Positions 1-64,000 of a stretch of 64,000 nt of DNA are shown piece after piece (position 1 is the first letter of the stretch; each line of letters starts with the position of its first letter). Where the stretch lies: assembly GCA_900128395.1 (NCBI GenBank), contig LT649240.1:1-64000 (forward strand), in the 5' to 3' direction. The notes beneath the pieces are model-generated. The model was given only the letters and a program-made list of their open reading frames with translations, had not been told where the DNA came from and did not search any database. The position numbers and the translations under genes are program-made. The DNA is from Stramenopiles sp. TOSAG23-2 (taxonomy: Eukaryota).

Positions 1-1368
1 AGTTTAAGTATAGTATTTTGTATTATTCCATTGTTATTGTGTTCTATCATATTTTACACATCAACCAAATCACGAACTATTAATTAAGTATCAAACCTGA
101 TTAACTTTAGAAGAAGTTTAAGTATAGTATTTTGTATTATTCCATTGTTATTGTGTTCTATCATATTTTTTACAACATCAGCCAAATCGTCGCGTTACTG
201 GTAGGGTTTATTTGTCCGATTTTCAGAATATATTTTAAGGAAATGTCTAATATTTTTCCTTCAAATAATCTGTCATTTCAGGATATATGATTTCCAGGTT
301 TCCAGATTCCAGATAAAAGATTTAGCTTCTAAAATCAGGTTGGTTTGTATTTTAATTTCCTCTTCAAGTATATATTACTCTCATTTGGTAGGTATGCCAC
401 AATACGCGATGATTATTTTTCTTTTTTCTTTCAGAGGCAAGATTTTGTATTTATCACCACAAGGCACACAGCAAGTGCTATAATAGCATGTACTTAGCAG
501 GCACTACCTCAGGAACAAATTGATAGATAATTTTTTTGTATTCACACTGTGTACTTGAGAAATTAACTACACAAACTCCTTTTTCCATTTTAAAATTCAC
601 AAATTCACATACTGGATATAAATTTTACGCAGGAGCAAAGGTCCTGCGTAAATTACAGGGATACAATGAGGAAAAGGATTTGTGCTATTTGTATTATCGG
701 ATATCTACCAAACTCCGTTTCTAAAATTTGTATCTTCTTCCTGTCTGTAACATTTTGGACACACTCTCTTCCTATGCATTATGTGGTGTTGCACAATATC
801 ATATAACAGGTCTTTGATCATATCTAATCAACAATAATAGGAGTGTAACACAAAACTGACAGAACACAAAAAAGAGGTGACAGACTAAAACTATTTACAT
901 GATAAACTATACAAAAACAAAGATATAGTATCAATATTTATGATAATAACATCACACTTCAATGTATTGGAAATTATGCGTAGAAATTTAAAGGCATTAG
1001 TGTTAGCACATTCCTTGAATGCGAGCGAAACGAGATCATTCAACAGGTTGGTGATAGGAAATTAATTATGATATTTGATTTTAGAAACAATTTGCTTCAA
1101 AATGCATTGACAATTTTCGAGACATTTCCTTTAAATATATTCTGAAAATCGGACAAATAAAACCCTACCAGTAACGCGACGATTTGGCTGATGTGTAAAA
1201 AACTTAAACTTCTTATAGAGGTTATTCCGGTTGGATACTTAATTAATAGTTCTAATTAATAGATCGTGACGATTTGGCTGATGTGTAAAATATGATAGAA
1301 CACGATAACAATAAATATTGCAAAATACTATACTTAAACTTCTTCTAAAATTATTCAGGTTTGATACT
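1..1368. mobile_element. Non-autonomous inverted-repeat (foldback/MITE-like) element; left arm probably extends beyond the window start
   Basis: 1-248 is the reverse complement of 1120-1368 (e.g. acatcagccaaatcgtcgcgttactggtagggtttatttgtccgattttcagaatat vs atattctgaaaatcggacaaataaaaccctaccagtaacgcgacgatttggctgatgt). Both arms contain an internally repeated module. No intact transposase ORF inside. Confidence 0.7.
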
Positions 1369-1569
1369 GTTCCACAATAATTGTAGTATCACGACAAAGT
1401 CTCTCTTGGTAATATAATTATTTTATACACAGAAAGGAAAAGTATGGATCATGATATGCTACGAAGATGAAAACTAATGATAATAAATAATAATGATGAT
1501 GACGATATGGATGCTTTTGCATCAACACCGAAGACGATGATGTAACCAATTAATAAGGAATGCTGCAAC

Positions 1570-1578
1570 AAAAAAAAA
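1570..1578 (-). terminator. Pol III-type oligo-T terminator (T9)
   Basis: T9 run on the minus strand about 10 nt after the tRNA discriminator base. Confidence 0.6.
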
Positions 1579-1587
1579 TTTGTATGT

Positions 1588-1805
1588 TGCCAACTGTGAG
1601 GTTCGAACTCACGCATTCGAAAATACCACACTATTTATATGTTATGTTAGACAATGTTTTTCCTTAATTCTTTCCTTGTAATCACTTACTCTTAAGTGTG
1701 GCGCCTTAGACCACTCGGCCAACTTTATTTTTTTGTTAATGGTATTTCTATGTTAATAATTATTTTTTGTTTGTTTGTTTTGTTACATGTTTCACTTACG
1801 TGGGC
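1588..1805 (-). tRNA. tRNA-Leu(UAA) in three exons (1805-1800, 1722-1690, 1630-1588) split by two GT-AG introns (1799-1723, 77 nt; 1689-1631, 59 nt)
   Basis: Spliced sequence GCCCACT TG GCCGAGTGGTCTAAGGC G CCACA CTTAAGA TGTGG TATTTTCGAATGC GTGAG TTCGAAC CTCAC AGTTGGC A is 82 nt. It has an A box, B box, long variable arm, anticodon TAA at 1694-1692, acceptor stem with 6 of 7 pairs, and discriminator A. Confidence 0.9.
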
Positions 1806-2139
1806 AGAACATGCTGTCATATGAATTGCTTCATATAGTAAAAATTGCAAATTTTTGATATATATAACAATGTATTATTTTACATATAAGTACTATGTAG
1901 TACATACAAATAGCATTGCACTTTTTCATTTTACATAGAAATAGCATTGTAAAGAATAATGGATGAAAAAAAACGACTGTTTTATTATTATTATTGCACA
2001 ATTCATCACATATATATGTTGTGGTTTTAAGATAGCAGATATATGTTGTGGTTTTAAGATAGCAGAAAAAAAAAAAAACATATCACATCCACATCCACAT
2101 CCACTACAACATCCACATCCACTACAACATATCACAAAC

Positions 2140-5100
2140 ATGCCCCTTCGTCGCCGTCATCGCCACCTCTCTCAAAGGAAAAAAAGACACTCCTCCTCCT
2201 CCTCCTCCACCTCCACCTCCTCCTCAAAAAATAAAAATAATTACATTCTATTTTTCTCTGACGTCACCAAAAACGATGCTCATAAAGTAGGTGGAAAAGG
2301 TGCAAATTTAGGTGAATGTTTACGTGCTGGCTTAAACGTACCTCCAGGATTTTGTATCACAGCAAATGCATTCAAAAAACAAATGGAATATTCCAATATT
2401 AAATCAACCAATTGCTGCCAAAACAACAACAACAACAACAACAATAACATCGTCGCAAATAACATTTTAACACTTCAATTCTTACCATCCCTATTAAAAG
2501 AAATTAAATTAGCATATAAAAAACTTGGTTCCCAAATGGTAGCAGTAAGATCATCTGCCACCGCAGAGGACTCTGCAACTGCATCGTTCGCTGGGCAACT
2601 GGAAACATATTTAGGCATAAATGGGGAAGAATCGTTATTGTTAGCTGTCAAAGAGTGTTGGGCTTCATTATTTTCTGAACGCGTAGCTAGCTATAGCCAT
2701 TCCACCACTAATATTACCAATCTATTAGATAAAATATCATGTTGTGTAGTAGTACAAGTAATGATCGATGCTGATGCAGCTGGTGTTGCATTTACAGCAA
2801 ATCCTATGACACGAAATAGAAATGAAATTGTAATAACATCAAATTTTGGACTTGGTGAATCTGTTGTAAGTGATATAGTGACGCCAGATACTTTCATTCT
2901 TGATCATGATGGCAATTTAATAACAAAAACTATTTCTGAAAAAAATAAAATGGTAGTGTTGATTAATAATAATAAAAATGGTAGGGATGATGATATCAAT
3001 AATAATAATAACAAGAAGAAGAAGAAGAAACAGCAACAAAAATCATCAATTCAAAATCCGGGATCGACGGATAGTGGTGATATGTGCGGTAGGTAAAATA
3101 TAAATATGCTTTTCACATATATATATGACAAACATTCACTAACATGTAATCGTTATTTTTATTATCGTATCACACATTGTCGTCGTCTATAATCAATATT
3201 GTCTGGTTGTCTTAATAATGTCGTCGTCGTCGAATCGGTATTGTCGCAAACGTCTTCGACTCCACCTATATACCTTTGATCGTATTGTCACTCCACAAAC
3301 TTGGTGCACTATATTAGCTCCACAAACACAGTGCAGGACTATCCCACAAACACAGTGCAGGACTATCCCACAAACACAGTGCAGGACTATCATAAAAAAT
3401 GTGCCAAAATCAAAACAAAAGAAATCTTCAATCAACAATAACAATCTCCAATCAATTGTAACATTATGCAAAACAGTCGAAGCACATTATAATTCACCAC
3501 AAGATATTGAATGGGCATGTATAAACAATGAAATATATTTATTACAAAGTAGACCTATCACAACGTTGGGGGTAGAAAAAGATCATCCGCATCAGCAAAT
3601 TTGTAGGTAAAATATAATATCCTGCACCGTGTTGGCGTATTCTATACTCCTGCACACACATATATATATATGACAAACATTCACTAACATGTAATCGTTA
3701 TTTTTATCATATCTCATATTGTCGTCGTCGTCTAATCGGTATTGTCGTCGTCTATAATCGGTATTGTCGTCGTCGTCTATAATCGGTATTGTCGTCGTCG
3801 TCTATAATCGGTATTGTCTGGTTGTCTATAATCGGTATTGTCGTCGTCTATAATCGGTATTGCCGCAAACGTCTTCGACTCCACCTATATACCTTTGATC
3901 GTATTGTCACTCCACAAACCTGGTGCACTATATTAGCTCCACAAACACAGTGCAGGACTATCCCACAAACACAGTGCAGGACTATCAGCAGGACTGTCAC
4001 GGTGAATGAATTTGATTTTAAAATTAGATCAACTGATTGGATAACAACATGTAATGCGCAAGAAATGTTTCCTGGTCCTGGAACACCATTAACTATTTCT
4101 ACTTTTGGCAATGGTATTGAAATTGCAATGCAACGCTTGCATGTTGAATTTGGTGTCCTTGATAAAGTTTCCAAACATAAAGATCCACGCGCACCATGGT
4201 TCTATGGACATTTCTTCATAAATATGACAAATATTTTAGAAGTTACAATGCGTTTGCCACTGGGAAATCATGCAAAATCAAATGCAGAAATGAGCTTGCT
4301 AGGGCGTAAAAACCCAAAGGAAACGTTAGAGCAACTTGAATCGGTACATGGTGAATCGTTTTTGATTAAAAAATTAATAAATGGTTTATTTTATGCGAAG
4401 GCGATTGCATTTGCACCTTGGCGGATACCGACAATGGAGAAGCGAAAAATACAAGTAAAAGACTTATTGCGTGAATTGCCAAATGAAACTCCAATATCAC
4501 TCTATAATCGCATTGATCATTTATTGCCAGAGTATAATAATCAATGGTCAGATGGCATTTTAACGAGTTCACCAAGTGCTGGATGGATGCTTTTAATTAT
4601 GAAATTAATTGCAAAATCAAGTAGTGATATGTGGTGTAGGTAAAATATAAATATGCTTTTCACACACACACACACACACATATATATATGTAACAAACAT
4701 TCACTAACATGTAAGCATTATTTTTTATCGTATCACACCCGCTGAAATCGACCTACCTTTGGTTGTATTGTCGTATCACACATTGTCGTCTAATTGGTAA
4801 TGTCGTTGTATAATCGGTATTGTCGTCGTCTAATAATCGTATTGTCGCATACGTCTAATAATCGTATTGTCGTCGTCTAATAATCGTATCGTCGTCGTCT
4901 AATAATCGTATTGTCGCATACGTCTTCGTCTCCACAAACCTGGTGCACTATTTACCTCCACTTATGCTGGGATGTAGCTGTCGAACGCCTATCAGAGCTT
5001 TCAACTGTTTTATCTGATTCTGCTGGTAATAATGTTGAAAGTGCAGATGTGGTTAAGACATTAAATTTATTGAAGGAATGTATTGCAAATAGTGAATATG

Positions 5101-6083
5101 GTGAAGTATTTTCTTCATGGCCGGTGGACAAAGCAATTGATTTTTTGGAAAATGTCGATAATGATGCAAAAGAGGAAAAATTACACATTGTATATCGTAA
5201 TTTTATAAATCGCCATGGTCATAGATGCGTTAAAGAAGCAGAACTACGTAATAAAGATTGGTCAGAAGATCCAACTACATTGATAAAACTTTTACAAGAA
5301 AATGTTAATTCGTATAATACTATTGGTAGTCGTACCATTGAAACTTCCATTTCGTTAGATGAAATGTTAAAAACAAAATGGTCACATGTATCATGTTTGA
5401 CTAGACCTATTCTTCGTTATGCCGTCCATCAAACAAGAGCTGGGGTTGCTAGAAGAGAATATGGAAAATCAATGCAGGTACACGTGCATAGTTCATTTAA
5501 ACATGCATATAGACGATTAGGAAGATTATGTTACAAATTAAATATAATCCCAGAAATAGATTTAATATATTTTTTCACCCATACTGAATTGAAAGATTTG
5601 TTAAATTATGAGGACATGTCACAAATGAACAATCTTCATATGATTAAACGTGCTGTACAGCGTAGGGAAATATTAGCTATTCAAGAGACATATTCTTTTG
5701 ATGATTTAGGATGTGGTATTCCAGCACCAAGTACAGCTAGTGATTATGAACAAGGTGTAACTGGAGATGAATATACCGGAACACCAGTGTCTGTTGGCAC
5801 CGTTATTGGTATTGCAAGAGTTGTACGCACTTTAAATGATGCTGGAAATTTAAAATGTGGTGAAATATTGGTATGTCCATTTACTGATGTTGGTTGGACA
5901 CCATATTTTTCATTAGCATCTGGTCTAATAACAGAAATTGGTGGATTATTATCACATGGTGCAGTAGTTGCACGCGAGTATGGCTTACCATGCGTCGTCA
6001 ATGTGAAAGGTGCTACTCATATGATTCAAACTGGTGATAGAATTTGTTTAAATGGAGAGAATGGGAGTGTAAGAATTTTATAG
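2140..6083 (+). CDS. PEP-utiliser of the rifamycin phosphotransferase (Rph)/PigC-like architecture: ATP-grasp PPDK_N, central domain, C-terminal His-swivel. Exons 2140-3088, 3318-3602, 3937-4635, 4978-6083
   Basis: Motifs VGGKGANLG, VAVRSSATAEDSATASFAGQ, GLGESVVS, PQDIEW...LLQSRPITT and TEIGGLLSHGAVVAREYGLP. Four ORF pieces join in frame through three phase-1 GTAGGT...TAG introns. Confidence 0.85.
3089..3317 (+). other. Spliceosomal intron A (member of a repeated intron family)
   Basis: GTAGGT donor, CACTAAC at 3137-3143, first downstream AG at 3316-3317; removal restores the reading frame. Confidence 0.7.
3603..3936 (+). other. Spliceosomal intron B (member of a repeated intron family)
   Basis: GTAGGT donor, CACTAAC at 3682-3688, no AG until 3935-3936; removal restores the reading frame. 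Confidence 0.7.
4636..4977 (+). other. Spliceosomal intron C (member of a repeated intron family)
   Basis: GTAGGT donor, CACTAAC, TAG acceptor at 4977; joining gives W-S-VERLSEL in frame. Confidence 0.7.
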
Positions 6084-6165
6084 AAAAAAAATACTATATA
6101 TATATATAAAACGGTGTTTCCTACGAGCGTACGTATCAGCAGGTATGCATATGCACATAGAAGAT

Positions 6166-7248
6166 TTAAAACGCAGCAACCATTTTTTTCATATCATATC
6201 CTAACTTCTCCAAATTAGGCTTACATGCAAATTTAATCATTGGTGGTGGTCCACATAATAATATTAACGTCTCATTGCTTGGCTTTGGCATATGGGTATC
6301 AATCATCTTGTCATCAATAAAACCGGTTGAATATTCCCAATCTTTTGGTGGACGATCCAATGTATACCATATTTTAAATCGATCTTTATATTCCATTGCC
6401 CAATCTTCCAACATATCACGAATCAATATATCATCTGCTGTTTGATTTGCAAATAATAATGAAATTTCAGTTTGATCATTTTCTTTATCTAATAATATAG
6501 CTTTAATGATTTGTAACATTGGAGTTACACCAGTACCACCAGCTATCATACCAAGCTTAGTTTTATTATTACCATATTTTTTCCACGAGCTACGTCCATA
6601 ATATTCAATATGTCCATATGGTCCTGCAATTTGTAACTCATCACCAACTTGTAAACTATTCATATATTGACTAACTTTGCCACCGTTTGGAAAACGTTTG
6701 TTTACATCTTTGAAATATACTTTTAAAATTAAATCAAAATAATTCACGTCGCAATCCAATGAACATGGCGTATATTTTCTTACAATTTCTTCTCTCCATT
6801 CCCCTGTTTCCTTATTGAAATCACCTTCACCGGAACCATAATCTTTTGGCCTTGCTGGACCACGTTGACTTTCAGGCACTGGATTCCACTCCTCATGTCC
6901 TGCAGCTATATTTGGTACATATACTTTAATGCATTTTCCTAATGGTAAACCAAGCACAGGTGCTGATTTTGGTAAAGCAAAACGAAAACGTCTTACATCA
7001 TGAGTAATATCTTCCTTTTCAATTAATTCAACCTGTTTTCTAGTGGAATTTAAAAATTTATTTCCACTTACTTTGTAAGGTAACTTATTTTTTTTACTAC
7101 TACTACTATTATTATTATTATTATTATTATCACGCATTAGAAAAAAATAACATGTTGCAACAATTGCAGTAGCAACAGTAATTAGTATACGAGTATCTAG
7201 ACCATCGCCATTATTAATACCAGTGGATTGAAGGATATTATATGACAT
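6166..7248 (-). CDS. NADH-cytochrome b5 reductase with N-terminal membrane anchor
   Basis: HDVRRFRFALP, LGLPLG, RKYTP, FPNGGKVSQY, GMIAGGTGVTPMLQ, CGPPPM. Start placed at MSYNIL. Confidence 0.93.
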   Translation of the reverse strand: MSYNILQSTGINNGDGLDTRILITVATAIVATCYFFLMRDNNNNNNNSSSSKKNKLPYKVSGNKFLNSTRKQVELIEKEDITHDVRRFRFALPKSAPVLGLPLGKCIKVYVPNIAAGHEEWNPVPESQRGPARPKDYGSGEGDFNKETGEWREEIVRKYTPCSLDCDVNYFDLILKVYFKDVNKRFPNGGKVSQYMNSLQVGDELQIAGPYGHIEYYGRSSWKKYGNNKTKLGMIAGGTGVTPMLQIIKAILLDKENDQTEISLLFANQTADDILIRDMLEDWAMEYKDRFKIWYTLDRPPKDWEYSTGFIDDKMIDTHMPKPSNETLILLCGPPPMIKFACKPNLEKLGYDMKKMVAAF

Positions 7249-7759
7249 TTTATTGATTGTAAATTGAATGCTGATGTATGTATATAGTCTATATATTCTT
7301 GGGGTATATGATTTATATGATGTTGTATCCAATATCTATCTATATATATGTTTTGTGGTTGTGATGGTTGTAACGACAAAAGTATAAAAAGAACGTATAT
7401 TATTATATATGTACAATATTCCCTTTTGCACTTTTCTTCTTTCTGTTCTATTTTTCCTATTTTTAATGATATCTCTATCTATAATTTAAATTGGCCGAAC
7501 AACTCTATATATCATTGCGGTTTGGATACGGTCAATTAATGCAATAAAATAAAAACCCCCTTTCATCTGCGCATCTCCCTCCACACTGATTTAGATTTTA
7601 TTGGTTGTTTTCTGGTGTGGGAAATTGTGCTAGGGGATATTATTACGATATCGATAGGCTTGGTAGCATACGTAAGGTTGATAGAGACAATCGATCGAGT
7701 TATGTATTTGCGTGCCATTTGTCAAAGCCGAATAAAGAAACTTTCCAACAGGATAGTTC

Positions 7760-8430
7760 AGTTTCACAGACTTTATCGATGCACTAGTAAAAGAGTTTAC
7801 CGTTGTGATAAAACACATGTATACGAAATGATTTGTGTAGGTGACACCTACAAGAAAGGCAGAAAAATTGGAACACTGGATGCCAGTAACGGTTTATACA
7901 AAATAGACAATAAATTTTTTAAATACAGATTCCAATTAGACAACAATAAAAATTTCAAGACAAGTGTAAATTATCGAATGTCATACAAGCATCGTAACCC
8001 AGCACGTGTAGCGCATTTGCGCTTAGGATGCATAAATGCAAGATATTTGAAAGAAACAATAAGAAGGAAAAGTATATTAGGTTTAGACAATATCACCAAT
8101 GAACATATAAATGCATTCGACGAATGCCCATGCATTGGATGTATTGCAGCAGCACGGGCAAAATTCAGCACAAGTAGAACTAGAGGTAAGCAGCAACTTA
8201 GCTCATACAGACGAGATGGCAAGGAATACCATCCAGGTGAATATGCCATTGATTTTGCTGGACCAATACCACAAGGTCGTTTAATGCATAGACATATATT
8301 CTTCATAATGCATCTACGTACGGGTAAAACATGGACGTACGGATCCCCGACAACAAGTACAAAGGATGTAATACCAATAATGAGACTATTTCTAAATGAA
8401 CGTCATCTAGAAGAATCATGGCAGTAATCA
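7760..8430 (+). mobile_element. Ty1/Copia retrotransposon remnant (GAG-pre-integrase plus start of integrase)
   Basis: NGLYKI...HLRLGCIN...CIGC...AIDFAGP motif order. Truncated before the complete DDE core; no RT or LTR seen. Confidence 0.7.
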
Positions 8431-9224
8431 TTCAGGACGAGGACAAAGAGATTTATACATATGCCGTATAAGGGATATGACAATCGTGCATTTAGTGACC
8501 CAATATTTTTACAAGTTCATTTTCCTTTATGTGCCTATACTATGCAGTTGTATATCTCTGCACCACCTATTTTCATGTTTTTATCAGGGTTATAGCAATG
8601 GACGTAAAGCTAAACAGCCTCCTTGATTTCACTAGGTCCATCAATACTATTTTCATGTTATTTGTTACGCACTTCTTTTCTAAAATCAATCATCATCAAC
8701 AATGATGTTTAGGCTGTGCCAATCTAATAATAAATCATCTCTCATTTTTTACTCAAACAGTACATGATATATTGCGTTAGTTCATTAAAAAATAATAATA
8801 TCATACATATGATAAAGTGTGAATAAATGTATCCAATCCAACTATAGATTTGAAAGAATAACAATTAATTCATAACGTTGCAAATATCATTTGGTAAGAG
8901 CAAAAAAAGAGAGAGAGACGGATGAAAGGGATACAAGGACTTGTTAGACGTTGGAGTTTGAACAAGAATAATAGACAAGACGGTATATCATTTACAGACG
9001 AAGAGAAAAAAGGTGCTTTTTTTGTTGTAGCATTATACAAGGACTTGTTAGACGTTGGAGTTTGAACAAGAATAATAGACAAGACGGTATATCATTTACA
9101 GACGAAGAGAAAAAAGGTGCTTTTTTTGTTGTAGCATTGCTTTTTGTTGCTGCTGGTGGATATTATTATTATACAAAGAAAGGCACAAACAAAACATCAT
9201 AAAATAAACACACATATATATATA

Positions 9225-9800
9225 ATGGGAAACACACAAAGTGAAGAAAATAGTGACAATAGTCACGATAAGGATAAAAACAATAACAATGGGGATGAAG
9301 AAGAATATGAAAAAATGTGTAATGAATACGACAGAAAAACCAGTTCTAGGCAAATATATGCAAAAGAAGCTATGAAATTACATGAAGAAGGTAAACTGGT
9401 TATCATTGATACGAGAGAAGTATACGAACATGAATATGCTGCAATTCCTAATGCAAAAATCTTAAGTCCGACAACGCTTGGGATGACGTTAGTTAGTACC
9501 GTTGGCACTGGAATGCGATATCAACAAAATATTCCATTGGAAGAGCTTAAAAAGATACCAGAAGATGTAACTATTGTTTGTAGTTGCACTGCTGGACTTA
9601 GAAGCGGATATTGTGCCGTGGATTTAAGTAAAAGATTACAACGCCCGGTATTAAATTTACATGGTGGAATTATCAGTTGGTTCAATGCTGGTGGTAAAGT
9701 CGTCAATCCAAAAACCAATGAACAGGTAGATACTGTACATACGTATGGTGAAAACTGGGCAAAATATGTTAAGGGTGGCAAAGGCATTTTCAAATTGTGA
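9225..9800 (+). CDS. Rhodanese-domain protein, probably N-myristoylated
   Basis: IIDTREVYEH...AIPNA, active-site loop CTAGLRS, NLHGGIISW; N-terminus MGNTQS. Confidence 0.85.
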   Translation: MGNTQSEENSDNSHDKDKNNNNGDEEEYEKMCNEYDRKTSSRQIYAKEAMKLHEEGKLVIIDTREVYEHEYAAIPNAKILSPTTLGMTLVSTVGTGMRYQQNIPLEELKKIPEDVTIVCSCTAGLRSGYCAVDLSKRLQRPVLNLHGGIISWFNAGGKVVNPKTNEQVDTVHTYGENWAKYVKGGKGIFKL

Positions 9801-10334
9801 TTAGATATATCATATTTCAAGAAGATATAGAATACTGTACATACGTATGGTGAAAACTGGGCAAAATATGTTAAGGGTGGCAAAGGCATTTTCAAATTGT
9901 GATTAGATATATCATATTTCAAGAAGATATAGATATGATATATATATATGATACTTGAAAAAAAGATACGCGTATTTTTTTTAAATTTTAAATATATACC
10001 TGTAAGGGGTATTAAAACAAAAAGGAGAGAAGAGCGGTGGTGCCAATTTTAGAGGGGAAATTGTTTTTATTATTCGTATGGTCTGTATGTGTATACGTGT
10101 GTGTGTGTGTGTATTCTTTTAAAAAATATAAAAAAAATACTTTTTATTTTATAGTGTATGATAGATAGAGACTAGATATTTATTAATATGATATAGATAT
10201 TTATATTCTCTTACTCATATATATGTGTTTTTCTCTTACTCATATATATATATATATATTTATAATATATTATATTATAAAAATATAAAAAAGAGTATTC
10301 GTACGAAACTTCGTATTAGCTTGCGGCGGCGCAA

Positions 10335-10527
10335 GAGAGCTTTATTAAATAGTAGGAGTAAATCCTTCTTAGATTGCGAGGATTAACAAGATATTATTCC
10401 TGAGATTGAGAGTATTGAGCGTACGAGTTCGTATGATAGTATTTACCACCGGGAACTAAAATTATTATATCAAAATAAACTTTATAGATTTTAACCATCT
10501 CATATTATAAAATAAAAAAATGTATTA
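10335..10527 (+). repeat. Dispersed repeat family, copy 1
   Basis: Shares blocks agagcttta, atattattc-tgagattgag, gtattgagc, aaaattat and tagattttaaccatc, in that order, with 45950-46157 (-) and 62154-62320 (+). Confidence 0.75.
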
Positions 10528-10661
10528 ATTTAAAAAATGTACGCACACACATATATATTTTGTTTTAAAAAAAACTCTTTTTTTTACGCCCTCTCGGTAC
10601 GTACAAAACAAAACACACAGTGGGCACCACATCAGCCAGCATGAGGTTTTTATATAGAGAA

Positions 10662-12185
10662 TTATACTGGAACATAAATTTTACTTTCACCTTTTGCTAA
10701 ATAAATACCAAAACTAATACCATTCTCATTCTCATTTTTATTATTACTTTTTTCACCTAAGCGTCCAATACGTTTAACAGTATCACTACTACTACTACCA
10801 CTACCAATAGTAATACAATCACTATTATCTGCATAAAATACATTGCATATTTTTGTACCAGCAGCATATGGATGATATGTTATAGTTCGTTGAATATTTT
10901 TATTACTACCTTGGTTTGTAACCAATACTAATGCATCTCCACGTGTAAATGCTAGAAATTCATCATCTAAATATCTTTCTACTTGATTTTCTTGCCATAA
11001 TTTCATTTTAGCACGATATTTCAATATAGTTTGTATTAAAACATACATTTCCGTTTGCGTATTGAAGCCATAATTCCATAATGGTGCACGATTTGCCGGA
11101 TCTTGCGTACCTTCTAACCATTGTTCCGTTCCATAATATACAATTGGTATACCTTGCGTCATCAAAACAAATGTAATAGCCGCTTCATACATTTTTCTAT
11201 CTTGTTGTATTGATAAAAATCTTGGATTGTCATGATTATCAATGAATGTACCTAATATCGTTACATCGTGGAATGAGGTTTGGTAATTTCCCAACATATC
11301 ATGGATTTGCCTGAATGATTGTCCTTTTGCAAACACATTTAATATGGAATAATATAATGGATAGCTCAATGTACCATCAACACCAGGTGCATTTGTACCA
11401 GGACTAGTCGATTGATAGCTTGAAACATAACCAACATCGCCATTATTTACTTCTCCAACACTGTATACACCACTTGCTTTTTTAAAACCACCCCAAAATT
11501 GTTTATTTACTTCACATACGGTATCGATACGGATACCATCGAATGAATAATTTGCTACAAGTTGATGGATCCAAGTGGTCAATATGTTAGAAACGATTGG
11601 ATTCGATTGATTTAAATCTGGAAGACCAACTAATCTGCAAAGTTCAACTTGATTTTGATTGGTGAAATCATCGATATTACAATATTGTGGACAGGAGTCA
11701 CAATTGTGATAGGAAGAAGGATCTGCTAATGGGGCAAATTCAGCAGATGGGGCACCATAACCCATATGATTACCAACAACATCTACCATGACCCAAATAT
11801 CACGTTTATGGCATTCACTAATCAATAATTCCAAATCAGAAGCAGTACCAAAATTGGAATTGATTTTATTGATATTTCGTGCCCAATATCCATGATATCC
11901 ACCATCTGTATTATCTACGACAGGTGATATCCATATAGCGTCAAAACCCATACCTTGTATATAATCTAATTTAGATACAATGCCAGAAAATGTTCCACCA
12001 CAATATGACCCTAAATTGTTGCACGTCGGTGTATTAGCTGATCCATAAAATCTATCAGTTAATAATTGATAAATTGTACGGGAACGCCAATCAGCTGCAC
12101 TTGCTGCATGTGTATATGTTATTGTTGTTGATACGGTCAGTAACAATATTATTTTTGCAAATGGGAAAATATTTGTAATATGCAT
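10662..12185 (-). CDS. Secreted alpha-amylase, GH13 (Taka-amylase-like)
   Basis: Signal peptide, WRSRTIYQLLTDRF, GFDAIWISP, YHGYW, DGIRIDTV, GEV, FIDNHD. Confidence 0.95.
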   Translation of the reverse strand: MHITNIFPFAKIILLLTVSTTITYTHAASAADWRSRTIYQLLTDRFYGSANTPTCNNLGSYCGGTFSGIVSKLDYIQGMGFDAIWISPVVDNTDGGYHGYWARNINKINSNFGTASDLELLISECHKRDIWVMVDVVGNHMGYGAPSAEFAPLADPSSYHNCDSCPQYCNIDDFTNQNQVELCRLVGLPDLNQSNPIVSNILTTWIHQLVANYSFDGIRIDTVCEVNKQFWGGFKKASGVYSVGEVNNGDVGYVSSYQSTSPGTNAPGVDGTLSYPLYYSILNVFAKGQSFRQIHDMLGNYQTSFHDVTILGTFIDNHDNPRFLSIQQDRKMYEAAITFVLMTQGIPIVYYGTEQWLEGTQDPANRAPLWNYGFNTQTEMYVLIQTILKYRAKMKLWQENQVERYLDDEFLAFTRGDALVLVTNQGSNKNIQRTITYHPYAAGTKICNVFYADNSDCITIGSGSSSSDTVKRIGRLGEKSNNKNENENGISFGIYLAKGESKIYVPV

Positions 12186-12861
12186 ATTTTATTATGTATT
12201 ATATATAATATTTCAATTTTATAATTTCTTTTGCTTTAGTACGTATATATATGTTTTTTATAGTTTCTATTTTTATAAAGGTATTATTAGAATTAGTTTT
12301 TAATTCTTTTTTTGTTGTTGTGTTCTATGTATCTCTGTTATTATCTCTGTTATATTATAATATATATATGTAGGCTAGACATAATAAATTTGTGGTTCCT
12401 CTGATGATAATGTGATGATGTAGCACGTGCGCACGTGCATGCCCGCATGGAGAGAAGATCGAGAGTTGTGGTGGATTTTTATTATAGTTAAAAATCCCTT
12501 AATATTTATTAATTTTTTTGTCCAGGCAGTTGCCCAGAGGTGTTAAAACATGATTCGCTGTGTCGCTGTGTGAATTCTGGAATGACCTCTGGGAAATTAT
12601 TCTTTTTTACTTGCAACTATAATATACCAGGTACCAGGTATTAGATCTATACAGTATTATACTTCGGTAGACGACTACGCACTCCTCATTAGCATCGAAA
12701 TACAACAATTAAAAAACTCATCAATCCGATACTTGTAGAAGATTATCCACACACACAAACAAACTTTTCTACTATATATATATATATATATATATCAATC
12801 AAAAAAGCACTAATCACAATCTTAAACAATAGCAATAAATAAACAAGAAAATAATAATACA

Positions 12862-14427
12862 ATGGCGGCAGCTGAAATTATGAATTTACATACAAATTTC
12901 TTTGATGAAGTGTATGAAAGTAATTTTATGATGAAGGGAAAAAAAAGTGAGGAAAATGAAAATATTGAAACAAAAAATGTTAATTCAACATTATTCACGT
13001 CAAAAGTCAATAATACATTTGTTGATAAGTCAAAATTATTGCGAATATCTAGTGTTGATTCAAGCGAGGATCAAATTGTTTCTTCTTCAGATTTTGAAAG
13101 CGGTTCCTCCCCGTTAACTGATACAACAAATGAAGATGATGTAGATTGGGATTATCTAAGTGAAGAAGATGAAAATGATGATGTAGATTGGGATTATAAT
13201 AATGATAATAATAAAAGTCAAAAAAATATATTATCTCTTGATAGTGACGAGGATGACGAAGACGATGATATGAGTAATACAATCTTTTCAAATAAATTAC
13301 TACAACCACGACAATCGTCTATGATATGTACATCAAGTGATAATAATCATACTGTACAAAACATAAGAAATGAAAACAAGAATACTATTGCTGCTGCTGT
13401 TACTACTACTACTACTAGCGCCAACACCACCAACAACAGCAATGTTAATAATCAAACAACATGGAATCCATTTGGTATCCCAATACCACCAGCATTAGTA
13501 TGGTTTACTGTGATGAAACAACAAATAAATCAATTACCTATAACACGCCAAGATGTAACTGTTACACATAGTAATCATGATCATCAACATGTTGACGATG
13601 ATGCAACATCAATACAAACGTTATCAAATAGTGGAAATATATCAATCACTACTAATACTACTAATAATAATATAGAAACAACACTATCACCACCATTAAA
13701 TAATAATAATAACAATGTAGTAATAATGAAAAAGAAGAAGAATAGAAAACCATTTACAAAAGAGGAAAGAAAACAACGTAATCGTGAGGCTGCTGCAGAA
13801 TCACGTATAAAAAAGAAACAACAACTTGCAGATTTAAATAATGAAATTTTACGATTAAAAAATTTAGTATTACATAAAGATAAACATATTGAAAAATTAA
13901 CAAATGAAAATTTAATGTTAAAATCACAACTTGGTTTAAAGACGAACAACAACAATAATAACAATAGTAATGATGACGATGCGACACAACAACAACCACC
14001 TCGAAAACGGAAACGTATTATTACAAATAATAATAATAATAATATGATCAAAAATTCATTGAAAATTGGTGTTGCATGTTCAATGGCAATGTGTTTGTTT
14101 ACGGAGGATGGTACAACTACTGCATTTGTTTTTGATCACGTTTCACATGTACATAATAATATATTATTGATGAAATTTACGAATTGGTTTTTTACGTTGA
14201 CAATATTTACTATGTTTTTATTTTCGTATATTGTGATAAATTTTGAGTTGAAAAAATGTAAAGAAAAAACAACAAAATTTTTATTGCCATTATTTACTAC
14301 AACATCAAAAACGAGGAGTAAGACAAGTTGTAGTAATAATAATAATTACAATGAAAGAAAAGGAGTGAGGATAAGAAGAGATGAAGAAGATAATAAAGTT
14401 TTTACATATGGAAATCGTCGATTTTAA
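12862..14427 (+). CDS. bZIP transcription factor with a C-terminal hydrophobic (TM) segment
   Basis: ERKQRNREAAAESRIKKKQQL followed by Leu heptads; acidic N-terminus; WFFTLTIFTMFLFSYIVINF. Confidence 0.85.
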   Translation: MAAAEIMNLHTNFFDEVYESNFMMKGKKSEENENIETKNVNSTLFTSKVNNTFVDKSKLLRISSVDSSEDQIVSSSDFESGSSPLTDTTNEDDVDWDYLSEEDENDDVDWDYNNDNNKSQKNILSLDSDEDDEDDDMSNTIFSNKLLQPRQSSMICTSSDNNHTVQNIRNENKNTIAAAVTTTTTSANTTNNSNVNNQTTWNPFGIPIPPALVWFTVMKQQINQLPITRQDVTVTHSNHDHQHVDDDATSIQTLSNSGNISITTNTTNNNIETTLSPPLNNNNNNVVIMKKKKNRKPFTKEERKQRNREAAAESRIKKKQQLADLNNEILRLKNLVLHKDKHIEKLTNENLMLKSQLGLKTNNNNNNNSNDDDATQQQPPRKRKRIITNNNNNNMIKNSLKIGVACSMAMCLFTEDGTTTAFVFDHVSHVHNNILLMKFTNWFFTLTIFTMFLFSYIVINFELKKCKEKTTKFLLPLFTTTSKTRSKTSCSNNNNYNERKGVRIRRDEEDNKVFTYGNRRF

Positions 14428-14439
14428 AATATATAGGTG

Positions 14440-14472
<33 letters not shown>

Positions 14473-14765
14473 GGCTGTAATATTCTGATTAAAAAATATA
14501 AAAAAATATGTAAGTTAAACATGCATTAATTATACGTATCGTATAATTAATAAAATATTAAATTGCGAGGAGAGATTCAACATTATTACTGGGTTCCTAT
14601 TATTAAAAAGTGTTATATTACGTACGAAGCGTATTATTTTAAGATTTTTTAAATATCTCTCTCACTTCATGAATTGTTCGGTGTACGATCTCGTAAAATT
14701 TATACGCGTACGTATTACACACGTTTGTTTGTGTAATGATACTTCGTAAATGCGTACATTTTATT

Positions 14766-15536
14766 TTATGAAAAGTACAACCATAAAACAATTCTTGTCA
14801 TATTCAAATTTAATATTGTTAATAATAAATAAAATAATATTAACATACCAATTGGATATAAAAATAATTCTGTTTTCCCTAAAAATGACATGGAACGATA
14901 ACCTAAATGTGTTATATATAAATATAAAATTAAACCAAGGAAATGCAATGTATTTGCAACTAATGATGCAAAAAAAGTTTTTGTTAAAAGAAATGGCAAT
15001 AAAAAATATTGCAATACATGTGTTAATAAAAACATCACAAAAAATGAATTGCAATGTATATCAAATGCATATAACCATTCAACACTTTGCCCAGTATTTC
15101 CATGTGGATCATTGATACGCATATATTTATTTGCTGCATACCAACACGCAGTGGATATTGCAACACCAGACCCCAACAACGACATTAACCCATAAAAGGT
15201 CAATATCATCATGTCACCAAAAGTCGTTGCTGAAAATGCTACACCATATGCTATTGAAGTTACTAAAATGAAAAAAGTCAAGACAATTAAAAAAGCAGGA
15301 TCATCCCTTGCCCATTGTTTCTTCATACGATGTCTATATTGACTGAACGTATATACTTTCTTTGGATTAACCATTAAAAGTAACATCTGTGTGAATGTGT
15401 ATTCCCAATCCATTTGCGAACGTTGTAAAAACCTACGTAAAAAACGTGAAGTAGAAGAAGAACTTGTATTATTATTATTATTATTATTCTCAATATTCAT
15501 AAAATGAATATCAGAGGCTAAATTTCTTGTTGCCAT
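14766..15536 (-). CDS. UNC50: UNC-50/Gmh1 family Golgi membrane protein
   Basis: QMDWEY, KKQWARDDPAF, VEWLYAFDIHCNSFF, YITHLGY. Confidence 0.93.
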   Translation of the reverse strand: MATRNLASDIHFMNIENNNNNNNTSSSSTSRFLRRFLQRSQMDWEYTFTQMLLLMVNPKKVYTFSQYRHRMKKQWARDDPAFLIVLTFFILVTSIAYGVAFSATTFGDMMILTFYGLMSLLGSGVAISTACWYAANKYMRINDPHGNTGQSVEWLYAFDIHCNSFFVMFLLTHVLQYFLLPFLLTKTFFASLVANTLHFLGLILYLYITHLGYRSMSFLGKTELFLYPIGMLILFYLLLTILNLNMTRIVLWLYFS

Positions 15537-16264
15537 CTTCTTCTTTTAATCCTTTAATCTTTCAATGATTATTCTTTGATAATAACGATATAATATAAAT
15601 ATCTAATTGACAAAGTATATAATTAATATAGAAATAATGAATTAATATTATGTATCTATTGCTCTTTGGATCTCTTCTTAATTTATACCAAGTAGCATCT
15701 ACGGTGTGTTGTAAATATAGTTTCATAATCTCTGATTCAAATAAATCCAATAATAATAATTTGAAATAATAATAATAAAGGCACATGATGGCAACAATAA
15801 AAAATCATGATAAATCACAGTCTGGCAGTCTGGCAGTCCTGTAAAACAATCTAAAGCATAAGCAAGCAGAGTATGATGAGATTTCTCTGTATGCTACCAA
15901 GTACTTTATTCTCTATAAGTGGATGATAATAATGCTATCTCTATGCTATTGATGTCCACCATCACACTACTGGTGGTAGTATGGAGCACCATAAAAATCC
16001 TGTTATTGAATGGTGCAATGAATATGAATGAAAAAGTGGTGTGTAATTGTGTCTATTGTCTATTTATTAGTTTGTATATCTATCTACAACAGTATCTATC
16101 TATCTGGAAGAAGAGGTACAATAGACACAGACAATATTATAAATAATTAAATTAATATATATATACCAGAATCATCATCATCACTATTAGTATTGGAATA
16201 ACCACCATCTCTGTGTTAAGTACATACACACACACACACACATATATATAATAGATAATTTATT

Positions 16265-19200
16265 ATGTCAAATAATCCACCTGCACCACAATCAAATGCT
16301 ACGCTTACCATGCCGACAAATATTGTCAACACGGTAGCACCGGAAGCGGCAAATATGTTATCAAATTTTTGGGAAAAGAGTAAAAATGCTGATATTGAAA
16401 ATACTGTACAAACTTGGTTAAATGAATTGAAGAAATCTACACAGGCAATAAAGCCGGAAGATACATTAGGCGTTTTGAACAACGATACGAAGCAACATTT
16501 AGGTGATATGGTTGATGTTTTACAACGTTTAGTGAAAGAAAAATCATCTTCAAAAGCAGTTGATAATTTTTTAAAAAATAATAATGCAGAGTTAGGTGAT
16601 GCTTTGAAAGTATTGAAAAACGTTGGTGGACAGCTTGGCGAAGAATTTGGTGTTGGGGAAAGTGATTTGAACTTTGATGAATTGATGAGTGCAGGGGAAG
16701 GAATCGTTGGCAAATATAAGGAAAGAGCATCAATATTAGTTACAGATGGTACTAGTTTAATGGAACAGTTAGTTAATAGTGAGGAAGGGCAAGAAATTAA
16801 GAAAGAAGGTGAAAGTTTTTATAATGCTATATCAAATACGAAAGGTGCAAAAATGCTTATGGAAAGTGCGAAAAAAATTGCAACAAGTGAAAAAATGAAA
16901 AACGAAGTAGGAAAATTATTACAACAAGCACCTAGTTTTATTGAAACGACAGTTTCAGATGTCGAGACACAAATATCAGAATTAAAAGTAAAAGATTTGA
17001 CAAATGAAATTACGACTAATCTTGTTAATAATGATGATAGTGGTATTGCAAAGAAATTAATAAACGAAAATGAAGGTCAAGGTATCCTTCAAGATTTAAC
17101 AGATAGCAAAGCTGTACAAGATTTAAAAACAAATGCACTTAATACGATCAACGAAGTGAAAGGAAAAGGCGTAGGGAATACCATGGAAGAAGTGACTAGC
17201 GAGGTATTAGGAAAAGGTGAATCAATGTTGGAAGAATTTCGTGCAACTAGGAAAGGGCAACAAGTCATGGCAGAAGGTTTGAAATCCTTTCGAAAAAATG
17301 TTGCAAATAAAGATGCATTGGAAAGAGCTGTTAGTAATACCATGGAACAAATTGATGCACCTCGTTTAGTTGAATTGAGTGAAAAAGCATGGGAAGATGA
17401 AGATGCAAGGAGTGAATTATTTTTAAAGATTAGCGATGTGTTTTTGGAATTTTTATTAAAAAGTTTGCCCGCCGTTGCTATACCGCCAATATCTGGTGTT
17501 GATGATGATGTTGCATATACAATTGATGGGTTAGATATGTCTGGTTTTGTAATTGAGAAAGAAAATGTTAATTTATACATATGTACAAAGGAAGATGTTG
17601 AACAAGAGGATTGGGATGGTACAGTATTGAGGATAAATGCGACAGATATGAGAGCAGAATTTGCAAAAGTTATGTGGAGTTATCGTCAAAATTATTTTCC
17701 ATATATGTCTGGTCAAGGTTTAGCAAGTGCAACTATACAAGATGTTGATTTAGAATTGTCATTTAAATTAGTGAAAGAAACGAAATTAATCGATACAAAA
17801 AATGATAATAGTTATAATAATAATAATAACAATGATACGTCATCCATTAAACAAACATTAGTACCTCGTTTAGTATTAGCAAGCAATACATTGTCCATGG
17901 CAGAAATTGAATTAAATGAAAAAGGTTCAACGATTGGCTGGGTATATAATATGTTATTAGGTTTATTTGCCGATGTTGTGAAACGTTATATTATTTTAAA
18001 TGTCACGGAAGCATTGGATGTCTTAGTTGATGATTTTTTTGACAAATTAAGTACAGCTGCTGAGGCATTTAATATTGCACCAATATTGATGCGTTTAACA
18101 AATATTAATTTAAATACATTATCCCAATACGACCCAACAACTAGAAAAAAACGCGGCGCATCGTTAACGATCGCAGATGGCTCTACAGATGAATCGTCCA
18201 ACAAGCCATATAGTGTAACCTTTCGAGATGAAGGTAAGATTGGTTTGCGATTAGGTAGCGATCCAGCAATGCCCCATTTCGCAGTTGTCATTGCATTTAC
18301 AAGAGGTAAAAACGATGAGAAATTGCAAGCAGAGGCAAATGGCAATTTGCATATTGGCGATGCATTGATGGAGATCAATGGCAAAAAAGTAACGCAAATG
18401 CCATTGCAAAAAGTGTTACAAACCTTTCAAGCAGCAAAACGACCAACGACGTTGGTATTGTTGTCTACTGGAAAGCGTAGAGCTAGTGTAACGAGTGGAA
18501 GTGGTGGATCAAATACGAAACATGCTGTTGTGGAAGTTGCATTTGGCCCTGGTCCAATTGGGATGGAATTAACATCTAGAGAAAGTTCAGGTAAAAAATC
18601 GAAAGGCGCTATGATACGTTCCTTTAAAATGATGAAAGATGGAACGCAAGGTCCAGCAGAGCGTTGTGGAAAATTGCAACCATCGATGATTTTACATGCA
18701 TGTAACGATGAAATTGTAAATAATTATACATTTGAAGATATTATGAATTGTTTAAGGCAAGCGTCAAGGCCAATGGTATTAAAATTTTTGCATGATCCTG
18801 ATATTAAATTAACATTTCGCGAATCTGGTCCAATTGGTCTACGTCTTGGTAAATTTAAAGATTATATCGTCGTCACAGGCTTTGTAAATATTCGCGGACC
18901 TGGTGAATCAACTGGTGTCATTAAACAAGGTCATATTGTACATATGGTTGGTGGTAAACCATGCACAGTAACTGCTGGTTCAAAAAAAAATTGGGAATAT
19001 AAAATGATATTAAATGCATTGAGACGTTATCCACGCCCTATTATCATACGTTTTGGACCAGATATTGAAGATGTATGGGGTAATGACAATACGAGTGCAA
19101 CAAATGATAACAAGAACGATGATAAAAAAGCCCCATCATCACCATCATCACCTGGTTTTAGTAAAAAGAAGTTACCATCAGAGCCATTGAAATGGTGTGA

Positions 19201-19471
19201 TGTAACATTTGGACAAGGTGCATTAGGCATTACATTTAAAAAATTAGAAAATGGACGTACGATGGTTAACGGTTTTCCAAAATTACAAAGTCCAGCACAA
19301 AAACGTGGTGATATCATACGGCATGGTATGATTTTATTAAAATTAAATGGTGAAGAGATTGGCTCTTTATCTTTGGAAGAAGTCATAGGGCGTTTACGAA
19401 CGACACCACCACCACGTACATTGGTATTTCGTGATATGGATTTATACAATCGTATACATAAAATTAGGTGA
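16265..19471 (+). CDS. Large protein: helical N-terminus, BPI/TULIP-like lipid-binding region, four PDZ-like domains
   Basis: Four repeats of type TF..G.(I/L)G(L/M/I)...RP..L.F. Central LPAVAIPPISG...WSYRQNYFPY...G.A region; the TULIP assignment is tentative. Confidence 0.65.
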   Translation: MSNNPPAPQSNATLTMPTNIVNTVAPEAANMLSNFWEKSKNADIENTVQTWLNELKKSTQAIKPEDTLGVLNNDTKQHLGDMVDVLQRLVKEKSSSKAVDNFLKNNNAELGDALKVLKNVGGQLGEEFGVGESDLNFDELMSAGEGIVGKYKERASILVTDGTSLMEQLVNSEEGQEIKKEGESFYNAISNTKGAKMLMESAKKIATSEKMKNEVGKLLQQAPSFIETTVSDVETQISELKVKDLTNEITTNLVNNDDSGIAKKLINENEGQGILQDLTDSKAVQDLKTNALNTINEVKGKGVGNTMEEVTSEVLGKGESMLEEFRATRKGQQVMAEGLKSFRKNVANKDALERAVSNTMEQIDAPRLVELSEKAWEDEDARSELFLKISDVFLEFLLKSLPAVAIPPISGVDDDVAYTIDGLDMSGFVIEKENVNLYICTKEDVEQEDWDGTVLRINATDMRAEFAKVMWSYRQNYFPYMSGQGLASATIQDVDLELSFKLVKETKLIDTKNDNSYNNNNNNDTSSIKQTLVPRLVLASNTLSMAEIELNEKGSTIGWVYNMLLGLFADVVKRYIILNVTEALDVLVDDFFDKLSTAAEAFNIAPILMRLTNINLNTLSQYDPTTRKKRGASLTIADGSTDESSNKPYSVTFRDEGKIGLRLGSDPAMPHFAVVIAFTRGKNDEKLQAEANGNLHIGDALMEINGKKVTQMPLQKVLQTFQAAKRPTTLVLLSTGKRRASVTSGSGGSNTKHAVVEVAFGPGPIGMELTSRESSGKKSKGAMIRSFKMMKDGTQGPAERCGKLQPSMILHACNDEIVNNYTFEDIMNCLRQASRPMVLKFLHDPDIKLTFRESGPIGLRLGKFKDYIVVTGFVNIRGPGESTGVIKQGHIVHMVGGKPCTVTAGSKKNWEYKMILNALRRYPRPIIIRFGPDIEDVWGNDNTSATNDNKNDDKKAPSSPSSPGFSKKKLPSEPLKWCDVTFGQGALGITFKKLENGRTMVNGFPKLQSPAQKRGDIIRHGMILLKLNGEEIGSLSLEEVIGRLRTTPPPRTLVFRDMDLYNRIHKIR

Positions 19472-19865
19472 TGTGTGAGAAGGGAAATGTATATTCTTAG
19501 TATTACTAATCGATAAAATTGATCTTCGTATTCTTATAGTTGTTAGTATATTATTTCTTATTCCAAATATTCTATTTATAATGCTATTTACATGCTATAT
19601 CGATCGATGCATCATCAAATCATCTTTCATCATCAACAACCACAAATATATACGATGAAGAAAGATGAACACATACATTTATATAAATACTGTACATAGA
19701 CGACTATAGATATTACTCGTCATCGTCTATATCATCGTTCTTTATATTAAGAATATATAACATTTTATATTGTAACATATAACAAATATAAATTACAGAG
19801 ATACACGTACAAACGTATATATATATACATATACAATTTGTATAGGTCATTTATTATTTTTAATA

Positions 19866-21068
19866 ATGGCAACTAAATATCAAAATAAACACAAGATATA
19901 TCAGAATATACCATCGTTATATGAAACTACAGAATATTATAAAGGTACAAATGTAAATACAGCTGCAACTAAATCAACATGGTATAGGCAAGAGGATAAT
20001 GATACTTTTCAGAAAAGTAGTTACGTCTTAAATAGTAATAATTTATTCACGTTGGAGGAAACACTTATACATTTTGGTAGTATCGTATGTTTCATCTTTG
20101 TAACGACAATAATAATATCAATATTTACTTTAATAATATTAGAAATTAAAAATAGGTTATATACAGAACGTTTTATATCAAAATTAAAATTGTATATATA
20201 TAAAAATTGGATGAAAGAAAAAACCAAAGATGACAACAATAAATTGAACAATGGAAAAAAAATATTATCATCGTCATTATCATCATCATCATCATCACCT
20301 ATTATTGTAGTACCAAAACATATTGCAATTATTATGGATGGTAACAGACGTTATGGTGAAACGAAGTTAGGATCAAAATCAAAAGGCCATACAAAAGGTG
20401 GTGAAACATTAGGAAATTGTATAAAATGGTGTCAAGAATGTGATGTAAAAGTATTAAGCGTATATGCTTTTAGCACTGAAAATTGGAAAAGAGATGCAAA
20501 TGAAGTGGATTTTTTAATGAAAACATTTGAAAAATATGCAAATGAAATTTTAGTAAAAGCATTAAAAAATAATATTCGTGTAAATGTCTTAGCATCTGAA
20601 CCAGAATTATTGCCAATGCATATACGTGAATTATTTCATAAAATTGAAGAACAAACAATTAATAATACATCATTTTCATTAAATTTATGTGTTAGTTATG
20701 GTGGACGAAGCGAAATTATTCAAACGACGAAAAAAATCGTAAATGATGTATTAAATGGTAATATCAAATCAATAAATGATATTGATGAAAATTTATATGA
20801 AAATTATTTATTAACAAAAAATTGTTACAAAAATGTAAATAATAATAATAATAATAATACGAAGAAATCGAATAATCGTCCCATCGATAATAATCCAGAC
20901 TTGTTGATACGGACATCCGGTGAATGTCGTTTATCTAATTTTTTATTGTATCAACTTGCATATAGTGAAATGATTTTTGTTGATAAATTTTGGCCAGAAT
21001 TTACAAAAACTGATTTAATTGATTGTATCAATACATTTTCAAATAGAAAACGTAGGTATGGAAAGTGA
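19866..21068 (+). CDS. cis-prenyltransferase (UPPS/DHDDS family) with N-terminal TM
   Basis: PKHIAIIMDGNRRY, YAFSTENWKR, SYGGRSEI, PDLLIRTSGECRLSNFLLYQ, RRYGK. Confidence 0.95.
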   Translation: MATKYQNKHKIYQNIPSLYETTEYYKGTNVNTAATKSTWYRQEDNDTFQKSSYVLNSNNLFTLEETLIHFGSIVCFIFVTTIIISIFTLIILEIKNRLYTERFISKLKLYIYKNWMKEKTKDDNNKLNNGKKILSSSLSSSSSSPIIVVPKHIAIIMDGNRRYGETKLGSKSKGHTKGGETLGNCIKWCQECDVKVLSVYAFSTENWKRDANEVDFLMKTFEKYANEILVKALKNNIRVNVLASEPELLPMHIRELFHKIEEQTINNTSFSLNLCVSYGGRSEIIQTTKKIVNDVLNGNIKSINDIDENLYENYLLTKNCYKNVNNNNNNNTKKSNNRPIDNNPDLLIRTSGECRLSNFLLYQLAYSEMIFVDKFWPEFTKTDLIDCINTFSNRKRRYGK

Positions 21069-21238
21069 TTTTTTTTTTTTATATTTTCTAGAAAAAATTC
21101 TGTTTTGATGTGATGATGGAAGAGAAATAGAGTTTGTTGTGGGTAGAGATTTTAAAAATATTTTTGAGTGTACTTTTTTATACGAAGTCGTATAATAAAA
21201 TTAATCATACTAAAATACAACACAATACATTATATAAA

Positions 21239-21487
21239 TTATTTTTTATTTACACTCGCTTCTTCTTCCTCTAACGTTTCAATCATAAGTAAATCGCGAT
21301 CTTCTTCTCGCATTAATTTAAAGACATCGTTCCAACGTTGACTAACATTCATGACTAACTTCGTACCATCTAATATAGTATCAAATTTAGTATTTATCCC
21401 ATTAAGAGTTTTTACAAATTGTTCTGAAACATTTTGTAAATGTTCCAATTGTTCTAATTCTTCTGTTTTCTTATCTATTATCGACAT
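21239..21487 (-). CDS. DAD2: DASH/Dam1 complex subunit Dad2-like
   Basis: IDKKTEELEQLEHLQNVS...KFDTILDGTKLVMNVSQRWNDVF matches the Dad2 pattern (KK.EL..L..L...S...DG...V..V...W..V). Confidence 0.7.
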   Translation of the reverse strand: MSIIDKKTEELEQLEHLQNVSEQFVKTLNGINTKFDTILDGTKLVMNVSQRWNDVFKLMREEDRDLLMIETLEEEEASVNKK

Positions 21488-21989
21488 CGTTTAAGAAACA
21501 TAAAAGTATGAATAAAAATATAATAAAAAGGTAGGATTAAGATTGTATGTATATAATTTGATTATGTTGCTTTGTTTCTTTTTGAATAATTTATAATTTT
21601 ATAATAATATTTTGTATAAAAAAATAAAAATTTTTTGAATGAATTTTTTTATCGAGTATAAAAATGTTAATAATGATGTAGCAAGGCTTACCAGCTTATA
21701 ATACAGGACCAGGTATCATTACTGAGGACTATTTTAAGGTGTTATACATTCCATCCACATCGATTGTACTAATAGATTGTATTTGTGTATTGTAGATATA
21801 GGAAATCAAGCATCCAGCAGTATGATATGATGTGAAGGAACGTTAGCTGGTTAGTACACATATATATGTTTTCAAAAAAAAACTATTAATAGAATAGAGA
21901 GAGGTGGATGAACAAATAGAAACAAACGAAATAATAAATACAAGATATATATTGAAGCGATCATCATAATATAATAGTATATACATCAT

Positions 21990-22565
21990 ATGCCGAGAAC
22001 TGCAGCAGCCAATAACATGGCAGATGATGATAGAGTCGATAAATCGAAATTAATACGAATTAAAATCACGTCTTTAGGTGACGGTGGAACTGGTAAAAGT
22101 TGTATTATAAAACGTTATTGTGAAGAAAAGTTTGTATCAAGATATATAAGTACTATTGGAGTAGATTTTGGTGTCAAACCAATGGAAATCAATGGATACG
22201 ATGTAAAGGTAAATTTTTGGGACTTAAGTGGACATCCTGAATTTTATGATGTAAGAAATGAATTTTATAAAGACACTCAAGGATGTTTATTAGTATACGA
22301 TGTAACTGCAAGAAGGTCTTTTGAGCAATTAGAAATGTGGGTACAAGAAGCAACTAAGTTTGGTGTGAAAGACAATACCGTATGGGCCGTCTGTGCTAAC
22401 AAATGTGATAAAAAAAATCGTGCCGTGACACTTAGAGAAGGTTTGGCATGGGCCGAAGACCATGGTGTTAAACATTTCGAAACATCAGCAAAATCTGGTA
22501 GTAATGTAAATGAAGTGTTTGATTATTTATTTTCAACGGTTGTTGATAATATGACTAGACGATAA
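21990..22565 (+). CDS. RJL-family small GTPase (DNAJC27/Rbj-like GTPase domain, no J domain)
   Basis: GDGGTGKSCIIKRYCEEKF, DLSGHPEFYDVRNEFYKDTQG (His in place of the catalytic Gln), NKCD, ETSAK; no CaaX. Confidence 0.85.
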   Translation: MPRTAAANNMADDDRVDKSKLIRIKITSLGDGGTGKSCIIKRYCEEKFVSRYISTIGVDFGVKPMEINGYDVKVNFWDLSGHPEFYDVRNEFYKDTQGCLLVYDVTARRSFEQLEMWVQEATKFGVKDNTVWAVCANKCDKKNRAVTLREGLAWAEDHGVKHFETSAKSGSNVNEVFDYLFSTVVDNMTRR

Positions 22566-22822
22566 ACGATAAGAGAAGAAGTGAAGAGAAGAAGATGGAA
22601 TTTTTAAAAAAAAAAATTTATAATATTTTTTATATATACGAAATATTAATATAAAATCACATGTTTACATGTTCGCGACAAGAAGAGCGTGTGTGTATTT
22701 TAAAACACATTTTTTATATATTTAAAATATCATATATATAATATATAAAACATAAAACCCTCTCAAATGTTTTTTATTATAAAAGACACACACACACACA
22801 CACACGACAATTATTCTTTTTT

Positions 22823-23938
22823 TTAATGAAAAATGGTGGCAATATTATAGACAGCATCATCGTTGTTCTCATCTATACTCCCATCAACTGTAGATTGCTT
22901 TGAATTTTTATTTCCTTTTTTGTTCATTGTATTATTACTGTTTGTACCAATTTGAAAATATAAATTAAAACCAACACCAGTCACAACACCAGCTCGTTGA
23001 TATTTAGATAAATTTTCATCCCATATAAAACATAACATAATGACACCTAAAAAAAAACCAAGGAAAAAACCAACAAGAAATTCAACATGACGTCTATTTC
23101 TACTTGTTCGATTATTATTATCATCATTATTATTATTTACATCATCATTACTATCTCGTCGATTTGTTAAACCTCCACCTTCTATAATATCTCGCCTTCG
23201 TAAAATATCATTATCATCATCATCATCATGATCATCTAAAGAATTGTTTGTACCTCTAGCAATCCGTTGGTACTGTAAAAAACTTCGTACAATACGATCC
23301 ATTTCAGTATCGTTTGAATTATTATTATTATTTCGAATCCGCCTTGTTGCAACATTTAAAGCAAAATCCGATGTTGGTCCTTGTCTACTAATCCATTCCT
23401 CTTCCATACGATAATATCGCTCTGCTTCATCTTCCCTTGGTCGACGTCTTTGTGTTCTTTCATATTCCAATACCTCTTGATAAAATGTTGAACGGATTAT
23501 TTCAACATCTTCTCTTGAGAATGTGCCACCTTGTCGTAACCTATCAAATCCTCTGTAATTTTGTTCTTCCTCCTCCTCGTCATCATCATCTCCACCTTCA
23601 TTATTTTGTCTATTCCTATTATTATTATTATTATTTGTTCGTACAATATCTGATAATGCAGCATGTATACAAGTATTTTCTTTTAATTTATATGATGATA
23701 TATCTTTTGCATCATCTAATACTTTACCAGCATGAATCAACCTTATACGTTTTCCCAATGCTTGTTCTTTTAAATATTCTTTTATTATTTTTTGTTTAAA
23801 TGATAAAACTTTTGTTTTTTTAGGTATAGTTAGTTTAAACATATTTGTCAATGTTTTGACTTTAATTGATATTAAATTTGTTTGTGATTCAAGATCATAT
23901 TCTTGATCCTTATTATTATTATTATTATTCTCATTCAT
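22823..23938 (-). CDS. Dsc3-like protein (N-terminal ubiquitin-like domain, GFDRL motif, C-terminal TMs)
   Basis: RIRLIHAGKVL...IHAALS, RGFDRL...FSREDV..IRSTF, MEEEWI, FLVGFFLGFFLG. Confidence 0.75.
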   Translation of the reverse strand: MNENNNNNNKDQEYDLESQTNLISIKVKTLTNMFKLTIPKKTKVLSFKQKIIKEYLKEQALGKRIRLIHAGKVLDDAKDISSYKLKENTCIHAALSDIVRTNNNNNNRNRQNNEGGDDDDEEEEEQNYRGFDRLRQGGTFSREDVEIIRSTFYQEVLEYERTQRRRPREDEAERYYRMEEEWISRQGPTSDFALNVATRRIRNNNNNSNDTEMDRIVRSFLQYQRIARGTNNSLDDHDDDDDNDILRRRDIIEGGGLTNRRDSNDDVNNNNDDNNNRTSRNRRHVEFLVGFFLGFFLGVIMLCFIWDENLSKYQRAGVVTGVGFNLYFQIGTNSNNTMNKKGNKNSKQSTVDGSIDENNDDAVYNIATIFH

Positions 23939-24201
23939 CTTAATATGGAGGAAAAAAATAAATAAGATGAAGAAGAAGAAGATGATGATGATTGATAAAT
24001 GATATGTTATGTAAATATGTATATATATATGAATATGTAAAGTGTGTGTATTAGATATATAATTGTATTAGAATAAATAATAGAGCTCTTCTTGTGGGCT
24101 CCTATAAAAATTAATGATGTGGTCTGCTTCGGGTCATTAGACTAGACTACCAGGTATGGTATATGGTAGCTAGAATAACCCTAACAAGAACACGAAAATA
24201 A

Positions 24202-25660
24202 TTACAATGGTAATAGCATCATGCCATGTTTCACGCAAGAAATTGACACATCTTGGATACACTCTGGATTTTGACCAACTATCTGGATACACACTTGAAT
24301 ACACATCTTGGATACACATCTTTGATATATCAATACACCACCAACCGGCCGCTCCTTGTGATTATACGGCTGGACACCGAAATAATCATGATGGATGGAG
24401 CAATATTTTTCCCATGAGAAGTTATCGGCGCTTAATGCGTGGTCGACATGCTGCAAAAATGATAACATGCAACACATCACTGAACTAGGCACCACATCAG
24501 TTATTGTCCTCCATCCACATATTCCACATTTGTTCAAATTTGTGAAATACGCGAACGGGAACCATTCGGCGTCGACAACGATTGTCATGTCTCTGATAGC
24601 ACGTTCTTCAGAAAATAATTTTATTACAAATTCATCAGAGAAATGACGACAGATGTATAAATCTCTTTGTCCATGATTCTTCTCTTGATGATTCTTCTCT
24701 TGAAATACATGTCCATTGTGAAGTACAAATGTGCCGAGATTGGTTTTCAATTCAACTGGTTTAATTCTTTTAGACATTGGTAAAGATAGGAGGATCAATC
24801 GATTTTTAATACCATTCAATATTTAGCACTGCACATATGCCAGCAGAACTGGCCCTGAACGGCAGAAGCTTTCAACATTTATTGCTATTGCCTGAAATTG
24901 TGGCCCAAATACTGCATATGAATATATTGTGTTTGCACTGCTGCTGGACATTTGCCTCCACATATACCATTACTGACAGTTTGTATTTGTTTCAACACTA
25001 AATCAACAGCACTTTTATACATGCCACCTTCTTCTCAGTTAATTGTATCAAATTTAGCTATTAGTGTGGCCAATGTTTGTCTTGTGAAGAAATATGAAAT
25101 GGCTCTGTCATGTTTAAAGAAGAGTACTTCTCAAATGGAGAAAGACAGTGAGGTGAAGAAGCCAACATGCAAATACTGTGGGAGGCAGTTTAAAAATCTC
25201 CAAGGCCTAGGCAATCATAGAAAGCATTGCAAGGCAAACCCAAACAAGGAAGAATAATAATAATGATTTTGTTTCACCACCAACAAAAATAAAGAAGAAG
25301 AACAAGAAAGAAAGAAATGGAAGCAGCGGCTATACCATGAAAATGAAAAATCACACCAAGATAATATGGCAAGATCATTGGGATGAAGCTGTTCAGTATG
25401 GAAAACAGAGAGCGGAGAGGAAACTGCAATCAATTATAACTCGATTAAAACCGCTGCTGTAGCAATAGGTATCGAACCTGTTGAAGGAGGAAAATGGTGC
25501 AACAAGTGTAGAAGAACACGAAGTCTTGATGATTTTGAACCTCTCCACAGGGTCTGCACTGAATGCAGCAGTGGAAGCAACAAACAAAGTCAGCAGTCAA
25601 TGCAGCAATGCATGATGCATAGATGGAAATCGGAATTGCTAAAATGCGGAGTATAGGATT
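24202..25660. pseudogene. Degenerate coding island with zinc-finger remnants
   Basis: C2HC finger CKYCGRQFKNLQGLGNHRKHC (about 25168-25230, +), then, after stops, KWCNKCRRTRSLDDF...VCTEC (about 25492-25566, +). An unidentified 205-aa ORF lies on the minus strand. Confidence 0.4.
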
Positions 25661-25931
25661 TAGCAATGCTATTTTTATGTTTATTATATATTGATAGGAA
25701 AAACTATAGTAGTATGAATAATCAATATCACTTATAAGTACAACTTATAAACTTGGCGCAAAACAACTTGTGTTTGAAATTAAAATTAAAATATGTATAG
25801 TAATATTTGATATAGAAATACATTCATATAGACAAACACTTCTATATACACATATATACATAACACAAAGGACAAACAGAACGACCGAAACTACACAACA
25901 GCATATAACGAAAGATACAAATATATATAAC

Positions 25932-28193
25932 ATGAATGATAGTAGTGTCAATGAAATAGATGTATCTTTAGATGCAGAGGTGGAATTAGGTGGAGTTGAT
26001 GATTTAGATAAATTTCTGAAAGAACGTGAAGATGAACTTGAAAAATACAAAGCGGGAAATATTGACTATCAAGATGAAGCGGGAAATAATAAAAATAATA
26101 ATAAAGGTGATCTATCCCCACAAAGTATATCTAGTGATGATATCAATAAACGATTAACACAATTGCAATCATTGATAGATGATGGAATGGATGGTGTTGA
26201 TGATACTTTGAACACAAACAACAACAACAACGATGCTATGACAATAGGTGAAATAAAAGGAAATAAGTTAGACTTTGGCTCTCCAAAAAAACAAGCAGGT
26301 GTTGCATTGTCCTCCGCAACTTTGAAAAGTCCACCTGCAGATGACGAGCTTCAATCACGACTTCAACGATTAAACAGAATGCTAGACGATGAAACCACAG
26401 CGAAGGTGCCAATCGGTTTAAATGATGTTGAATTTATATCTGGATTTGAACTTGGGAAAGGACTTTTAGATGAAACATCGAATCCACCGGAGTGGCATTC
26501 GTTAAATGTTATGCTTCGTCAAAATGGTTTTGGTGGTTTTCCAATGTCTACGTCCGAGGAAACAGGGGAAACGATTCCAGATACGATGTCATTACGAAGA
26601 ACCGTCCGAGAGCTTTTGAATCAATGGGAACGGCGTGGGGAAGTTGTTCAAGAATTGATGTTAAATCAAGCTGGTGGTGGTAATTTAGCACAAAGTAAAC
26701 GCAACCAAGAAATTGATAAAATTATTGAACGTCATCGTGAAAAAGATGAAGCGGCGAGACGGGCATTAGGTGCATCGGAGGCACGTTTAGCAGAGGTAGA
26801 AGAAGAATTGAAACGACTGCAAAAGAAAGATCGGAAAGAAACAGCAAATTATTCCATGGAAACAATGGGATTAAAGCAACAATTGATCCAAAGCGAACAT
26901 CGTGTCAAAGCAAAAGAACAAGTGATTGGTAGGTTGCAAGATCGCTTAGAGCAAGAAGCGAAAAGGCATGAACGGGAGATGAAGCGTTCAAGGGAAATAT
27001 TTAAAAAATTTCGTGGTAGAGAAGCAAGGCCATCATCAGCGGTTGATTCAAAAACATTGGAAGTGGTCAAAATGTACGAAACGCAACGCGATGGGATGGT
27101 TCGGGAATTAGAACATTTGCGAAGGGAAGTTCGACGATTGAACGTTGAGTTGAAATCCAGAGAAAATGTTATTCAACGACAGGATTTTGCTTCAAGTTGG
27201 AAAGCAGTCCCAGAGGCAGGTGCCATTTTAGAACGGTTAGAACAAGAAAAAATGTCATTGAAATTAAAAGCAGAAGCAGTTGCAGAGCGTGAATCGTTGT
27301 TGTCGCAGAAAATTGCTAAAGCAAGTGCTCGTATAACAAAATCAGAGTTAAAAGCACAAACATTAGAGGAAGAAAATGCAAATTTACGATTGGATCTAGA
27401 AGGAAGACCAAGTGTACGAAGTTTTAAATTGTTGCAAAAGAAATGCCAACGATTAGCAGAACAATTATCTTCGAAAAAACAAGATGAAAATGATGAACGA
27501 CGTGGTAATTGGAAAAATACAGATACACGCGCTTCTATCAAACGTGATCGTGACAATGCCAAATTAAATTTGAATCGATTAGATACGGAGATGAAAGAAG
27601 TCGATGCTATTGAGATTATTAAAACTGTATGTAGAATATTATCATTGCGTGATCCATCGTTAATTGAATCATCCATTGAAAAAATCAATAAAGTAATACG
27701 TGCTGTACCACGGATGCAAGCATTTGTAACACGTGTATGCAATGTCGTTCTTCCACAAACAAGTGGTATAGTGAAAGCATTACCTGCACAAGAACGTATG
27801 CAACGTGCTTTGATAATGTTGGATCAAATGTCAGAAAATGCTGATGATGCAACTGATACTTCAATTGCATACAAAAAGCAAGCTAAAAAAGCTGTCCAAT
27901 ATAATCGTAGTAGTACTAATAGTAGTAGAACAAAAGTAGATATTAGGAATGATTTAAAAATTGAAAATGTAGTAGTAACGAAGCCAAGCTCTGTTATGGT
28001 TGATCCAAATGCAACTTCCGAGAAACCAAAAGTGTATGATGGTGATATCGAACAAACACGTGGTGGACAAGCATGGACAATTCCAGCACCTACTGATAAC
28101 ATTGGTGATGATGCACCAATTGGCGTTTCTGTGATACCACCAAGATGGAAAGATAATAAGAAAAAAAGTAGTGATGTAAATGTTAAGAAGTGA
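25932..28193 (+). CDS. Coiled-coil centrosomal protein, CEP70-like
   Basis: EWHSLNVMLRQNGF N-terminal motif, long coiled coil, IIKTVCRIL...KVIRAVPRMQAFV region. Confidence 0.6.
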   Translation: MNDSSVNEIDVSLDAEVELGGVDDLDKFLKEREDELEKYKAGNIDYQDEAGNNKNNNKGDLSPQSISSDDINKRLTQLQSLIDDGMDGVDDTLNTNNNNNDAMTIGEIKGNKLDFGSPKKQAGVALSSATLKSPPADDELQSRLQRLNRMLDDETTAKVPIGLNDVEFISGFELGKGLLDETSNPPEWHSLNVMLRQNGFGGFPMSTSEETGETIPDTMSLRRTVRELLNQWERRGEVVQELMLNQAGGGNLAQSKRNQEIDKIIERHREKDEAARRALGASEARLAEVEEELKRLQKKDRKETANYSMETMGLKQQLIQSEHRVKAKEQVIGRLQDRLEQEAKRHEREMKRSREIFKKFRGREARPSSAVDSKTLEVVKMYETQRDGMVRELEHLRREVRRLNVELKSRENVIQRQDFASSWKAVPEAGAILERLEQEKMSLKLKAEAVAERESLLSQKIAKASARITKSELKAQTLEEENANLRLDLEGRPSVRSFKLLQKKCQRLAEQLSSKKQDENDERRGNWKNTDTRASIKRDRDNAKLNLNRLDTEMKEVDAIEIIKTVCRILSLRDPSLIESSIEKINKVIRAVPRMQAFVTRVCNVVLPQTSGIVKALPAQERMQRALIMLDQMSENADDATDTSIAYKKQAKKAVQYNRSSTNSSRTKVDIRNDLKIENVVVTKPSSVMVDPNATSEKPKVYDGDIEQTRGGQAWTIPAPTDNIGDDAPIGVSVIPPRWKDNKKKSSDVNVKK

Positions 28194-28414
28194 TTTATAA
28201 TGATGTGTGTGTGTGCAGTCCAGGCTCTTATAGTTTGTCATTTTATTTTTTAATAATTTTTTATGCAACTTATATCTTTACCCTATATATATCTTTAATA
28301 AATAAAAGATACATACATACACACACACATAGTATACAGTATATATAATATATTTATACATACGAACATATTTACATATTTTTATACAAAACTATCAAAT
28401 ACATTTTAAGACAA

Positions 28415-28532
28415 ATGATAACCAAACCAACCAAAATAAAAAAACTATTGATACTAATAGCAGTATGCATCATAATAAAATCAACATCACAATCATTAGA
28501 AGAAGATGATATAATTAATAATAGTTTTGAAT

Positions 28533-28567
<35 letters not shown>

Positions 28568-29864
28568 TATATAGAAAAATCTAACATTGTCTGGAGAGTT
28601 CCAGTTGGTTGTGACTATTCTGGTTTCTTTGTTGAAGTTTTAAATTTTTTTATAGGTCTTGATAATATTCTAGGAAACGCCGTTGGTGATAATAATTTAC
28701 ACTTGGATATAGGAACTTGTTCAAATGAATTTCTAAAAACATTAGAAACACGTGAGGCAACAATAATACAAAAATATCAAGCTAATTATAATAACAGATA
28801 TGCAATGAAGAATAACCCAGATTGGACAAATACAATTTTGATTCATCACAAGCTACCAAATAACCCATTTTCAACATTTCAACCATCCAATCGACCAAAG
28901 ATAATAATAGCTCGTGTTATGATTGAGTCAAATATACTTCCTAGGAATGAAATTCAATATTTAAAAAACGACATTGATTATATTTGGGTACCTACTTCAT
29001 GGCATGAAAATATTTATGTAAATCATGGAATAAATAAAAATAAATTATTTGTAGTCAATGAACCAATGAGTTTTAAGCAATTTGAAACAAAAACAAATTC
29101 GGCAACCTATCGGTTTCTGTCTGTCTTCAAATATGAACATAGAAAAGGTGGTGATATATTACTTAATAGTTATTGGAATGCATTTACATTAAAGGATGAT
29201 GTTGAATTGGTTATCAGAAGTTATTGTCGTTTCTGTCTGTCTTCAAATATGAACATAGAAAAGGTGGTGATATATTACTTAATAGTTATTGGAATGCATT
29301 TACATTAAAGGATGATGTTGAATTGGTTATCAGAAGTTATTGTCCTTCATAGTTACCTGGAACAAAAAATTTAGAGAATATATTTAAATCTATTGCCAAA
29401 CAAAATTTTGGCAAATTGTTAAGTGAATTGCCTAAAGTTACATGGGTGAAAGAAGAATTAAATCGAAAAGAGATGTTTAATTTGTATAAATCTGCATCAG
29501 CATTTGTATTACCGACCAGAGGTGAAGGATGGTGCTTACCATGTGTTGAAGCGATGTCTATGGGTTTACCCATAGTTGTAACAAATTTTAGTGGGCCTAC
29601 AGAATATTTAAATGAAAAATATTCATATCCAATACACCAATACATAATAATATTAATCATGATGGAACAGCAGAACCAGATTCAAATGCATGTACCAACT
29701 TGATGCAACATTTATATAAAAATCCAGCAGAGGGAAAGGAAAAAGGAGCTTTAGCAAGTAAATTTGTTGCAAAACATTTATCACCAAATATTATCGCAAA
29801 GAAAATTTTGAAGAAATTGCATGAGTATGTTTCGTATGATGATGAAGATAAAAGTGAATTATGA
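28415..29864 (+). CDS. GT-B/GT4 glycosyltransferase with signal anchor and C-terminal KSEL; frame disrupted in this assembly
   Basis: DYIWVPTSW, FLSVFKYEHRKGGDILL, AFVLPTRGEGWCLPCVEAMSMGLP. Disrupted by a ~115-bp tandem duplication (about 29113-29343), an in-frame TAG near 29350 and an 8-bp duplication (ccaataca) near 29630. Confidence 0.75.
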
Positions 29865-30194
29865 AAATTTCTTTTACAAGTATTTATATTAATAATATTA
29901 GAAAAAATATTTTTTTAAACACACACACTTTTTAGAGTGTATGTTTATCCAAAAAAAAAATATACGAGAGTGTAATTTTTTATACGAAAAATAAATCTAC
30001 TCCTGAATGAAATTTTATATTTTTTTTATTTTACACACAGTGCCACACACACACGACACAACTACCATCTGTAGAACCAAAAATATTTCATCGCGGTTCA
30101 TTATTTACATACACACATGTCATCATAATCTCCTGGGAAAATTTACCGCTAATTCATTCATCTCCACATATAATATATACATGTTTCCTTTTTT

Positions 30195-31847
30195 TTAATA
30201 AATGTAATTTGGCGACGATGTTGAATTATTTCTAGAGGATCCATCTGGACTGTAAAAGGATTCTTGTCCTGATCTTCCGATTTGTTGATCTTCTCCAATG
30301 AAATTATTCATCATATTTGTAGAATTATGTTCATAATTATTATTTAACAATTGATCTTCCAACGAAGTATTTGGTTTATTATCATCGCCATTGCTTTGTT
30401 CTATTGCATCAAATCCTTTTCGTGACACTGTAAAAATTAAAATAAGAAAGCCAATAAAACTTGAACCAGCACAAATATATAAAAAGAATTCTGGAGTATC
30501 TAAAACATTTGTCGAATATTTAAATAAAAAACCAAATACAATTGGTAACCATAGGGTAGAAACGGCTTCAACTGCTGCAACAGCTGTTAATGCAACTCCT
30601 TGCTCTTCTTGACTGAACGATTTACTAACAGTACTGCGTGTCAATGGCATTAATAAGCCACCAAATAAATTCATACCAGCCATAGCAAAAAATGCAGTAG
30701 CATTCGCAGCAAATATGGAAAGTAAATACATCACACCACGACTCAATGCACTTAGCCGCATAATGTCTAATTCATGCATTCGTGTACACTCTGGCCCTCT
30801 TAATAATAACATGGTAAGAAACCATATACCAAATGCAAGCATGCCCGTTGATGCGGCGGAATATACACCAAATTGTTCTGGCCCCCAATTATATTTTAAT
30901 TCCGTATATTGTCCAGTCAATACAGATGAACCTAGCAATGCGATGAAATAGCACATGAAACCACCTACAACGAAAATAACTTCTTTTTGACGTTTGAATA
31001 ACGCAATAATGACAGTGAAAATATTATATTTATAAAATAATCCTAAAATAGATAAATCATCATTTACGTTGCTTTTGTTTCTATTATTGGTAGCATTGCT
31101 GCTATTGCTTGGTGTTTTTGTTCCATTTTCCATATGATTTTTCTTTCCATCTCGACTTTTTGGTATGCAATAAACATACAATACAAGAATTGCGCTAATG
31201 ACTGCTAATACACAAACAGCAACGTAATGGTGATATTCTTTTAAAACGTAGCCAATTAATACAGGGCCAATAACACCACCTAAAAATAACATCGATTCAC
31301 CACCTCCAAATATTACAGGTCGATCTTCTTTTGAAGTCAAGTCAGCAATATATGCAAATGCACATGCAAGAAATGCTGGATAGCCACCAGTCAACCCATT
31401 TAATGCATAGCCAATGATGAAAAAATATGGATTTAAATTATATGCTAAACAAAATAGAACAACCACTGCATTAATGGTCTGACCAAACGCAGCTAAACCT
31501 AAAATTAAACGTCTTCCATACCTATCGGTAAGTGCAGCAACTGTACCACTTGTTATGCAACTAGTTAATCCTAATGCAGTTACTAAAACACCGTTCCATT
31601 GCCCAGTCGCCGCAATGACAGTTTTATCAGTTGCACAATTGATATTTGGCGATGTTGAATTGTTATCATGCAAAGGATTTGGCTTTATTTGTTTATGTAG
31701 GTCATAACATACAACATCTTGTAAGGCATATCGAAAACATATACCACTAGCAAACATACATGTGGTAAATAATAATAATGCTGGAAATACTGCAAATGCT
31801 TTTGGTATCTCAAACGACAGACATTTCCATTTTGGTGTTGTCGCCAT
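30195..31847 (-). CDS. MFS transporter (SLC46/TetA-like)
   Basis: Motif A ALTDRYGRR, AYIADLT; about 12 hydrophobic segments. Confidence 0.88.
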   Translation of the reverse strand: MATTPKWKCLSFEIPKAFAVFPALLLFTTCMFASGICFRYALQDVVCYDLHKQIKPNPLHDNNSTSPNINCATDKTVIAATGQWNGVLVTALGLTSCITSGTVAALTDRYGRRLILGLAAFGQTINAVVVLFCLAYNLNPYFFIIGYALNGLTGGYPAFLACAFAYIADLTSKEDRPVIFGGGESMLFLGGVIGPVLIGYVLKEYHHYVAVCVLAVISAILVLYVYCIPKSRDGKKNHMENGTKTPSNSSNATNNRNKSNVNDDLSILGLFYKYNIFTVIIALFKRQKEVIFVVGGFMCYFIALLGSSVLTGQYTELKYNWGPEQFGVYSAASTGMLAFGIWFLTMLLLRGPECTRMHELDIMRLSALSRGVMYLLSIFAANATAFFAMAGMNLFGGLLMPLTRSTVSKSFSQEEQGVALTAVAAVEAVSTLWLPIVFGFLFKYSTNVLDTPEFFLYICAGSSFIGFLILIFTVSRKGFDAIEQSNGDDNKPNTSLEDQLLNNNYEHNSTNMMNNFIGEDQQIGRSGQESFYSPDGSSRNNSTSSPNYIY

Positions 31848-32445
31848 CTTGTCTATATATATATATTGTAATTCTTTCTATGTTATCTATTACGTATATA
31901 TACATATATATGTAATATGATCTTCCTTCTACGTAAAAACAACTTCTTCAATATATCTCTATGTATATATTTTTTAAGCTTTACATGATGAATTAGTGCA
32001 ATATTCGATTATTTGGGTGTGAAATTCAGTCGTCATCTCGGAGGTTTGTTTGAGACGGAGCGGACGAGCGGACATCAAAAACAAGTACGTTATTAGGAAC
32101 AATGATACGAAAGTATACAATTATCAATACTTAATTATTTAGATTTACTGAACATTTTGAACATATGATAATTTGATCCTTAAAAAAAATGACTCGATTA
32201 ATATAAAATAGATCCAGTCTACTCCGTATTGTACAGTATGATCGCCTATCATCTCCTCCACATCAAAACAAAAAAAATTGAAATGATGATGATCCTTTTT
32301 TCTAATTTCTTCTTTTTTATACATTACTCGTAACATTGATAAAAATAAATGAATAGCAATGCAATATTATAAGACAAAAAAGAAAGAAAAACAAATGTAA
32401 AAGATATTCAATGTACTACAATAAATTTTTTTATCCATAATAACC

Positions 32446-33504
32446 ATGGCGAAAAATACTAGCACTAAACGTTTTTCAACAACTTCCATCATAACGATAG
32501 CATTGTGTGTAGGGATTGTATTAGTCTTTTTTTATCAACACTTTAGTCAACAACAATCCCATGTTGTTAATACAATTAATAAAAGAGTTTTAAAAACCAA
32601 TAGATTGAATGTAGGAAATAATAATGATAATAATAATTTCAGAAAAGAAGATGTTGCGTCTACAAAAGCACCATCGAAAAAAAAACTTAAAAATGTAAAA
32701 AAGAAAGCAAGAAAAAAGAAACAAAAACCAAAAAGAAAAAGAAAGAAACGATCAAATAAGGCAGTTACTTTGCAATGGAATTTAACAGGAAAATTTGCGC
32801 ATGACCGACACGCGTTTACGCAAGGATTGGAAATTGAAGATAGTATTATGTATGAAACAACAGGACTTTATGGTGGTAGGTCGACGTTACGGAAGGTTGA
32901 TATGGAAACTGGGAAAGTATTGAAGCAAATTCCATTAGGAGATGATTATTTTGGCGAAGGTATGACCATATGGGGAGATAACATTATAGTTATAACGTGG
33001 AAAAAAAGAGTAGGATTTGTTTTTGATAAAAAAACTTTTGAAAAAAAAAGCGAGTTTAAATTTAAAACAAAAAATGGTCAAGGTTGGGGTCTTACCCACG
33101 ATGAAAAGCAATTAATAGTAAGCGATGGTACACAACACATTTTTTTTTGGGATCCAAAATCATTTAAAGAACATCGTCGTGTAAAAGTTACTTGGAACGG
33201 CAAGGAAGTATATAAAGTAAATGAACTTGAATATATGAAAATGGATGATGGGAAAGGGGTTATATTAGCAAATATTTGGTATAAAGATGATGTAATAGTT
33301 ATTGATCCAGAAAATGGCAAAGTTATAGCTAGATACGATATGAGAAAATTGTTAAAAAGTAAAGATCGTTATGGTGGAGAAGACTGTTTAAATGGTATTG
33401 CATTTGATAAAAGAACTGGAATTGCATATTTTACTGGAAAACTTTATCAACATGTCTATAAGCTGAAGTTAGATAATTTTGGAAAAATAAACAATGATTT
33501 ATGA
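32446..33504 (+). CDS. Glutaminyl-peptide cyclotransferase (plant/bacterial beta-propeller type), type II membrane anchor
   Basis: HDRHAFTQGL, ETTGLYG, FGEGMT, GWGLT, SDGT, NELE, ANIW, LNGIA, TGK. Confidence 0.92.
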   Translation: MAKNTSTKRFSTTSIITIALCVGIVLVFFYQHFSQQQSHVVNTINKRVLKTNRLNVGNNNDNNNFRKEDVASTKAPSKKKLKNVKKKARKKKQKPKRKRKKRSNKAVTLQWNLTGKFAHDRHAFTQGLEIEDSIMYETTGLYGGRSTLRKVDMETGKVLKQIPLGDDYFGEGMTIWGDNIIVITWKKRVGFVFDKKTFEKKSEFKFKTKNGQGWGLTHDEKQLIVSDGTQHIFFWDPKSFKEHRRVKVTWNGKEVYKVNELEYMKMDDGKGVILANIWYKDDVIVIDPENGKVIARYDMRKLLKSKDRYGGEDCLNGIAFDKRTGIAYFTGKLYQHVYKLKLDNFGKINNDL

Positions 33505-34204
33505 TTTTTTAATAAGATGTTATTTTAAAATTTAAATATATATATATATTGATACTGATATCTATACTGATACCTAGATACACTGATATCTACGATATCT
33601 ACTGATATCATTAATGATACCAAATAATACGAATCATATGCGCGTGTGTAATTTACACTGAATGTCATGCTAACTAAAATATACGTACATATAAATGCAT
33701 AATTAAACGTTACAAAAGAGTGTAGTGTGTGTGTTTTTAATAAAACGCAAAAACGTACACGTAAAAATAATATTACAAAAAGCCTTTTATGATACTCGAA
33801 GTATATTTTACAATAATTTAAATTTTTCTTTATAATATGTATGATATTGATATCTCCATTATTATAAAAATTTTCTCTTACACATAATTTATCTAAAGTT
33901 TTTTTACAGGTTCACTAGTAAAATATGTATTTTATATTGTAATATATACGGCTTCGTACTTAATATTCTATAGATAAATCCTCGTCCGAATTTGATGAAT
34001 TAGATTTTGACAATTCTTCTCGTTTAGCTCATATATATATCATATTTAAATATTATTTCATAATATATTATGATAAATTACATTATACTCGTATGTACGA
34101 AGCGTTCGTAACACATAATATATAAAATTTATACAGGTATGCAGTAATACTCTATTCAAATATATATATTTTGTATATATATAGAGTGTGGGGCATAATA
34201 GAAA

Positions 34205-36793
34205 TCAATATGTAATAATCATGCCACCAAACGATATACCCGCAGATGTACCCACTAAACATATTTTATCCCCACGAACAATTCTACCATTTTCAATACC
34301 ATCGATCAAAGTTAATGGAATAGAGACACCAATGCAATTACCATATTTCGAGATTGTTGTTAAGATCTTTTCTTTTTCCCAACCAAGAATACTTAATGCA
34401 TCTAATGCTAATGCAGATGCTTGATGTGGTACTACCCAATTTACATCAAATGTTTGATTTTCATTTGTATCACGATGTAAGCGTAAACTAGATAATCCAT
34501 GATCCAAACCATCCACAAAACGTGCTGTGCATGGTCTTAAATATCTACCAACTAAGCCAATAGTTCCTGGTCCATCCATAATAAATTGAGCATTGTTTAA
34601 ATATGGATCAAACGTACCACCCCCCTTTACCGCGCATAAATCGCTACCAACACCAAAAGTTTCAAAGGAATAATGATTAATTGCACCAGACAGACTTTCA
34701 TTATTATGTAAGACATTTGAGGCAAAAGTTTTTGATGATAAAATAATTGCAGCAGCGCCATCGCCAAATAATGGGGCAGTATGTGGATCGGTTTTGTTCA
34801 CATTATGGGTTCTTCCAGCATTACACGCCGATAAAATAATCGTTCGATGCCTGCCATGTTGAATAAAACTACCAGCAATATCCATAGCAACCACAAAGGA
34901 TAAGCATGTAGCATGAATAGTAAAACTTGGCACACCACTATCACCTAAACCTAATTCATTTTGAATAAGACACGCATCGTCTGGTATCGCTTGATGAGGA
35001 ACTCCACCGCAATGGATAATACAATCCACATCATTGTACAAATCTAAGCCAGCTTTCTTGACAGCATTTTGTATAGCTGCACATGCCAATTGGATTTGAT
35101 TTTCCCCATTTAATAAATTAGCATGATGCCTAGTTACTACTCCACATCGTGTATTTTGAATAGAGCCAATAGGGAAATTCCCTACTTTCTCAACTTCGTC
35201 ATTTGTTACTATTCGTTTTGGCATTGCTTTACCATATCCAATAATAGTTGCATTATATAGTATTGAACAACTTGTTTTTATTTTACCTGGGTCATCATTA
35301 ATAATAATATTATCTTCATTTACTATAGTATGTTTCACATTATTGGCGTACGTAGTACTACTATTTTTCAGTTTTTTACTTTTGACTAGATTATCATTGG
35401 AACGATCAGCCACTTTGTTCATTACATCTATATACAATTTCATTGATTCATTTAAACCTAGATTAGAAACAAGTTGACGGGCTTTATATTTCTTTAAATC
35501 TTTTTCACACATGTGATCAAAACTTTGTGTTTCAGGTATTTCAATGAATCCAGATGTGATAGATTCTTTTTCATTTATTTTCTTTCTTTTTGAAAGCTTT
35601 TCAACTTGTTTATAAGCTCCATAAACTTTCATGCCCTCCTCCTCTGTAAATAAATAAGATAACATTGTCACAAGTTGTGTTGCCAAAAAATATTGTTCTT
35701 CAAGTGTCAATTTTTCGTTTCTCCATGGCCATTTTTGTTTGTTATTTTCATTATCATTACAAGATGAATTATTTGAATCATTTCCTTCCGTACGTTTATT
35801 ATTATTATTATACAGTAAAAAATATAGTTTTAAACGTGTATAAATTCCATATTTATCATTTGCAAAATTTAAAAATAATATTAAGTAAGTTACATATATA
35901 AACAATGATATGCCAATAGACGTGTTTGTCACATTACAGTTGTTGAAAGATGTTGCCGAGAAATTATTGAAATTTTTATGATAATATGCAAAAGATAATA
36001 AAACAATGCCACAAAACATTTGTAAACATTGGACAAATGTTATTAATTTTGGAATTTTACCATGGGATGGAAACCGTTTTCTACCATATTCAGTATAAAC
36101 AATAGCAAAGTAGGCATACATTAAAGAATGGACAGCTAAATTCATAGCAGCAAATGTAGCTGATGGGGCACTTTCATGTGCAAGCTCATTCCATGCCCAT
36201 GGTAAAACAGTTGAATGATGCCAAAAATGTAACATTGAAATTTTCCGTTTTCGCAATATTAAAAAGATGGTATCTCCCAACTCTAAAGCTTTTGAAAATA
36301 CAAATAAACATACCCATAATGATGCTGGGCCATTTTTCACAGCATAAGCATTATCACATGATACGGATACAAAGATATTATAAATATCAACGTTGTTTCT
36401 CATGCTATGTACGGCATTTAAAAAAACATATGGAACCACCCTTGATGTACCATAAATAGAAAAAAGTGCTAAAAAAATATTCCATGCGAAAAAAAAATTA
36501 GAATTTGAAGAACATATTGCTCGTTCCCTTGTTTTCATGATTCGCTGTCCAATTATGACAATGCTAATATATAAACAAACGATGATATACATGGCGTTGT
36601 AATTATTTTTAGCAAATTCAACGAGTGTATCTGGTATAAATTCAAGCTCATATGGTGTATACATATATTTTTCAAAAGTAAATGTTTGTGTTTTTCGTGA
36701 ATTACAATATTTTTCGGGACTGTTATTTTTTACATTGCCATTGTCATAAGCAAAAACATTAGAAATGAAATCCATCATATGGAAGGCAATCAT
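34205..36793 (-). CDS. Fusion protein: ELO (GNS1/SUR4) fatty-acid elongase + acyl-CoA-binding domain + FabH/KAS III-like condensing domain
   Basis: ELO: SKALELGDTIF, LHFWHH, MNLAVHSLMYAYF, ITFVQCLQ. ACBP-like: LEEQYFLA...VYGAYKQ...KKYKA...SMKLYIDVM. KAS III: IHATCLSF, LFGDGAAA, VPHQAS, YGNCIGVSIP, GTSAG. Confidence 0.88.
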   Translation of the reverse strand: MIAFHMMDFISNVFAYDNGNVKNNSPEKYCNSRKTQTFTFEKYMYTPYELEFIPDTLVEFAKNNYNAMYIIVCLYISIVIIGQRIMKTRERAICSSNSNFFFAWNIFLALFSIYGTSRVVPYVFLNAVHSMRNNVDIYNIFVSVSCDNAYAVKNGPASLWVCLFVFSKALELGDTIFLILRKRKISMLHFWHHSTVLPWAWNELAHESAPSATFAAMNLAVHSLMYAYFAIVYTEYGRKRFPSHGKIPKLITFVQCLQMFCGIVLLSFAYYHKNFNNFSATSFNNCNVTNTSIGISLFIYVTYLILFLNFANDKYGIYTRLKLYFLLYNNNNKRTEGNDSNNSSCNDNENNKQKWPWRNEKLTLEEQYFLATQLVTMLSYLFTEEEGMKVYGAYKQVEKLSKRKKINEKESITSGFIEIPETQSFDHMCEKDLKKYKARQLVSNLGLNESMKLYIDVMNKVADRSNDNLVKSKKLKNSSTTYANNVKHTIVNEDNIIINDDPGKIKTSCSILYNATIIGYGKAMPKRIVTNDEVEKVGNFPIGSIQNTRCGVVTRHHANLLNGENQIQLACAAIQNAVKKAGLDLYNDVDCIIHCGGVPHQAIPDDACLIQNELGLGDSGVPSFTIHATCLSFVVAMDIAGSFIQHGRHRTIILSACNAGRTHNVNKTDPHTAPLFGDGAAAIILSSKTFASNVLHNNESLSGAINHYSFETFGVGSDLCAVKGGGTFDPYLNNAQFIMDGPGTIGLVGRYLRPCTARFVDGLDHGLSSLRLHRDTNENQTFDVNWVVPHQASALALDALSILGWEKEKILTTISKYGNCIGVSIPLTLIDGIENGRIVRGDKICLVGTSAGISFGGMIITY

Positions 36794-37182
36794 TGAAAGT
36801 ATAGTTTACAACCTCAACGATGATTATCGTCGTGGTGGTGAATCAAAAAAACGATTGATGTAATTTATATATATGTATTATTACCATGTCTTGTTTATAA
36901 TTTATTATGTGGTGTATCTCTCTCCACTATGGTGCTAGACAGTGGATATCCATGCTGTGTCCATACTGTAATAAAAAGAAAAAAATATTATAAACTGGCT
37001 ATAACCTAAACCAGCTAAGTGCACAAGTGTGCAAAAATAAAAAAGCAAAAATTAAATATACACACAAATAATAACATAACATTATGTAAAGCATTGTATT
37101 ATTATTTTATTTGATTTCAAAGAGAAAATTTTATTCTCTACGTCATAATGACAACCTCGTAGACATGTCAAATAATAAATTT

Positions 37183-40100
37183 TTACACCAACATGATTTC
37201 AGGAACAGGATTTGGTTTGTTACGACGAGTGTTATTTTCATAGTCGGAGGTATTATTAATATCCACATTTGCATTTATATCTACACTTATTGAATCAAGT
37301 TTCCGTTTGTTACCGATTATTTTATTCCTGTCATCATCATTATTGGTATCGTCATTTGGACCTGTTGTACTATCATCATCGATTATTACTATTGGGTTAT
37401 TATGAGTGATGCCAATTGGGTTTTCTTTTCTTAATGGTAAAATATCATCATCAACGCTACTGCTAGCACTACTAGTACTACTATCATCACTTTGTTCAGC
37501 TCGTCGTCTTATGTCATTTGTTGTCGAATCATTTGTTGCATTCTTTGTAATACTGATACCTGCATCATTGTCAGGATTTAGATTCTTACCAGTTTGTTCA
37601 CTTATGTCATTTATCTGTTCGTCTTGAACTGAATCTTCTTTCAAGCTTTTTGATGCCTGTTTTATATTATTACTATTCATCATTGCTTTTTCTGCATCAT
37701 AATTGCTATATTTATTACTAGTGATTTCTTCATGTAAATTCATCATACTGCTACTACCATTTGTACAATCATTGTTTTTTGCTGTTTTCTTAGTGCACAT
37801 TGGGCAAAACCATGTCCCCTCTGGTATGACGTGCAACGGTGGGTCTAAACATTGCATATGGTATACAAGTCGACAGCTTCCGCTTTCACAACACAAAAGA
37901 TTACCACCTGACCCACAAACCTCGCAAGAATCGTTATATTCGTCTTCTTCGTCGTAAGGATTAACTTTTTTTGGAACATAATTAGCTTTGAAATATTCTC
38001 CTTGCTCGCTTTGAATAAAGTATAAATAATAATATTCCACTAAATCTACAATTTTAATTTCTGATAGATAATCATGATGTATCTTGTAGAAATCAGTCCC
38101 TTCTTTCATAACAGCATCGTAAAATTTTTCTTTTTCATCCGCGGTAAATAATCTTTTAATACCATTATTTTTTGTGTGACTCACACCTACAGCTAAGTTA
38201 AACACTTCCAAAATGTTATAGTTAGCTTTAGCTAATAAATCCAATTGATACTCAATCGTGCCACCAATTTTCTCTGCAGCTTCCTTTAAATAATTATCGA
38301 CCAATTCTTCCCAACGATTGCCCAACACCTCCTTTGCATCTTCTACACTCCAAAGTAAACGATCTTTTTCTAAATTTTTCACTTTCATTAAATATTTATT
38401 GCTGGCATCTGTACTACTGGAATCTATAATTATATTTGGAATCTTATCAGGCTCCACTTGATAATGTCCACCAAGCCGGACTTTTTTTCTTTTTTGTTGT
38501 TTCTTTCTATATTGTTTTTTCCCGCTTCTTGGAGATATGTTACTAATACTGTTAGACCTGTACAAAGCTGCTTTTTTATCGCGTTTCGCTGCTGCAATTT
38601 TCCGTTTTTTCGCTGCCCTGGCTGCTGCTGCTTTTTTTTTCTTTGCTAAGGTCGCTGCTTTCCGTTTTGCAACTAATGCTTTCTTCCTTCGAGTTGTTTC
38701 CCTTTCGTCCTCACTACTACTTTCCTCACTACTACTTTCTTCCTCATAGCTGCTGTCACCATCATCTTCGCTGCTGCTGCTTTCCTCCTCCTCACTGCTA
38801 CTCTCCTCTTCGCTGCTTATTTCCTTACTCTTTGTAGACATCACACCGCTTGCATGTGCCCCCTTTTGCAACTCTAAAATCAATTTAGACCTCCTATTTG
38901 AAATACCACCATCTGGAAGTTCTGCGATTTCACCATTCATCATCCTTTTATATGTCCGACTTTCTTTTACATCGCTGTCTTTTACATTGTTCAATAATTT
39001 ATCAACTTCCGCATTCACTTCATTTAATTTCTTCATGATTTCATTTATAGAAGTGATTTTAATAGCATCATCATTACCAAAATGATTAGACATATCAGGT
39101 TCAAGGGTATCCCACGTATTCTTCAATTGCAAGCTACGATCGCTTAACAATTTTATATCTTTTAAAAGGCTCGTTTTCATACCTAAAGCAGTTGAAAAAC
39201 TTTTATATTTCAGTGCTTTTAATTCGTTGTATGTAAGGTTTGGTTTTGCAATAAAACCTAGACGTATTATTTTATCTCCATTTGCATTCTCACCAGCAGG
39301 TATATCTTCACACCTTTCAATTTCATCCTTCAACTTCCTTACAATCATATCAAAGTCAGAGTTAACATCGTATCGACTATTTTGTATCATAGAAAGTATC
39401 ATCCCTTTCTTGATGTTTTTTCCCCAGCACGCTTTGTTTTCCAAAACTTGATCTACAACACAACCTAAATTTTCCTTTGGCTTACATGTATTTACCTCCA
39501 AGCCTATGGTTCCTTTAGAAGGATACACTTTAATAATAATTTCATTTCTGGCACACGCATTCCATGTTTTATGCATGGATTCAGGTAATTGATTCCACTG
39601 CTCATTAATTTTTTCCGCGACAGCAATTGGAATAGTCATGTCGCTTCTAACAAGTACTGTTTCATATTTTTTATTTTCCGTATCGTATTCATCCCACACC
39701 TGATCTCGCATCTCTGATGCGAATAGCTGAAATCCTGTTCTTGGAGCGACAGGACGTAACTTTGAATGCTTTCTTTTTTTCACTACATTTAATATCTCCG
39801 TAGTTTCTTCTTTTTCTTCTTCTTCTTCTTTATCATCATCATCATCAATGCTCTCTTCCTCTCTTTGTTCGTCATCATCAATATTATTCTCCTTCTCGTT
39901 ATTTTCTACTATTTGCTTGTTACTATTCTTATTTTCTACTACTTCATTATTATTATTCTTGTTTTTAAACATTGCTGTCGTTCCATCAATCTTTTTATTC
40001 AACAGTCGTTTATTTCTGGACGAACGAACAAAACCTAGTCGTAACACAGCACTGTGATTTAACACATCATTCTGTTTCGCACAAGCTATTTTATTATCAA

Positions 40101-40758
40101 CTAAATCTGCAACTACCTTATCATAATTTGATTTGGCATCATAATGAGTATTCTGTATTAAGGAAAGTATCATACCCTTTTGGATATTTTTTAAGCCGCA
40201 TAACTTATCTTGTGCAATTTTTTGAACCAAACAACCCTCTTCATTCTTTTTGTTACAAGCAACTAATTCCAAACCAAGTTGTACTTGGCCGGATGGATAT
40301 AAATATATAATTAAATCGTGGGTATACCCACCTATTTGATCTAAAGGCAATAGACGCGGAATGCTGTGGTAAGTAAAACCCAACAGTAAAGATTTAGAGT
40401 CGTTTTGAATATCATTTTGTTGTATACATTCTTTTATACTTGCTCTCAAGTGATCAACCATTTTTTGATAATTTGCATGAATATCATATGAAGTATTTTG
40501 AATAAAGGAAAGAATCATGCCCTTTTGAACTCCAAAACCGCTACACAAACCACCATTTTTGATTTTGCTCACACATAAACCCTCACCCTTGTCCTCATCA
40601 ATCGGATCTACTGATAAGCCTAGGAGGGTTGCTTTGGAGTTAGGAAATATTGACAATCTTATCATATTATTATTGATATTGGGTTCGATGGTGGTGGTGG
40701 TGGTGGTGGTGATGGTATTAGTAGTAATGTTTGCATGAGAAATGTTTACACCATTCAT
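37183..40758 (-). CDS. Chromatin protein: PDZ-like x2, HMG box, PDZ-like, ELM2-SANT, PHD finger
   Basis: PHD CEVCGSGGNLLCCESGSCRLVYHMQCLDPPL..PEGTWFCPMC; SANT FTADEKEKFYDAV..EGTDF; ELM2 VRLGGHYQ; HMG PRTGFQLF...WNQL; three xxKGMILSxIQN repeats. Confidence 0.75.
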   Translation of the reverse strand: MNGVNISHANITTNTITTTTTTTIEPNINNNMIRLSIFPNSKATLLGLSVDPIDEDKGEGLCVSKIKNGGLCSGFGVQKGMILSFIQNTSYDIHANYQKMVDHLRASIKECIQQNDIQNDSKSLLLGFTYHSIPRLLPLDQIGGYTHDLIIYLYPSGQVQLGLELVACNKKNEEGCLVQKIAQDKLCGLKNIQKGMILSLIQNTHYDAKSNYDKVVADLVDNKIACAKQNDVLNHSAVLRLGFVRSSRNKRLLNKKIDGTTAMFKNKNNNNEVVENKNSNKQIVENNEKENNIDDDEQREEESIDDDDDKEEEEEKEETTEILNVVKKRKHSKLRPVAPRTGFQLFASEMRDQVWDEYDTENKKYETVLVRSDMTIPIAVAEKINEQWNQLPESMHKTWNACARNEIIIKVYPSKGTIGLEVNTCKPKENLGCVVDQVLENKACWGKNIKKGMILSMIQNSRYDVNSDFDMIVRKLKDEIERCEDIPAGENANGDKIIRLGFIAKPNLTYNELKALKYKSFSTALGMKTSLLKDIKLLSDRSLQLKNTWDTLEPDMSNHFGNDDAIKITSINEIMKKLNEVNAEVDKLLNNVKDSDVKESRTYKRMMNGEIAELPDGGISNRRSKLILELQKGAHASGVMSTKSKEISSEEESSSEEEESSSSEDDGDSSYEEESSSEESSSEDERETTRRKKALVAKRKAATLAKKKKAAAARAAKKRKIAAAKRDKKAALYRSNSISNISPRSGKKQYRKKQQKRKKVRLGGHYQVEPDKIPNIIIDSSSTDASNKYLMKVKNLEKDRLLWSVEDAKEVLGNRWEELVDNYLKEAAEKIGGTIEYQLDLLAKANYNILEVFNLAVGVSHTKNNGIKRLFTADEKEKFYDAVMKEGTDFYKIHHDYLSEIKIVDLVEYYYLYFIQSEQGEYFKANYVPKKVNPYDEEDEYNDSCEVCGSGGNLLCCESGSCRLVYHMQCLDPPLHVIPEGTWFCPMCTKKTAKNNDCTNGSSSMMNLHEEITSNKYSNYDAEKAMMNSNNIKQASKSLKEDSVQDEQINDISEQTGKNLNPDNDAGISITKNATNDSTTNDIRRRAEQSDDSSTSSASSSVDDDILPLRKENPIGITHNNPIVIIDDDSTTGPNDDTNNDDDRNKIIGNKRKLDSISVDINANVDINNTSDYENNTRRNKPNPVPEIMLV

Positions 40759-41337
40759 ATTGTAATTAAAAATTCCAAACCAATATTCCCAGATCACACT
40801 TTGAAATGGATACGTGTATATATATATATATATATATATGATATTCTATGTACAATACATACATGATGGCAATACAACCCGATATATTCTATTATTGTAA
40901 TATTCTTTATTATTATTCCTATATATATTTTAATTTTATTTATTTCCACCACTGCCACTGGTATAATAAGTCGTCTATAAATAATAATGGTGCAATGGTG
41001 CAATGCATTTTTAAATTTAAAAAAAAATAAATAGAGTAGTCGTCTGGTACAGTAGTGTTGCTAGTATAATAGTGATGTAGGTGTGGTTTATCCATTTATC
41101 CATTTATCCAGCAGTATAGTATAGTAGTAGTGCTATCTACATACAGGCGAGTGGTAAATACAGGATACAGGATACAGGTAACCAATATCCATTATGATAT
41201 ACACTAATAGTATATATAATATACGGTATATTATTCTAATTATAGTTGCTATGTTTCCCTTTTTATTTTATTCATCTCCCCGGCCGACTCCTCCATCCAG
41301 TCGTCTCCAGGCTCTCTCTTTCACATTAATCCGTATT

Positions 41338-43665
41338 TTAAAATTCATGTTGCATTTTAAAACTCACAAATGATTTATAAACTTTATCACCTGGATCATC
41401 CCAACTATTTGACATTTCTTCAAAAACTCTCGGATCTGCAATTGTTGACCAAATTTGTGATGCAGCTTTTTCTTCATCATCATTGTTGTCTTCAGATCGA
41501 ATGATATTCATGCTATTTTTACCTTTGCCTTGCTCCATCATAGCTACTCCATAATCACTGCCTCCAGCCATAAAACTACCAACACCACGTTTTGCAAAAG
41601 TAGCAGGTCCACACACATCGCCTAAAGAAGGATGTGCTTCAATTTTATCACATACTGTTGACATAATTGCATTTGTCCTTGGAGCAATATAAAACCATAA
41701 TACATATGGTGTCATCAATGCGCTTGCAACATCTTCTAAAAAGCAAATAATCGGATGCTTAAATTTCGAGCAAAATTCATCGTATACTTGTTGTGTATGC
41801 CCACGATTACGCCAGGTTAATGGCATATAATGCGTATGAACTGCAACTTCTTCTAAAGCTTGATTCGGATCTTTCATAACATCATGATCTTGAGATGCTG
41901 GCGATGGTACAAATGATCGAGATGCACCCAAGACTAAACCACTTACGGTTAATAGTTGCAAAATAGTTAAATCTCCGAGTTGTACTGTTAATAAAGGGTC
42001 ATTTACGAGCACTAATGATATGAAAATGATACCAACAATTCCGCCAGCAATAAATGATATACAGCGTGCAAGCACAACTAGGCAAGGATTATGAAATTGT
42101 CTTAAATATGACATACCTTTTGGTATGCTCAACGCCATTCTTTTCTCAAACACATGAGGCAATTCATTGTATTCACGAAACTGCCATTTCGCCATCGGTG
42201 TCCATTGAGATGTATGCAACGGACTTTTTGTATTTTTTTGATGGAATTCATGTGCAACATTTAGAACAAAATATACAATTAAAAATGCTACGAAGAAAGG
42301 CATGACGATTAACATTAAGATTGCAATAATCCTCAATTTAAAACGTAACCAATTGCCCGCACTACCATTTTTCCACCCGCCTCGTATTCTAAAATCTTTT
42401 GAAAAAATATCTTTAACAATCCCAACGTATATGCTCCATTTCAAACTTTTACCTAAATAGATTGGTAAGGTCCCAATACTATTTTTACATATACAATGTA
42501 AAAATGGAACGTCAATCGTAACATCGAAGAATCCTTTATTAATTAAATGTATGAAAATATTATCTTCCCTCATAATTCTCATAGCAATATCATGTGCCGT
42601 AGGAGGTTCCTCCGTCAATTGCACACGTTGCCCATTCTTATGCAAATCTCTCATTTTACCAACAACTTTATCCCATGACATAATTTGCAATTCAGAATTA
42701 CTTATATGTAAATGATCATGAAAGAATTTACTAATGCGTCTAATCTTCCATATATCATAAAATATGAAAAGGAAAAGATTCCATGCCCAATAACATGAAA
42801 AAACGATTAAATACAATACAACTACAATACCCCATAAGCTTTGCGAACTGTTTTCCAATGGGTTTACGTGTATGTATGAAGATAAATCTTTTTGGCAACC
42901 ACTTGCTGATTTACACTCTGTTTTTAATTTAGTCCAATTTACCCATACAAAACAAAATGCTGAAATTGCAATGGTGAAAAATAAAGTCAATAAATCTGAT
43001 ATTTTAGAACATATAAACGTCGAAGCACCTTTTTCATAATAAAATTCATAACAATTTGTATAAAACTCATCTAAATTGTCACCAAACGAATCCCATACGC
43101 CATCGGTAACTGTCTTATGTTGCCCACTTAACATGCCACTATGTTCATCGTATGAAAAATCTTCACCATCGTCTTCTGTCATATTATTTTCATCTTCCGT
43201 TGTACTTGCTGAAGACATATATAAAGTATTATCATCATTATCATTGCTATTTACTAACGATTCATACCCACTTGGGTTATTTACAGTTTTCATGTTTGAT
43301 TTTAGAGGAGTTACAACATTTTTTGCACAATTTAATGCCATCCCGACTGCACCGGTTGCACGCTCTAGTGTAACTCCTGAAGAAGATTGTTTTTGCTCTG
43401 ATTTGTTTGAATAATGATGGTTTTGTATTTTACCTGATGATATATTATTATTATTATTATTATTATTATCGTTGTTGTTAGTATAACGATTAATCTTGCC
43501 GTTGTTGTTATTATTATTGGTTAATGTTTCAAGATTATTGTTGATATTAATATTGTTATTTCTGTTTATATTGTTGGATGTAGTTTTAGTTGCTTGTTCA
43601 ATATTTTCGTCTTCGTTTAACTCTTTCCAAAATGAATTTGATTCACCGGTCGTTGAGGATGTCAT
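41338..43665 (-). CDS. ATG9: Autophagy-related protein 9
   Basis: NLDEFYTNCYEFYYEKG, AHDIAMRIMREDN, WTPMAKWQFREYNELPHVF, HTHYMP, LGDVC. Confidence 0.93.
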   Translation of the reverse strand: MTSSTTGESNSFWKELNEDENIEQATKTTSNNINRNNNININNNLETLTNNNNNNGKINRYTNNNDNNNNNNNNISSGKIQNHHYSNKSEQKQSSSGVTLERATGAVGMALNCAKNVVTPLKSNMKTVNNPSGYESLVNSNDNDDNTLYMSSASTTEDENNMTEDDGEDFSYDEHSGMLSGQHKTVTDGVWDSFGDNLDEFYTNCYEFYYEKGASTFICSKISDLLTLFFTIAISAFCFVWVNWTKLKTECKSASGCQKDLSSYIHVNPLENSSQSLWGIVVVLYLIVFSCYWAWNLFLFIFYDIWKIRRISKFFHDHLHISNSELQIMSWDKVVGKMRDLHKNGQRVQLTEEPPTAHDIAMRIMREDNIFIHLINKGFFDVTIDVPFLHCICKNSIGTLPIYLGKSLKWSIYVGIVKDIFSKDFRIRGGWKNGSAGNWLRFKLRIIAILMLIVMPFFVAFLIVYFVLNVAHEFHQKNTKSPLHTSQWTPMAKWQFREYNELPHVFEKRMALSIPKGMSYLRQFHNPCLVVLARCISFIAGGIVGIIFISLVLVNDPLLTVQLGDLTILQLLTVSGLVLGASRSFVPSPASQDHDVMKDPNQALEEVAVHTHYMPLTWRNRGHTQQVYDEFCSKFKHPIICFLEDVASALMTPYVLWFYIAPRTNAIMSTVCDKIEAHPSLGDVCGPATFAKRGVGSFMAGGSDYGVAMMEQGKGKNSMNIIRSEDNNDDEEKAASQIWSTIADPRVFEEMSNSWDDPGDKVYKSFVSFKMQHEF

Positions 43666-44408
43666 TTTATATTTTTATTTTATGACGTATAACAGTTATT
43701 GTTTTTTCCCCCGTTTCTATTGTTATATATTTTCAATATATATATGTTTCCTGTTTAGATACTTTTTATATATTAAATAATTCTTGTGTTGATCTGATTG
43801 TGTATATGTATCGCTATCTTCCGTTACTGTTTCCATCTATTTTGTATATTTCTTAGTGATGTATAAAATATGTATGTGCATGTATTTGTTGTTGTTACTA
43901 CTGATGTGTAGTAGCTAATAGCAATTAAGTGATATTATTGTTGGTCTTCTTGGTATTTTTCAATCTCGATTCCCATACTATTTTCATCGTAGCTGGCGAT
44001 AAATAAATGACAAGGAAAGGTTCTCGCATTTTCTTAAGCTTATGTCATCAATAAATCTATACGCTGCCATTTAGTAAGGTGGGCCATAGCATTAATTACC
44101 ATAGAATCCATTATAAGTACATATTTTTGTATATATTAATATTCCTATTTAATTGAAAACTTTTTGTTTTTTTTGATGAGGAGATCATCTGGGAGATCGA
44201 GACGTTACCAGGTATAAAACCGATTTCGTTCTTCCGATTTATATATGATAATATATGATAGAATCAAACATAATAATAATAATATAGACAATAAGAACAT
44301 CAATAATTACTTATGCACGATACAATACATTATAATAAAACATTCAAAGAGACAACAGCAACACTAAACAAGAAAGTAATAAATATTATATGTAATTAAA
44401 AACAGAAT

Positions 44409-45635
44409 ATGTGGAGATCCGATCAAACAGATGATATGATAGATGACGATGAAGTCATTAAACCATCAAACAGTAATAATAATAATAGTAATACACTAGG
44501 ACGTAACAATAGCAATGTTTTAAAACAAAGTAAAATGCAAAACGATCAAAATATTATCAATAATGAGGAAGTATTGCAACGGAGGAAACGTACCAATCAT
44601 CGCATGCAAGCATATGGTGAGCGTGAACGGTTTTTACCACAGATTGCATGGAAACGTGCCTTGTTTATGGCATTATGCCAAGGACATGTACCTATGATTG
44701 AAAATATCCTTGCAGAACATCCACGTGCGGTAAACCAACGTATATTTGATATGGGATTTCAAATTGGTTTAGGAGGTGCTATGAAATTTTTAGAATGCTC
44801 TGCACCTTTACATGTAACATGTTGGAATGGACAAGCAGCAGCAACACGCTGGTTGTTGAACCACGGTGCTTCGCCAACACTTAAAGATGGTTTAAATCAA
44901 AGTCCAGTTGAAATAGCACGTACCAATGAAATAAAACAAATTTTAGGTGCAGCGAAAGGTATCATTAAATTGGATGACAAACTTAGTCGTGTTGAATATC
45001 AAGCAGCATATACCGTAAAAGAAATGGGTTCAAAATTGCATACGCAAATACAACGTGTATTTGCACAACTTGGTACGATTGAACATGATATAGAAATCAG
45101 TGCACGAAGACATTGTAAGGAAGAAATGAAACATTTAGAACTGGATATGAAGGAAGAAATGAAAGAGGATTTATTAGATTTTAGAAAACAAATGAGAAAA
45201 ATGATGCAAGAGGAAAATGCATCGAAATACATTGCAAAGTTAGAAAAAAAATTGAAAAACACAAATAGTAAAGTGAAAGATGTAGAAAAATATGTAAAAG
45301 ATACAACGCATGAAAACGAACGAAGATTAAAAGATATTGAAGATGAGCAAGATGAATTGATGAAAAATGGAGGAAAATTCAATAATAATAAAAAAGAAAC
45401 AAAGAATTATGATTCAGATGATTCAGCAGCAGAAGTAGAAGCAGGTGCTGGTGGTGCATATAATAATGGAAATAATGAACGATTAAAACGTCAAGTGACA
45501 AAATTAGAATCAAAAATAGTTAGGTTGGAACGTAAAATTAAAGATATTGAAACTCCACATGAAAGACTAGATGATCTTCATGATAGGTTACTTAAAATAG
45601 AAAACAAAAAGAGTAGCACTTGCGCTGTTATGTAA
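44409..45635 (+). CDS. Ankyrin-repeat coiled-coil protein with CaaX box
   Basis: APLHVTCWNGQ...LLNHGASP..KD...SP, long coiled coil, C-terminal CAVM. Confidence 0.75.
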   Translation: MWRSDQTDDMIDDDEVIKPSNSNNNNSNTLGRNNSNVLKQSKMQNDQNIINNEEVLQRRKRTNHRMQAYGERERFLPQIAWKRALFMALCQGHVPMIENILAEHPRAVNQRIFDMGFQIGLGGAMKFLECSAPLHVTCWNGQAAATRWLLNHGASPTLKDGLNQSPVEIARTNEIKQILGAAKGIIKLDDKLSRVEYQAAYTVKEMGSKLHTQIQRVFAQLGTIEHDIEISARRHCKEEMKHLELDMKEEMKEDLLDFRKQMRKMMQEENASKYIAKLEKKLKNTNSKVKDVEKYVKDTTHENERRLKDIEDEQDELMKNGGKFNNNKKETKNYDSDDSAAEVEAGAGGAYNNGNNERLKRQVTKLESKIVRLERKIKDIETPHERLDDLHDRLLKIENKKSSTCAVM

Positions 45636-45949
45636 TATATATATATATATTATATTAATAATATATAACATGAGAATATCAACATCCTATTAGCTGGCTA
45701 GTGTGAGATGATAGATATTATGATACTGCCTCAGTTATTGTATATTCTTTTGAAGAGTATGATAGAAATTACTATAAGTAAAATTAAAAAAAATACACGC
45801 TATAAAATGCGTTTTTGAAGAGTATGATAGAAATTACTATAAGTAAAATTAAAAAAAATACACGCTAAAATGCGTAAATTAAAATTATAAAAGAGAGATA
45901 CACGTATACTGTATATCATTATATATATTAAATCACGAAGTTGGTATAT

Positions 45950-46157
45950 TTTTAATACATTTTATACTAATGATGTGATGGTTAAAATCTAAAGTTATAA
46001 TATATAATAATATATAATAATTTTACTTCCCGTGCTATCATAAGTAATGTATGCTCAATACATTAATTATCATTATCATATCATACTCAATCTCAAGAAT
46101 AATATTCTATATCCTAATAATATCATAATAGTAAAGCTCTAATGCACCTCTGCAAAC
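45950..46157 (-). repeat. Dispersed repeat family, copy 2
   Basis: The reverse complement begins gtttgcagaggtgcattagagctttactat, identical to 62154 onward, and ends tagattttaaccatc. Confidence 0.8.
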
Positions 46158-46569
46158 TAATACGACGTACATTTTTTTATACAAATTTTGTATTTTTTTA
46201 AAATGTTTTACGAAGAGTGGTATTATTAAAAAACCATGTTTACGTTCGTATTTTTGATATCATACGGCCGCTGTGGCCTGGAGAGTAAAATAATTCCTGA
46301 TTAAATGTTTCTCAATATTTATATATATCATTGATACGGTAAAATACACTTTTCCTCTCTTCCTTTGTCTAAAAGATATGTACACAACACACAAAATTTT
46401 AAATAAAATTTTAACCTCTCCTCATATCACACCCATCTTCTTCTCCGGGAAATTTATGTAAATTTTGTCTTATCATATATCATCTTTCTCTCTGATAGTG
46501 GGATATCACACACATACCATGTATTTAAATACACTATATTAATAAATATTCAATATTCATAACATTTTC

Positions 46570-47646
46570 TCACAAACTACTATTATTACCATTCAACGAT
46601 ATAACAATTTGACCAATAAAATTGCCACTTTCCATCAACTCAAATGCTTTATTTGATTGACTAAATGGGAATACGGCATTTACAACAGGTTTAATACGAT
46701 GTTCAGCAATACATTTATTCATGTCTTCAAAATCTTCTCTGGAACCAACAGAGATACCATTCATGCGAATTTGTTTGATAAAAAATTGTACAACATTAAT
46801 CTTTGCTTCTACACCTTCAAGTAACCCAATAACAGCTAATGAACCATTATTATTCAATGCCATCATGGCTTGATCTAAAGTTCCAGCACCTCCAATTTCC
46901 AATACATGATCAGCACCACCAAAATCTTTCTTTGCTTTTTTACCCCAATCTTTATGCTCCCGATAATTAATTGTATAATCAACACCTAGCATTTCTTTCA
47001 CTTGTTTCAATTTATCATCTGATGATGATGTGCATATGACTTTTCCTCCGAGTGCTTTTGCAAATTGTGCACCAAAGATAGAAACCCCTCCTGTACCTTC
47101 CACCAATAATGTCTCACCCTTTTTCATTCTTCCTTCTGTAACTAAACCTCTCCAAGCTGTTACACCAGCACATGGTAAAGTAGATGCTTCTTCATCACTT
47201 AAATGCGATGGTACAACTACCACATTGTCTTCTGACAATAACATAGATTCACACAATGCACCAGGAATACCTTTGGTATTCCCAAGCGCAAATGCATTTG
47301 CACGGTTAGAATCAGTTATGTAATTTTGTGTGAAGATTGGGCATACTCTATCACCAACTTTTACACGCGTGACTTTTGATCCAACTGCAATGACCTTTCC
47401 GACAGCATCAGAACATGGAATCCAACCCCCCTTACGCGAACCTTGTATACCAAATGTATCACGATGATTTAAACATACAGCTAATACTTGTATGACAATT
47501 TCATGATCTTTCGGTGATGGAACTTCTGGTAAAGTTGTTAATTTTAAATTGCCTATACCGTTTCCTTGTAATACAACTGCTTTGCCACCAGCAATTGCGG
47601 ATGGTGCAAGCCAATCTGGCAAACTTGGATTAATAACTGATTGCAT
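46570..47646 (-). CDS. NAD(P)-dependent medium-chain dehydrogenase/reductase (zinc-ADH-like)
   Basis: LNHRD, IPCSDAVG, LPCAGVTAW, GTGGVSIF, GISVGSR. Confidence 0.92.
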   Translation of the reverse strand: MQSVINPSLPDWLAPSAIAGGKAVVLQGNGIGNLKLTTLPEVPSPKDHEIVIQVLAVCLNHRDTFGIQGSRKGGWIPCSDAVGKVIAVGSKVTRVKVGDRVCPIFTQNYITDSNRANAFALGNTKGIPGALCESMLLSEDNVVVVPSHLSDEEASTLPCAGVTAWRGLVTEGRMKKGETLLVEGTGGVSIFGAQFAKALGGKVICTSSSDDKLKQVKEMLGVDYTINYREHKDWGKKAKKDFGGADHVLEIGGAGTLDQAMMALNNNGSLAVIGLLEGVEAKINVVQFFIKQIRMNGISVGSREDFEDMNKCIAEHRIKPVVNAVFPFSQSNKAFELMESGNFIGQIVISLNGNNSSL

Positions 47647-48384
47647 TGTTTTTCCGCGTGATTTTCTACTTTCTTTTTTATATATATATATTCACTATAT
47701 CTATCCTTTCCTACCATCACATCTATTTATTATTTGATGATAAAAAAGATATTATGTGTGGTAAGACTCAACAAAAAAGAATGAAGTGGTGCACCTGTGT
47801 TGTGGTGCAAACTGGTATATTCACTATATCTATCCTTTCCTACCATCACATCTATTTATTATTTGATGATTAAAAAGATATTATGTGTGGTAAGACTCAA
47901 CAAAAAAGAATGAAGTGTGCAAGTGGTGCACTTGTTGTGTGGTGTCGCTACCACACCGTATAACAGGCATATTGGCAAACGTGGCATTGTATCTTTCCTC
48001 ATCATGGTTATACCAGGTGCCCAGGTATACTAATGCTATACTCATAGAAGTGTGACCATCAATATAGATAATCCAGTAATCATTGGGATCACATCATACT
48101 ATACATACACATTTATATAGATCTTATGTGTAAGAGAGAGACAAGATCATCATATAGTACCATAGATATATATATATTATCATATAAATAATTATTATAT
48201 AAATTCATTCTAGTGATATATATATATATACATACACATTTATATAGATCTTATGTGTAAGAGAGAGACAAGATCATCATATAGTACCATAGATATATAT
48301 ATATTATCATATAAATAATTATTATATAAATTCATTCTAGTGATATATATATATATATATAAATTGTATCATTGAATAGTAATA

Positions 48385-49593
48385 ATGAGTACACAAGAAA
48401 TAAAAGGTTATTTTGAAAAAAGAGCACGTAGTTCTGGTAGAAATTGGAAAAAACGTTGGTTTGTATTTTCACCATTACGTAATGATAAAAGTGCAACTAT
48501 AACTTATTACAAAGATGAAAAGACGGAACTTGGACAAGGAAAATCAAAGGGCAAGATTGAATTGAACTCGGAGACCGTGATTGGTGTATTGGCATTGCGG
48601 GATTATTGCTTTGAAATCGTACCCGGTGGTGGTGAAGCACCTTTAATTATTGCAGCTGATAATTCTGTTCAATATACCAACGTGTTAAAAATGTATGCTT
48701 GTTTTGTACATAGTCAAAGAGTTGGTTATTTAATGAAACGTGCAAGGCATAGTGGACGTAATTGGAAAAAAAGATGGTTTGTATTAGATTTTCACGATCG
48801 TAAATTATTTGTATTTGATAATGAAAAAGATGCTGTATCAACCAAAAAAAAGCGAATTGCAGATCTTGCAAAGGATACGATAGATTTTAACGACGATGTG
48901 GTTGTTCATCCATCAGGTTTAAAACAATATTGTATTGAAATTTTGCCTGGTGAAGGGGAAGTATCATTGTTTGTAGCTGCATTAAGCAAAAACGATTATG
49001 CAATGTGGCTTGCTGCATTTGCGCGTGCGTGTTCCGAGAAAGCATCTGGTAGAAAAGCAACTGTACTTCGCACACCAGAGGAAGAACAAGCGAAAGGTAT
49101 GAAACGCGTATTAAGTGAAAAAGGAAAAGGATTATTGCAACAAGCAAATGGTGGGCCACCACCACCACCATTGCCAGGTCCAAATTCTCCCCCACCATTA
49201 CCAAACAACAACAAGTCAAACGAACCACCACGCTCAAGTTTACCACCACCACGAAGAACAAATGGACCACCACGTAGAGTTAATGGAAGTATTCCACCAC
49301 CTAGGAGAACTGCACCGGTACGCAAAACATTAAATGCCAGGGGGCCACCACCAATGCCAACTAGAAAAATGCCACCACCAACAAGAGCTAATAGTGGTGG
49401 TGGTTCACCATCCTTTCTGTCTGGAATACAAAATTTTAGTAAAGGCGCATTAAAACATGCAGAAACAGTAGATAAGAGTGGCCCAGCAATAAAAAAGAAA
49501 TCAAGCAATGGCGGTGGCGGTGGTGGTATGGCTGATATGTTAGCAGCTAGATTAGCCAAACGAAGAACACAATTAGGTTCAGTTAGCAGGTAA
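48385..49593 (+). CDS. Tandem PH-PH, proline-rich, WH2 protein (probable actin regulator)
   Basis: Two GY..KRAR.SGRNWKKRWFV PH starts; polyproline; FLSGIQNFSKGALKHAETVDKS (WH2). Confidence 0.85.
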   Translation: MSTQEIKGYFEKRARSSGRNWKKRWFVFSPLRNDKSATITYYKDEKTELGQGKSKGKIELNSETVIGVLALRDYCFEIVPGGGEAPLIIAADNSVQYTNVLKMYACFVHSQRVGYLMKRARHSGRNWKKRWFVLDFHDRKLFVFDNEKDAVSTKKKRIADLAKDTIDFNDDVVVHPSGLKQYCIEILPGEGEVSLFVAALSKNDYAMWLAAFARACSEKASGRKATVLRTPEEEQAKGMKRVLSEKGKGLLQQANGGPPPPPLPGPNSPPPLPNNNKSNEPPRSSLPPPRRTNGPPRRVNGSIPPPRRTAPVRKTLNARGPPPMPTRKMPPPTRANSGGGSPSFLSGIQNFSKGALKHAETVDKSGPAIKKKSSNGGGGGGMADMLAARLAKRRTQLGSVSR

Positions 49594-50244
49594 AAAAAAA
49601 AAATAAATCAGAAGAGAAAAAGCGAGAGAAAAAGGTCATTATTAAAATATCTAAAGAAATGTTTGATGTACTTTTAGTATACCCTTAATCGTACTAAAAT
49701 GTAAAATTACCTATATAAAAATATATATTTATTTATTAGAACCAAGAAACCCGTAATGTGTGGTTTTGTGAAAAGAAAAATACACACAGACTTTTTCCAA
49801 AAATCAATAGCTCCACTAGTATTATACTAGAATATAGCACTATTACAGTAGCAAGCCCTAAGGCAAGCTAGAGCTAGCCTGATAGATATATATTGTGGGC
49901 TATATTATAATAGCCTGGCCAGCTAATAGCTATAATATAATAGCCTGGAATTAATTTTTCAAATAAAATACACCCTCTGTATCTGCACCTCTACCTTTTT
50001 TTTTGCTTTTTTTGATGCGACGATACTAGACGTTAATTTATTTATATGAAAAATAACAAAACATATATTACACTCAAGCATTAATCTAATCATAATGAGT
50101 ATATAATAAAATAAAATATAATGTTTCTTTTAAATCAATAATTTCATAATATTTTTTTAATTATATAGTTTTTCTACGTCAGTAGTAATAGTAGTAGTAG
50201 TAATAGTAATAGTAATAGTAGTAGTAGTAGTATTGGTTTCAACA

Positions 50245-51408
50245 ATGTCTGATAAATACAAAGTAAATACTGGGAAAAAGAAAACAAATAATGATGCTTT
50301 AATGGCGGAAATAAACCAACAAGTTTATTTACATATACCAAAAGGTTTGGCACCAGCAAAAATAAAGTCGTATGTCTTTGAGCATACTTTGAATGGCCAT
50401 AAAAAAGCAGTCTACTGCTGCGCATTCGAACCAACAATTGGGTTTTTAATTGCAACATGTTCACACGATATGACTTGTGTCATTTGGGATATAAGAAATG
50501 GCTCTCGTGTACGCACGTTAAAGGAACATGCTGGATGGATTATGCATTTGGCATGGACGCCAGATGGTAATTTTTTATTAACTGCATCTGCGGATAAAAC
50601 CATCAAAATGTGGACTGTACACAAAACGTTTGTATGGGGCGACTTTGAATGCGTTCATACATTTTTGGGCCATACTGATATAATTATGGGTTTATCTATA
50701 ACACCGGATTCGTCTCAATTAATATCATGTAGTAAAGATAAAACATTGCGTGTATGGGATTTAAAAGATGCTGTAAAGACAATGTTGCGTAAAGAAACAG
50801 ACAGGGCACAACTATATTGTATAAAAGGTAACCCGGAGTATTATGATGGCCACTCATTATCTATAATGAAAGTGTGTGTAAATCCAAATGGCACTGATTT
50901 TATGTCAGTATCCGAAGATATGACAGTCAAACGATGGATGTTATCAACAGGGGAATTGCTATTAACATATACTGGTCATACAGAGCCTATATTAGGATTA
51001 GATTTTCGATATGATGGCGTATTTTTAGCGACAGCATCTCACGATAAAACTGTTAAATTATGGGACGTAGAAAACGGCCGATGTGCACTCACTTTAAGAG
51101 GTCATAAAGATGCTGTTTACGATGTAAAATTCACTAGCCCATCCAATAAAGGGCGTTTTTTAATATCATGTGGCCATGATAGTCGTATTATTGTATGGGA
51201 TAGTAAAAAAAATTTTGATTTATTACATATAGTGAAATCGCACCTAGGATGGGTATTGTGTCTATCAATTTCACCGGACGGATATCGGTTTGCATCAGCA
51301 GGTGGTGATCATAAATGCAATCTGTACATAGGTCGAAACCGCTCATGTAATGAATGTTGTGGTGAATGTTGCTTTGATTGTCGTCAGTGTTGTAGTATTT
51401 GTTGTTAA
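50245..51408 (+). CDS. WD40 repeat protein with Cys-rich tail
   Basis: About seven GH...WD repeats; C-terminal CNECCGECCFDCRQCCSICC. Confidence 0.9.
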   Translation: MSDKYKVNTGKKKTNNDALMAEINQQVYLHIPKGLAPAKIKSYVFEHTLNGHKKAVYCCAFEPTIGFLIATCSHDMTCVIWDIRNGSRVRTLKEHAGWIMHLAWTPDGNFLLTASADKTIKMWTVHKTFVWGDFECVHTFLGHTDIIMGLSITPDSSQLISCSKDKTLRVWDLKDAVKTMLRKETDRAQLYCIKGNPEYYDGHSLSIMKVCVNPNGTDFMSVSEDMTVKRWMLSTGELLLTYTGHTEPILGLDFRYDGVFLATASHDKTVKLWDVENGRCALTLRGHKDAVYDVKFTSPSNKGRFLISCGHDSRIIVWDSKKNFDLLHIVKSHLGWVLCLSISPDGYRFASAGGDHKCNLYIGRNRSCNECCGECCFDCRQCCSICC

Positions 51409-51951
51409 AATTAAAAAGTAACGGCATCATGTATATATATGCATATGCAATTTTTGTCTTTTTTTGTAAATTGCTACTATATGATAATAATTGTATGATA
51501 TCCTCTCTGATTAAATACAATTTTAATTTATCATGCGTAGAGAATACCTTTCGTACGACGTTATGAATTCGATGTTATGTAAAAAAGAAAATATTTTAGA
51601 ACTACACATACACTTTTACGGATATTGTTACTTTATAGCAAAGAAAGAGAGGCAGTGTTGTAAGGGGGCTTAAATAAAATTGTGTACACACATGTGTGTA
51701 TATACTCTATGATTAAAAAAATTCTAACTCGCGCGTATGGCGCGTATTTTTGTATTTTTTTACGAAGAAATATAGCGACTAAAATTTTTTATAATATCTG
51801 AATATAATTATTTTATTTACAATCCAAAAATTTAATTGTGTATCTACGATGCATAACACTTATTGAAAAACGGAGGTGTATATATATTTAATATACTATG
51901 TACGAAAATGTTTTCAGAAATATTGATGATACATGTTTTACAAATCTATTA

Positions 51952-52179
51952 CTATAAATCCTTATCAGTTATAAATCGATTACCTTCTTGTTCTTTTCCA
52001 TCTCCCCCTCTATCTTTTAATGATTCCGGTGCTTTTCCATACCTTCCTTGTTTTGGTTCATTTTTACTTTCATCGTTAGCTGCTGGTGTTGTTGGTGGAG
52101 TGAATTTACCTGGTTTTCCACTACCATCACCATCTGCTTCTTTCCTCTCTGCGCCCCCGCACACAGCTAGATTGCCCAT
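51952..52179 (-). CDS. Small hydrophilic protein, possibly dually acylated
   Basis: ATG-initiated 75-aa ORF in a gene-sized gap, with MGNLAVC N-terminus and coding-like composition. Confidence 0.55.
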   Translation of the reverse strand: MGNLAVCGGAERKEADGDGSGKPGKFTPPTTPAANDESKNEPKQGRYGKAPESLKDRGGDGKEQEGNRFITDKDL

Positions 52180-52685
52180 GTTTTGGTGCCTACTCTAATT
52201 TGTATATATTGAACCCAACTGGTTGGATATAACTCATACTATTTATATTATTTTTATTTGTGTGTAATAATTATTGTAAATCTATGTTTTCTTCCTCCTC
52301 CTTATACCAGGTATTAGCTAGCCAGCTAGTGCTATTTAGTGCTGTGTGATTTTTCAATGAGTAAGTTTATTATTTTTTGGCATGAATTTAGCATTTAGCA
52401 TTTTTGGTAAAAAAGAAGATATAGGGAACCAGTAGCCTCAGAATACAAAGAAGTGCACAAAGTATACGAAATCGAACAAAAAGGCAGTTACAATTTTAGT
52501 CTATATTTAATTATTCAAGAAAATCACTACGAGAAAAATAGAAAGAATGTATATATCTACATGGTTTATAATATAGATAGATATAAAACTTCCATAGGTA
52601 TCGTATATATATTATATTTGATAGAGATATAAACTACATAATATTATATAGAAAGGAAATAGATTTTATAGTGAAAAAAAAAAAG

Positions 52686-53690
52686 ATGAACAATGATGTG
52701 ATTAATATCAACGAAGATTTGCCTACTTCAGATCAATGGTTATTATCACAAGGTGTTATTATGCAAGACCCAGAGAAAGCTATTAATAATTTAATACATC
52801 GTGCAAAATCAAAGCAAGTCACGACATTGCGTGAAAAGGGGTTTATGGAGCATCAGAATGGTAATTATGACGAAGCTGTCGAAATATTTAAAAAAGCAAA
52901 TGAAATTGAAAAAGAAAAGCAAACTATAAAACATCAAATATCACCACGTTTACAAACACCACACGTAAATAATAAAAGGAAGAAAACAAATAATAATAAA
53001 AAAATGTTACAAAATAATGGAAAAAAAGTCGTTGTATTTACAGAACAGCCATTATTTGGATTTACAAAAATGGAAAAAGGCAGTATTGTTGGCAATGAAA
53101 GTAGTAAATATAACCCAGAAACAAGTCATTTAAATGCTGGAATATCACCAAGAGCAACAAGTGGTGTAGTAAAAACGGAATCATTTTTTGCACGTAGTGC
53201 ACAGGAAAGAGAAAAATATACAAAATATTTATTAGAAAAAAAACGTATAGATGCAATAAATATAGAAGAAATGAATAGAAAAAATAGAAATAATAATAGA
53301 AGACAACTGAGAAAGAAAAAACTTAGTGGTATAGAAAAAAGAGATTTGAAAGAAAAAAAACATCAACGTGAAATTCAAAAATTATATGTTGCAAATGGAT
53401 GTTTATTAAATGATAATAATGGGGCGCCATATAATTTTGTTGATGATGGTGATGATATTAATAATGATATGAATAATAATGATATAAATAACCCAAATTA
53501 TGCTAGAATTGGCGGCGTGAATATAAAAACAGGCAAAAGATATTATAGGAGGAAAGGGCAGAAAAAAAGAGGGGCAGGGAAAAACAGTAAAGTTTTACAA
53601 ATCCCATCTGTAAATAGATTAGAACAAGGAAGCAAAGAATTACCACGAGGAATAAGAGATGAATCATTAATATTAAAAAATGAAAGGTAA
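52686..53690 (+). CDS. Hypothetical basic protein with one TPR-like helix pair
   Basis: LREKGFMEHQNGNYDEAVEIFKKANEI; long open frame. Confidence 0.6.
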   Translation: MNNDVININEDLPTSDQWLLSQGVIMQDPEKAINNLIHRAKSKQVTTLREKGFMEHQNGNYDEAVEIFKKANEIEKEKQTIKHQISPRLQTPHVNNKRKKTNNNKKMLQNNGKKVVVFTEQPLFGFTKMEKGSIVGNESSKYNPETSHLNAGISPRATSGVVKTESFFARSAQEREKYTKYLLEKKRIDAINIEEMNRKNRNNNRRQLRKKKLSGIEKRDLKEKKHQREIQKLYVANGCLLNDNNGAPYNFVDDGDDINNDMNNNDINNPNYARIGGVNIKTGKRYYRRKGQKKRGAGKNSKVLQIPSVNRLEQGSKELPRGIRDESLILKNER

Positions 53691-53937
53691 AAAAAACATT
53701 TTTAATTTTTATTTTCGTATGATGCATATATGCATTTTAAATGGATAAAAATGTGAGATCTATGCATATCATATATTATAATATATTATTCTCTTACTCA
53801 TATATTATATATATAAATTTCTTTTACTCCCGGAAATTAACAGCAGCATATAGCATATATCATACTCGTATATTTAGCTCGTATATTAGTAGTACAGATG
53901 TAGTATGTTGTATTTTTTTAATTATCATAATATTTAC

Positions 53938-53971
<34 letters not shown>

Positions 53972-54137
53972 TTTGTTTGGCAAATTTATACGCTCGTACA
54001 TATATATATATATATATATATGTTCATCGTACGTACATCTTGTTACAATTTAACACACACACACACTTTGTTTGGCAAATTTATACGCTCGTACATATAT
54101 ATATATATATATATATGTTCATCGTACGTACATCTTG

Positions 54138-54830
54138 TTACAATTTATTACGACTGTTATATCTCTCTACATATTTCATACCACTAGTATACGTATTTGG
54201 CACATGTTTTTCATATGCTCTTTTAAAACTATCTCTTGCACACATTCTTCCTAAATAATTATTCACATAGGAAAGATCATCTTTATACCATCCTAATGAT
54301 TTTGCCCATAAAAATGTATGCGTACATAAAATATCCAAACCTGTTATACTATCTCCAAACATGTATTGATTACTCTCCAGCACTTTTGTATAAATTGGAA
54401 ATTGCTTCTCAAAATATGTTTTAGCGGCATCAACAGCAGTTGGTGCTTCACCATAAATATGTTTTAATCCAATATGTTTACGATGCATATACAAACTTTG
54501 TGCATCAATTTCAATTACAAGGGTATAACATAAAGCATCATATTTTGCTCTTTCTTTTGACCCAGCTTTTGGAATATAATTTCCTTTTCCATACTGATCA
54601 CACAAATAGTTAACAATTACAGCACTTTCATTTAATACGAAATCATCATCAACTAAGGTAGGTACTTTACCATATGGATTCACTCCGGACATATATTCTG
54701 CATAATCTTTCGTATTTTTTGCTGCTCCTACACGTGGATTAATTGGTATCAATTCATATTCTAATTCCAATTCCTCCAACATGAATAAAGGCCTTGCTGT
54801 TCTCATAAATGGTGCCCCAAATAATTTCAT
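54138..54830 (-). CDS. Glutathione S-transferase
   Basis: NPYGKVPTLVD, LNESAVIVNYL, YMFGDSITGLDI. Confidence 0.9.
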   Translation of the reverse strand: MKLFGAPFMRTARPLFMLEELELEYELIPINPRVGAAKNTKDYAEYMSGVNPYGKVPTLVDDDFVLNESAVIVNYLCDQYGKGNYIPKAGSKERAKYDALCYTLVIEIDAQSLYMHRKHIGLKHIYGEAPTAVDAAKTYFEKQFPIYTKVLESNQYMFGDSITGLDILCTHTFLWAKSLGWYKDDLSYVNNYLGRMCARDSFKRAYEKHVPNTYTSGMKYVERYNSRNKL

Positions 54831-55452
54831 TATGTGTAATTTTCTTGATTCTGATAATGCATTAAATATATGATCTACGTCTTGTATATCTATTTTATAC
54901 AAAACTATTTGCTGTTCTCATAAATGGTGCCCCAAATAATTTCATTATGTGTAATTTTCTTGATTCTGATAATGCATTAAATATATGATCTACGTCTTGT
55001 ATATCTATTTTATACAAAACTATTTCTCCACACATACGAGGACACACCTCGTACACATATATATATATCTATTGATTGTTCAATTATACTGTAGAAAAGA
55101 TCTATATATGTTTTTTTCTTCTCCTCTCTCTCTGGCGGCGCTGTGGTAAGACGGTAAAGGATTAAAGGTAAATAGCATTGTAACTGGATCATTTAAGGTT
55201 TATAATTCTTAGGAGCTTCTCTCTCTGTGGTGCACAATTTTATAATATTATTTTTTAAATAAGTAAACGTTTTTTATTATTATTATTTGTTAGATACATG
55301 TACATATATTAAAAATACGTTATGTGTACACATATCTCAATAAAATATATGTGTAGATATATTATTATACATATAATCACATATATACAAAGATAAAATC
55401 ATAGAAACAATACAAAAACAAAATAAAATTAGTGTAAAATAATAATTAAAAG

Positions 55453-56439
55453 ATGAGATCATGGAGGGAATGGACACCACCATGGGAAGCCATGAGAAGA
55501 AGACGAAGAAAGAAACAAAAGAAACAACAACATGTAAAAAATAAGAATAGGAAAAAATTAAGATCGTATGAGGAACAATTTGAAATAGATATGAAACCAC
55601 CAACACCAAAATTTGTTCCTGTTGAAACGAAAAAAACAACGCATCATCCAGATCCATTATTAATTGGACCAGTTGGTGAAGCGCCTACAACAATTTTTCC
55701 AAAAGTTGCACCATTTCATTAAATTGTAATGCATAAATCGTACATGTTTTTTATACCAAAATGTAAAATAACGATCGTAACATATCATTTTATATAATGC
55801 ATCTGCACGATAATTCATTTGCATCATCGTTTTCCCTTGTGCATATTTGATATAATAATCTGTCTTTGCTCTATCTCTTAAAACAGCACGTTCCACTTGC
55901 ATATTAGCAAATTCTTCCAATTTCGAATCAAATTGTATTCTTCCAGCTTCTGTATGTGGCAACGGTAAAACATTTGATGCATATTTTTTAATCTTTTCAT
56001 CAACAAAAGTGACATCTTCACCAAGCTGCGATTTTTCAATCGTTTCCGTATTATATCGTGTATTTTGCCTTAATTGTAAATTTCGTTTATTTTGATAAAC
56101 ATTTTTTACAATTTGTGGTGTTTTTATTGTACGTGTACTATTAAACAATGCCTGTCGATGATTTCGAGACAATGATTCTCGTTTGGAAAATACATGATTA
56201 TTCGGCGGTCTCTCTACATTATCTATGTATCTATAATTTTGTTTTCTTGCTTGTCGTTTAATTTCTTTTAATTCTTTATTTTTTTGTACAACATGTGATG
56301 CTATATGGCGTTTATAATTATATCCTTGCCTTGTATTTAATCGAAATGGTGGTGGTTCTTTTAATGGTAATTTATTTTCTTTAGACGATTAAAAGATGCA
56401 CAAAAAGTGGCAATGAAATCCAATCCATTTCTTAGTTAA
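55453..56439. CDS. Hypothetical protein, apparently split by an internal inversion (55720-56388)
   Basis: The + ORF 55453-55719 stops abruptly. An ATG-less open frame runs on - from 56388 to 55720. A short open + tail spans 56389-56439. Confidence 0.45.
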
Positions 56440-56864
56440 AAAAAATTACCTTGTGTTAGAATTAGGGTTACAAAGATCGCGTGAAATTTAGAAAAAAAGA
56501 AAAGCCACATTTTTTTTCGCGATCACGTTGAAGTATACTGGTATACAAAAAGTGTAGCTATTTATCATTACGCACATTGTCTCCGTATGCGTGCGTGTGT
56601 TGTAAATACTTTTATTATCTTGTCTTTTTACATATGTGTGCATTCATCTTTTAAGAGAATCTATATATATAAACTTTTCCACACACTTTAATATTTTTTA
56701 TCTTCTAAAAAGAGTATATTTTTTAATTTATTTTATTTTTTTTATTTTTAAATTATTTACATCTCATTTACGCGCTCTAAGCACGTACATCCTGCCAAAA
56801 ATTTTGTGTCTTACATACATATACTTTTAAAATTACATTTTACATTTCTTAATCCATATGGAAC

Positions 56865-57686
56865 TTATGGTGACGTCACCTTTTGCTCATTATTTGGTTG
56901 GTATTTACTCAGTGCGGCTTCTACACCAAATGTTTTATTCAAAAATGGACGTACATCATCTAATGGTTTCAGTCTCTTCACAAAATTTTCTAATATACTC
57001 AATGCATTATCTCTGCAATTACCATACCAACTTAAAATTGGCACACCATTTCTAGGTTGTGGTAAAAATGACATTGGGTTGTTATCTACAAGTATCGTAC
57101 GCGTCATATCGTTTTGGTCACATACTTTGGTCAAATCCTTTACAAACGTTTTGCCTTTAAATTTGGTACACTCCGTGCGGTAATAGCATCCAATGAAAAT
57201 TTCTTTCTTTGGATCTAATAAGTTCAAAATTGGTTTAGCATAGTAACTTTCAGATGCTGTGAAAGCATATACATCATGTTCCAACGCTAAGTTTCTCAAG
57301 AAACGATCTACGCCAGGGCGTTTTCTAACTACCACGTCGTGCAAAGTGCCATCAAGTGCTTGGATTTTCACCAATATTCCTTCCACTTTGTCACTACGTT
57401 TCGATTCATTGCTACCATCCATGCCAGTACGTAATTTTGCTACGTTCTCATTGACTTCTGCATGAATCAGTGTCTCATCAATATCAAGTACTACTTTTAA
57501 TCTTTGTGTTTTTTTAATATTACTGCCGCTATTGTCTCTACCAGACACGCAACAGACATCATTGAAGACTTCTGCATGAATCAGTGTCTCATCAATATCA
57601 AGTACTACTTTTAATCTTTGTGTTTTTTTAATATTACTGCCGCTATTGTCTCTACCAGACACGCAACAGACATCATTGAACATCAT
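56865..57686 (-). CDS. FCP1/SCP-like (NIF, HAD) CTD phosphatase
   Basis: VVLDIDETLIH, RKRPGV..FL, FTAS...YA, VKDL, LVDN. The N-terminal 38 aa are duplicated in frame (likely artefact). Confidence 0.92.
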   Translation of the reverse strand: MMFNDVCCVSGRDNSGSNIKKTQRLKVVLDIDETLIHAEVFNDVCCVSGRDNSGSNIKKTQRLKVVLDIDETLIHAEVNENVAKLRTGMDGSNESKRSDKVEGILVKIQALDGTLHDVVVRKRPGVDRFLRNLALEHDVYAFTASESYYAKPILNLLDPKKEIFIGCYYRTECTKFKGKTFVKDLTKVCDQNDMTRTILVDNNPMSFLPQPRNGVPILSWYGNCRDNALSILENFVKRLKPLDDVRPFLNKTFGVEAALSKYQPNNEQKVTSP

Positions 57687-58519
57687 ATTTGTTATTTATT
57701 AAATATTGTTGTATTTCAAATCTTATATTGTTTGGATATAATGATTTGTTTTGTATATATATATATATATAATATATAAATATTTCTATCTTCATGATAT
57801 GTACATTCTATGTGTGTGTTTATATATATAATATATATTCTCGTGTGGTAGATGTTTGTTTATTGCAATAGCAGGTACAGAGTATTGAATACGGTCGAGG
57901 AATGAAATTTGTCAAAAAAAAAAAAAAAAAACCGATCGATTGGTTAGGATTAGGGTTAGGGACAGTCCCCCCTTTTTGCATTTTGCACATCGAGGTGAAA
58001 AATCCTTCTTTTCACTTTTTTTATTTATAGTTAATAGTCTACTCACATTTTCCCCTATCATTTGAATCCAATTGAAATTTTCTCCCCGTTGTCCCGTTTT
58101 CTAATTGGTTGTGAATTGGTGAATATTGCAACTCACAATTCATATAAATATGCATCTGCCTATCTGCAATTCTATTTCCTATACTATTTACATGTAAATT
58201 ATTATTATTATTATTTGATACAACTATACTTTCGTAACTTATATGTATGCACTGAAATATATAAACTATAATAACTGCCAACATGATAATAAGATGTACA
58301 TACACAGAAACAACGATATCAAAAACATATTGAAGATAATATTACTAATAAAACCAACATAATATAATAATATATTAAGTTAAAAAAGATGCCTTTAACA
58401 AATTCTGGAAAACGTTTTGTTGGTAAACCAAGAAATGCATCACGTTCACGTACTGACATATTGAAGATAATATTACTAATAAAACCAACATAATATAATA
58501 ATATATTAAGTAATAAGAG

Positions 58520-59881
58520 ATGCCTTTAACTAATTCTGGAAAACGTTTTGTTGGTAAACCAAGAAATGCATCACGTTCACGTACTGCTGGTGCAACGATG
58601 CCAAGAGCCAAATTAGATACTACTCGTGGAGGCAGGGCTGTAAGTTCTGCGGCAACCACAACGCCTGGGTATCGAAACAATGCAATAACGGCGCAAAGTC
58701 AATGGGGTGGTATAGCGCCAACTGGTAAAGCTGCAGCACAAGCAGCTATATTACAATTTGCCGGTGCTTCTGGTACTATGGGTATAATTTATATTATAGG
58801 AACTTATGTCTTGAGTGTTAGCATTGATGAACAATATAAAGAAAAAAAATTAGAACCAAAAGTATTTTTATCTTTGCCTATCGCGTCATGGTTGTATATT
58901 AAAGGTTTCAGTTATATGTTTGGTTTTATTTATGGCATTCTAATGAAAATGTATTGGAAATGCAATGATTATCAAGGCCGTTCGAAAGTGCGAACATTTT
59001 TTGTATATTTAGTCTTGGATTTTATTTTAGCATGTTGGAATTTAGTTGCGATATTAGTCAATTTAAAAGGAGGTGAAATAGATTTTTATTGGTTCTTTAT
59101 AATAATGTGTTGTTTAAGTATCATATTGATACCATGTGAAATTGTAAAAGTAGTTCATATTATTGATTCAGAAATGCAACGTAAAGCTAATGAAAAGGAA
59201 CGGAAGACGAGAAGAAAGAATAATGGTGAGCAACAACAACAACAACAACAACGAGGGATGAGGCAAGGAGAAGATATTGAATCAAAAGTTAGTGTTGATA
59301 GTATTGAATCGAAATTAACTGATGGTAATGGTAATATGCCAACTGCAGTAGCATCACCAGTGAATACAAACGTTGGGCATATGGAAACGAATATAAATCA
59401 ATTTCAACCATCTGCACCTGCATCATTGAATGGTATTGAATTAAATATTCCAACTCATAATAATAATAATAACAATATGTATGATTTTACATTGGTAAAA
59501 AATGCTCAATTAAAAGCAGCAAAATTTGAAGAAATGTGGGTAAATATGCAACCATGTGGAGGGTTTCATTCAGGTATACAATATTATCCTGAAATATCGA
59601 CGCTAAATGAACATTTAAAAAGTCGTGATTTTGGTATCATTGCAAGTGGTTTAGTTGGTACGGGTACAAGATTATTTTTATATGCTATTGAAGATCATCA
59701 ATTTACCAGTCGCCCTGGTTATGAACAAGCATCTGGTATCTTTTTATGTGAAATAGTATTGAGTACATCTGAGAATGGTGAATATTATTGCAAAGCAACA
59801 TATAAATGTAGCAAACCAGGCTTAGTCGATACATTTCAAAATTATTTAATGTTGCACGAAGTGTTTGGTGAGATGTATTGA
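58520..59881 (+). CDS. Multi-TM protein with C-terminal beta-adaptin appendage-like (platform) domain
   Basis: About four TM segments; C-terminal L...KFEEMW...FGIIASG...RLFLYA...FLCEI...KATYKC. Confidence 0.6.
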   Translation: MPLTNSGKRFVGKPRNASRSRTAGATMPRAKLDTTRGGRAVSSAATTTPGYRNNAITAQSQWGGIAPTGKAAAQAAILQFAGASGTMGIIYIIGTYVLSVSIDEQYKEKKLEPKVFLSLPIASWLYIKGFSYMFGFIYGILMKMYWKCNDYQGRSKVRTFFVYLVLDFILACWNLVAILVNLKGGEIDFYWFFIIMCCLSIILIPCEIVKVVHIIDSEMQRKANEKERKTRRKNNGEQQQQQQQRGMRQGEDIESKVSVDSIESKLTDGNGNMPTAVASPVNTNVGHMETNINQFQPSAPASLNGIELNIPTHNNNNNNMYDFTLVKNAQLKAAKFEEMWVNMQPCGGFHSGIQYYPEISTLNEHLKSRDFGIIASGLVGTGTRLFLYAIEDHQFTSRPGYEQASGIFLCEIVLSTSENGEYYCKATYKCSKPGLVDTFQNYLMLHEVFGEMY

Positions 59882-60825
59882 GAGAGAGAGAGAGAGAGAG
59901 AGGAAGAGAAAGAGAGACAAGGGATGATAAAAATTTTCAAAATTATTTAATGTTGCACGAAGTGTTTGGTGAGATGTATTGAGAGAGAGGAAGAGAAAGA
60001 GAAAGAGAGACAAGGGATGATAAAAATAGGTGCGGGGAGAACATGCCCGTCTGTGTATGTACATTAGTGTTTCTTCAGTATTTTTTAGTGTAAAAATTTG
60101 ATTTTCAATATTTTATTTTTCAACTCTCGTCACCTTTTATACCATGGTATACTTCGTACTTCACTTTTTTTTCGGCCCCTATAAAAATGATCGACCCGTT
60201 GTCTCTGTCTCTGTCATGTGTCGTGTGCCATTTGATCCATATTGACTTTTTGTTCATGAAGATGGTAGTTATACATCATGTGTACAGTACATGGTTGTTA
60301 TACATAATTCTAAAATAGTTGGACTAACGATCATTTCGTTCAACATAAAATTAAGAGACTTTTATGAAATACAAACCGTGAAACAAAGAGAAAGAGAGAC
60401 AAGGGATGATAAAAATAGGTGCGGGGAGAACATGCCCGTCTGTGTATGTACATTAGTGTTTCTTCAGTATTTTTTAGTGTAAAAATTTGATTTTCAATAT
60501 TTTATTTTCAACTCTCGTCACCTTAATTTTACTTCACGGCCCCTAAAATGATCGACCCGTTGTTGTCTCTGGTTGTGTCGTGTGCCATTTGATCCATATT
60601 GACTTTTTGTTCATGAAGATGGTAGTTATACACCATGTGTACAGATGGTTGTTATACATAATTCTAAAATAGTTGGACTAACGATCATTTCGTTCAACAT
60701 AAAATTAAGAGACTTTTATGAAATACAAACCGTGAAACACAACTCTAACGTTTAAATATATTAACCACAATTGTATATCATTTTTTTTATTGCGTGTGTA
60801 TAAAATACCTTCTTTCTATCATACA

Positions 60826-61659
60826 ATGTGCATGAATACTTTTATCATTATATTATTAACATTATTATTATGTGTAATTGTACATGGGGATGTTTATATG
60901 AATCAACCTAGAGGTAGTAACAACAAATTAAATGAAGTTAGTGATAATGTACGAAATGATAATCGCTTATTTGATAGTCAAAACAATGCTGCAGCTGGAT
61001 ATCAAGTTGGTGATAAATGCAATCCATCATGTGCCATTGATACAAACAACGATAGGAATGCAGCACCAGATACATATAGATCGGATTATCCAGGAGCAGG
61101 GAAAGGGATCATGTATTATTATGCATCTAGCTTCTTACAAATAGAATGGACTGCGCAGCATGGATGTGGTGTAGAAGACCGAACGAATCAGTGTGAGATG
61201 ATACTACAATACATGTGCGAAGATACAACGAAAGGAATAAGGGATGGCACCACACGTGCAACAATTGGTGGTGGGCATAATGAAAATGGTGGAAATACAG
61301 CTGATAATGCTGCCGGGTTAAATGAAAGAGTATTTCCAAGCGAAGAGAAAGCAAATGATCCGAAATATGGTCAACATGAAAATTTCAATTATTATATGAA
61401 TTGTAAAACAAGGGAGAGAAATAAAGGGTTATTTACTTCGGATAAATTGCAATCAACGACAAGGCAGCAAACCGCACTTTATACGAGACAAGGCAACAAC
61501 GGAGAACGTTATGGTTTTGAATGTCCAGAGGAACGAGATTACTATCCATATTGGCATCCATCACCTTGGCGTGATATTGCTGTTTTAACTGATGATACTT
61601 CACGTTGCAAATATTATCAAGAGATGCTTTGTATTTCATCAAGAAAATTTTTAAAATAA
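60826..61659 (+). CDS. DD3-3-like secreted protein, N-terminal part (appears truncated)
   Basis: Signal peptide, DVYMNQPRGSNN, RLFDSQNN, IEWTAQHGCG, LQYMC, YGFECPEERDYYPYWHPSPWRDIA. Confidence 0.75.
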   Translation: MCMNTFIIILLTLLLCVIVHGDVYMNQPRGSNNKLNEVSDNVRNDNRLFDSQNNAAAGYQVGDKCNPSCAIDTNNDRNAAPDTYRSDYPGAGKGIMYYYASSFLQIEWTAQHGCGVEDRTNQCEMILQYMCEDTTKGIRDGTTRATIGGGHNENGGNTADNAAGLNERVFPSEEKANDPKYGQHENFNYYMNCKTRERNKGLFTSDKLQSTTRQQTALYTRQGNNGERYGFECPEERDYYPYWHPSPWRDIAVLTDDTSRCKYYQEMLCISSRKFLK

Positions 61660-62153
61660 GGGCATACGAACGTATAATATATTTTAAACCGTTTGGGGAG
61701 ACAAGCACGCGCGTGCGTTGTGTTAATTAATCTGAGAAACATGTTATGATGTGTGTTTCATTTAAATTAAACTAGAGTGGTGTGGTGTGTGTGTTATTTG
61801 TTAAAAACTCTGGGTTCTTAATACGAGTAATTTTTTTATATGATACTAATAATATAATTTAATTTACGCATAATTTATTTTTAATTTACTCATGATAATT
61901 CCTACTCTTCAAAAGAATAAAATAACTGAAATAATCTATCTCACACAAATCATTTAAATTAAACTAGAGTGGTGTGGTGTGTGTGTTATTTGTTAAAAAC
62001 TCTGTGGGTTCTTAATTACAAATATCGTGTGTTATTTTTTTTTATGATACGAGTAATTTTTATTTTAAAATAATAAAATCATTTATTCTCAAGCATTCTA
62101 GTAAAATTTATTTTTTTAAGTATTTACCTAAAACTTGTGCTTGTGGAGTATTG

Positions 62154-62320
62154 GTTTGCAGAGGTGCATTAGAGCTTTACTATAGTAGAATAGCATATTA
62201 TTCTTGCGATTGAGTATTGAGCATATTACTTAACACGAGAAGTGTAAAATTATTACGCGTGTATAACTTAGATTTTAACCATCATATTTATATCAATATT
62301 TTAATTCATTATAAAAAAGT
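62154..62320 (+). repeat. Dispersed repeat family, copy 3
   Basis: gtttgcagaggtgcattagagctttactat...gattgagtattgagcata...tagattttaaccatc. Confidence 0.8.
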
Positions 62321-62513
62321 ACATTATCTCTCTCTCTCTCTCTGACATATACAAGAGAGACTAACGTTGTCATTTTACGAAGGTATAGAATGCATATGTA
62401 TATTTTCTTTTATGCAAATGTTTCGTTTTCAGTCATGTATGGTAATTTGTTACCTGGTGTAAAATCACGATCTGGACCATCTTAAGGTATAGAATGCATA
62501 TGTATATTTTCTT

Positions 62514-63197
62514 TTATGCAAATGTTTCGTTTTCAGTCATGTATGGTAATTTGTTACCTGGTGTAAAATCACGATCTGGACCATCTTTAGTAATCATAAC
62601 TGTACGTATAACACCACCAGATGAACCATCTCTTGACATAGCTAATGACAATGCTTTTTTAACAAAAGTTCTGCATTCTTCCCCGGTCATACCTGGTTTA
62701 TATGTTGCATCGCAATATGCATAAATAAATGTCGAACCTGAACCGCCAATAGAGTATGGCTGTCTAACCATGGTACCACCAATCGGTACAGAATAAACTT
62801 GGCCACCATTAACCTCGTCCCAGCCAGCAACGATAATACCAGCCATTAGTTGATCTTTATAGTCATAACAAAATTTACGAAAAAGTGTTGCAGCAGTTTT
62901 TACTTGTGGTTTTTTTTTTTCACCTAATGTTACACCATGGGATGCAAGTTGGTATCGAACTATATCAGAAATGGCTTGTGTATCTGCTGCGGAACCAGAA
63001 CGACAGCAATAGATCGTATCATGTACTTCTGTGAGTTTATCACTAACTCTGTTTGCTACATATGATCCAGTAGATGTTCTACTATCTGCACCAAGTATGA
63101 CACCACCGTCGAATTCAACAGCTATGATAGAAGTACCTGAATCAACTTCACCTTTTTTGTGTATTTCACGCTCTGCCCAATTCCAAATATCAGTCAT
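62514..63197 (-). CDS. PSMB6: 20S proteasome subunit beta-1 (PSMB6/Pre3)
   Basis: [61 protein letters not shown]. Confidence 0.96.
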
Positions 63198-64000
63198 TAT
63201 TTACACACACACACACACAGAAAATTATAAACTTTACTAAATATAATATATATATATATATATATATGTTTGTTTTGTTGTATCCTTTTTTCCCTTTGTA
63301 TATATCATTTCACGCTCTGCCCAATTCCAAATATCAGTCATTATTTACACACACACACACAGAAAATTATAAACTTTACTAAATATAATATATATATATA
63401 TATATATGTTTGTTTTGTTGTATCCTTTTTTCCCTTTGTATATATCTATATACCTATATGATCTGTATATTTTAGTTCGTACATTGTATTATATTCAATA
63501 TAATTAGATCAAATCACTTATTCATTGTTGTTTGCCATTTTCAAATAATCTTAAAAATCTAAATCGATCGATCTTTCAGTACTATGTCTATGTTATTATT
63601 TCTATCATAGTAGAAATATCTAACATTAGTATAATGAATATTATACTTAAACGCTATTTCTATACAAATAAACACAAAGGAAGTGGACTCTCTGCATACA
63701 ACTCCAACATTCAGCAGCAGGAAAATAATGTATTATATTATATATATTGGATATTCAAGTGTGAGATGGCAATATTTCCAATACTGAACAGTGTTATTTA
63801 TACTATGTCTATGTTATTATTTCTATCATAGTAGAAATATCTAACATTAGTATAAGGAATATTATACTTAAACGCTATTTCTATACAAATAAACACAAAG
63901 ACGTGGACTCTCTGCAACAACTCCAACATTCAGCAGGAAAATAATGTATTGGATATTCAAGTGTGAGATGGCAATATTTCCAATACTGAACAGTGTTATT

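What the first reader, a model, noticed from the sequence alone, without database searches (positions are those of the whole stretch)
3089..4977. Three homologous phase-1 introns in one gene in an otherwise intron-free region (Introner-like family)
Seen: introns at 3089-3317, 3603-3936 and 4636-4977 share gtaggtaaaatataa, acaaacattcactaacatgtaa, variable arrays of aatc(g)gtattgtcgtcgtc and ctccacaaac(c/t)tggtgcactat. All are phase 1 and all end TAG|CT. Nearly every other protein gene here reads as one uninterrupted ORF. Established: families of sequence-similar introns (Introners) reflect recent transposon-driven intron gain. Inference: recent intron proliferation with local hopping. Similarity extending a few bases into flanking exons could also reflect repeat mis-assembly.
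Basis: partly seen in the sequence, partly recalled or inferred. Interest (0 to 1): 0.7.

Follow-up and report, generated by a model that had tools for sequence, protein, structure and literature searches.

The report
Three recent repeat-built introns, one gene
One allele of a marine protist enzyme gene carries three related, recently gained intron-like insertions that other alleles of the species lack; each replaced a few coding bases and is built from a scattered repeat family plus local copying, so it is a messier route to new introns than a clean jumping intron, and splicing has not yet been seen directly.

Summary
The three sequences are real. Removing them restores one ORF of a PPDK_N/PEP-utiliser (rifampicin-phosphotransferase-like) protein. 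A conspecific allele, 98-99.5% identical in the main exon blocks, lacks all three (L040), and other runs hold both filled and empty forms. They are therefore recent polymorphic gains and not misassembly. They are not clean Introners. The insertions (3050-3391, 3603-3998, 4635-4982) overrun the splice sites, replace 14, 26 and 6 native bases, show no target-site duplication, and add 33, 12 and 0 codons. Their ends derive from a dispersed repeat family (114 exact 12-mer hits, control 0) whose arrays begin at splice donors, stops or starts of other genes (20 of 45 array starts). Intron 1 is a chimera of introns 3 and 2. Each intron has a distant branch point with a nearly AG-free run to the acceptor. 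Splicing is inferred, not shown: RNA contigs show no spliced joint and retain intron-2 sequence. Best model: break repair by templated synthesis from a foldback/MITE-like family, with local copying. The scan noted other recent intron families and distant branch points in this genome, but nothing like this sequence.

The parts
2140..6083 (+). Gene for a PPDK_N + central domain + PEP-utiliser protein (rifampicin-phosphotransferase-like); alternative in-frame ATG at 1963
   Evidence: Pfam PF01326 in exons 1 and 2, PF00391 in exon 4; homologs of about 780-1,560 aa with the same three families, best 57% identity; splice model gives one ORF
3050..3391 (+). Insertion 1 (342 nt), replaces 14 native bases; net +99 nt stays in the mRNA if spliced
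   Evidence: Comparison with empty allele L040; RNA contig X15 record 1 bridges the site without it
3050..3088 (+). Exonised 5' filler of insertion 1; its last 16 nt match 13 of 16 bases of the native exon end before intron 3
   Evidence: Sequence; BLAST 3073-3175 vs 4620-4738
3089..3317 (+). Predicted intron 1, phase 1; chimera with intron-3-like 5' end and intron-2-like 3' end; branch A at 3142, 175 nt from the acceptor, no AG between
3318..3391 (+). Exonised 3' end of insertion 1: three 24-nt family units, coding (PQTQCRTI)3
   Evidence: TRF; absent from L040; unit-to-exon-2 junction present in X2 and X5
3392..3602 (+). Native part of exon 2
   Evidence: 98.2% to L040
3603..3998 (+). Insertion 2 (396 nt), replaces 26 native bases; has inverted family arms at both ends; net +36 nt
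   Evidence: two further junction variants in RNA runs X15 and X16
3603..3936 (+). Predicted intron 2, phase 1; left arm (core 3620-3631), CA/TA microsatellite, branch A at 3687 (249 nt from acceptor, no AG between), 25-nt array
   Evidence: 37/37 match of the left arm to an intron on contig C1454
3937..3998 (+). Exonised right arm of insertion 2: two 24-nt units and a 12-nt truncated unit
   Evidence: absent from L040
3999..4634 (+). Native part of exon 3
   Evidence: 99.5% to L040
4635..4982 (+). Insertion 3 (348 nt), replaces 6 native bases; splicing would give W-S-V-E where the empty allele has W-S-T-E
   Evidence: Joint 4634 to 4983 with 6 other letters in X5 (DNA), X15 and X16; L040
4636..4977 (+). 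Predicted intron 3, phase 1; branch A at 4707, 270 nt from acceptor, one AG 7 nt after the branch A; CTAAT motifs nearer the acceptor are alternatives
   Evidence: intron-3/exon-4 junction in X2 and X5
4983..6083 (+). Native part of exon 4 to the stop codon
   Evidence: 98.4% to L040 over 4983-6300; 366 codons, 2 synonymous and 0 non-synonymous changes

Best explanation
An intronless enzyme gene acquired, recently and in only some alleles, three insertions that survive because the spliceosome can remove most of each in frame. SHOWN: the insertions are derived and polymorphic, replace 6-26 target bases, have no TSD, carry ends from a dispersed non-coding repeat family with short inverted arms (foldback/MITE-like), and are mosaics of each other. 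INFERRED: each arose at a DNA break that was resected and refilled by templated synthesis with template switches. The first was probably at site 2, which has both arms and three junction variants. Its donor/branch-point module was then copied to site 3, and a copy that switched between introns 3 and 2 went to site 1, carrying exon flanks from both. The intron works through a GTAGGT donor, an early CACTAAC branch point and use of the first usable AG downstream. That lets AG-free arrays grow inside the intron, and selection keeps only junctions that preserve frame. The family is probably the remnant of a non-autonomous DNA transposon whose ends provoke or patch such breaks; its enzyme was not found. 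My odds: real recent insertions 0.95; family-derived with local copying 0.9; spliced as modelled 0.7; break-repair route about 0.55. The confidence given is for the whole chain.
For: Empty conspecific allele L040, one 1,024-codon stop-free frame. Empty forms in X5, X15, X16 and filled junctions in X2, X5, X15, X16. Target replacement of 14, 26 and 6 nt, with no direct repeat longer than 3 nt. Frame kept at 3 of 3 sites (+99, +36, 0) and in both further site-2 variants (41 and 74 nt after the AG against 62 here and 26 native, all 2 mod 3; worked out from the gap and joint tables). AG between branch point and acceptor: 0, 0 and 1 against 6.4, 9.3 and 10.9 expected. Native exons vs L040: 8 synonymous, 2 non-synonymous, 0 stops in 896 codons. 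Family core: 114 hits, control 0, on at least 28 contigs. 13 of 45 array starts have a donor-like hexamer within 35 nt against 5.4% background. The C690 dioxygenase intron shares CTAACATGTAA and a 24-nt block (22/24) with the window's introns, has a 121-nt AG-free zone, and copies about 200 nt of DNA lying 1 kb away. MCM2 relatives at 78-89% identity read through the position of a family-bearing intron. New introns with co-occurring exon deletion and internal repeats are described in Daphnia (PMC4202315, sections 19 and 24).
Against: No spliced junction was found in the two RNA runs laid. Both hold the 3' part of intron 2 joined to exon 3, in X16 (polyA) at depth 3.7, similar to its exon contigs (2.8-8.4). 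This may be retention, pre-mRNA or DNA. The AG shuffle test treats repeat units as independent and so overstates significance. Branch-to-acceptor distances of 175-270 nt are longer than the 25-56 nt predicted in six other family introns and 121 nt in a seventh. No mobilising enzyme was found: none in 33 flanking ORFs, MULE 0 matches, Helitron_like_N none over cut-off. The 5' junction of insertion 1 (3050-3132) is not covered by any listed piece of the four runs (169 pieces not shown). The order of events rests on unphased population contigs. The assembly has many exact 95-140-nt tandem duplications that look like join artefacts.
Confidence: 0.5

Rival explanations
1. Classic Introner: a non-autonomous element with fixed ends hopped three times into this gene, and the junctions were altered later.
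For: Shared donor and branch-point module; inverted arms on insertion 2; some Introners add or delete codons and many lack TSDs (PMC9860276 passages); site-2 junction variants show post-insertion change.
Against: The central module was found only at this locus. Only insertion 2 has a left arm. All three sites lost target bases and none has a TSD. Insertion 1 carries exon flanks of sites 2 and 3. Other family introns share ends but not interiors.
Confidence: 0.12
2. Non-autonomous rolling-circle element (HINE/DINE-1-like Helentron) that copies locally, makes no TSD and captures flanking DNA.
For: Short inverted arms, microsatellite and central tandem repeats in insertion 2 resemble the HINE/DINE-1 layout; no TSD; family units end in T-runs.
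Against: HINE empty sites show no target modification and a TT target (PMC4067079 passages). Here 6-26 bases are lost and only site 2 has T's on one side. No Rep-helicase over cut-off in the assembly (incomplete genome).
Confidence: 0.1
3. Reverse-transcriptase-driven end extension: broken ends prime on an RNA whose 3' end is the family unit, jump repeatedly to give arrays of 5'-truncated units, and also copy the gene's own pre-mRNA.
For: Units share one end and vary at the other: agreement with the consensus falls from 0.89 next to the anchor to 0.16-0.51 at 12-20 nt (208 anchors). Arrays always read away from coding DNA in the same orientation, one-armed inserts occur inside exons, and units end in T-runs. 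The genome has RT fragments (8 matches).
Against: No family motif in 7 of 8 RT loci and one 2-mismatch hit in the eighth. No Rfam match over threshold except a tRNA in 12 loci. Short-to-long unit series also fit foldback arms (recalled for Drosophila FB; modular arms in PMC4079207). A 77-nt unit with 14-nt perfect inverted ends occurs on two contigs.
Confidence: 0.12
4. The filled allele is not, or is poorly, spliced and is a dying allele; the splice signals are passengers.
For: RNA contigs X15 record 2 and X16 record 10 keep intron-2 3' sequence; no spliced joint listed. The empty allele is common in all three environmental runs laid.
Against: Frame kept at all three sites and in both extra variants; no stops and 2 amino-acid changes in 896 codons; AG nearly absent after the branch points. 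Three successive insertions all keeping frame are unlikely in a dead gene. X16 lists no cover of 3484-3627, and X15's exon-2 contig ends at 3589, so neither could show the site-2 joint.
Confidence: 0.12
5. Misassembly: one repeat was placed three times.
For: The window has about a dozen exact 95-140-nt head-to-tail duplications, the same scale as the 135-nt I1/I2 block. Run X2 may belong to the data from which the window was built.
Against: The I1/I2 block is 619 nt apart, not adjacent. X2 holds the I1-specific interior without mismatch and the shared block at about twice neighbouring depth (31.6 vs 13-20). X5, of another study, holds the unit/exon-2 and intron-3/exon-4 junctions. X15 and X16 hold the site-2 insertion.
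Confidence: 0.04

Closest known systems
Introners / Introner-like elements (Gozashti et al. 2022, PMC9860276; 2025, PMC12130899; passages read)
   Same: Recent, sequence-similar spliceosomal-type introns tied to a non-autonomous repeat in an aquatic protist; inverted ends without TSD and codon-adding insertions are both described there.
   Different: Three copies of the core only; similarity extends into exons; target bases are deleted; copies are mosaics rich in short tandem repeats; other family introns share ends but not interiors.
Polymorphic new introns of Daphnia pulex attributed to double-strand-break repair (Li et al. 2014, PMC4202315; abstract and sections 19 and 24 read)
   Same: Presence/absence alleles within a species, internal direct repeats, insertion ends that differ from splice sites, exon deletion together with intron gain in some loci.
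   Different: Here the filler comes from an identifiable dispersed family and from neighbouring new introns in the same gene; up to 33 codons are added; branch points are 175-270 nt from the acceptor.
Foldback transposons with modular terminal inverted repeats, e.g. Tetris (PMC4079207; passages read)
   Same: Inverted arrays of short repeats around a variable, non-coding middle (C623, C806, C690, insertion 2); no coding capacity; autonomous partner not found.
   Different: Arms are tens to hundreds of bases, not up to 1.7 kb; no 8-10-bp TSD at the three sites with known empty alleles; many arrays are one-armed; no MULE match in the assembly.
HINE / DINE-1 non-autonomous Helentrons (PMC4067079; passages read)
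   Same: Short inverted repeats near the ends, microsatellite, central tandem repeats, no TSD.
   Different: Target sites are modified here; no TT target at two of three sites; no Rep-helicase partner found.
Distant branch points with AG-exclusion zones (Gooding et al. 2006, PMC1431707; search listing and outline only)
   Same: Branch point far upstream, AG depleted up to the acceptor.
   Different: Here the zone is newly made repeat DNA in polymorphic introns of a protist, and use of the branch point is predicted, not mapped.

Membership tests
Introner (PMC9860276 criteria) | Intron-intron similarity reaches near both splice boundaries | tested here: inconclusive
   5' ends match in 3 of 3; 3' ends match for I1/I2, but the last ~25 nt of I3 differ
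Introner (PMC9860276 criteria) | Similarity does not extend well beyond the intron (begins within 5 exonic or 10 intronic bases) | tested here: not met
   49 identical exon bases after I1 and I2; 13 of 16 before I1 and I3; criterion
Introner (PMC9860276 criteria) | At least four similar introns, in non-paralogous genes | tested here: not met
   Core module in 3 copies, one gene (counts are lower bounds, assembly incomplete). Nine other introns share only the arm
Introner (PMC9860276 criteria) | Not dominated by short repetitive motifs | tested here: not met
   22-25-nt arrays and CA/TA microsatellites in the introns
Introner (PMC9860276 criteria) | Recent gain, empty site in close relatives | tested here: met
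   L040 and runs X5, X15, X16; more distant loci L041-L044 also have one ORF across the sites they cover
Spliceosomal intron | GT donor, branch point, AG acceptor, removal restores the ORF | tested here: met
Spliceosomal intron | Removed from the RNA in vivo | tested here: inconclusive
   No spliced joint in X15 or X16; intron-2 3' part present in both; contigs only, mostly empty alleles at sites 1 and 3
Foldback / TIR transposon (MITE) | Inverted terminal arms made of tandem subrepeats around a non-coding middle | tested here: met
   Insertion 2, C623, C806, C690; 77-nt unit with 14-nt perfect inverted ends on C690 and C4930. Not met by insertions 1 and 3, which lack a left arm
Foldback / TIR transposon (MITE) | Target-site duplication | tested here: not met
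   Longest direct repeat 3 nt at sites 2 and 3, none at site 1
Foldback / TIR transposon (MITE) | Autonomous transposase partner with the same ends | tested here: inconclusive
   None in 33 flanking ORFs; MULE 0; other DDE families not searched; assembly of 9,146 contigs
HINE / DINE-1 (Helentron) | Insertion in TT without target modification | tested here: not met
   14, 26 and 6 bases replaced
HINE / DINE-1 (Helentron) | 3' stem-loop near the end | not tested
   Only the whole of insertion 2 was folded (z = 0.30)
HINE / DINE-1 (Helentron) | Rep-helicase partner in the genome | tested here: inconclusive
   PF14214: one weak match under cut-off, without the motif

The most novel reading that the evidence does not exclude
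The organism has a templated end-extension system (an RT or repair polymerase with a dedicated template) that adds fixed-ended repeat units to broken DNA on either side of a break and copies nearby intron modules. It thereby builds new spliceosomal introns genome-wide without a transposon moving as a unit, and lets array ends advance until they hit a donor, stop or start codon. This would be a route to intron gain distinct from both Introners and random break filler.
Probability: 0.15. Interest if true: 0.85.

Novelty: new variant of a known kind. Interest (0 to 1): 0.55.

Why it matters
Intron birth is rarely caught with the empty allele, several filled alleles and the donor repeat all in view. 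This locus sits between two known routes (transposon-made Introners and break-repair introns). It suggests that a new intron can seed further introns in the same gene, that imprecise gain is tolerated in loops and even at a conserved motif by codon replacement, and that an early branch point with first-AG choice lets repeat DNA be spliced out. Such cases fail the published Introner filters (similarity into exons, low complexity, fewer than four copies), so surveys would miss them. The placing of the family's arrays at donors, stops and starts is a testable pattern. If splicing fails, it is only a mutated allele of modest interest.

Tried and rejected
Introns 2 and 3 as DNA queries found full-length relatives only at this locus; other hits were the left arm on C1454 or CA/TA microsatellite; intron 1 was not used as a query. 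The joint 4634/4983 in RNA runs is rejected as splicing evidence: it has six other letters and occurs in DNA run X5. Lack of RNA cover on the 5' parts of the introns is not used as evidence. Viral origin: 6 single exact hits in viral contigs, none in an array; treated as chance. Known RNA as template: no Rfam match over threshold except a tRNA in 12 loci. Special RNA fold of insertion 2: z = 0.30, although the two arms pair in the predicted structure. Unit lengths were multiples of 3 in 12 of 12 exonic vs 49 of 119 non-coding spacings; given little weight, because 8 of the 12 were classed as exonic by lying in an ORF and come from paralogous genes, and three spacings near start codons (L061, L066) and one in intron 2 were left out. 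The idea that arrays create new stops by truncation was rejected for MCM2, whose stop is at the ancestral position. L040's assembly could not be searched for other empty sites. Lineage was not resolved: the best named MCM2 matches are plants and animals at about 50%. Literature searches with no paper: introner+stramenopile+polymorphic, introner+MAST-4 (a guessed lineage), foldback+MITE+intron gain+terminal inverted repeat; foldback+adjacent deletion gave nothing relevant beyond PMC4079207. Polymerase-theta papers were seen as a search listing only. No supplements were read; the Introner catalogues in the supplements of PMC9860276 and PMC12130899 could list this organism. Earlier-findings look-ups by sequence and by words found nothing. 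The scan for other introns in the window gave no output.

Full report
Observation. Each begins GTAGGTAAAATATAA, holds the same 22-nt block with a CACTAAC branch-point consensus, ends TAG|CT and is phase 1; each has stops in all three frames; removing them gives one ORF (alignment). The protein has PPDK_N split over exons 1 and 2 and a C-terminal PEP-utiliser domain. Its homologs are annotated rifampicin-phosphotransferase-like or putative PEP synthase. The host is a 32.8-Mb, AT-rich eukaryote assembly found in marine runs; its lineage was not resolved.

Empty sites. A metagenome scan with exon 3 confirmed 5 loci among 104 candidate stretches. L040 is the same species (98.2-99.5% over exons 2-4; 93.5% over 1900-3049, which has repeat-length gaps) and is one 1,024-codon stop-free frame. 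L041-L044 (83-44% protein identity) are also uninterrupted where covered. Against L040 the insertions are 3050-3391, 3603-3998 and 4635-4982, and they replace 14, 26 and 6 native bases. No direct repeat longer than 3 nt flanks any of them. After splicing, the mRNA would gain 99, 36 and 0 nt. At site 3, in a conserved motif, the six replaced bases swap the serine codon family and turn Thr into Val.

Other runs. I laid 4 of 24 listed runs, all as contigs. The joint 4634/4983 with six other letters occurs in RNA runs X15 and X16 and in DNA run X5, so it is the empty allele and not splicing. X15 record 1 bridges site 1 without the insertion. Filled junctions occur in X2 (unit/exon 2, exon 2/intron 2, unit/exon 3, exon 3/intron 3, intron 3/exon 4) and X5 (unit/exon 2, intron 3/exon 4). 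X2 may be part of the source data; X5, X15 and X16 belong to other studies. X15 and X16 carry two more versions of the site-2 junction. One keeps the last nine native bases that the window lost; the other has a full last unit (its unit count is uncertain at this word length, by multiples of 24). Lengths after the AG are 41, 62 and 74 nt against 26 native, all the same frame. Misassembly is therefore unlikely, although this assembly has about a dozen exact 95-140-nt tandem duplications that look like artefacts and the 5' junction of insertion 1 is not among the listed pieces.

Splicing. It is inferred. For it: canonical signals; frame kept at 3 of 3 sites and 2 of 2 extra variants; 8 synonymous, 2 non-synonymous changes and no stop in 896 codons against L040; and 0, 0 and 1 AG in the 175, 249 and 270 nt between branch point and acceptor, against 6.4, 9.3 and 10.9 expected (repeats inflate the significance). 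Against it: no spliced joint was listed, and both RNA runs hold the 3' part of intron 2 joined to exon 3, in X16 at a depth like that of its exon contigs. These runs are mostly empty at sites 1 and 3 and have poor cover at the exon 2/intron 2 border, so the test is weak in both directions.

Source of the DNA. The branch-point block and full intron bodies were found only here (lower bounds). The 24-nt unit at the insertion ends belongs to a dispersed family: 29 hits on 12 contigs with up to 3 mismatches, control 0; 114 exact hits of its 12-nt core, control 0, on at least 28 contigs. Insertion 2 has the unit inverted at its left end (37/37 match to an intron on C1454) and direct at its right end. 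Elsewhere the family forms inverted arrays (C623 inside a kinase intron, C806 between two convergent stops) and a 77-nt unit with 14-nt perfect inverted ends whose interior resembles the window's arrays. Of 45 array starts, some in duplicated or paralogous loci, 13 have a donor-like hexamer within 35 nt (background 5.4%); 10 of these follow at least 77 open codons, the window's intron 2 included. Seven follow the end of a long ORF, 3 abut a start codon on the other strand, and 8 lie inside ORFs. The genes include GH92, a calcium-dependent kinase, MCM2, a 2OG dioxygenase, myotubularin and an EF-hand protein. The dioxygenase intron shares two blocks with the window's introns, has a 121-nt AG-free zone, and repeats about 200 nt of intergenic DNA 1 kb away, so local copying is not unique to this gene. 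MCM2 relatives read through the position of the family-bearing intron, two of them on 62- and 87-kb contigs. That suggests this intron is also a gain, if those genes were called as single ORFs on DNA (inference). For the other introns I cannot tell whether the array made the intron or invaded it.

Mechanism. Intron 1 joins an intron-3-like 5' end, with the exon bases before intron 3, to an intron-2-like 3' end, with the exon bases after intron 2. A unit with fixed ends would not carry both flanks; copying with a template switch between the two homologous introns would. Target loss without TSD, patchwork filler and secondary change of junctions are the marks of break repair by templated synthesis (established knowledge, recalled; related papers seen only as a listing) and resemble a subset of Daphnia's new introns (PMC4202315). 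I therefore favour repair at breaks, fed by a foldback/MITE-like family, in the order site 2, site 3, site 1. The order is inferred from anatomy and unphased contigs. The native sequence at the right end of site 2 resembles a family variant, which may have guided priming (read; not tested against chance). The boundary-hugging of arrays could come from selection on one-sided deletions or from targeting; not tested. No mobilising enzyme was found. The units share one end and vary at the other, which keeps an RT-type or telomerase-like extension open as the bold reading.

Comparison. It works like an Introner in outcome, but fails three of the published operational criteria: similarity confined to the intron, four or more copies, and not low-complexity. 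It shares arms with foldback elements but lacks their TSD, and shares layout with HINE/DINE-1 but not their unmodified TT target. Three searches found no paper on this combination; these cover only the open library, and no supplements were read. Earlier notes of this scan report other recent intron families and distant branch points in the same genome; I did not test them, and none matched this sequence.

Verdict. Observation confirmed; interpretation partly supported; new variant of a known kind; interest 0.55.

Noticed in passing
window 30-1368: Nested inverted repeats (42-55 nt arms, 93-96% complementary) around about 900 nt, just upstream of the gene. It looks like a separate foldback-type element; single copy in the assembly and without the family motif.
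   Followed up: partly
window 1588-1728 (-): tRNA-like gene that seems to hold an intron of about 60 nt: Rfam tRNA 23.2 bits, below the gathering score, E 0.015; not found by ARAGORN in bacterial mode. Leu identity read by eye only.
   Followed up: partly
window 8931-9138, 9730-9933, 29113-29344, 47687-47921, 48100-48361, 53957-54147, 54794-55025, 57453-57680, 58325-58586, 62380-62587, 63163-63446: Eleven two-copy head-to-tail duplications of 95-140 nt at 96-100% identity, several inside ORFs; probably contig-join artefacts of the assembly.
   Followed up: no
window 6164 (run X16 loose end): An RNA contig carries a family unit right after the stop of the neighbouring reductase gene, where neither the window nor L040 has one: a further polymorphic array at a stop codon.
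   Followed up: partly
L057:1400-2100, L059:1-100, L060:320-360, L077:1-130: Family arrays joined to a module containing CCCTAACCCTAAC, which resembles telomeric repeats or a telomerase template (resemblance recalled); no Rfam support in the three of these loci scanned.
   Followed up: partly
L016, L017, L022, L064: In-frame inserts made only of family units (spacings 12-27 nt, multiples of 3) inside ORFs of a paralogous gene family; L064 has an endonuclease/exonuclease/phosphatase domain.
   Followed up: partly
L053:2680-2920 (+): The MCM2 intron starts with the same five bases that follow its acceptor (GTACG), like a staggered-break duplication that supplied the donor.
   Followed up: partly
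G000 C690, C1117, C5295, C6170, C8157: A second module GCGAGCGAAGCGAAGC (13 hits, control 1) lies next to family arrays on four of these five contigs.
   Followed up: partly
window 2012-2066: 27-nt exact tandem duplication in the 5' region; L040 has one copy.
   Followed up: no
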